Both the position numbers and the translations under genes were made by a program. The notes beneath the pieces are model-generated. The model did not search any database, had not been told where the DNA came from, and saw only the letters and a program-made list of their open reading frames with translations. This document shows, piece after piece, positions 1-64,000 of a stretch of 64,000 nt of DNA. The DNA is taken from contig NW_027253510.1 in the NCBI RefSeq assembly GCF_044704955.1, positions 62,001-126,000 on the forward strand. The letters are read 5' to 3'. How positions within the stretch are numbered: the first letter of the stretch is position 1; every line of letters starts with the position of its first letter. The stretch is from Pristiophorus japonicus. Lineage: Eukaryota.

Positions 1-310
1 AGTCCAGAACCAGGGGTCACAGTCTAAGGATAAGGGGTAAGCCATTTAGGACCGAGATGAGGAGAAACGTCTTCACCCAGAGAGTGGTGAACCTGTGGAA
101 TTGCCTTCCACAGAAAGTTGTTGAGGCCAATTTGCTGAATGTATTCAAAAAGGAGTTGGATGAAGTCCTTACTACTTGGGGGATCAAGGGGTATGGCGAG
201 AAAGCAGGAAGGGGGTACTGAAGTTGCATGTTCAGCCATGAACTCATTGAATGGCGGTACAGGCTAGAAGGGCCGAATGGCCTTGTCCTGCACCTATTTT
301 CTATGTTTTT
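1..310 (+). mobile_element. CR1 LINE 3' end
   Basis: SRTRGHSLRIRGKPFRTEMRRNVFTQRVVNLWN ORF2 C-terminus plus the typical 3' tail. Confidence 0.85.
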
Positions 311-619
311 TCTAGAACAGAGGGATAAAGACGGAGAAGATAGAATGAGAATAAACTAGCAAGAAATATAACCACATACTGTCAGAGTTTCTACAGTTAT
401 ATCAAAAGGAAACGATTAGCTAAAGTAAATGTTGGTCCCTTAGAGAATGAGACTGGGGAATTAATAATGGGAAACGGAAATGGCAGAGTCTTTGGACAAA
501 TATTTTGTATCGGACTTCACGGTAGAGGACACTAAAAACATCCCAATAATTGATAATCGAGCTATTGTGGGGTGGGGGTGGGGTTGGGTGGGGGGAGACT
601 TGTAATAATAACTATCACT

Positions 620-1262
620 CGACCATAAGCTTGGTGCCAGATTTGAGGGCCTGATCTTCGAACACTCTCTTCCGAAGGCTGCACTGGTGCACTGGAGGCG
701 GTGTTGAACCTCCTCGTCGATATCTGCTGTTGCTGATAATAAGCTCCCGACGTATGGAAAGTGGTCCATGTTCTCCAGGGCTGCGCTGTGGATCTTGATG
801 ACTGGGGGCCAGTGCTGTGTGGCGGGGTCAGGTTGGTGGAAGACCTTTGTCTTACGGATGTTTAGTGTAAGGCCAATGCTTTTGTACTCCTTGTTGATGA
901 TGTTGACGATGACTTGGAGTTCAGCCTCTGAATGTGCACAGCACAAGCGTCATCCACGTACTGTAGTTCGACGACAAAGGATGCGATACCCACCCTCCTG
1001 TATGGCTCATATACCGTACACACCTCACTTTGCTGGAGAAATACCACCAGCGATGCCTCCGCAAGATCCTCAAATCTCCTGGGAGTACAGACGCACCAAC
1101 ATCAGTATCCTCAATCAGCCCAACATCCCCAGCATTGAAGCACTGACCACACTCGACCAACTCCGTTGGCCAGGCCACATTGTCCGCATGCCCGACAAAA
1201 GACTCTCAAATAGAGCGCTCTACTCTGAACTCCTACATGGCAAGCGAGCCCCAGGTGGGCAG
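620..1262. mobile_element. RTE-clade LINE fragment with an internal inversion
   Basis: Minus strand 975-620 gives ELQYVDDAC...TKLMV; plus strand 980-1262 gives IPTLLYGS...QLRWPGHIVRMPDKRL. Same family as the element at 49505-52130. Confidence 0.8.
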
Positions 1263-1344
1263 AGCTTTCTCCTAGATCTTTCCTGGACACAGATGCATTT
1301 CTAAACAGCCAAACAAACCTGTTGACAAGCCATTGCTCTTTTAC

Positions 1345-2945
1345 ATAGAAACATAGAAATCTACAATGTAGAAGGAGGCCATTTCGACCTATCGTTCTCG
1401 TGCCGGCTGACAAGAGCTACATGGCCCTCGGTCAGCAGCCCTGAAGGTTCCAGATAAACCAATGAATATGGCGGAAAGGTAAAGAGCACCCAGCCCAACC
1501 AGTCCGCCCCCACACAATCGCAACACCCCTTGCACCAAAACATTCTACACACCACCCCAACCGGAGCCATGTGATCTCCTGGGAGAGGCAAAAACCAGAT
1601 AACTCAGGCCAATTGGGGGAAAAAAATCTGGGAAAATTCCTCTCCGACCCATCTAGGCAATCAAAACTAGTCCAGGAGATCACCCTGGCCATATTCGATT
1701 CCCTGCAGCACTTGCCACCGTATCTGTTATCTCTTGAATAAAAAGTCAGACTAGATGCTGCAAGTTCAAAGTAAGTGTGACCGTAATCCTTTATTACAGA
1801 TCTCGGAGTGCCTCTCCACCCTATGATGCCTCCTTATATACAGGTGCTCCCAAGGGATTGTGGTTATACAGTCCAGGCAACTCCTGTATCTCCTCTGAAC
1901 CCTCTTTAGTGCAATCACACCTTCCCTGTAATATGGTGACCTGAACTGCATGCAGTACTCCAGCTATGGCCTAACTAGTGTTTTATATAGTTCAAGCATA
2001 GCCTCCCTGCTCTTATATTCTATGCCTTGGCTAATAAAGGCAAGTATTCCATGTGCCTTCATAACCACCTTATCCACCTGCCCTGCTACCTTCAGTGATC
2101 TGTGGACATGCATTCCAAGGCCCCTCTTCCTCGACACCTCTATGTCCTACCATTTATTGTGTATTCCATTGCCTTGTTAGCCATCCTCATGCATTACCTC
2201 ACGCTTCTCCGGATTGAATTCCATTTGCCACTTTTCTGCCCACCTGACCAGTTAATTTATATCGTCCTGCAGTCTACAACTTTCTTCTTTATCAACCACA
2301 GTCAATTTTTGTATCATCTACAAACTTCTTAATCATACCCCCTACATTAAATTCCAAATCATTGACATATAGGCAAGGGACCTAGTACTGAGCCCTGCGC
2401 TGCTCCACTGGAAACAGCCTTCCCATCACAAAAACACCCATTGACCATTATTACACTTTGCTTCCTGCATCTGAGATTTTTTTGGATCCAATATTTCTTC
2501 CTTTTTCCTCAACCACAGATACCCCTCTACTATGGTTAACATGGCCCTCAGCTGTGTCCGGTCTATTTCCCTCATTTGTGCTCTCACCCCATCCCCACTC
2601 TCTCAGCCCAACCTGCTCAACCTTTCTTTATATGACAACTCCTTCATCTCAGGAATCAATCTCGTGAACCTTCTCTGAACTGCCTCCAATGCAAGTATAT
2701 CCTTCCTTAAATAAGGAGAGCAAAACTGTAAGCAGTACTCCAGGTGTGGTTTTACCAACGCCTTGTACAGTTGTAGCAGGACTTCCTTACTGTTATAGTC
2801 CATTCCCTTTGCAATAAGGGCCAACATTCCATTTGCCTTCCTAATTATTTGCTGTACCTGCATGGTAACCTTTTGTGTTTCATGTACAAGGACCCGCAGA
2901 TCCCTCTGTACCGCAGCATTTTGTAATCTCTCCCCATTTAAATAA
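1345..2945 (-). mobile_element. Cluster of CR1 fragments (3' UTR-type repeat, RT C-terminal pieces, small LTR-like piece near 1750-1865)
   Basis: KANGMLALIAKGMDYNSKEVLLQLYKALVKPHLEYC motif. The block at 1345-1725 recurs near 41320 and 43440. Confidence 0.75.
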
Positions 2946-3750
2946 TTTAATATCCTTCAGGACTGGGACAGCTCGGTCAGTAGTGGTGCTACCGAGCCAC
3001 TCTTGGTGATGGACATTGGAGTTCCCCACCCAGAGTACATTCTGTGCCCTTGCTGCTCTCAGTGCTTCTTCCAAATGGTGTTCAACATGGAGGAGTACTG
3101 ATCATCAGCTGAGGGAGGGCAGTCGGTGATAATCAGCAGGAGGTTTCCTTGCCCATGCTTGACCTGAAGCCATGAGACTTCACGAGGTCCTTAGTTAATG
3201 TTGACGACTCCCAGGGCCACTCCCTCCCAACTGTATACCACTGTGCCATCACTTCAGGTGGGTCTATCCTGCCGGTGGGACACAGGACATACCCAGAGAT
3301 GGTGATGGAGGAGTCTGGGACATTGGCTGGAAGATTTGATTCTGTAAGTAGGACTATGTGAGGTTGTTGCTTGACTAGTCTGTGGGACAGCTCTCCCAAT
3401 TTTGGCACAAGTTCCCAGATGTTAGTGAGAGGGACTTTGCTGGTTGACTGGGCTGGGTAATCCTTTGTCGCGTCTGAAGCTGGTGCTGAGGTAGATGCTG
3501 CCGGTTTTATTATTATTATTGTTTTCTGAAGTGGTTTGTTACAACTGAGTGGCTTGCTGAGCCTTTTTTAAGAGGCCAGTTAAGAGTCAACCACATTGCT
3601 GTGGGACTGGAGTCACATATAGGCCAGACATATATAAGGGCGGCAGATTTCCTTCCCTAAAGGACATTAGTGAACCACATGGGTTTTTACGACAATCATG
3701 GAGTTTCATGGTGACCATTCCTGACATTAGCTTTTTATTCCAGATTTTAT
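2945..3750 (-). mobile_element. CR1-group LINE, AP-endonuclease region
   Basis: KLGELSHRLVKQQPHIVLLTES and NVLWVGNSNVHHQEWLGSTTTD are degenerate APE motifs. Confidence 0.7.
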
Positions 3751-3759
3751 TTATTTATG

Positions 3760-4242
3760 TAATTACTGACCGAATGCGATCAAGCTTGACTCCTAAATAG
3801 GAGGGTTTTGGGCATGGTTTACTTCAGTGCCGCAAAATGAGACTTTCAAAGCTTGGTTTTCTTGATGGGTGTTGAGGTGGAATGTCGAGGTGTCAGTCTC
3901 TTGATTTGTCTGAAGTTGCCATCGGTGGAAGTAAGCCTCCATCCTCTGTAAATAACTGGTAAGGGTCACTTCGGTGATGGACAGCCTCTCCAGCACTTTA
4001 TAACTAGTACAGAGGAAGGAGATCGGGCAGTAGCTGGAGGATTCACAAGTGTTCTTCCCCTGCTTCAGGAGGGCAATTAATTTAGTCTCCCTCCAAACTG
4101 GTGGAATTTTACCGGTTGCCAGTACCTCAGAGAAGGAGGTCAACTATATCTTTGCTTTGGGTCCCAGTGCTTTTAAGAATTTGGGGTAAACACCATTTGG
4201 ACCAACAGCTTTTCCAGGTTTGATTGTTGACGGGGCTGTTTT
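3760..4242 (-). mobile_element. Ingi/Vingi-like LINE reverse transcriptase fragment
   Basis: IKPGKAVGPNGVYPKFLK, WRETKLIALLKQGK...SYCPISFLCTSYKVLERL, FHLNTHQENQALKV; internally deleted. Clade assignment is from recollection of the motif, not a search. Confidence 0.65.
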
Positions 4243-4271
4243 GTGCACTGACTTAAGACTGGATCAAAATT
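4173..4271 (-). CDS. Putative terminal cytoplasmic exon (completes YMNF; 3' part derived from a LINE)
   Basis: 146-nt intron, acceptor ctaccttttgtttcag|AAT; NFDPVLSQCTKQPRQQSNLEKLLVQMVFTPNS*. From about 4240 downward the sequence is LINE reverse transcriptase read in another frame. Confidence 0.48.
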   Translation of the reverse strand, partial: NFDPVLSQCTKQPRQQSNLEKLLVQMVFTPNS

Positions 4272-7200
4272 CTGAAACAAAAGGTAGATGCAATCCATTA
4301 ACATTTTATTCTGAAAGATTGTTTTGATTTGGCTTAACTCACTATATTGACATGAATTTCTATATTGGTATCAATCACTAACTTAGTTTGAATGACTATA
4401 TTTGATAATATAGTTACCATGTATATCGAGTTGGAATCCGCTTGAAGATCACTTGATTTCTGTAATTTAAAACAAATGGTTGGAATCAGATGGAGGATGC
4501 AGACTGTATCCATTAAATATGAGTCCATGTAGCTTGTCGTAGAAACATGGAAAATAGATTTAGGAGTAGGCCATTCGGCCCTTCGAGCCTGCACCACCAT
4601 TCAATATGATCATGGCTGATCATGCATTTCAGTACCCCATTCCTGCTTTCTCTCCATACCCCTTGATCCCTTTAGCCGAGAGGGCCACATCTAACTCCCT
4701 TTTGAATATATCTAACGAACTGGCCCCAACAACTTTCTGTGGCAGAGAATTCCACATGCCCACAACTCTCTGAGTGAAGAAGTTTCTCCTCATCTCGGTC
4801 CTAAATGGCTTACCCCTTATCTTTAGACTGTGTCCCCTGGTTCTGGACTTCCCTAACATCGAGAACATTCTTCTTGCATCTAACCTGTCCAATCCCGTCA
4901 GAATTTTATATGTTTCTAAGAGATCCCCTCTCATTCTTCTAAATTCCATTAATGAGATGTCTGTCTCATCGGAGAACTCTGCAATGGGTGGTGTGATCTA
5001 ATCTGATACACATGCTTCTGAAATGAAGAGAGTAACTCTCTCTGATATTTGCCGTGCTACTTCTCCACATGGCTACAGATTGGTACAGGCAGCTTTCTCC
5101 GAGGGCCATAGGTGGGATGGCAATATCTGCTCCATCACTCCTCTGAAGCCTGAGGTGGCTCACATGCACCTGATCCTTGGATCTGAACGTCACTGCGAAT
5201 ATAGCAGATGCTGTAGAGCTTGGTGCCCGATGCAGGGTGTAATAAGCCTGCAGCTGAGCCCCAGTCTGTCAGGTGAGTGAGAGAGGCTTTTAAAATGGAT
5301 CCTGCTTTTTCACCTACAAAACAAGTATATTCTGCTTGTTTCACTTAAAACAGCATGTGTTCTACCTGCTCAAAATAAACCCTGTCCAAGGGCAGTTGTG
5401 ATAGCTGCTGATGTTGCCCCCATAAAGACATGACATAGGATTACATTGAATATATGGCACAGAAACAGACCATTTGGCCCAACCAGTCCATGCCAGCGTT
5501 TATGCTCCACTCGAGCTTCCTCCCGTCTTTCCTCATCTAAATTTATCAATATTACCCTCTATTCCCTTCTCCCTCATATGCTTGTCTCGCCTCCCCTTAA
5601 ATGCATCGATACTATTCGTTTCAACCACTCCCTGTGGTAGCGAGTTCCACATTCTCACCATTCTCTCGGTAAAGAAGTTTCTTTTGAATTCCTTATTGGA
5701 TTTCTTGATGACTATCTTATATTAATGGCCTCTAGTTATGTTCTTACCCACAAGTGGAAACATTTTCTATCCACTCTATCAAAACCGTTCATAAATTTAA
5801 AGCCCTCTATGAAACTACCCCTCAGCCGAAGTTTTTCAAGAGAAAAGAGACCCAGCCTGTTCATTCTTTCTTGATAGGTATACACTTGCATTTCTGGTAT
5901 CATCCTTGTAAACCTTCTCTGCACCCCCTCCAGTGCTTCTTTATTTCCTTGTTATAATATGACGACCAGAACTGTATGCAATACCCTAAGGGCTGAAAAT
6001 TCCATTTTTGGACATAGCGGTATTTTGTTTTAATGACTCCACTACTGCTACAAGGACAGTCATTTTCCAACATTCCATCGACTCTGGATCAGTTCCTATG
6101 GAGTGGAGGGTAGCCAATGTCACCCCACTTTTTAAAAAAGGAGGGAGAGAGAAAACAGCGAATTATAGACCGGTCAGCCTGACATCGGTAGTGGGTAAAA
6201 TGATGGAATCCATTATTAAGGATGTCATAGCAGCACATTTGGAAAGAGGTGACATGATGGGTCCAAGTCAGCATGGATTTGTGAAAGGAAAATCATTCTT
6301 GACAAATCTTCTGGAATTTTTTGAGGATGTTTCCAGTAGAGTGGACAAGGGAGAACATAGAAACATAGAAAATAGGTGCAGGAGTAGGTCATTCAGCCCT
6401 TCTAGCCTGCCTACCTGTGTGAAAGTGATTCAGGCAGCTTCAGTCAGCTCAGCGGTGTGGCGTCGTTCCTGCGAATGGGAGGGAGGGAGGGTCAGTCGGG
6501 CAGTAAACAGGCAGCAAGCAGCCTTCCACTTGAGGTGGAAACCTTACAGTCAGCTCAGCGGTGTGGCGTCGTTCCCGCGAACGGGAGGCAGGGAGGAGGC
6601 AGCCGTTCCCGACGGCGGGCGGGAGGGAGGGAGTGAGGGCCCGACCGACCGACCGCAGCGGGGGCCGGAGGCAGCCGACGCCGGGCGGGGGGGGAAGGAG
6701 GCAGTGAGAAGGCTGCAGGAAGCCTTAGTGCTGATCATATAAGGGCGATGTGCTTTTATTAAAAAATGTTCAAAAATTAAACAGCTACAAAGAACTACAA
6801 AAATGGCCGAGTGCCAATGTTTCCTTCACACTGCGCGTGCGCGAACACTCCAATGCGCATGCGCAGGGTTGCCGGCGTGAAAAAAACTAATTTAAATGGT
6901 ACCCGCCCCCTCCCACTTCAAAAATCGGCGCGAGTGGTAGGCTCCGCCCCCCTGGGCACCGCAACAAGCTGCCATGGCGCTGCAGGGCGCTCCAGAATCG
7001 CGCGTTTTTCTTCAGGCGCCATTTTTGGTGCAAAAAACGGGCGCCCAGCTCGGAGGGGGCGCCCGTTTTGTAGCGTGTGGAAACTTGGGGCCCTTATTAC
7101 TAATCTCCTTATCCAATGTCATGTGCACCTGTTCCAGCTTCCTGGTAAATATTGAAGCAAAATAATGATTGAATATTTCTGCCATCTCTCTGTCATTACT

Positions 7201-10200
7201 GGTGGTATTATCTCATCCACCCCTTAATGGCTCTATTCCCATCCCAACCTTCCTTTTATTATTATATGTCAGATGCTGCCTGACCCGCTGAGATTTCCAG
7301 CATTTTCTGCTTTTATTCCAGATTCCAGCATCTGCAGTATTTTGCTTTTGTGTTTCCTTTTTTTGTTGATGTGCCTGTAAAATATTTTACTATGTTGTTT
7401 TATGTTCCTTGATCATTTAATTTCATAGTTCCTCTTTGCCTTTATTTGCCTTCTCACCTAATCTTTTCCTATTCTCCTTTATCATACACTCTCCTGCTGT
7501 CTATGTACTTAATGTACGCCTTTTTCTTTACCCTCAATTGTTACCTCATGGCTTTATTCATCCATGGAGTCCCATTAGTGTTTAGTTTGTTCTTTCCTTT
7601 TAGCGGAATATATTGTCCCTGCATTCTGTTGATCATTTTAAATGCTTCCCATTGTTTATCTACATCATTTTTTCCCCAATATTGTTGCCCATTTTATTCT
7701 CCCAAGTTCTATTCTCAGCCCTTCAAAATCAGCTTTTCTTCAGTCTATTACCCTGGTAGTCATCATACTTATGTCCTTCTCAATTATCATAAAGCGTATT
7801 ATATTATGGTCACTATTGCCTAGATGCTCCCTTACTTTTACTTCTCTTATCTGCTCTGGTTCATTACTAGATCCAATAGCGAATGCTCCCTTGTTGGGCT
7901 CTTTATATATTGGGTTAGAAAGGAGTCCTGTACACATTGTAGAAACTCCATTCCCTTATCCCCTTTACCTACCTCTTCTTAAACAGCGCCATTGCAGTCA
8001 ATGGAGAAATACGCAGAAAACCATACTGTTGAGTCAAGGTCAAGGTCCACTACCTTCAGCTGCACATGGCCACCTGGTTTTAATCTTTAATGCGGGCAGA
8101 AACGGACTTGCTAAAACTGTCCTGCTCTGTTTTAGCGACTGCCTTGAGCTTCCTGGCACTTTGATGAACAAAAGCTGTCAATGTTGCTGGTGACACGCCA
8201 TCCTAACTTAAGTAGACTCTTGTGATAAATTCATTGGTGTAGTGTGCCTGTCTACCTGGTCTGAGGGGCCAGAGGCTTAGTTTTCTCACCTGCAGTGAAT
8301 TTCTCTGCTGGGATCTGGATTTTATGCTTTAAGTCACACTAACTCCCAAGTGTAACTTGAATTGACTTAAACGTGGAAGTTTTCTGCCGGCTCCCATTTT
8401 ATACCCATCACTGCCAAACATGCCCACCAGAGGTGTGGACACACACTATGTCCACCCATATCTGGGGCCATCTTATAATATGCAAATGACTCAATTACAC
8501 CATCTGATCTATTTGTTTCTCACTTGCCCCATGGTGACACTAGGTGCCAGGGTTAACTACTTGCCCCGGTATGTGTAGGGTGGTGGAGAAGTCATTTCAA
8601 TTACAAAAGCCCATCATTTGATTGTATTCGATTCTGTGCCTTGTTTTTAAAATGTACCTTTGTACAACTTTTAACAGGCAGCACAGAGGCTATTGATTGT
8701 GCGATGCTGGGCAGGTCCATCAGGAACTTCCACAGCCAATCTCTGCTCCTCCTCTGGGAGCACACACCTGGAAACTGCAAATAATCCTGTGACTAAAAAA
8801 TGGGCGAGGGTCATGGGTGCCTTCTTGTCGTGGCACAGGTCCCGCTGTGCCGAAAACATGCCAACATTCCGCAAAAGTGGTGAATGGTTGTTTATCGGAC
8901 TGGAGGAAGGTCTACGGTGGTGTTCCCCAGGGGTTGGTATTAGGACCACTGCTTTTCTTGATATATACTTATGACTTGGACTTGGGTGTACAAGGTACAA
9001 TTTCACAATTTGCAGATGGCGTAAAACTAGGAAGTATAGTGAACTGCGAGGATGATAGAGATAGACTTCAAGAGGACATAGACAGGCTGGTGGAATGGGC
9101 GGACACGTGGCAAATGAAATTTAATGCAGAAAAGTGCAAAGTGATGCATTTTGGTAGGAAGAACGAGGAGAGGCGATATAAACTAAAGGGTACAATCCTA
9201 AAAGGAGTGTATGAACAAAGAGACCTGGAGGCATATGTGCACAAATTGTTGAAGGTGGTCGGGCAGGTTGACAAAGTGGTTAAAAGCATATGGCATCCTG
9301 GGCTTCATAAATAGAGGCATAGGGACTGAAATTGCCCCTTTAAGGCCCGTCACCACCGCAAATCGGTGGCCACGCTGCGGAGTGGAGTGGCCATTGACTT
9401 TTGGCAGCTAACCCAGTTGCCCTCCCAAGTTTTCCCGGTGGTGCCCCGATCCTGCCCTTACCGTTCCTCTGTTGCTGATCGGTGTTAAGCACATCATCAC
9501 CGTGCGCACCGCCGATCTAACCCCACGACGGCGACATTCTCTTTGGCGCACCCGGCGGTGCCAAAACAACCTTTTTGCAGTGGTCCAGTGAGGCTGTGGC
9601 CTTCTGCAGTGCCGGTGTGGCTTCCCTTAAAGGGGAGGACGCACTGCCGCCATGTTTTTTTTTGTTGGCCGACCGCCAGGTTGACCCGACAATTATGCCC
9701 CTGGGTTCGGCTGGGCCGCCAACTCCCTCTTGGGTGGCAGGCCGCTGGCCTCGCCGAAACCCTCAACCAAAGTTTAAAAATGCAGAGGATCTCCCCTTTA
9801 AGTGAAGGGGAGAGCTGTGGTGATGTGGCGCTGCGATAACACCATCGCGGCGGTGAATACGCACCGCCCCCAACTTGCGCCCCTCAGTTGTTGTCACCGC
9901 CTCCATTATGTCTTTGCCCCTCAGGTGTAGTCACTGACCCCATTATGTCTTTGCCCCTCAGGTGTAGTCACTGACCCCATTATGTCTTTGCCCCTCAGGT
10001 GCAGTCACTGCCCCCATTATGTCTTTGCCCCTCAGGTGTAGTCACCGACCCCATTATGTCTTTATCCCTCAGGTGTTGTCACTGACCGCATTATGTCTTT
10101 GCCCCTCAGGTGTAGTCACTGACCCCATTATGTCTTTGCCCCTCAGGTGTAGTCACTGACCCCATTATGTCTTTGCCCCTCAGGTGTAGTCACTGACCCC

Positions 10201-13200
10201 ATTATGTCTTTGCTCCTCAGGTGCAGTCACTGACCCCATTATGTCTTGACCCCATTATGTCTTTACCCCTCAGGTGTAGTCACTGACCCCATTATGTCTT
10301 TGCCCCTCAGGTGTAGTCACTGACCCCATTATGTCTTTGCCCCTCAGGTGTAGTCACTGACCCCATTATGTCTTTGCCCCTCAGGTGTAGTCACCGCCCC
10401 CATTATGTCTTTGCCCCTCAGTTGTTGTCACCGACCCCATTATGTCTTTGCCCCTCAGGTGTAGTCACTGACCCCATTATGTCTTTACCCCTCAGGTGTA
10501 GTCACCGCCCCCATTATGTCTTTATCCCTCAGGTGTAGTCACCGCCCCCATTATGGCCGACTTCTGGATGGAAACAAAAAAAAACTAAGAGCAGAATTTC
10601 CTGAACGAGTCGACCTCAACCGCAACTGCGGTAAAAAAACATCGAAACAGGCCAATTCTGGGCACCGCACTTTAGGAAGGATGTGAAGGCCTTAGAGAGG
10701 GTGCAGAAAAGATTTACCAGAAACATTCCAGGGATGAGAGACTTTAGTTACTTCGCTCGACTGGAGAAGCTGGGGTTGTTCTCCTTAGAGCAGAGAAGGT
10801 TGAGAGGACAGTTGATAGAGGTGTTCAAAATCATGGGGGTCCGGACAGAATAGATAGAGAGAAACTGTTCCCATTGGCGGGAGCGCTGAGAACCAGAGGA
10901 CACAGATTTAAGGTGATTGGCAAAAGAACCAAAGGCGATATGAGGGAAAACTTTTTTACGCAGCGAGTGGTTGGGATATGGAATGCGCTGCCTGAAAGGG
11001 GGGTGGAGGCAGATTCAATTGTGGCTTTCAAAAGGGAATTGGATAAGTACCTGAAGGAAAATAAATTGCAGGGCTACAGGGAACGGGTGGCTGTGTGGGA
11101 CGTGCTTAAGTGCTCTTCCAGAGAGCCAGCACAGGCTCAACAGGCCGAATGGCCTCCTTCTGCGCTTTAACCATTCTATGACTTTAATTGGAAAAACCCA
11201 GCGATTGAGTCTTCAACTAGCGTACTGTAGAAGGGCTTCATTGGGCCTCCTTTTAGGCTAAGGTGTTGATATTATGGTCCAAAGGGATATGGACATGAGA
11301 AACCTCAAGCCAGCAGAAGTGTTCTATGCAGGATGAAGAGGAAGGGCTCTACTCAGGTCAGGATCTGCAGAGCTTGTATATTGAGATGTGGGCCACGTTC
11401 CCAACAAATGGTTCTGTGTATTTGGACCACTACAGTGGTGGGAATTGGGAGTTCTCTGTATGAAGGGAGTCCTATGTTACCGGCCTGATAGTTACCTTCT
11501 TGGAGAGATGAGGTTTAATCTGTCTTTGGTTTGCATAGAGTTCAGAACCAGTCGGTGCCAATAAAGTCTTGTTGCTGGTTGGTGGTGCTAAATTCTTAAA
11601 GGGTAAAAAGCGCCTCAGTGATGATTGGTGCTGGTGACCTCTTGGTGCCGACTGATGCTGGTGAGTCCATTGTGTTGGTTGAAGTTGCTGATCCTTCAGT
11701 TCTCGGCAATGCTGGTGTTTCTCAAGCACTTGTTCAGTCTTGCTTTGTCCTGAAATGAAGCGTCTAGTTTGGTATTTTCTGGAGGTACATGCTTCTCTGT
11801 TGGCAGATCTCAACTCCTTGGGCTTCTGGGAAAACTGAAAAAAGAAAAGCAAGAAATCCAGATAGGTCACTTTAGGCAACAGCATATTTGGTACTTTAGT
11901 GTCTCTCAACAATCTAAGGTGTCTCTGTCTTGGCTCAGTTGGTAGCACTCTCATCTCTGAATCAGAAGGTTGTGTGTTCAACATAAGAACATAAGAATTA
12001 GGTACAGGAGTCGGCCATTTGGCCCCTCGAGCCTGCTCCGCCATTCAGTAAGATCATTGCTGATCTTGTACCTCGACTCCACTTTCCCGCACTATCCCCA
12101 TATCCCTCGATTGCCTTAATATCCAAAAATCTATCGATCTCTGTCTTGAACATACTCAACGACTGAGCCTCCACATTCAAGTCTAGAGAACGATCTCTGT
12201 GCTGGAACGGACAGGCCCAAAGCTCACCCAATATCGGGCTTCTCATTTACACCAAACCGACGAGCTGCAGACACCTGCTCGGATCTCCCCAGGCAGCACG
12301 GCGTTGAAGAGTATTTGAATTTGTGGTTACTGCATCAGGTATAGGTCTCGGGAGAAGGGGATGTGCCCGGGAGAGGGGGGGAAATCTAGACAGGTGCGGG
12401 GGCACTCCTGCACCTGTCGGCTCCACATTCATGTAAGTATTTATTTTAAACTTCCCTTTTGCTGGTGGCCTCCAGCGGCTCCATTGAGGGGTGCTGGTTA
12501 GGCTGCAGGAAGACCTGGTTTTCTTGAATGCAGCCGGCCTGGTGCCAGCTGTGTTCAGGCAAACCAATTTGGTAAAGGAAGCATCAACCAGGCACTCGGC
12601 CCCTGATTTGCAAATGCAAAGGACTAATGGCTGTTTCAGACGTGGGCCTTGGACGCCTCTTTTGATGCCTATACCAATATGGCGGGTGGTGCACACCCAA
12701 CATGCAATATACACGTGCTGCTTGACCACTGCACTGGACACTTAGGTGCCCGTTTTATGCCTGTAAAATGGACCCAACGTCATCGAATTTCTAGGCCATA
12801 TTACTTTAAATACTCCAGGAACATTAACAAAAGACTGGCACTGGGCCAACCAACTCGACTCACTTGTGTGCGTCCGGGAAGAGAGATGTTTTCATAATTG
12901 GGTGCTGGCAATGTAGTGGCAGTGTGGACAGACGGGGCTGTAAAGGAAATCACAGAATGTCACCAACACCGAGTGTAGATAGGAACACGCAAACATGGAG
13001 GTTGGGGAAAGGCCATTGGGTGGTCCCAAAGTTCTCACAAACCCAAACTGTACTGTGTCGTCCGTAGCCCATAACACTTCTTTCACCAAAATAATCGACC
13101 CAACTCTCTCTTTAATTCGCTGACACTCTCGCCCTTCAATGACTCAAACAATAGAAAAATACTGCGGATACTGGAAATCTGAAATAAAAACAGAAAACGC

Positions 13201-33249: not shown

Positions 33250-34590
33250 ATAACATTAGGAGCAGGAGTAGGCCATTTGGCCCCTCGAGACTGCTCCATC
33301 AATTAATAAGATCATGGCTGATCTGATCTTGTGCTCAGCTCCACTTCTCCGCCCACTCCCCATAACCCGTATCATTGAAACATATACTTGCATTGGAGGT
33401 AGTTCAGAGAAGGTTCACTCGGTTGATTCCTGAGATGAAGGGGTTGATTTATAAGGAAAGGTTGAGTAGGTTGGGCCTATACACAGTGAAGTTCAGAAGA
33501 ATGAGAGGGGATCTTATTGAGACATAGAAGATAATGAGTGGGCTCGACAAGGTAAATGCAGAGAGGATACTTCCACTTGTGAGGGAATCTAGAACTAGGG
33601 GGTATAGTTTTAGAATAAGGGATCGCCCATTCTAAACTGAGATGAGGAGGAATTTCTTCTCCCAGTTAGTTGTAAATCTGTGGAATTCTCTGCCCCAGAG
33701 AGCTGTGGAGACTGGGTCATTGAATATATTTAAGGCGGAGATCGACAGATTTTTGAGTGATAAGGGAGTAAAGGGGTTATGGGGAGCGGGCAGGAAAGTT
33801 GAGCTGAGCCAATAATCAGATCAGCCATGATCTTATTGAATGGCGGACCAGGCTCGAGGGGCCCTTTGGCCTACTCCTGCTCCTATTTCTTATGTTTCTT
33901 ATGTTTACACAGTACCAGATCTAAGATAGCCTGCTCCCTGGTTGTTTCCACAATGTACTGTTCAAGGAAACCATTCCAGATACACTCGATGAATTCTTCC
34001 TCAAGACTATCTTGGCCAATTTGATTTGTCCAATCAATATATAGATTAAAATCGCCCATGATTATTGCCATAACTTTCTTACAAGATTCCAATACTGCTT
34101 GATTTATACTCTGTCCAACAGTGTAGCTTCTGTTAGGGGGTCTATAGACTATGCCCACCAGTGACTCTTCACATTATTTCTGATCTCCACCCAAACTGAT
34201 TCCACATCTTGATCTTCTGAGCCAATATCATTTCTCATTACTGCACTGATCTCATCCTTTATTAACAGAGCTACCCCACCTCCTTTTCCATTCTGTCCAT
34301 CCTTCCAAATTGTCAAAAATCCCTGAATTTTCAGTTCCCAGCCTTGGTCACCTTGCAACCATGGCTCTGTAATGGTTATCAGATCATACCCATTTCTATC
34401 TATTTGTGCCGTCAATTCATCTGTCTTGTTACAAATGCTGCGTGCATTCATATAAAGAGCTTTTGATTTTGTCTTTTACCATTTTCCCTGCTTTGACCTC
34501 ACTTTCTGATACACTTATGTTTATAAATTCTGTCCCTTCCTGTCACACTCTGGTTATCATTTCCCCCATCGCTCCCCTGCTCTACTGCCT
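33250..34590. mobile_element. CR1 fragments (3' end on plus; AP endonuclease on minus) nested within a GC-rich repeat
   Basis: MNARSICNKTDELTAQIDRNGYDLITITEPWLQG; GIVYRPPN..IIMGDFN. Confidence 0.8.
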
Positions 34591-37169
34591 TCTAGCCGCT
34601 AAGCACTTGCTGCCCGAGTGCCGCGCTGTCGGTGCCTGCCGTGAACCTCAGTGGTGGTTTAGCAGCGGCGCTATCAGTTAACGCCGTGCACTCTAGCACC
34701 ACCCACTTGGTGACGTCATGGGTGTACAACGCCACGTTAGTGCCGCGATCCTGAACTTCAGTCCTTTCGCCTGCCGTAGCGCCTGGCACTGTCACCGACA
34801 GGGAGAGCGGGTGTTCCATGGAAGCTCCTGGGGCGATGTTATAGAGCAGGAGCCTGTGGCTGGTCAGTTGTAAAATCTTTTAACATTGCCGTGATTCTGT
34901 GAGGTCGCACATACTGCTGCCGATGTTTCCAACGCTCCCTTCACCTTTCTGTCATTTTTCAGGTTTCCGAGCACCAGACCTTCATTATCCATGCAGTGCT
35001 ACCACCCCTAGAGCCCTAAAAGTAGCGTAGAACGCTTCCCTAAGTGCTCCGCTCCCCTGGGGCGCTACTAGTGAATATCCCGTTTGGACACGGTAAACAT
35101 CGCCCGGCGCTAATATTAGAACAGATTTTTAGGCCTAAGACTCTCTATGGGCTTTTGCACTGTAACTTGCGATAATCAGAGAGTAAAAACAGCGCGGTGC
35201 CCTCGACAGGGGATCTAGGACCTGTTTGAACACACCGTGATTTCTCCCGCAAAATCTGCACCATTGTAAAAAAAAAACTATTATGAGCAATTGGATTGGT
35301 TAACAAGCCATGACAGTGAAATGTTGGGTTTTTTCGACATAAAATGTTGACATGGGCCTTGAATTTTCTCGCAATCCTCAGCACTTGCACCATTATTGTG
35401 CTAAAAAAGAGCGAGGAAATTGGTTTTTTGACACATTTATGTACTGTGGGAAAACTCTCCATCCTCTCCAGAGGTTTTCGGGCCCGAGGACCATGGGAAG
35501 TGGATGGTGCCAATAAGTGTTCACCCATGTCCCTGATTACAGAAACAGGAAAGGGTTTATTTAAACTCAATATTGCAGATTTGTGACCAGTCTTGAGTTT
35601 CATCGAACAATAAAAGTGTGCCGGAGCTGAGCTACCTTCGGTGGACTGGATTGAATCGGTTTGGAGAATATAAAGGAGCAAAGCAAGTGCTGGTCATCCT
35701 GAGACAAGGGGCACTCCATCACACATGGTGCAGTGAGAGTTTCAGCCCCTATCGGCCACTGGAGAACCAGTTAAAATGGAAGAATAAAATGTTGCCCTGA
35801 AGTGGTGAACTGGCTGTCAGAGTTACAGCAGCAGCAGTTATTTCTCCAGATGTTTGAACACTCAAAGGACTGACACCATCGACCACAACAGAGCCAGAAG
35901 GTTTAGCAGGCTGCTCTAACACTATCCAGCAAGATGCCCATTGAACACCACCTTCCTACAGTGCCTATACTTTATAAGCCGATTATAAAGTCCAGTCGTA
36001 GCCCGAGAATCACCTGCAACTGCTTCTCTTCCCTAACCACCGACTCCATCCCTCTCCTGGCAACTGTCTGAGGCTGGACCAGACCGCTCGCAACCTTGGT
36101 GTCGCACTTGACCCCGAGATGAGCTTCTGACCACATATCCGCACTATCACCAAGATCGTCAACTTCAACCTCTGTAACATGGTCAGACTCTGCCCCTGCC
36201 TCAGCTTATCTGTTGTTGAAACCTCCCATCCATGCCTTTGTTACCTCTAGACTTTACCCTTGTGCTCGTGACCTAAATTGGCTCCTGGTCTGTTAATGCC
36301 TCAAAAATTCTCATCCTTGTTTTCAAATCCCTCATCCCTCCCTGAATTCCACCAGCCCTACAACCCTCCGAGATCTCAGCGCTCCTCCAATTCTGGCCTC
36401 TTGTGCAACCTCGATTTCAATCGCTCCAACATTGGCGGCCATGCCTTCAGCTGCCTCGCCCCTAAGCACTAGAATTCCCTCCCTAAACCTCTCCGCCGCT
36501 CGACCTCTCTCTCCTCATTAAAACCTACTACTTTGACCAAGCGCAGTATCACATTTTGTTTGATAATGCTCCTGTGAAGTGTCTTGGGACGTTTTACTAT
36601 GTTACAGGTGCAAGTTGTTATTATGCATGTGATTGCTCTGAGGGCTACTGCCAGGAATAAAATCAGAAAATGCTGGAAACATTCAGCAGGTCAGAGCATC
36701 TACGGAGAGAGAAACAGAGTTAACGTTTCAGGTTGATGGTCCTTCGTCAGTTCTGACCTGCTGAGTATTTCCAGCATTTTCTGTTTTGATTTCAGATTTC
36801 CAGCATCCGCATTATTGTGCTTTTGAGTCGCTGACAGGGTTTTCTGTACATGTTGAACCTCCCTTATCCAGAACCCTGGAAACCTGGCCTGTTCTGCATA
36901 AGGGATTTTTCCGGATGAGGAGTGGTCATCTTAAATTGGATGGTACAGGTACTGAGCAAGGGGATATCAGGGCTGGCTGGCTTGGGGCTGGGAGTGCGGC
37001 AGAGAGATCATGGGGCGGGGGGGGGTGGATCGCGGGGTCAGGCCAACGATTGCTGGAGTCGGCAGCGAGGAAGGACTTCAATTTGTTCATGTAGGACTTC
37101 TGAGCATGTGCCACCGGTGGCCGGGAATGGTTCTGGACGAGGGGTGGCTCTGGATACGGGAGTTCTGGA

Positions 37170-38935
37170 TAAGAACATAATAACATCATAAATAGGAGCA
37201 GGAGTAGGCCATACGGCACCTCAAGCCTGCTCTGCCATTTAATACGATCTTGGCTGATCCGATCATGGTCTCAGATCCACTTCCCTGCCCGTTCCCCATA
37301 ACCCCTTATTCCCTTATCGGTTCAAAAACTATCTATCTCTATCGTAAATTTATTCAGTGTCCCAGCTTCAATAGCTCTCTGAGGCAGTGAATTCCACAGT
37401 TTTACAACCCTCTGAGAAAAGACATTTTTCCTCATCTCAGTTTTAAAACGGCCCCTTATTATCAGAGTATGCCCCCTAGTTCTAGTCTCCCCTATCAGTG
37501 GAAACATTCTCTCTGTATCCACCTTGTCAAGCCCCCTCATCATCTTATACATTTCGATAAGATCATCTCTCAATTCCAATGCTTAGAGACCCAACCTACT
37601 CAACCTTTCCACATAGGTTAACCCCCTCATCTCCGGAATCAACCTTGTGAACCTTCTCTGAACTGCCGCCAAAGCAAGTATATCCTTTCATAAATATTCG
37701 AGGTGTGGCCTCACCAATATCCTGTATAACTGTAGCAAGACTTCCCTACTTTTATACTCCATCCCCTTTGCAATAAAAACCAAGATTACATTGGCCTTCC
37801 TGATCACTTGCTGTACTGTAGCACTTTGCAATCTTTCTCCATTTAAATAATAACTTGCTCTTTGATTTTTTTCTGCCAAAGTACGTGACCTCACACTTTC
37901 CAACATTATACTCCATCTGCCAAATTTTTACCCACTCACTTAGCCTGTCTACGTTCTTTTGCAGATTTTTTGTGTCCTCCTCACCCATTGCTTTTCCTCC
38001 CATCTTTGTATCGTCAGCAAACTTGGCAATGTGACACTCAGTCCCTTCTTCCAAGTCGTTAATATAGATTGTAAATATTTGGGGTCCCGGCACTGATCCC
38101 TGTGGCACCCCACTAGTTACTGATTGCCAACCCGAGAATGAACCATTTATCCTGACTCTCTGTTTTCTGTTTGTTAGCCAATCCTCTACCCATGCTAATA
38201 TATTACCCCCAAACCCGTAACTTTTATCTTGTGCAGTAACCTTTTATGTGGCACCTTGCCTTCTGGAAGTCCAAATACACCACATCCACTGGTTCCCCTT
38301 CATCCATCCTGTTCGCTGCATCCTCAAAGAATTCCAGCAAATTTGTCAAACATGACTTCCCCTTCATAAATCCATGCTGACTGCCTGACCGAATTATGCT
38401 TTTCCAAATGTCCGACTACTACTTCTTTAATAATGGACTCCAACATTTTCCCAACCACAGATGTTAGGCTAACTGGTCTCTCGTTTCCCGCTTTTTGTCT
38501 GCCTTTTTTTTTAAATAGGGGCGTTACATTTGCAGTTTTCCAATCTGCTGGGACCTCCCCAGAATCCAGGGAATGTTGCTATATTACAACCAGTGCATCT
38601 ACTATCCCTGCCGCTACTTCTCTTAAGAGCTTAGGATGCAAGCCATCATGTCATGGGGATTTATCTGCCTTTAGACCCATTATCTTACTGAGTACCACCT
38701 CCATTGTGATTGTGTTAAGTTCTTCGCCCCCCCTCCATTGCCCCTTGACTATCCACTGTTGGGATATTGTTAGTGTCCTCTACTGTAAAGACTGATACAA
38801 AATATTTGTTCAGAGTTTCTGCCGTCTCCATGTTCCCCATTACTAATTCCCCGGTCGCGTCCTCTAAGGGACCAACATTTACTTTAGCCACTCTTCCTGT
38901 TTATATACCTATAGAAACTGTTGCTTTCTGTTTTT
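37170..38935 (-). mobile_element. CR1 LINE RT and 3' end
   Basis: PQGSVPGPQIFTIYINDLEEG..FADDTKMGG; KNVFSQRVVKLWNSLP. Confidence 0.88.
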
Positions 38936-41319
38936 AAGGGAGGTTCAACCTGTACTTGAAATGAAGGCACAGGTTTCACCCACTCAGTGTTGAAGGGGAG
39001 AATGTGGGGCAGTAATAATGTCCAATGAAGCCTTTTTTCCACAGCCTCAGAGATGTGATCACACAGTCACGGCAATGTTTGCACCGCAAGTTTAACGTTG
39101 GTGCATAACTAAAGTTCCATTGCAAATCCAGTGTCAGGATTTAACTCCACTCTGGAGTGAGGTGCAGTGAGAGTCAAAGTCCGACATTAATCCAGAGCGC
39201 CATTTGGATATCCTGTTAAAGGTGCTATATAAATGCAAGTTATTTTTATGCAGACAGGTACAGTGCTCTTTCCTAAACAGGCAGCCAGGAGCCAAGTCAT
39301 ACTTAAAGCCAAACTCCAGCTCCCGTCTCACACCAGAAGTTGGTGTAAATGCACGCTGAATGGAATCTGCCAATATAATAATGCTGCTTCCTCTTCTGAG
39401 GCACACATGTTGAAATTGGATATTAATAAATTCAGCACATTGCTAGATCACTGCAGAATATGTATGTCTAACAGGACACGGTTTCGCAATCAGTAACAGA
39501 ACCCATCAAAAGTCGAACATACTGAAGCAAACATTCACTACTTCCGAACCAAACTGGAACAAGTACCTACCCACAGAGTGAAAACCAGGAACATTTTACA
39601 GATCATTCCAACTGGAAAGCGTGCCCCTACAGCCACTAATCTATCAGACACTATAATCTATCAGATAAGCAGATGTTACTTGGTGACACCAGTTACTTGT
39701 GACAAATCATCAGGTGGTACGTAGAGGGAGGAGGGACAGATATCAAAGCAAACAGGCTGACAAGACTTCAGTGATACTAAATGAAAAGGATAATACAATA
39801 ATTGGGTTGTGCGTAAGGCAGCTTGGAAGCAAATTCCGAATTCTGGTCTAACTCCTTAATTGCAGTTATTTTCCCAGCTCCTGCTCCCACCAGAGGAACT
39901 GAGTGTTTCTACCCATTGTCAACAGTACCTTTTACATCTTCCAATCTTCAAAATGTGGTTCCAGGGAAGCCAAGCTGATGAAAGAAAGTGATGCAAGGTT
40001 TACGAACCAATATAATGAATACAGGACAGCTACAAAAGGATAAATAAGAGAGTAACAGAGTTAACTAGCAATAAAAACATAAAGGAAATAAAAAGGCTTC
40101 TCCAAGCATATTGGGTAGTGAGCAGGTAGTCAGGGCTACTGAGAGATGGGGGAGACAAAGGTAGTCGTGGGAGGGTGGGAATGAAAGAGATATGACATAA
40201 GGCTTTTGTCTCAGCTTTCATAGAGGAGGTGGTTATTGAGATGTAGAACCAGCAGAGGTGGGGGTTATTATTCACACAGAGATTGGACACAACACACAAC
40301 TTAAAATTAAGGTAGGTGGATGGTTTCCATCTCAGGATCTTGAGGGAAATGAGTGAAGAAATATTTCAAATGGGCACCCAGCACAAAGGGGCAGAAGGGG
40401 AAGCTCACATTAACGGTAACGATGGCACCTCTGCTTGGGCCCACATGCCACCTTTGCCCCTATGTCCAGCTGCCTCCATGTTGCATCCTCACTAATTCCA
40501 TCCTGGCATCTTACCTGTCCGAGCATCAGCACTGAGACGCCCATTAGTGAGGCACTGGACAGTGAGAAGGGTTATCACCAGGCGAACCACTAGTGAGAAT
40601 AAAGACCGAAGAGTGGAAGAGAGGATCAGTACCGTTCCACCATGGCAGGAGGAGAAACAACAGTCCTCCCAGGCCAATGATTTGGGAGCATCAGTCTCGT
40701 GAGCAGCTGGTGGAGACAGTTTCCACGCATGTGGTTGAGAGGATGGACAAGTGGGAGGAGTCCAGCACCAACATCTGCAACAATATTTATTCTTCCTGCA
40801 CCTCCCAAAAGACTCCAAAAAGACTGATCAACCTACTCCTCCCCCTTAATACTTTTCTGCTAACTTGACTCCCCAGATTTCGAACCCCTCCCTCCCAAAA
40901 TGGCGAGCTACCATATGATTAATTATAACGTGCCTTCAGCTTGGTGGTTCCATGCAAATGAGGCCTGACCCTGAAAATGAATCCGGCTTCTTACAGCCTA
41001 CCTCAACAACAACAACAACTGGTATTTATATAGCACCTTTAACACAGTGAAACATCCCAAGGTGCTTCACAGGAGTATTATGAGACAATAAAAATTGACA
41101 CCAAGCCACATAAGGAGAAATTAGCGCAGGTGATCAAAAGCTTGTTCAAAGAGGTAGGTTTTAAGGATTGTCTTGAAGGAGGAAAGAGAGGCAGAGAGGT
41201 TTAGACAGGGAGTTCTAGAGCTTAGGGCCCAGGCAACAGAAGGCATGGCCACCAATGGTTGAGTGATTATAATCGGGGATGCTCAAGAGGGCAGAATTAG
41301 AGGAACGCAGAGATCTCGA

Positions 41320-42670
41320 ACAATGACCGACAGGAAAAGACCTACTGCTCCATCCAGCCTGTCCCACACAATTGTGATACCTTGTGTACCACAATATATA
41401 CACTCCACCCCACTCAAAACCATGTGATTTCCTGGGAGAGATGAAAAAACAGAAAGAAACCCAGGCCAAATGAGGGAAAAATGCGGGAAATTCCTCTCCG
41501 CCCCCTGCCCCCAGGTGATCGGAACTAATCCGGGAGATCACGCTGGCCCTGATAATTTCTTGCAGTACCTACCTATTGTATGAGGTGATCTCCACCCCAA
41601 CCAGAAACAGGTTCAGCGCTCGCTTGAAGAAATTCACTGAATCCGTGTCCATCGCATGAGCCAGCAGTCTGTTCCAGGGTAGAAACATAGAAAATAGGCG
41701 CAGGAGTAGGCCATTCGGCCCTTCGAGCCTGCATCACCATTCAATGGCTGATCATTCCCTCAGTACCCCTTTCCTGCTTTCTCTCCATATCCCTTGATCT
41801 TCTTAGCCATAAGGGCCATATCTAACTCCCTCTTGAATATATCCAATGAACGGGCATCAGTAACTCTCTACGGCAGGGAATTCCACAGGTTAACAATTCT
41901 GAGTGAAGAAGTTTCTCCTCATCTCAGTCCTAATTGGCCTACCCCTTATCCTAAAACTGTGTCCCCTGGTTCTGGACTTCTCCTACATCGGGAACATTCT
42001 ACCTGCATCTAACCTGTCCCGTCCCGTCAGAATCTTGTCTGTTTCTATGAGATTCCCTCTCATCCTTCTAAACCCCAATGTATAAAGGCCCAGTTGATCC
42101 AGTCTTTTCTCATACGTCAGTCCTGCCATCCCATGAATTAGTCTGATGAACCTTCGCTAGACTCCCTAAATAGCAAGAACGCCCTTCCTCAGATTCGGAG
42201 ACCAAAACTGAACACAATATTCCAGGTGAGGCCTCACCAAGGTCCTGTACAACTGCAGTAAGACCTCCCTGCTCAAATACTCAAATCCCCTAGCTATGAA
42301 GGCCAGGGTCCGCTGTTCCCTGGGCAAAGAACCACCTCCTAACATCTAACCTCGATCTGGCCTTACACAATTTCACATCGTGACCCCTGGTCCTCCCTAA
42401 CCTTTGTAATTGGAACAAACTGTCAACTCGAACATAATCGCTTCCCTTCATTATCTTATAAACCTTGATTAGATCAGCCCTAAGTCTTCTCCAATGTGTA
42501 GAGTCCCAGCTCGTTTAGCCTACCTTGATAACTAGGAAACTTTAAACTGGGAACTAGTCAAGTGGCCCTCCTCTGCACCCTTTTCAAAGCCTCAAAATCA
42601 CCCACCATGTGAGGAGACCAAAACTGGACACAGTGTTCCACGTGCAGCCTGAGGAAGGTCTCTTACAAGG
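41320..42670 (-). mobile_element. Older CR1 3' fragment with a younger CR1 3' end (41680-42305) inserted
   Basis: CR1 C-terminal motifs; the flanking older element resumes after 42305. Confidence 0.7.
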
Positions 42671-43439
42671 GTAGAAAGTATACTCACTATTTTAGGATCT
42701 CTCCGCCCATCACCTGCCCGATGAATGCTCCACTTCAAGATTATCCCTGGGTCTCTAAGTGTAGTAGATCATTTACTATGAAGATAATTCTTCATGTGGG
42801 GAGAGGGGGTGAAAATGGGTATCTTTGAACTAGGCTGTGAGTGACAGTTTCATTCAATGGTCAGCGGCACCTTTATAATATTTGCTTAATATCAGTCTGG
42901 GCTTCAAAGCGAAGGATGGGTATAACTGTTCCTGAATTTGAAACTTTTGTTCATTGAAACTGATTATTTTTGTCAATTGCACCTCGCTCCTATTTTACTA
43001 TCAGAATAACATGCCCATGGGAGACGTGCCAATCGCTGTCTCAGCCTTCACATTTTAACCTAATATGGTTTGCAGAATCAAACGTGGGCCTGAGTTGAGG
43101 AAATAGGCTGAGAAATGAGCAGGAGCCAAAGGAAACACTGTAAAGTCTGTGGTTTATGTGCTTAGCTCTCGAACTTGATCTTTATATCGTTGTGAACAAG
43201 TTTCTCACACATTATTCAGCAGAAGCTTTTTATTTTTCATTTCACTGATGCAAGTAAATGTCAGAAAAAATTTAACTTTACAGAAACCTCAATATTTGAT
43301 GCAGCAAAACCACTTAATGTAAGTTAACAACAAGAACAACTGGTATCTATATAGCACCTTCAACAGGGTACAACGTTCCAAGATGTTTCACAGGAGCATT
43401 ATAAAGCACAATTTCAACTGAACCACAGAAAAGCTTAGA

Positions 43440-46400
43440 AACAGAAATTTACAGCGCAGAAGGAGGACATTCCGTCCCATCGTGTCTGCAGCAGACGACA
43501 AAGAGCCGCACGGCCCTTCGTCAGCAGCCTAAAGGTTACATACAAACCCATGAACAATAACGGAAAGACAAAGAGCAACCAGTCCACCACACAGTACTGC
43601 AACACCCCTTATACTAAAAACATCGACACTCCACCCCAACTGGAGCCATGTGATCTCCTGGGAGAGGCAAAATCCAGATAAAAACCCAGGCCAATTAAGG
43701 GAGAAAAAATCTGGGAAAATTTCTCTCCGACCCATCCAGGCGATCGAAACTAGTCCAGGAGATCATCCTGGCCGTATTCTATTCCCTGTAGTACTGACCA
43801 TTATATCTGTGCCGACCAACAAAAGGTCATCTAGTCTAATCCCAATTACCAGCTCTTGGTCCGTAACCCTGCAGGTTACAGCAATTTAAGTGCCCATCCA
43901 ACCATCTCTTAAAAGTGGTGAGGGTTTCTGCATCCACCACTCTTCCAGGCATCGAGTTCCAGATCCCCACAACCCTCTGTGTAAAGAAGAACCCTCCCAC
44001 AAATCCCCTCTAAATCTTCCACCAACCACCTTAAACCTCTGCCCCCTCGTATTAGCCCCCTCCATCAATGGAAATAGACCCTTACTATCCACTATCTCCA
44101 GCCCCTCAATATTTTGTACACCTCGATGAGGTCTCCCCTCAACCTCCTCTGTTCCAATTAGAACAAACCCAGCCTATCCAATCTGTTCTCATAACTGAGA
44201 TTCTCCATTCCAGGCAGCATCCTAGTAAATCTCCTCTGCACCCTCTCGTACAATCACGTTCTTCTTATAATACGGCGACCAGAACTGCATGCAGTACTCC
44301 AGCTGTGGCCTAACCAAAGCATTATACAATTCAACATAACCTCCCTGCTCTTATATTCTATGCCTTGGCCAATAAAGGCAAGCATTCTGTATGCCTTCTT
44401 AACCACCTTATCCACCTGACCTACTTTCAGGGATCTGTGGACAAGCACTCCAAGATCCCTTTGCCCATCTACACTATTAAGTGGCCTACCGCTTAATGTG
44501 TATACCCTTTGCTTATTAGCCCTCCCAAAGTGCATCACCTCACACTTCTCTGAATTAAATTCCATTTGCCTACTGCTCTGCCTACCTGACCCGTAGATTG
44601 ATATCCTCCTGCAGCCCATGACTTTCCTCTTCATCATCAACCACACAGCCAATTTTAGTGTTGTCTGCAAACTTCTTAATCATACTTCCAATATTCAGAT
44701 CTAAATCGTTGATTTGTACCACAAAAAGCAAGGGACCCAGTACTGAGCCCTGCGGAACCCCACTACAAATATCCTTCCAGTCACAAGAACATCCATCAAT
44801 CATTACCCTTTGCTTCCTACCTCCAAGCCAATTTTGGATCCAACTTGACACTTTGCCTTGGATCCCATGGCCTTTAACCTTCATGACCAGTCTACCATGC
44901 GGGACCTTATCAAAAGCCTTGCTAATCGTACGCACTACCCTCATCGACCCTCTTGGTTACCTCCTCAAAAAATTCAATCAGGTTAGTCAAACGCGATCTT
45001 CCCTTAACAAATCCGTGCTGACTGTCCCTAATTAATCCTTGCCTATCCAAATGCAGATTTATCCTGTCTTTCAGGATTTTTTCCAATCATTTTCCCACCA
45101 CTGACGTTAGGCTGACTGGCCTGTAATTACTCGGCCTATCACTTTCTCCCTTCTTAAACAAGGGTACTACATTAGCAGTCCTCCAATCTTCTGGCCCATA
45201 TCCAAAGAGGACTGGAAAATGATGGTCAAGGCCTCTGCTATTTCCTCTTTTACTTCACTCAACAACCTGAGATGCATTTCATTTGGGCCTGGGGACTTAT
45301 CTACTTTCAAAGCTGCTAAACCCCTAAATACTTCCTCTTTCACTATATTCATCCAGAATATCACACTCCTCCTCGATAGCAGTATCTGCATTACCGCTTT
45401 CCTTTGAGGAAACAGATGGCAAGTATTCGTTAAGAACCCTACCAACATCTTCTGCCTCCTCACAGAGATTACCCTCATGGTCTCTAATACCCTTTCCTTA
45501 GTTACCCCTTACTCTTAATATATTTATAGAACATCTTAGGGTTTTCCTTAATTTTACTGGCCAAGAATTTCTCGTGCTCTCTCTTAGCATTCCTAATATC
45601 CTTTTTAATTTTACCTCTTATCTTTCTATATTCCTCTAAAGTATTTAGCCATTGATATGTGACATAAGTGTCCCTTTTTTTCTTAATCCTCCCCTGTAAG
45701 TCTCTAGACATCCAGGGGGCTCGAGAATTATTTTTCCCAGCATTTTCTTTAAGGGCACATGTTTAGCCTGAACCTTTCGGATCTCCTCCTTGAATGCCTC
45801 CCACTATTCCGGCACCGATTTACCCACAAGTAGCTGTTTCCAGTCCACTATAGACACATCACTCCTTAACTTAGCAAAATTAGCTTTTTCCCAATTAGTA
45901 ACTTTTATTTCAGGCCTATTCTTGTCCTTATCCATAACCAACTTGAATCTGACTGAATTATGGTCACTAGCACTCAAATGCTCCCCCACTAATACCCCTT
46001 CATCTTGCCCAGCTTCATTCCCCAAAACCAAATCCAAGCCTGCCCCCTCTCGTGTTGGGCTTGTTACATACTGACTAAAACATTCTCTTCAATGCATTTC
46101 AAGAATTCCGCACCCTCTATACCCTTCACACTAAATTTGTCCCAATCATTATTTCCATCGTTAAAATCCCCTACTATTACTACCCTATGGTGTTTAGACT
46201 TCACAGCCTACATATTTGCTCCTCTATCTCCCCCCCACTGTTTGGAGGTCTATAATACACTCCCAGCTGTGTGATCGCCCCTTTTTTATTTTTCAATTCG
46301 ACCCATATGGCCTCAGTTAATGATCACTCTAACATATCATTCCTCCTTACCGCTGTAATAGTTACTTTAATTTGTACTGCAACCCACCCCGCTCCCCCCC

Positions 46401-47270
46401 CCCCCTTTTTACCCCCCTCTCTATCTTGTCAAAATATCCTGTAGCCAGGATTATTAATCTTCCAAACCTGCCCCTCTTTCAGCAATGTTTCTGTAATGGC
46501 TATAATGTCATACTCCCAAGTGTCTATCTACGCTCTTATCTCATCCGCCTTATTCGCTATACTCCTTGCATTAAAGTATATACCATTCAGCACAGGAAGA
46601 TCTCCTTGCTTACTACATACTAAGCCCTGTTTCCTCTGTTTTACAGATTCGCTTTGTAGGTTCTTGCTATCCAACTTCTGCTTTACTTCCTTCCCTATTG
46701 AATTTGTTCTCAGGTTCCCATCCCCCTGCCAAGCTAGTTTAAGCTCTCCCCAACTACACCAGCAAAACTCTCTGCGAGGTTATTGGTCCCGGCGCTGTTG
46801 AGGTGCAACCCGTCCGGTTTGTACAGGTCCCATCTCCCCAGAAGCAGTCCCAATGCCTCGACTTTAAAGCCCTCCCTCCTGCACCAATTTTCCAGCACGT
46901 GTTCATCCTCTCTATCCTTCTATTCTTGCACTCATTAGCACGTGGCACTGATAGTAACCCGGAGATAACTACCTTTGAGGCCCTACCCTTGACTCTGGCA
47001 CCAGGGAGGCATAAAACCATTCGGGAGTCACGTGTACAGCCGCAGAAACGCCTGTCTGTTCCCCTAACTATAGAATACCCTATCACTAGGAGTTTTTTGT
47101 TCTTCGTCCCTCCCCCCTGTGCAGCTGAGCCAGCTTGGTGCCTTCGTCCTTACCGAAACTCAGAATTAAATATTGGTTTGAAAGTGAGATGGACTCACGG
47201 GGGGGACTCCTGCGCTACCTGCCTAGCACACTTACTACTTCTGGTGGTCACCCACTTCTCTGCCTGCACT
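43440..47270 (-). mobile_element. Long degenerate CR1 LINE, from the ORF1 esterase-like region to the 3' UTR
   Basis: IGYSIVRGTDRRFCG..RMVLCLPGARV (SGNH-esterase-like ORF1); DLVLGNE..EHLSASDHN; KSPGPNEMH; SKAFDKVPHGRL; [13 protein letters not shown]; FADNTKIG. Confidence 0.88.
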
Positions 47271-49500
47271 CTTGGTCAAAGAGGTAGGATTTAAGGAGCG
47301 TTTTAAAGGAGGCAAGAGAGGCGGAGAGGCAGAGAGGTCGAGGGAGAGAATTCCAGAGCTTAGGGCCATGGAAGCTGAAGGCACGGCCGCCAGTGGTTCA
47401 GTAATTAAAATCAGGGAAGCTCAACAGGGCAGAATTAGAGGAGCGCAGACATCTCGGGTTGGGGGCGGGGCCGGGGGGAGGCTGCAGTGTGGGGGGGGGG
47501 CAGTTGTGAGGCTGAAGGAGATTACAGAGATAGGGAGGGACAAGGTCATGCAGGGATTTGATAAGAAGGATGAGAATTTTAAAATTGGGGTATTGCTTAA
47601 ATGATAGCCAATATAGGTCAGAGAGCACAAGGGTGGTAGATTAACTAGATTGAGCGAGTTAGGACAGCAAAGTTTTGGATGACCTCAAATTCACATAGTG
47701 TTGAATATGGAAGGCCAGGCAGGAGTGCATTGGAATAGTCAAGTCTAGAGGTAACAAAGACATAGATGAGGGTTTCAGCAGCAAATGAGCTGAGTCTGGG
47801 GCAGAGACGGGCGATGTTACGATGTGGAAATAGGTGGTCTTAGTTTTGGCGCGGATATCTGGTCGGAAGCTCATTTCAGGGTCAAATACGACAGCAAGGT
47901 TGCGAACCGTCTGGTTCAACCTCAGACAGAGGTTGGGGAGAGGGATGGAGTTTGTGGCAGGGACCGAAGACAATGGCTTCGGGCTTCTCAATATTTAATT
48001 GGAGAAAATCTCTGTTCATCCAGTACAGGATCGGACAAGCAGTGTGATCATTTCGAGAGAGTGGAGGGGTCGAGATACATGTAGTGAGGTAGAGCTGGAT
48101 GTTGTTAGCATACATGTGGAAACTGATGCTGTGTTTTCGCCAAAAGGCAGCATGTAGATGAAAAATAGAAGGGGGCCAAGGATAGATCATTAGGGGACAC
48201 CAGAGGTAACATTGCAGGAGCAGGAAGAGAAGCCATTGCAGGTGATTCTCTGGCTACGATCAGATAGATAAGAATGGAACCAGGCGAGTGCAGTCCCACC
48301 CAGCTGGACGATGGTGGAGAGGCATTGGAGAAGGATGGAGTGGTGAACCATGTCAAAGGCTGCAGACAAGTCAAGGAGGACAAAGAGCGATAGGTTACCT
48401 TTGTCACAGTCACATAGGATTTCATTTGTGACTTTGATAGCCATTTTGGTTCTGTGGCAGGGGTGAAGACCTGATTGGAGGGATTCAGTATGGAGTTCCA
48501 GGAAAGATGGGCACTGATTTGGGAGGCGACAACATGTTCAAGGACTCTGGAGAGGAAATGGAGGTTGGAGATGGGCTGGCACTTTACAAGGACGGAGGGA
48601 CAAGGATTTAATTTTTGAGAGGGGTGATGGTGACAGATTTGATGGAGAGGGTGACAGTACCCGAGGAGAGAGAACCATTAACAATGTTAGCTAACATGGG
48701 ATCCAGAAAAGGAAGTTGTGTGGTCAGCAGTTTAGTGGGAATGGGTTTGATGGGGCAGCATGTGGCTTATGTGGACTAGATTGGGTCGGAGGGGGCACGA
48801 GGGAAGATCAGAGAACAATTAGAGGGCTGGGCCAGGGAGGATCCTGGTGGGCTAGGGGTAGGGAGGGAAGTGGCAGGGGCAGCTGAATGGATGGTCACAA
48901 TCTTAGAGACAAAGACGTTCATGAGCTCCTCACACTTGTTGTTGAAGGTGAGGGTGGAGGAGACAGGAGAGAGGGGTTTAAGAAGACGGTTAACAGTAGA
49001 GAAAAGAAGCTGGAGGGTTTATCTTTACATTGCAAAATGATTCTGGAATAGTGAGTGATTTTGGCAGACCAGAGCAGGACCCGATAGTTCTTTATGTGGC
49101 CCAGCCAGATCTGGTGGTGAATGGTGAAACCAGTTGTCCGCTTTACCCGTTCAAGTCTGCGTACCTTGTACTTAAGGGAGTGAGGATGAGGGCTGTACCA
49201 TGGGAACGGCCAGGGTGAGAGACAGTACTGGTTTTATTCGGGCCTCGGGTGCCAAAGGTTGTGGTGAGGTTGTTGTGGAGCAGATCGGTGACTGCAGGAA
49301 TGTCGTGGTGAATGGAGGGCCAAAGGCTGGACTGTTGGGATTTTGGACTTGCAGTTGTGAAAGTTTTTTTTCTAAGGCAGACACAAAAGAAAGTAGGTTT
49401 GGGGGTGGGGAGGGAGCAGGATGTCGGGGGAGAGCGATGCAAAGAAGTGGTCAGAAATGGTCTTATCTGTGATTGAGACGATGGGAGTCGCAAGGCTACA
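47270..49500 (-). mobile_element. L2 LINE, degenerate ORF2
   Basis: LLDLSAAFDMVHHSILL..LAWFHSYLSDRSQ..SGVP; SFHMYANNIQLY; VRNLAVVFDPEMSF. Confidence 0.85.
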
Positions 49501-49504
49501 TGAG

Positions 49505-52130
49505 ATGGCAAGGACACGTGTATTGCCTTGAAACTTCTTCAGCAGTCCCTCGGAGTCGAGAATGACTTGCTTCCACACTAATGAGTTCTCAAATGAATGA
49601 TGAGTCCAATGCGGGTCCTACAGTCTCTGTCACAGGTGGGGCAGACGGTGGTTGGAGTGATGGCTGGGTACGGTGCTTGGATTGTCGTGCGCTCCTTCCG
49701 CTGTTTGCGCTTGGCTTCTGCGTGCTCCCGGCGAAGAGACTCGAGGTGTTCGGCACCTTCCCGGATGCTTCTCCATTTTGAGCTGTCTTGGGCCAGGGAT
49801 TCCCAGGTGTCGGTGGGGATGTTGCACTTTTTCAAGGAGGCTTTGAGGGTGTCCTTGAAGAGTTTCCTCTGCCCATTTGGGACTCGCATGCCGTGTCGGA
49901 GCTCTGAGCAGAGCACTTGTTTTGAGAGTCTAGTGTCGGGCATGTGGACAATGTGGCCTGTCCATCGAAGCTGATCGAGTGTGGTCAATACTTCGATGCT
50001 GGGAATGTTGGCCTGAGCGAGAACACTGACGTTGGTGCACCTAGACTGCCAATGGATTTGCAGGATCTTGCGCAGGCAGTGTTGGTGTGGTACTTCTCCA
50101 GTGCTTTGAGGTGCCTGCTGTACATAGTCCATGTCTCTGAAGCATATAGGAGTGCGGGTAGACCACGAGCTTGGTGCCAGGTTTGAGGTCCTGGTCTTCA
50201 AACACTCTCTTCCTCAGGCGATCGAAGGCTGCACTGGCACACTGAAGGCGGTGTTGGACTTCATCATCGACGTCTGCCCTTGTTGACAGTGGCCTCCCGA
50301 GGTATGGAAAATGGTCCACGTTGTCCAAGGCCTTGTCATGGATCTTGATAATCGGGGGTTAGTACAGTGTGGCGGAGGCAGGTTGGTCGAGGACCTTTGT
50401 CTTACGGGTGTTTAGAGCAAGGCTCATACTCTCGTACACTTCGGTGAAGGTGTAGTCGATGGTTTGGATTTCGACCTCCGTGTATGCACAAATGCAAGCG
50501 TCGTCTACGTACTGTAATTCAATGACAGAGGTTGGATGAACATGGAGGTGACGGAGTTTGAACAGTTTCCCGTTTGTTCTGTAGATTAGTTTCACTCCAG
50601 CAGGGAGCTTATTGAGGGTGAGATGGAGCATTGCAGCAAGGAAGATGGAGAAGAGCGTTGGTGCAATGACACAGCCTTGCTTGACTCCGGTCCACACGTG
50701 CATTGGGTCTGTGGTGGATCCATTGGTCACGGCTTGCGTGTCATCGTGAAGCTGGCAGAGGATGGTGACAAACATTTGAGGGCTGACGAATTTGAGGAGG
50801 ATACTCCATAATCTCTCACGGTTGACAGTGTTGAAGGCCTTTGTGAGGTCAAAGAAGGCCATGTACAGAGGTTGATGCTGCTCCCTGCATTTCTCTTGAA
50901 CTTGACGCGTGGTGAAGATCATGTCTATGGTGCCCCTTAGTGGCCGGAATCGCATTGTGACTCTGGGAGAGGCTCTTCAGCCACTGGGAGAAAGCGATTG
51001 AAGAGGATACTTGCGATGACTTTCCCTGTGGCTCACAACAGGGAAACTCCTCTGTAATTACCACAATCGGACTTGTCACCTTTTTTGAAGATGGTCACGA
51101 TTACAGCATCTGAGAGCCTCTGGCATGCTCTCCTCCTTCCAAATAAGAGAAATTAGTTCATGGATTCGTGCCAATAGTACTTTTCCACCATGCTTTAGTG
51201 CTTCAGCGGGGATTCCATCTGGTCCTGAGACCTTGTTGTTCTTCAGTTGTCGCATGGCCTTTTCAACCTCATGCCGGGCTGGGGTTGTGCTGAGGTGATG
51301 GTGGGTAGCATGCTGCAGAATGAAGTCGAGGACATTCATGTCAAAGACAGATTCTTGGTTAAGGAGATCTTCGAATTGTTCCTTCCAGCGGGCACTGACT
51401 GCCTCTCTGTCCTTAATGAATATGTCTCCGTTCTTGGCCCACAAGTGGGTTGTACCTTGGGTGCTTGGGCCATAGGTGGTCTTGACTGCGCTAAAGAATC
51501 CACGCATGTCGTGGTTGTGGGCTACTTGCTGGATCTCCTGCGCTTTTTCCACCCACCATTTGTTCATTCGGTCACGAGTTTTATTTTGGACATCAACCTT
51601 CAGACGTTGATAGAGCTGCTTTCTTGTTCTCGAGTTATGATGCTCTTTGCAGTTCAAGAATGCCTTGCGTTTGTGACTTATTAGCTCCTGGACCTCCTGG
51701 TCGTACTCATCGAACCAGTCTTGGTGTTTCCTGGTGGAGTGACCGAGTGTCTCTTCACAGGTGCTAATTATGGAGGCCTTGAGGCGGAGGGGTTTAGGGA
51801 GGATATTCCAGAGTTTAGGGCCTCGGCACACAGACTACAGTGGACACTGTGCGTCTCCGGTTCACTGGAAGCCGTCAGGTTGGTTGTGAGATGCTGGCTG
51901 AATGGAGCTTTCTTAGCAGGGTCTTTGAGTATTCCAGCATCAATTTCTGTTGCCACCATTGTTTTGGGGCTACATTGTCCATCCAGCAGTTGTCAGTCCT
52001 GTCACGGCGCGGGTGATGCACATGTCCTTGTGGTCCCTCACACAAACAATGATGTAGTCTCGCAGATACCAGTGCTTGGAGCCAGGGTGTTGCCATGAGG
52101 CCTTGTACTTTGGGTCGCTGGGTTCCCTGA
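49505..52130 (-). mobile_element. RTE-clade LINE, degenerate ORF
   Basis: HQDWFDE, KVSGPDGIPAEALKHGG, FRPLRGTIDMIF..LYMAFFDLTKAF, GVKQGCVIAPTLF, ELQYVDD, QLRWTGHIV, and a C-terminal CPTCDRDC..GLIIHLRTH zinc finger. Confidence 0.9.
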
Positions 52131-52789
52131 TGTAAGGAGAAAATCTATTAGTGGTGTTTGCAGGGCAGGCGTCCCCAGTGGCTGGCATCCTCACCTCATA
52201 TTCCCTCTTTCTCCCCTGCTGTACCACCTGAAGCTTTTTTAAATCATTCTTTGCAATGTGTGTGTCGCGGCCAAGCCCTGCATTTACTGCCCATCCCCAG
52301 CTGCCCTTGAGAAGGTCGTGGTGGGCTGCCTTGTTGGACCGATGTAGTCTGTGTGCCTAGGCCCTAAACTCCGGAATATCCTCCCTAAACCCCTCCGCCT
52401 CACTATCTCTCTCTCCTCCTCTGAGACACTCATTGAAACCTACGTGTTTGACCAAGCTTTTGGTCACCTGTCCTAATATCTCCTTATATGGTTCGGTGTC
52501 AAATGTTGATAATGCTCCTGTGAAGCACCTTGGGACATTTTACTACATTAATGGTGCTATGTAAATGCAAGTTGTTGCTTTTCAAGGTACTCCCACCGTG
52601 CTTTTAGGGAGGGAGTTCCTGGATTGTGACCCAGCAACAATGAATATACATCGAAGTCAGGATGGTGTGTGACTGGAGAAATTGGAGGTGGTGGTGTTCC
52701 AATGTCCTTCTAGATGGTGGAGGTCGTGGGATTCGGAAATGCTGCCGAAGAAGCCTTGGTGAGTTGCTGCAGTCCTGCAGTAGTAAGTG

Positions 52790-55327
52790 TTCACTGCAGA
52801 CACGGTGTGTCGGTGGTGGAGGGAGTCGTTGTTTAATCTGGGATAGTGAGTTAGTGCTCACTGCAGACACGGTGTGTCGGTGGTGGAGGGAGTCGTTGTT
52901 TAATCTGGGATAGTGAGTTAGTGCTCACTGCAGACACGGTGTGTCGGTGGTGGAGGGAGTCGTTGTTTAATCTGGGATAGTGAGTTAGTGCTCACTGCAG
53001 ACACGGTGTGTCGGTGGTGGAGGGAGTCGTTGTTTAATCTGGGATAGTGAGTTAGTGCTCACTGCAGACACGGTGTGTCGGTGGTGGAGGGAGTCGTTGT
53101 TTAATCTGGGATAGTGAGTTAGTGCTCACTGCAGACACCGTGTGTCGGTGGTGGAGGGAGTCGTTGTTTAATCTGGGATAGTGAGTTAGTGCTCACTGCA
53201 GACACAGTGTGTCGGTGGTGGAGGGAGTCGTTGTTTAATCTGGGATAGTGAGTTAGTGCTCACTGCAGACACGGTGTGTCGGTGGTGGAGGGAGTCGTTG
53301 TTTAATCTGGGATAGTGAGTTAGTGCTCACTGCAGACACGGTGTGTCGGGGGTGGAGGGAGTCGTTGTTTAATCTGGGATAGTGAGTTAGTGCTCACTGC
53401 AGACACGGTGTGTCGGTGGTGGAGGGAGTCGTTGTTTAATCTGGGATAGTGAGTTAGTGCTCACTGCAGACACGGTGTGTCGGTGGTGGAGGGAGTCGTT
53501 GTTTAATCTGGGATAGTGAGTTAGTGCTCACTGCAGACACGGTGTGTCGGTGGTGGAGGGAGTCGTTGTTTAATCTGGGATAGTGAGTTAGTGCTCACTG
53601 CAGACACGGTGTGTCGGTGGTGGAGGGAGTCGTTGTTTAATCTGGGATAGTGAGTTAGTGCTCACTGCAGACACGGTGTGTCGGTGGTGGAGGGAGTCGT
53701 TGTTTAATCTGGGATAGTGAGTTAGTGCTCACTGCAGACACGGTGTGTCGGTGGTGGAGGGAGTCGTTGTTTAATCTGGGATAGTGAGTTAGTGCTCACT
53801 GCAGACACGGTGTGTCGGTGGTGGAGGGAGTCGTTGTTTAATCTGGGATAGTGAGTTAGTGCTCACTGCAGACACGGTGTGTCGGTGGTGGAGGGAGTCG
53901 TTGTTTAATCTGGGATAGTGAGTTAGTGCTCACTGCAGACACGGTGTGTCAGGGGTGGAGGGAGTCGTTGTTTAATCTGGGATAGTGAGTTAGTGCTCAC
54001 TGCAGACACAGTGTGTCAGTGGTGGAGGGAGTCGTTGTTTAATCTGGGATAGTGAGTTAGTGCTCACTGCAGACACGGTGTGTCGGTGGTGGAGGGAGTC
54101 GTTGTTTAATCTGGGATAGTGAGTTAGTGCTCACTGCAGACACAGTGTGTCAGTGGTGGAGGGAGTCGTTGTTTAATCTGGGATAGTGAGTTAGTGCTCA
54201 CTGCAGACACGGTGTGTCGGTGGTGGAGGGAGTCGTTGTTTAATCTGGGATAGTGAGTTAGTGCTCACTGCAGACACGGTGTGTCGGTGGTGGAGGGAGT
54301 CGTTGTTTAATCTGGGATAGTGAGTTAGTGCTCACTGCAGACACAGTGTGTCGGTGGTGGAGGGAGTCGTTGTTTAATCTGTGAAAGTGAGTTAGTGCTC
54401 ACTGCAGACACGGTGTGTCAGGGGTGGAGGGAGTCGTTGTTTAATCTGGGATAGTGAGTTAGTGCTCACTGCAGACACGGTGTGTCGGTGGTGGAGGGAG
54501 TCGTTGTTTAATCTGGGATAGTGAGTTAGTGCTCACTGCAGACACGGTGTGTCGGGGGTGGAGGGAGTCGTTGTTTAATCTGGGATAGTGAGTTAGTGCT
54601 CACTGCAGACACGGTGTGTCGGTGGTGGAGGGAGTCGTTGTTTAATCTGGGATAGTGAGTTAGTGCTCACTGCAGACACAGTGTGTCGGTGGTGGAGGGA
54701 GTCGTTGTTTAATCTGGGATAGTGAGTTAGTGCTCACTGCAGACACGGTGTGTCGGTGGTGGAGGGAGTCGTTGTTTAATCTGGGATAGTGAGTTAGTGC
54801 TCACTGCAGACACGGTGTGTCGGTGGTGGAGGGAGTCGTTGTTTAATCTGGGATAGTGAGTTAGTGCTCACTGTAGACACGGTGTGTCGGTGGTGGAGGG
54901 AGTCGTTGTTTAATCTGGGATAGTGAGTTAGTGCTCACTGCAGACACAGTGTGTCGGTGGTGGAGGGAGTCGTTGTTTAATCTGGGATAGTGAGTTAGTG
55001 CTCACTGCAGACACGGTGTGTCGGTGGTGGAGGGAGTCGTTGTTTAATCTGGGATAGTGAGTTAGGGCTCACTGCAGACACGGTGTGTCGGTGGTGGAGG
55101 GAGTCGTTGTTTAATCTGGGATAGTGAGTTAGTGCTCACTGCAGACACGGTGTGTTGGTGGTGGAGGGAGTCGTTGTTTAATCTGGGATAGTGAGTTAGT
55201 GCTCACTGCAGACACGGTGTGTCGGTGGTGGAGGGAGTCGTTGTTTAATCTGGGATAGTGAGTTAGTGCTCACTGCAGACACGGTGTGTCGGAGGTGGAG
55301 GGAGTCGTTGTTTAATCTGGGATAGTG
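52790..55327. repeat. 67-bp tandem repeat, about 38 near-identical copies
   Basis: Unit gtgctcactgcagacacggtgtgtcggtggtggagggagtcgttgtttaatctgggatagtgagtta; period of 67 (52921 to 52988). Confidence 0.97.
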
Positions 55328-56899
55328 TCGAGCTTTGAGTGTTGTTGTAGCTGCACAACAGTGGAATTTTGAGTGATATGGCCGAGGCTGGTCCAGCCCA
55401 TTCTTTATCTTTGTATCTGTCTCTCTCTCCCAAAAAATTGTGATTCTCTGTCAAAAATGTATATCTGGAATTTGGAAACTGAGATAACAACAACTTGCAT
55501 TTATATCGCGCCTTCATGTAGAAAAATGTTCCAATGTGCTTCACAGGAGTGTAATCAGACAAGAGTTGACATCGAGCCACTAAAGAAGGCAGGTGATCAA
55601 ACACTTGGTCAAAGAGGTCGGCTTTTAGCAGCATCTTGAGGAGAGAGAGGTGGAGAAGTGAAGAGATTTGGGAAGGAAAATTAGGGCCTAGACGGCTGAA
55701 CCAATGTTTGGGGGAAGAGAATGAGGATGCACAAGAGGCCAAATTTGGAGGAACGTAGAGGCCTCGGAGGGTTATAGAGTTGTAGGAGGTTACAGAGGAA
55801 GGGATGGGCGAGGCCACGGAGAGATTTAAACACAAGGATGAGAATTTTAAATTTGAGGTGTTGGTGACTGGGAGCTAATGTTGGTCAGCGATGAATGGGA
55901 CTAGTGCGAGTTTGGCTAAGGGCAGCAGAGTTTTGGATGAGTTCAAGTTTATGGAGGGTGGAAGATGTGAGGCAGGCCAGGAGAGTGTTGGAATAGTTGT
56001 GTCTGTAGGGAACAAGAGCATGGGTGAGGGTTTCAGTCGCAGATCGGCAGGGGCAGAGACGGGCGATATTACAGAAGTGAAAGAAGGCGGTCTAAGTGTT
56101 CCCAGATCACAAGCTCACAATTTCCTCTCCAGTAAAATTGTGAAAACACAGTAACAAGGAGGAACTCTCAAAATCATTTGTTCTTGTCCTCTCTTATTTG
56201 TGACATTTGTAACCAGACTGATTGTACTGGCTGCCTTAAATGTCACTGTGCACAGCCCAAGTGACCATCAGCAGGGGTGGGTGTTATCCCCAGTTTAAAG
56301 TGTATGTACACACGTCATCAAACCCACAAACAAAGCCGCTCTTTCAAAAATGGTCAATCCATAAATAATCTGCATCGGTTTTATTTACACTGCCTCCTTA
56401 ATGACACTTCCGTAACAGGAATAGATTTTGGTCCTTCATACACGTGATTGGCATCCAAAACCGGGCCATGAACAACCTCTTCTGCTAAAACTGGTCGAAT
56501 TATTTTTAGAAGCCGTACCACAACAGGAAAATGCCCAACCAGGGTATTTCCTGTAAATGCTGACCTGATCTCCTATAATAAGTGGTAATGTTAAGAATGT
56601 AGGAAGAATTAGGGATGAATTATACATAATCTACAACGCACACAGGCCCTGTGGCCCAATGGGTCCGCGCCGGTGTTGATACACCACACAAGCTCCTCCC
56701 ACTCGAATTACCATCAGCCGTGGCTCAGTGGGTAGCACTCTCTCGGTGGGAGGGGCCAGGAGTGAGCAGGTACTGCTGGTTGTTTGATTAATGCTGGGGG
56801 TTGGAGTGAGTTTGTAAAAAGTTGCTGTTGAGTTTTGGGGATATTTTTTTCCGGTTTTGGGGCCTTTTTGGCCCATAAACAGCAGCCAGATGTGCTGGG

Positions 56900-58222
56900 C
56901 CCCTCAGAGAACAATGTTCCCAGGATGCATTTAATCAGGGGAGAAAATGTTGGGGGAAGGGAGAATAAAAGACCCAAAGATTTGGGCCGGAACCCCAGGA
57001 GATTTGGAAAAGAAAACACGGTGGTGGTTCAGTGCAAGGATAAGGAGATACGAGCTTGGGACATTATCCAGGCAGTACATGAGGACTGCGGTGAGAGAAG
57101 CTGCTTTGCCTGCTGACCAAAGCCCAATGTTGGGTTTGAGGTCTCGGTCAGTGGCTGAGAGGAGGTGGGAAGACTTTTACTGAGTTTGAAGGTTGGTGAT
57201 AAGTTCTTGGATGTATCTCTGCTGTACTCTGAAGAGGTGATGGTCTCATTCTTAAACCTGACGGTTTATATTGCGGGCGATGTGCTAATAAAAAAGTTGG
57301 AGTCGTGGGACACTAAAATTTGCTCGGCAATAAAGAGGAGATACTCTCCAGGAACGCGGGAAGCAGGTGGAACCCGTTCTGTAAAGATGTGCTTCCCAGA
57401 GGGGATGATGTCATTACCCTGCAACATGAAATTTGAGACAATGGAAGGACTGCAGTACTTCCGGGTACTGCATGGTAACCAGGTGAAGATTTGCTATTAT
57501 TGTCTCGGACACGACCAGCTTGGAAGAAGCTGTCCAGACCTGTACTGCTATAACTGCGGTGAATCTGGACACATTGCTTGGAGCTGCAAGCCAGAGAGCT
57601 GTGGGGTGTGTCACAAAGGCCCCACCCTCTGAATGTGAGGCAGAAGGAAGCCCCTTGAGTGACGAGGAGATGGGAGAATGAGCAGGAGGTGTGAGTGGAG
57701 TGGCTGGAGGAGCAGAGCAGGCGGAGGACACTGCCGGCGAACGGAATGAGAAAAGAGCACAAGAAGAGGCAGAAAATTGCGGAGCAGAGAACAGGACGGA
57801 GATGGTGGAAAACATACCAAGTGTGGTGGAAAAGGACAAAGACAGCGAGGGGCAGCATGGGTCAAGGGCAGAGTCGAGCCATAATACGGCTCAGCTCACC
57901 CTAAGGAATCGGGTGTCCGTGGGGGGAGCGGAGGTGGGAACGGGGTAAGTGTAAGTACTCCAAAGAAAGGCGGGGAGTCAGATATCCTGGGGAGCAGGAG
58001 GGGGCAAAACAAGGAGAGGGTGCAAGAGGCAGGAGTCTTAAAGGGGCAGCAGGACAACGAGTGGGGAGACAAAGAAGCCAAAAGGGAGCAAGATAGGTGA
58101 AGACGCACCATTGTCCCAGAGAGAGAAGAAACGGGGAGCAAGGGTCAGTGGTGGAGCTGAGGCCGAAGGGAGCGGCACTGTTGGAGAAACCACGATAGCA
58201 GGAAGACTGTCGAAGGGACATT
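56900..58222 (+). mobile_element. L1/Tx1-type ORF1 remnant with CCHC zinc knuckles (ZCCHC3-like)
   Basis: GTRSVKMCFPEGMMSLP..FRVLHGNQVKICYYCLGHDQLGRSCPDLYCYNCGESGHIAWSC; frameshifted upstream, acidic low-complexity region downstream. Confidence 0.75.
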
Positions 58223-58309
58223 ATATAAGAACACAAGAAATAGGAGCAGGAGTCGGCCATACGGCCCCTCGAGCCTGCTCCGCCATTTAATACCATCATG
58301 GCTGAGATA

Positions 58310-58570
58310 AACCGAGACACTGTCTGCTCTCAGGTGGACGTAAAAGCTCCTCTGGCACCATTTCAAAGAAGAGCAGGGGAGTTATCCCCTGTCCTCGCCA
58401 ATATTTATCCCTCAATCAACAACAAAAACAAATTATCTGGTCATTATTGGCTGCCCCGTTTCCCACATTACAACAGTGACTACACTCCAAAAGTACTACA
58501 GTGGTTGTAAAGCGCTTTGAGACGTCTGGTGCTCGTGAAAGGCGCTATATAAATGCAGGTCTTTCTTTGT
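58310..58570 (+). mobile_element. SINE body and tail (Deu-domain-like shark SINE)
   Basis: ctctcaggtggacgtaaaag...gaagagcaggggagtt...gtcctcgccaatatttatccctcaa core and a ggcgctatataaatgca tail. tRNA-like heads occur at about 11930, 32345 (minus) and 56717. Confidence 0.55.
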
Positions 58571-59939
58571 GTGAATATGTTTTTTCCAGAGGACGGCCCA
58601 CTTGCTCTTGTTATTCGTTCCTCTTTATGTGGTTTGTACTTGAGCTGTGAGAACCCTGTAAGGAAGTTCAGTGACAATCAGCTATCTCTGAAACATCGAC
58701 GGTAGCATATTATACAGTGTGTGAATGAACAGGAATTTCATCTTTTAAAAATAATTAATTTGAAATGTTTGGCCCGAGGCTCACAGCCGTGACTCTGACC
58801 CTCTGTGTTGCAGTGGGTAAGTAAATGTCCAGAGTGGGGTCACCCAACCTGGGTTTGGTTTCATATGATCACATTTCTGAGTTTGATTTCGCGATTGTTG
58901 CCGGGTGGTGTGAGTCAGGTATTTTGCAGTCAGATATTTATGTTTAAGAATTGAGATATGTTGGGATTTCTCATGGTTCAGTGGACAAATACCCGGTAAG
59001 ATGTGACACTGAGCCACACTGCCCAGTTATCCCACTCCTGGTCTGTGTGTGTGACTGCTGGGGTGTGGAGACCAATAGGATCAACTGCTCTTCCAGGCTG
59101 AGAAGCCATCCACGATGTATTGTTCAGATTCACTTGTGAAGAACAGGCGTTGGGTGAGCTATCAGTAGGCTGGCCCCTCCTGTGAGGTAAGAGACAGTAT
59201 TATACTAAAAGCAAAGGCTGACACAAATGAAAAGCAATGTGGAAATAAAGCAACAAAGGGATACAAAGAAAGTAAGAGCTGCATAAAGGAATACAGAAAA
59301 AACTGGTGAAAATTATCAAAGCAAACAGCAGAAGTTATCAACAACAACAACTGGTATTTATATAGCACCTTTAATGTAGTGAAACTTCCCAAGGGGCTTC
59401 ACAGGAGTATTATGAGAGATAAAATTTGACACCAAGCTGCATAAGCAGAAATTAGTGCAGGTGATCAAAAGCTTGGTCAAAGAGGTATGTTTTAAGGATT
59501 GTCTTGAAGGAGGAAAGAGAGGCGGAGAGGTTTAGGCAGGGAGTTCCAGAGCTTGGGGCCCAGGCAACAGAAGGCACGGCCACCAATGGTGGAGCGATTA
59601 TAATCAGGGATGGGCAAGAGGGCAGAATTAGAGAAGCACAAACATCTCGGGGGACTGTATGGCAGGAGGAGATTACAGAGATAGGGAGGGGCGAGGCCAT
59701 GGAAGGATTTGAAAACAAGGATGAGAACTTTGAAATCGAGGCATTGCTTCACCGGAAGCTAATGTAAGTCAGCGAGCTCAGGGGTGATGGGTGAGTGGGA
59801 CTTGGTGCGAGTTAGGACACGGACAGCCGAGTTTTGGATCACCTCTAGTTTACGTAGGGCCGAATGTGGAGGCCGGCTAGGAGTGCTTTGGAATAGTCAA
59901 GTCACGAGGTGACAAAGGCACTGATGGGTGTTTCAGTTT

Positions 59940-60905
59940 ATTTAGAGAAAGGGAGTGGTTGAAGGGGAATGTGGGCCCAATAAAGACAGATACAGGCGAG
60001 ACTATAATAGATTATAAGGGCATGGCAGACTTGGGCAATGGAAACTGCATCCATTTAGAAGAATTTACTGGAGTTAATGCATGTAAAAAATGTCACTGTG
60101 TAAATATTGTGACTGAAGAGAGACAGATCTCCAGGACCTGCTGGTTACCACCCCGGATATTAAAAGAAACCAGTGAGGAAATTGTAGATGTGTTTGTCAT
60201 TGTTTTCCAGAATCCTCTAGAATCAGGAATTATGTCCTTGGTCTGGAAAATTGCAAATGGTGCTCCATATTTGAAGAAGGGAGGAGGCAGAAAGCAAGTA
60301 ACTACTGACCTGTCAGTTTAATGTCAGTTGTGGGGAAGTTGCTGGAATAGATCACCAGGGACAGAGTGACCGAGCACGTGGACAAGTCTGAGCTGATCAA
60401 AGAGAGCCAGCACGGATTGTGAAGACTAGGTCATGTCTGGTTCATCGAGCTGAATGTGTTTCGGAGCTCACTCACATGGTGGATAGGGGAGTGTCTACGG
60501 ATGTGGCCTGCATGAACTTCCAGAAAGATCAGGTTCCTGACAGATTATCAAACATGAGAAGGCATGGAATTGAAGGGGACTCAGTGACATGTGTTGGTCA
60601 TTGGTTGAGAGATAGGAGACAGTGACAGGTACTCTGATTAGCAGGATGTGACAAGTGGTGTTTCCCAGGGATCGGGACTGGGGCCTCAGCTCTTCACCAT
60701 ATTTATTAGTGATTTGGATGGAGGGACAGAGTTGTACATCCAAGATGGCACTGAGTTGGAGACACAGTAAGTTGTGCAGATGGGAACAGGAAGTTACAAA
60801 GGTACAGAGACAGACTCAGTGAGAGGGCAAAACTGGCAGGTGGGGTTTATTAGAGGGAAATGTGAGGTCATCCATTTTGGATCCAAGAAAGACAAATCGG
60901 AATAT
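59940..60905 (+). mobile_element. Old, decayed CR1 RT fragment
   Basis: NVGPIKTDTGE, PRILKE..WKIANGAPYLKKGG, DVACMNFQK. Confidence 0.72.
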
Positions 60906-61221
60906 TTTTGAATGTGTTTTACTTGTATGGGGTGTTTGTGAACATCATTGAGTGGGATACACCTATTTATGTGTCTCTATCTATACAGCAATCTATATTA
61001 AAATTCAGGCACCAGTGGACTTTAAGCAGGAATTTTTAAAAGAACATAAACTGATTATATTATACAAATATATATTAATTAAGTGCCGTAGCAAATTAAG
61101 ATCCTCTTTCTTAGCTGAAACCACCTTTAGTGTTTTGAACTTGCCTTGTAGTCAGCAAATACACGAGGATCGGTCACTGCTTTGAAATGTAAATCGCTGG
61201 TGAAACTAGTGAAAGTGGGTT

Positions 61222-64000
61222 ACATAGAAACATAGAAAATATGTGCAGGATTAAGCCATACGGCCCTTCGAGCCTGCACCACCATTCAATAAGATCATGG
61301 CTGATCATTCACCCCAGTATCCCTTTCCTGATTTCTCTCCATACCACTTGATCCCTTTCGCCATAAGGGCCATATCCAACTCCCTCTTGAATATATCTAA
61401 CGAACTGGTATCAACAACTCTCTGCAGAAGAGAATTCCACAGGTTAACAACTCTCTGAGAGAAGAAGTTTCTCCTCACCTCGGTTCTAAATGGCTTACCC
61501 CTTATCCTTAGACTATGACGCCTGGTTCTGGACTTTCCCAACATCGGGAACATTCTTCCTACATCTAACCTGTCCAGTCCCATCAGAATTTTATATGTTT
61601 CTATGAGATCCCCTCTCATTCTTCTAAACTCCAGTGAATACAGGTCCAGTTGATCCAGTCTCTCCTCATATGTCAGTCCTGCCATCCCGGGAATCAGTCT
61701 AGTGAACCTTCGCTGCACTCCCTCAATAGCAAGAATGTCCTTCCTCAGATTAGGAGACCAAAACTGAACACAATATTCCAGGTGAGGTCTCACCAAGGCC
61801 CTGCACAGCTGCAACAAGAACTCCCTGCTCCTATACTCAAATCCACTAGCTATGAAGGCCAACATACCATTTGTCCTCTTCACCACCTGCTGCACCTGCC
61901 GACTAACCTTCAATGACTGATGTACATGACACCCAGGTCTCGTTGCACCTCCCCTTTTCCTAATCTGCCGCCATTCAGATAATATTCTGCCTTCGTGTTT
62001 TTGGCACTAAAATGGACAACCCCACATTTATCCACATGATACTGCATCCATCATGTATTTGCCCACTCACCTAACCTGTCCAAATCACCCTGCAGCCTCT
62101 TAGCATCCTCCTCACAGCTCACACTGCCACCCAGCTTAGTGTCATCTGCAAACTTGGAGATATTACACTCAATTCCTTCATCTAAATCATTGATATATAT
62201 ATTGTAAATAGCTGGGGTCCCAGCACTGAGCCCTGCGGCACCCCACTAGTTACTGCCTGCCATTCTGAAAAGGACCCATTTATCCTGACTTTCTGCTTCC
62301 TGTCTGCCAACCAGTTCTCTATCCACATCAATACATTACCCCCAATACCATGTGCTTTAATTTTGCACACCAATCTCTTGTGTGGGACCTTGTCAAAAGC
62401 CTTTTGAAAGTCCAAATACACCACATCCACTGGTTCTCCCTTGTCCACTTTACTAGTTACACTTCTCAAAAAATTCTAAAAGATTTGTCAAGCATGATTT
62501 CCCTTTCATAAATCCATGCTGACTTGGACCAATCCTGTCACTGCTTTCCAAATGCACTGCTATTTGATCTTTAATAATTGATTCCAACATTTTCCCCATG
62601 ACTGATGTCAGGCTAACTGGTCTATAATTACCTGTTTTCTCTCTCCCTCCTTTTTTAAAAAGTGGTGTTACATTAGCTACCCTCCAGTCCATAGGAATTG
62701 ATCCAGAGTCGATAGACTGTTGGAAAATGATCACCAATGCATCCACTATTTCTAGGGCCACTTCCTTAAGTGCTCTGGGATGCAGGCCCCGGGTATTTAT
62801 CGGCCTTCAATCCCATCAATTTCTAAAACACAATTTCCTGACTAATCAGGATTTCCTTCAGTTCCTCCTTCTCCCTAGACCCTCGGTCCCCTTGTATTTC
62901 CAGAAGGTTATTTGTGTCTTCCTTCGTGAAGACAGAACCAAAGTATTTGTTCAATTGGTCTGCCATTTCTGTGTTCCCCATTATAAATTCACCTGAATCC
63001 GACTGCAAGGGACCTACGTTTGTCTTCACAAACTTTTTTCTCTTCACTTGTCTATAGAAGCTTTTGCAGTCAATTTTTATGTGCCCAGCAAGCTTCCTCT
63101 CAATCTCTATTTTCCCCCTCCTTATTAAAACCTTTGTCCTTCTCTGCTGAATTCTAAATTTCTCCTGGTCCTCAGGTTTGCTGCTTTTTCTGGCCAATTT
63201 ATATGCATCTTCCTTGGATTTAACACTGTCCTTAATTTCCCTTGTTAGCCACGGTTGAGCTCCCTTCCCCGTTTTATTTTTACCCCAGACAGGGATGTAC
63301 AATTGTTGAAGTTCATCCATGTGATCTTTAAATGTTTGCCATTGCCTATCCACCATCAATCCTTTTAAGTATCATTCGCCAGTCTATTCTAGCCAATTCA
63401 CGTCTCATACCATCGAAGTTACCTTTCCTTAAATTCAGAACCCTAGTCTCTGAATTAACTTTGTCACTTTCCATCTTAATAAAGAATTCAACATATTATG
63501 GCCACTCTTTCCCAAGGGGCCTCGAGCAACAAGATTGTTAATTAGTCCTTTCTCGTTACACATCACCCAGTCTAGGATGGCCAGCCCTCTAGTTGTTCTT
63601 CGACATATTGGTCTGGAAAACCATCCCTAATACACTCCAGGAAATCCTCCTCCACCGTACTGTACCTGTTTGGTTAGCCCAATCTATATGTAGATTAAAG
63701 TCGCCCATGATAACTGCTGAATCTTTATTGCATGCATCCCTAATTTCTTGTTGGTGTTGTCCCCAAACTCACTACTACTGTTTGGTGGTCTGTCCACAAC
63801 TCCCACTAGCGTTTTCTGCCCTTTAGTATTCCGCAGCTCTACCCATACAGATTCCAGATCATCTAAGCCAATGTCCTTCCTTACTATTGCATTCACTCCT
63901 TCTCTAACCAGCAATGTTACCCTACCTCCTTTTCCTTTCTGTCTATCCTTCCTGAATGTTGAATACCCCTGAATGTTGAGTTCCCAGCCTTGGTCACTCT
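61222..64000 (-). mobile_element. Young CR1 LINE ORF2 and 3' end, continuing beyond the window
   Basis: Complete set of APE and RT motifs ([51 protein letters not shown]) with few disruptions. Confidence 0.93.

Follow-up and report, generated by a model that had tools for sequence, protein, structure and literature searches.

The minus strand of a 64,000-nt stretch of Pristiophorus japonicus DNA (GCF_044704955.1, contig NW_027253510.1, positions 62,001-126,000 of the forward strand; hereafter the window) raises the question of what kind of immunoglobulin (Ig) receptor carries three YxN tyrosine motifs on separate cytoplasmic exons, one of them put together only by splicing, and of whether the copy found here can still encode it. 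The exons of the gene, in window positions, are as follows.

24126..24476, minus strand: V1 exon, a germline-joined VJ Ig domain, phase 1-1, with an in-frame TGA at 24168-24166
13732..14076, minus strand: V2 exon, a VJ Ig V-set domain, open, phase 1-1, Pfam V-set 2.8e-17
13455..13589, minus strand: stalk and uncharged transmembrane (TM) exon with an ATG in frame (MDEDL) and one juxtamembrane Cys
12864..12937, minus strand: cytoplasmic exon 1 with YENI (motif 1), reading PSVHTATTLPAPNYENISLPGRTQ, Tyr codon at 12896-12894
11496..11834, minus strand: cytoplasmic exon 2 with ELYANQ (YANQ, motif 2), Tyr codon at 11537-11535
4418..4459, minus strand: 42-nt exon with C-terminal SIYM, reading KSSDLQADSNSIYM, Tyr codon at 4423-4421
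4173..4271, minus strand: last exon, with NFDP at its start completing YMNF (motif 3), stop at 4175-4173

The introns are GT..AG throughout and their phases are compatible in a translation of all exons, which agrees with the first-pass annotation in placing YENI, YANQ and YM|NF on separate, canonical in-frame exons of the minus strand. The fourth tail tyrosine lies in KYQT and lacks Asn at +2, which leaves three of the four with Asn in that position, an arrangement that 41 of 100,000 shuffles reach (P = 0.0004, calculated post hoc on the tail of the near-identical paralogue P0114). The tail, which is likely disordered, had been described as free of a canonical ITAM or ITIM; the translations, read against the usual consensus motifs and that of PMC4536121, concur and show no ITSM in the window tail either, and a YxxL/I-x(6-8)-YxxL/I arrangement is absent both from it and from the long-tail orthologues P0119 and P0120. 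A p85 site of the CD28 kind is absent, the motif being YMNF and not YMNM.

Evidence that these exons are joined comes from public sequencing runs, two of the four compared yielding splice joins; no record lists these runs as RNA, yet the joins coincide with splice sites. In contig sequence from run X10, position 12864 is joined to 11834 and position 11496 to 4459. The joint 4418/4271, at which 146 nt with the ends CT..AC are skipped, is present in both X9 and X10, so that the proposal that IYM|NF arises only by splicing 4418 to 4271 is borne out in paralogue letters. The joined contigs do not exactly match the window copy and carry the last-exon letters of the other copy subgroup; the splicing is therefore established for the subfamily and not for the window copy. 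One X10 contig, over 4106-4216, differs from the window by one letter. In X1 and X5 there are no joins of the window gene among the matches listed, X5 being without a contig on 4060-4560, and neither V2-TM nor TM-exon-1 joins occur among the matches listed. The X10 contig with the spliced tail keeps the intron before tail exon 1 (window 13185-12938), for which a retained intron, partly processed RNA and an internal start are possible alternatives. In an X9 contig a different 28-nt upstream piece is joined to the 42-nt exon (loose end at window 4461); it resembles a LINE-like fragment near 5912-5887 in the long intron and is possibly a cryptic exon.

The V domains place the gene in a family. 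A search with V2 returned 110 proteins, of which 108 are named as shark or ray and one has no species given; the remaining one, a light chain of a shark at 49%, is the nearest match of the V domain outside the family. The closest matches, 90-95% identical, are labelled Pristiophorus japonicus. With regard to the CD300-type V domain of the MDIR / CD300-like receptors of skate, the best 60 solved-structure matches of the V domain here are all antibody V domains. The CDR3 strings of the window V exons are KVWGDISG and GI*GTSYG. The window V1 and V2 are 86% and 94% identical to those of the ITAM-type sibling P0066 and 81% and 93% identical to those of an ITIM-type sibling, which is the pattern of a paired receptor family. 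Sorted by regular expressions of our own, the tails of 112 family proteins comprise 43 of ITIM/ITSM type, 21 of ITAM type, 10 with YxN only (one of them a mis-ended ITAM-type model) and 38 that are short, other or without a TM. At least one YxN is found in 18 of the 21 ITAM-type siblings, motif 1 occurring in most. The gene is a member of a shark and ray germline VJ-domain receptor family, of the YxN-only subtype, and no published description of an elasmobranch multi-VJ receptor family was found in the open literature searched.

The family is greatly expanded in the genome, including C9:4.4-6.2 Mb, with most copies on small contigs; of 528 V-exon candidates the best 150 were scored, about 55 of them being of V1 type, and leader copies number 32. 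A leader exon of a neighbouring family gene, MFGPRLTAVTLTLCVAVG, lies on the plus strand at window 58765-58818, head-to-head with the window gene; the next plus-strand V1 is at C2898:149078, and the same head-to-head leader arrangement is seen in the other five group A copies.

Most of the tail motifs are conserved in other sharks. Three long-tail orthologues, P0119 (Carcharodon), P0121 (Cetorhinus) and P0120 (Stegostoma), came up in a search with a profile built from six short YxN tails; they are 50-56% identical to the sawshark model over TM and tail and come from species that presumably span the deep split of modern sharks. A second profile, in a representative search, gave eight matches, of which four were already known and P0122 and P0124 are family members; P0123 is by inspection unrelated to the family. 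A word-seeded search had returned only two sawshark proteins for cytoplasmic exon 2, and the notion that this exon is specific to the sawshark was ruled out when the profile search found orthologues that have it. Conservation had been put forward as the check on the three tyrosines, and at the family level it holds for most of them: motif 2 (YAN; DIYANQ, GIYANR, EIYANY) and motif 3 (YxN[FL]DP; IYMNFDP, TYVNLDP, TYANFDP) are kept in four of four long-tail orthologues, and motif 1 in only two of the four (HYKNI), all of these being predicted gene models, two of them 89% identical to each other, with a complete leader-V-TM-tail in P0120 only and no species given for P0122. Exon 2 is missing from all seven short-tail sister proteins, in which motifs 1 and 3 are retained, both tyrosines being YxN. 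The Asn at +2 is invariant, positions +1 and +3 vary (YANI, YENV, YVNM, YTNV, YANQ), and acidic residues precede motif 2 in all orthologues. An extra YSN is present in three of the four long-tail orthologues, within a stretch of about 17 residues that is missing from cytoplasmic exon 2 of the window. In P0120 tail exon 2 is tandemly duplicated, giving five YxN motifs, and a CxxC (CIRC) directly after the TM is found only in the zebra shark proteins P0118 and P0120. Long- and short-tail gene pairs within a species (P0119/P0074 and P0121/P0072) share a near-identical TM exon, which suggests conversion or exon sharing between the subtypes.

What the motifs would do in an intact member can be proposed from their pattern. 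YxN is described as a GRB2/GADS motif in PMC11599192 and PMC2196071, and Grb2/Gads binding with a costimulatory role may be inferred for the tail, the Grb2-type assignment resting on the pattern of a short motif. In intact relatives the receptor would be clustered by ligand and its tail tyrosines phosphorylated by Src- or Syk-family kinases; the SH2 domains of Grb2, Gads or Grap could then dock at several pYxN sites, and the docked adaptors may feed Sos-Ras-ERK or Gab/Cbl. Since there is neither an ITAM nor a charged TM residue, such a receptor would be expected to amplify or tune signals begun by other receptors rather than to start them.

The tyrosines of the intact relatives might instead serve dampening or trafficking, through Grb2-Cbl, phosphatase docking or YxxI/F endocytosis, and not co-stimulation, and we consider this unlikely while giving it some weight. 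YENI and YMNF also fit the Yxx-hydrophobic pattern, which is a type of endocytosis signal, and motif 1, being present in most ITAM-type siblings, does not mark a costimulatory class. According to PMC2196071, NTAL has five YxN and binds Grb2 and c-Cbl but not PLC-gamma, which would also suit a dampening role. Against these points, the invariant Asn at +2 together with the variation at +1 and +3 fits Grb2-type selection better than selection of the AP2 or SHP type, as judged by their binding specificities.

The third motif has a counterpart in a sibling gene. The four ITAM-type sibling loci examined in this genome all have a 42-nt exon encoding NSGDRLED[PQ]NATYM, followed by an exon ALQQPDQSIYSELK, and the splice product reads YMAL-x7-YSEL. 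The 42-nt exon of the window is evidently related to the sibling NATYM exon, the alignment score being reached by one of 500 shuffles and, with flanks included, by none of 500; tail exon 1 is likewise homologous to an ITAM-type sibling exon (0 of 500). Homology of the last exon to the ITAM-completing exon of the sibling was also considered and rejected as no better than chance, the score being reached by 253 and by 101 of 500 shuffles. The new element here is that the same "...YM" exon leads to ALQQPDQSIYSEL, and so to an ITAM, in the sibling and to NFDP, a predicted Grb2-type site, in the window gene. PMC4536121 states that in the classical ITAM an exon boundary always interrupts the first tyrosine module, and a remark of the first-pass annotation on the split tyrosine exons of ITAM-bearing genes proves literally right, the sibling NATYM exon being homologous to the window SIYM exon. 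One subtype would owe its ITAM, and the other its Grb2 site, to the different last exon placed behind a shared "...YM" exon, a change that could have run in either direction.

Whether the window copy is still a gene is a separate matter, for which two repeats next to its exons are of relevance.

24534..24790, minus strand: dispersed repeat of high copy number, which by eye looks LTR-like and whose end lies about 58 nt upstream of the V1 acceptor
3960..4245, minus strand: dispersed repeat whose translation is LINE-like and which overlaps the last exon in its 3' part

The V1 TGA lies 40 nt before the donor and replaces the conserved Trp of ICGIWG in relatives; an identical copy with the same V1 stop is found at C1414:437933. 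Searches of the window by PSSM, at the DNA level and by tblastn with 48 family N-termini located no same-strand leader; the only leader that they found is that of the neighbour on the plus strand. In the last exon the TAA at 4255-4253, situated where the orthologues stop, is two bases out of frame and the frame continues into the repeat; the copy C3248 has two bases more in this exon and ends NFDPQS. The 3960..4245 repeat has 438 candidates genome-wide and at least 22 non-family matches at 86-90%, most of which begin at window ~4247-4231; it has no match in Pfam, and its motifs suggest a LINE. The 24534..24790 repeat has 1989 candidates genome-wide and is common to all six group A copies, and the window shares 97-98% identity over at least 10 kb upstream of V1 with the four other group A copies compared.

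The other copies have fared similarly. Exon 2 occurs 18 times in the genome, in two types, that of the window with 6 copies and another with 12, some of these possibly being alternative haplotypes or haplotype duplicates, and a V exon is broken in all 18 by at least four different lesion patterns: two copies have the V1 stop, two a 10-nt and two a 2-nt deletion in V2, and twelve an upstream-V stop with a 7-nt V2 deletion. The variants in TM and tail amount to 29 nonsynonymous and 8 synonymous, a pN/pS of 1.06 (binomial p = 1.0 versus neutrality) as compared with 0.49 in V2, in a weak test that counts only 37 distinct variants and is not tree-based. No V exon more than 50% identical to the V type of the orthologues was found in the genome in a search whose first step was stricter, the best match being at 50%. 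With a V1 stop, no leader found and a last exon that runs into a repeat, the window copy is probably dead, and the earlier view that it encodes a working Ig receptor is not upheld, the variation also looking neutral; it is probably a disabled duplicate, and decay after segmental duplication is the simplest reading for the sawshark copies. Counted against this are the transcription and splicing of the subfamily, the TM-to-tail frame, which is open in 15 of the 18 copies, and the phase 1-1 V exons, skipping of which keeps the frame.

Several further features of the copies deserve mention. Another TM exon of the second copy group, outside the 18 counted, lies at G000:C284:87159 near the end of an 88,532-base contig, and in the assembly it is not accompanied by tail exon 2. 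Exon 2 and its upstream intron (window 11960-11496) differ by about 1% between the copy groups, versus 3-10% for other introns and exons, which suggests recent gene conversion. The V1-V2 intron contains at window ~17200-23700 a CT-rich degenerate tandem array of about 6.5 kb, partly masked, with a unit like CCCGATCGTGGCC plus CT runs; in other group A copies V1 and V2 lie closer together by 2-5 kb. In the intron after tail exon 2 (window ~10540-9890) there is a tandem repeat of ~38 nt with about 17 copies by eye.

Taken as a whole, we judge it fairly probable that the window holds the spliced tail of a YxN-only shark multi-V receptor, whose intact relatives are likely a phosphotyrosine scaffold for Grb2-type adaptors, and that the sawshark copy is likely a disabled duplicate. 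The same breakage could be read differently, namely that the sawshark copies have lost the ectodomain and now begin at the TM-exon ATG as short-headed transmembrane adaptors similar to LAT/NTAL, an improbable course of events by our estimate. It would account for V exons broken in every copy by several lesion patterns while the TM-tail frame mostly stays open, and the database model P0114, a paralogue, begins at the TM-exon Met, from which a very short ectopeptide is possible; eight of the ten other YxN-type proteins possessing a TM exon also have a Met at that position, and the juxtamembrane Cys is present. Look-alikes of the orthologue tail in the ESM Atlas include SCIMP, LST1 and GAPT at 0.75-0.80, a lead only, being below the 0.9 bar; all feature matches there are at or below 0.80 and structure matches have TM-scores of at most 0.23. 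However, the pN/pS of TM and tail is not below that of V2, the tails are broken in 3 of the 18 copies, the YSN motif and the ancestral stop have been lost, the window copy has no CxxC, and among the contigs listed none starts at or joins from the TM exon. The full version, in which 18 copies shed the leader, had V broken, kept the Met and would be translated as a LAT/NTAL-like scaffold with its last Grb2 site taken from half an ITAM, seems to us a long shot; if true, this receptor-to-adaptor subfamily would be a living model of the origin of transmembrane adaptors from Ig receptors. That the window copy still yields a one-V receptor by skipping the broken V1, from a leader not located, would agree with the phase 1-1 of V1, the open V2, TM and tail and the single V of P0120, but is very unlikely, there being no same-strand leader between V1 and the neighbour's leader at 58765, a repeat 58 nt upstream of V1, and a V2 that is itself broken in sixteen other copies.

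Paired immune receptor families usually have "on" forms, with an ITAM or coupled to an adaptor, and "off" forms with an ITIM, and to these the shark family appears to add a third type of tail, which is conserved and has Grb2-type sites only. Changing the last exon behind one and the same tyrosine exon would be a simple route between tail types. The building of signalling motifs by splicing can here be put to the test in the oldest lineage that has adaptive immunity. For this the window copy is a poor test subject, and study is better directed at the orthologue of the zebra shark or the white shark. The feature itself is real and conserved and belongs to an undescribed receptor subtype, seen here in a probably disabled copy.

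Among known systems, UrIg and UrIg2 share with the family the elasmobranch origin and a single-exon, non-rearranging VJ domain; according to PMC12227049 UrIg2 has one VJ and many C1 domains, in contrast to tandem V domains only and tyrosine tails in the window family. The two-exon ITAM genes (CD3, CD79b, FcR-gamma, DAP12) have, according to PMC4536121, a boundary that splits the first tyrosine module, as do YM|AL in the sibling and YM|NF in the window, whereas the second exon of the window gene supplies neither the L nor a second YxxL and its TM is uncharged. The LAT/NTAL adaptors resemble the window gene in several YxN on a multi-exon tail and a juxtamembrane Cys, and differ in a 6-aa-type ectopeptide and a CxxC (both per PMC2196071), where the shark family has Ig V domains; the window copy has YxN at three of four tyrosines and one Cys in place of CxxC, and no sequence homology with LAT/NTAL was found, Pfam being blank. 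The CD28 family (CD28 with YMNM, CD28H with YxN) has in common an Ig V ectodomain, one TM and a GRB2/GADS-type YxN motif, but a single V with CDR3 proline motifs, as given in PMC11599192, against two antibody-like VJ domains and no PPP here; the window gene also has three YxN motifs, and YMNF in place of the YxxM PI3K site, so that neither the single V with its CDR3 proline motif nor the YxxM of CD28/CTLA4 is present. The tail, by analogy, likely resembles that of CD28H or NTAL, and the gene likely belongs to neither family. The direct orthologues are the unnamed elasmobranch multi-VJ paired receptors (for example XP_041038629.1, XP_048391606.1 and XP_078413669.1, "uncharacterized" or "-like" at NCBI). 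The window copy has the VJ V-set domains and the TM and tail homology of this long-YxN subtype and lacks the intact leader-V-TM-tail frame. The orthologues share with it the TM, the cytoplasmic exons and the YAN and YxN[FL]DP motifs and, unlike it, have a V domain of another type, 47-49% identical to the window V1 and V2, and end NFDPRY or NLDPRH, three of them with the extra YSN.
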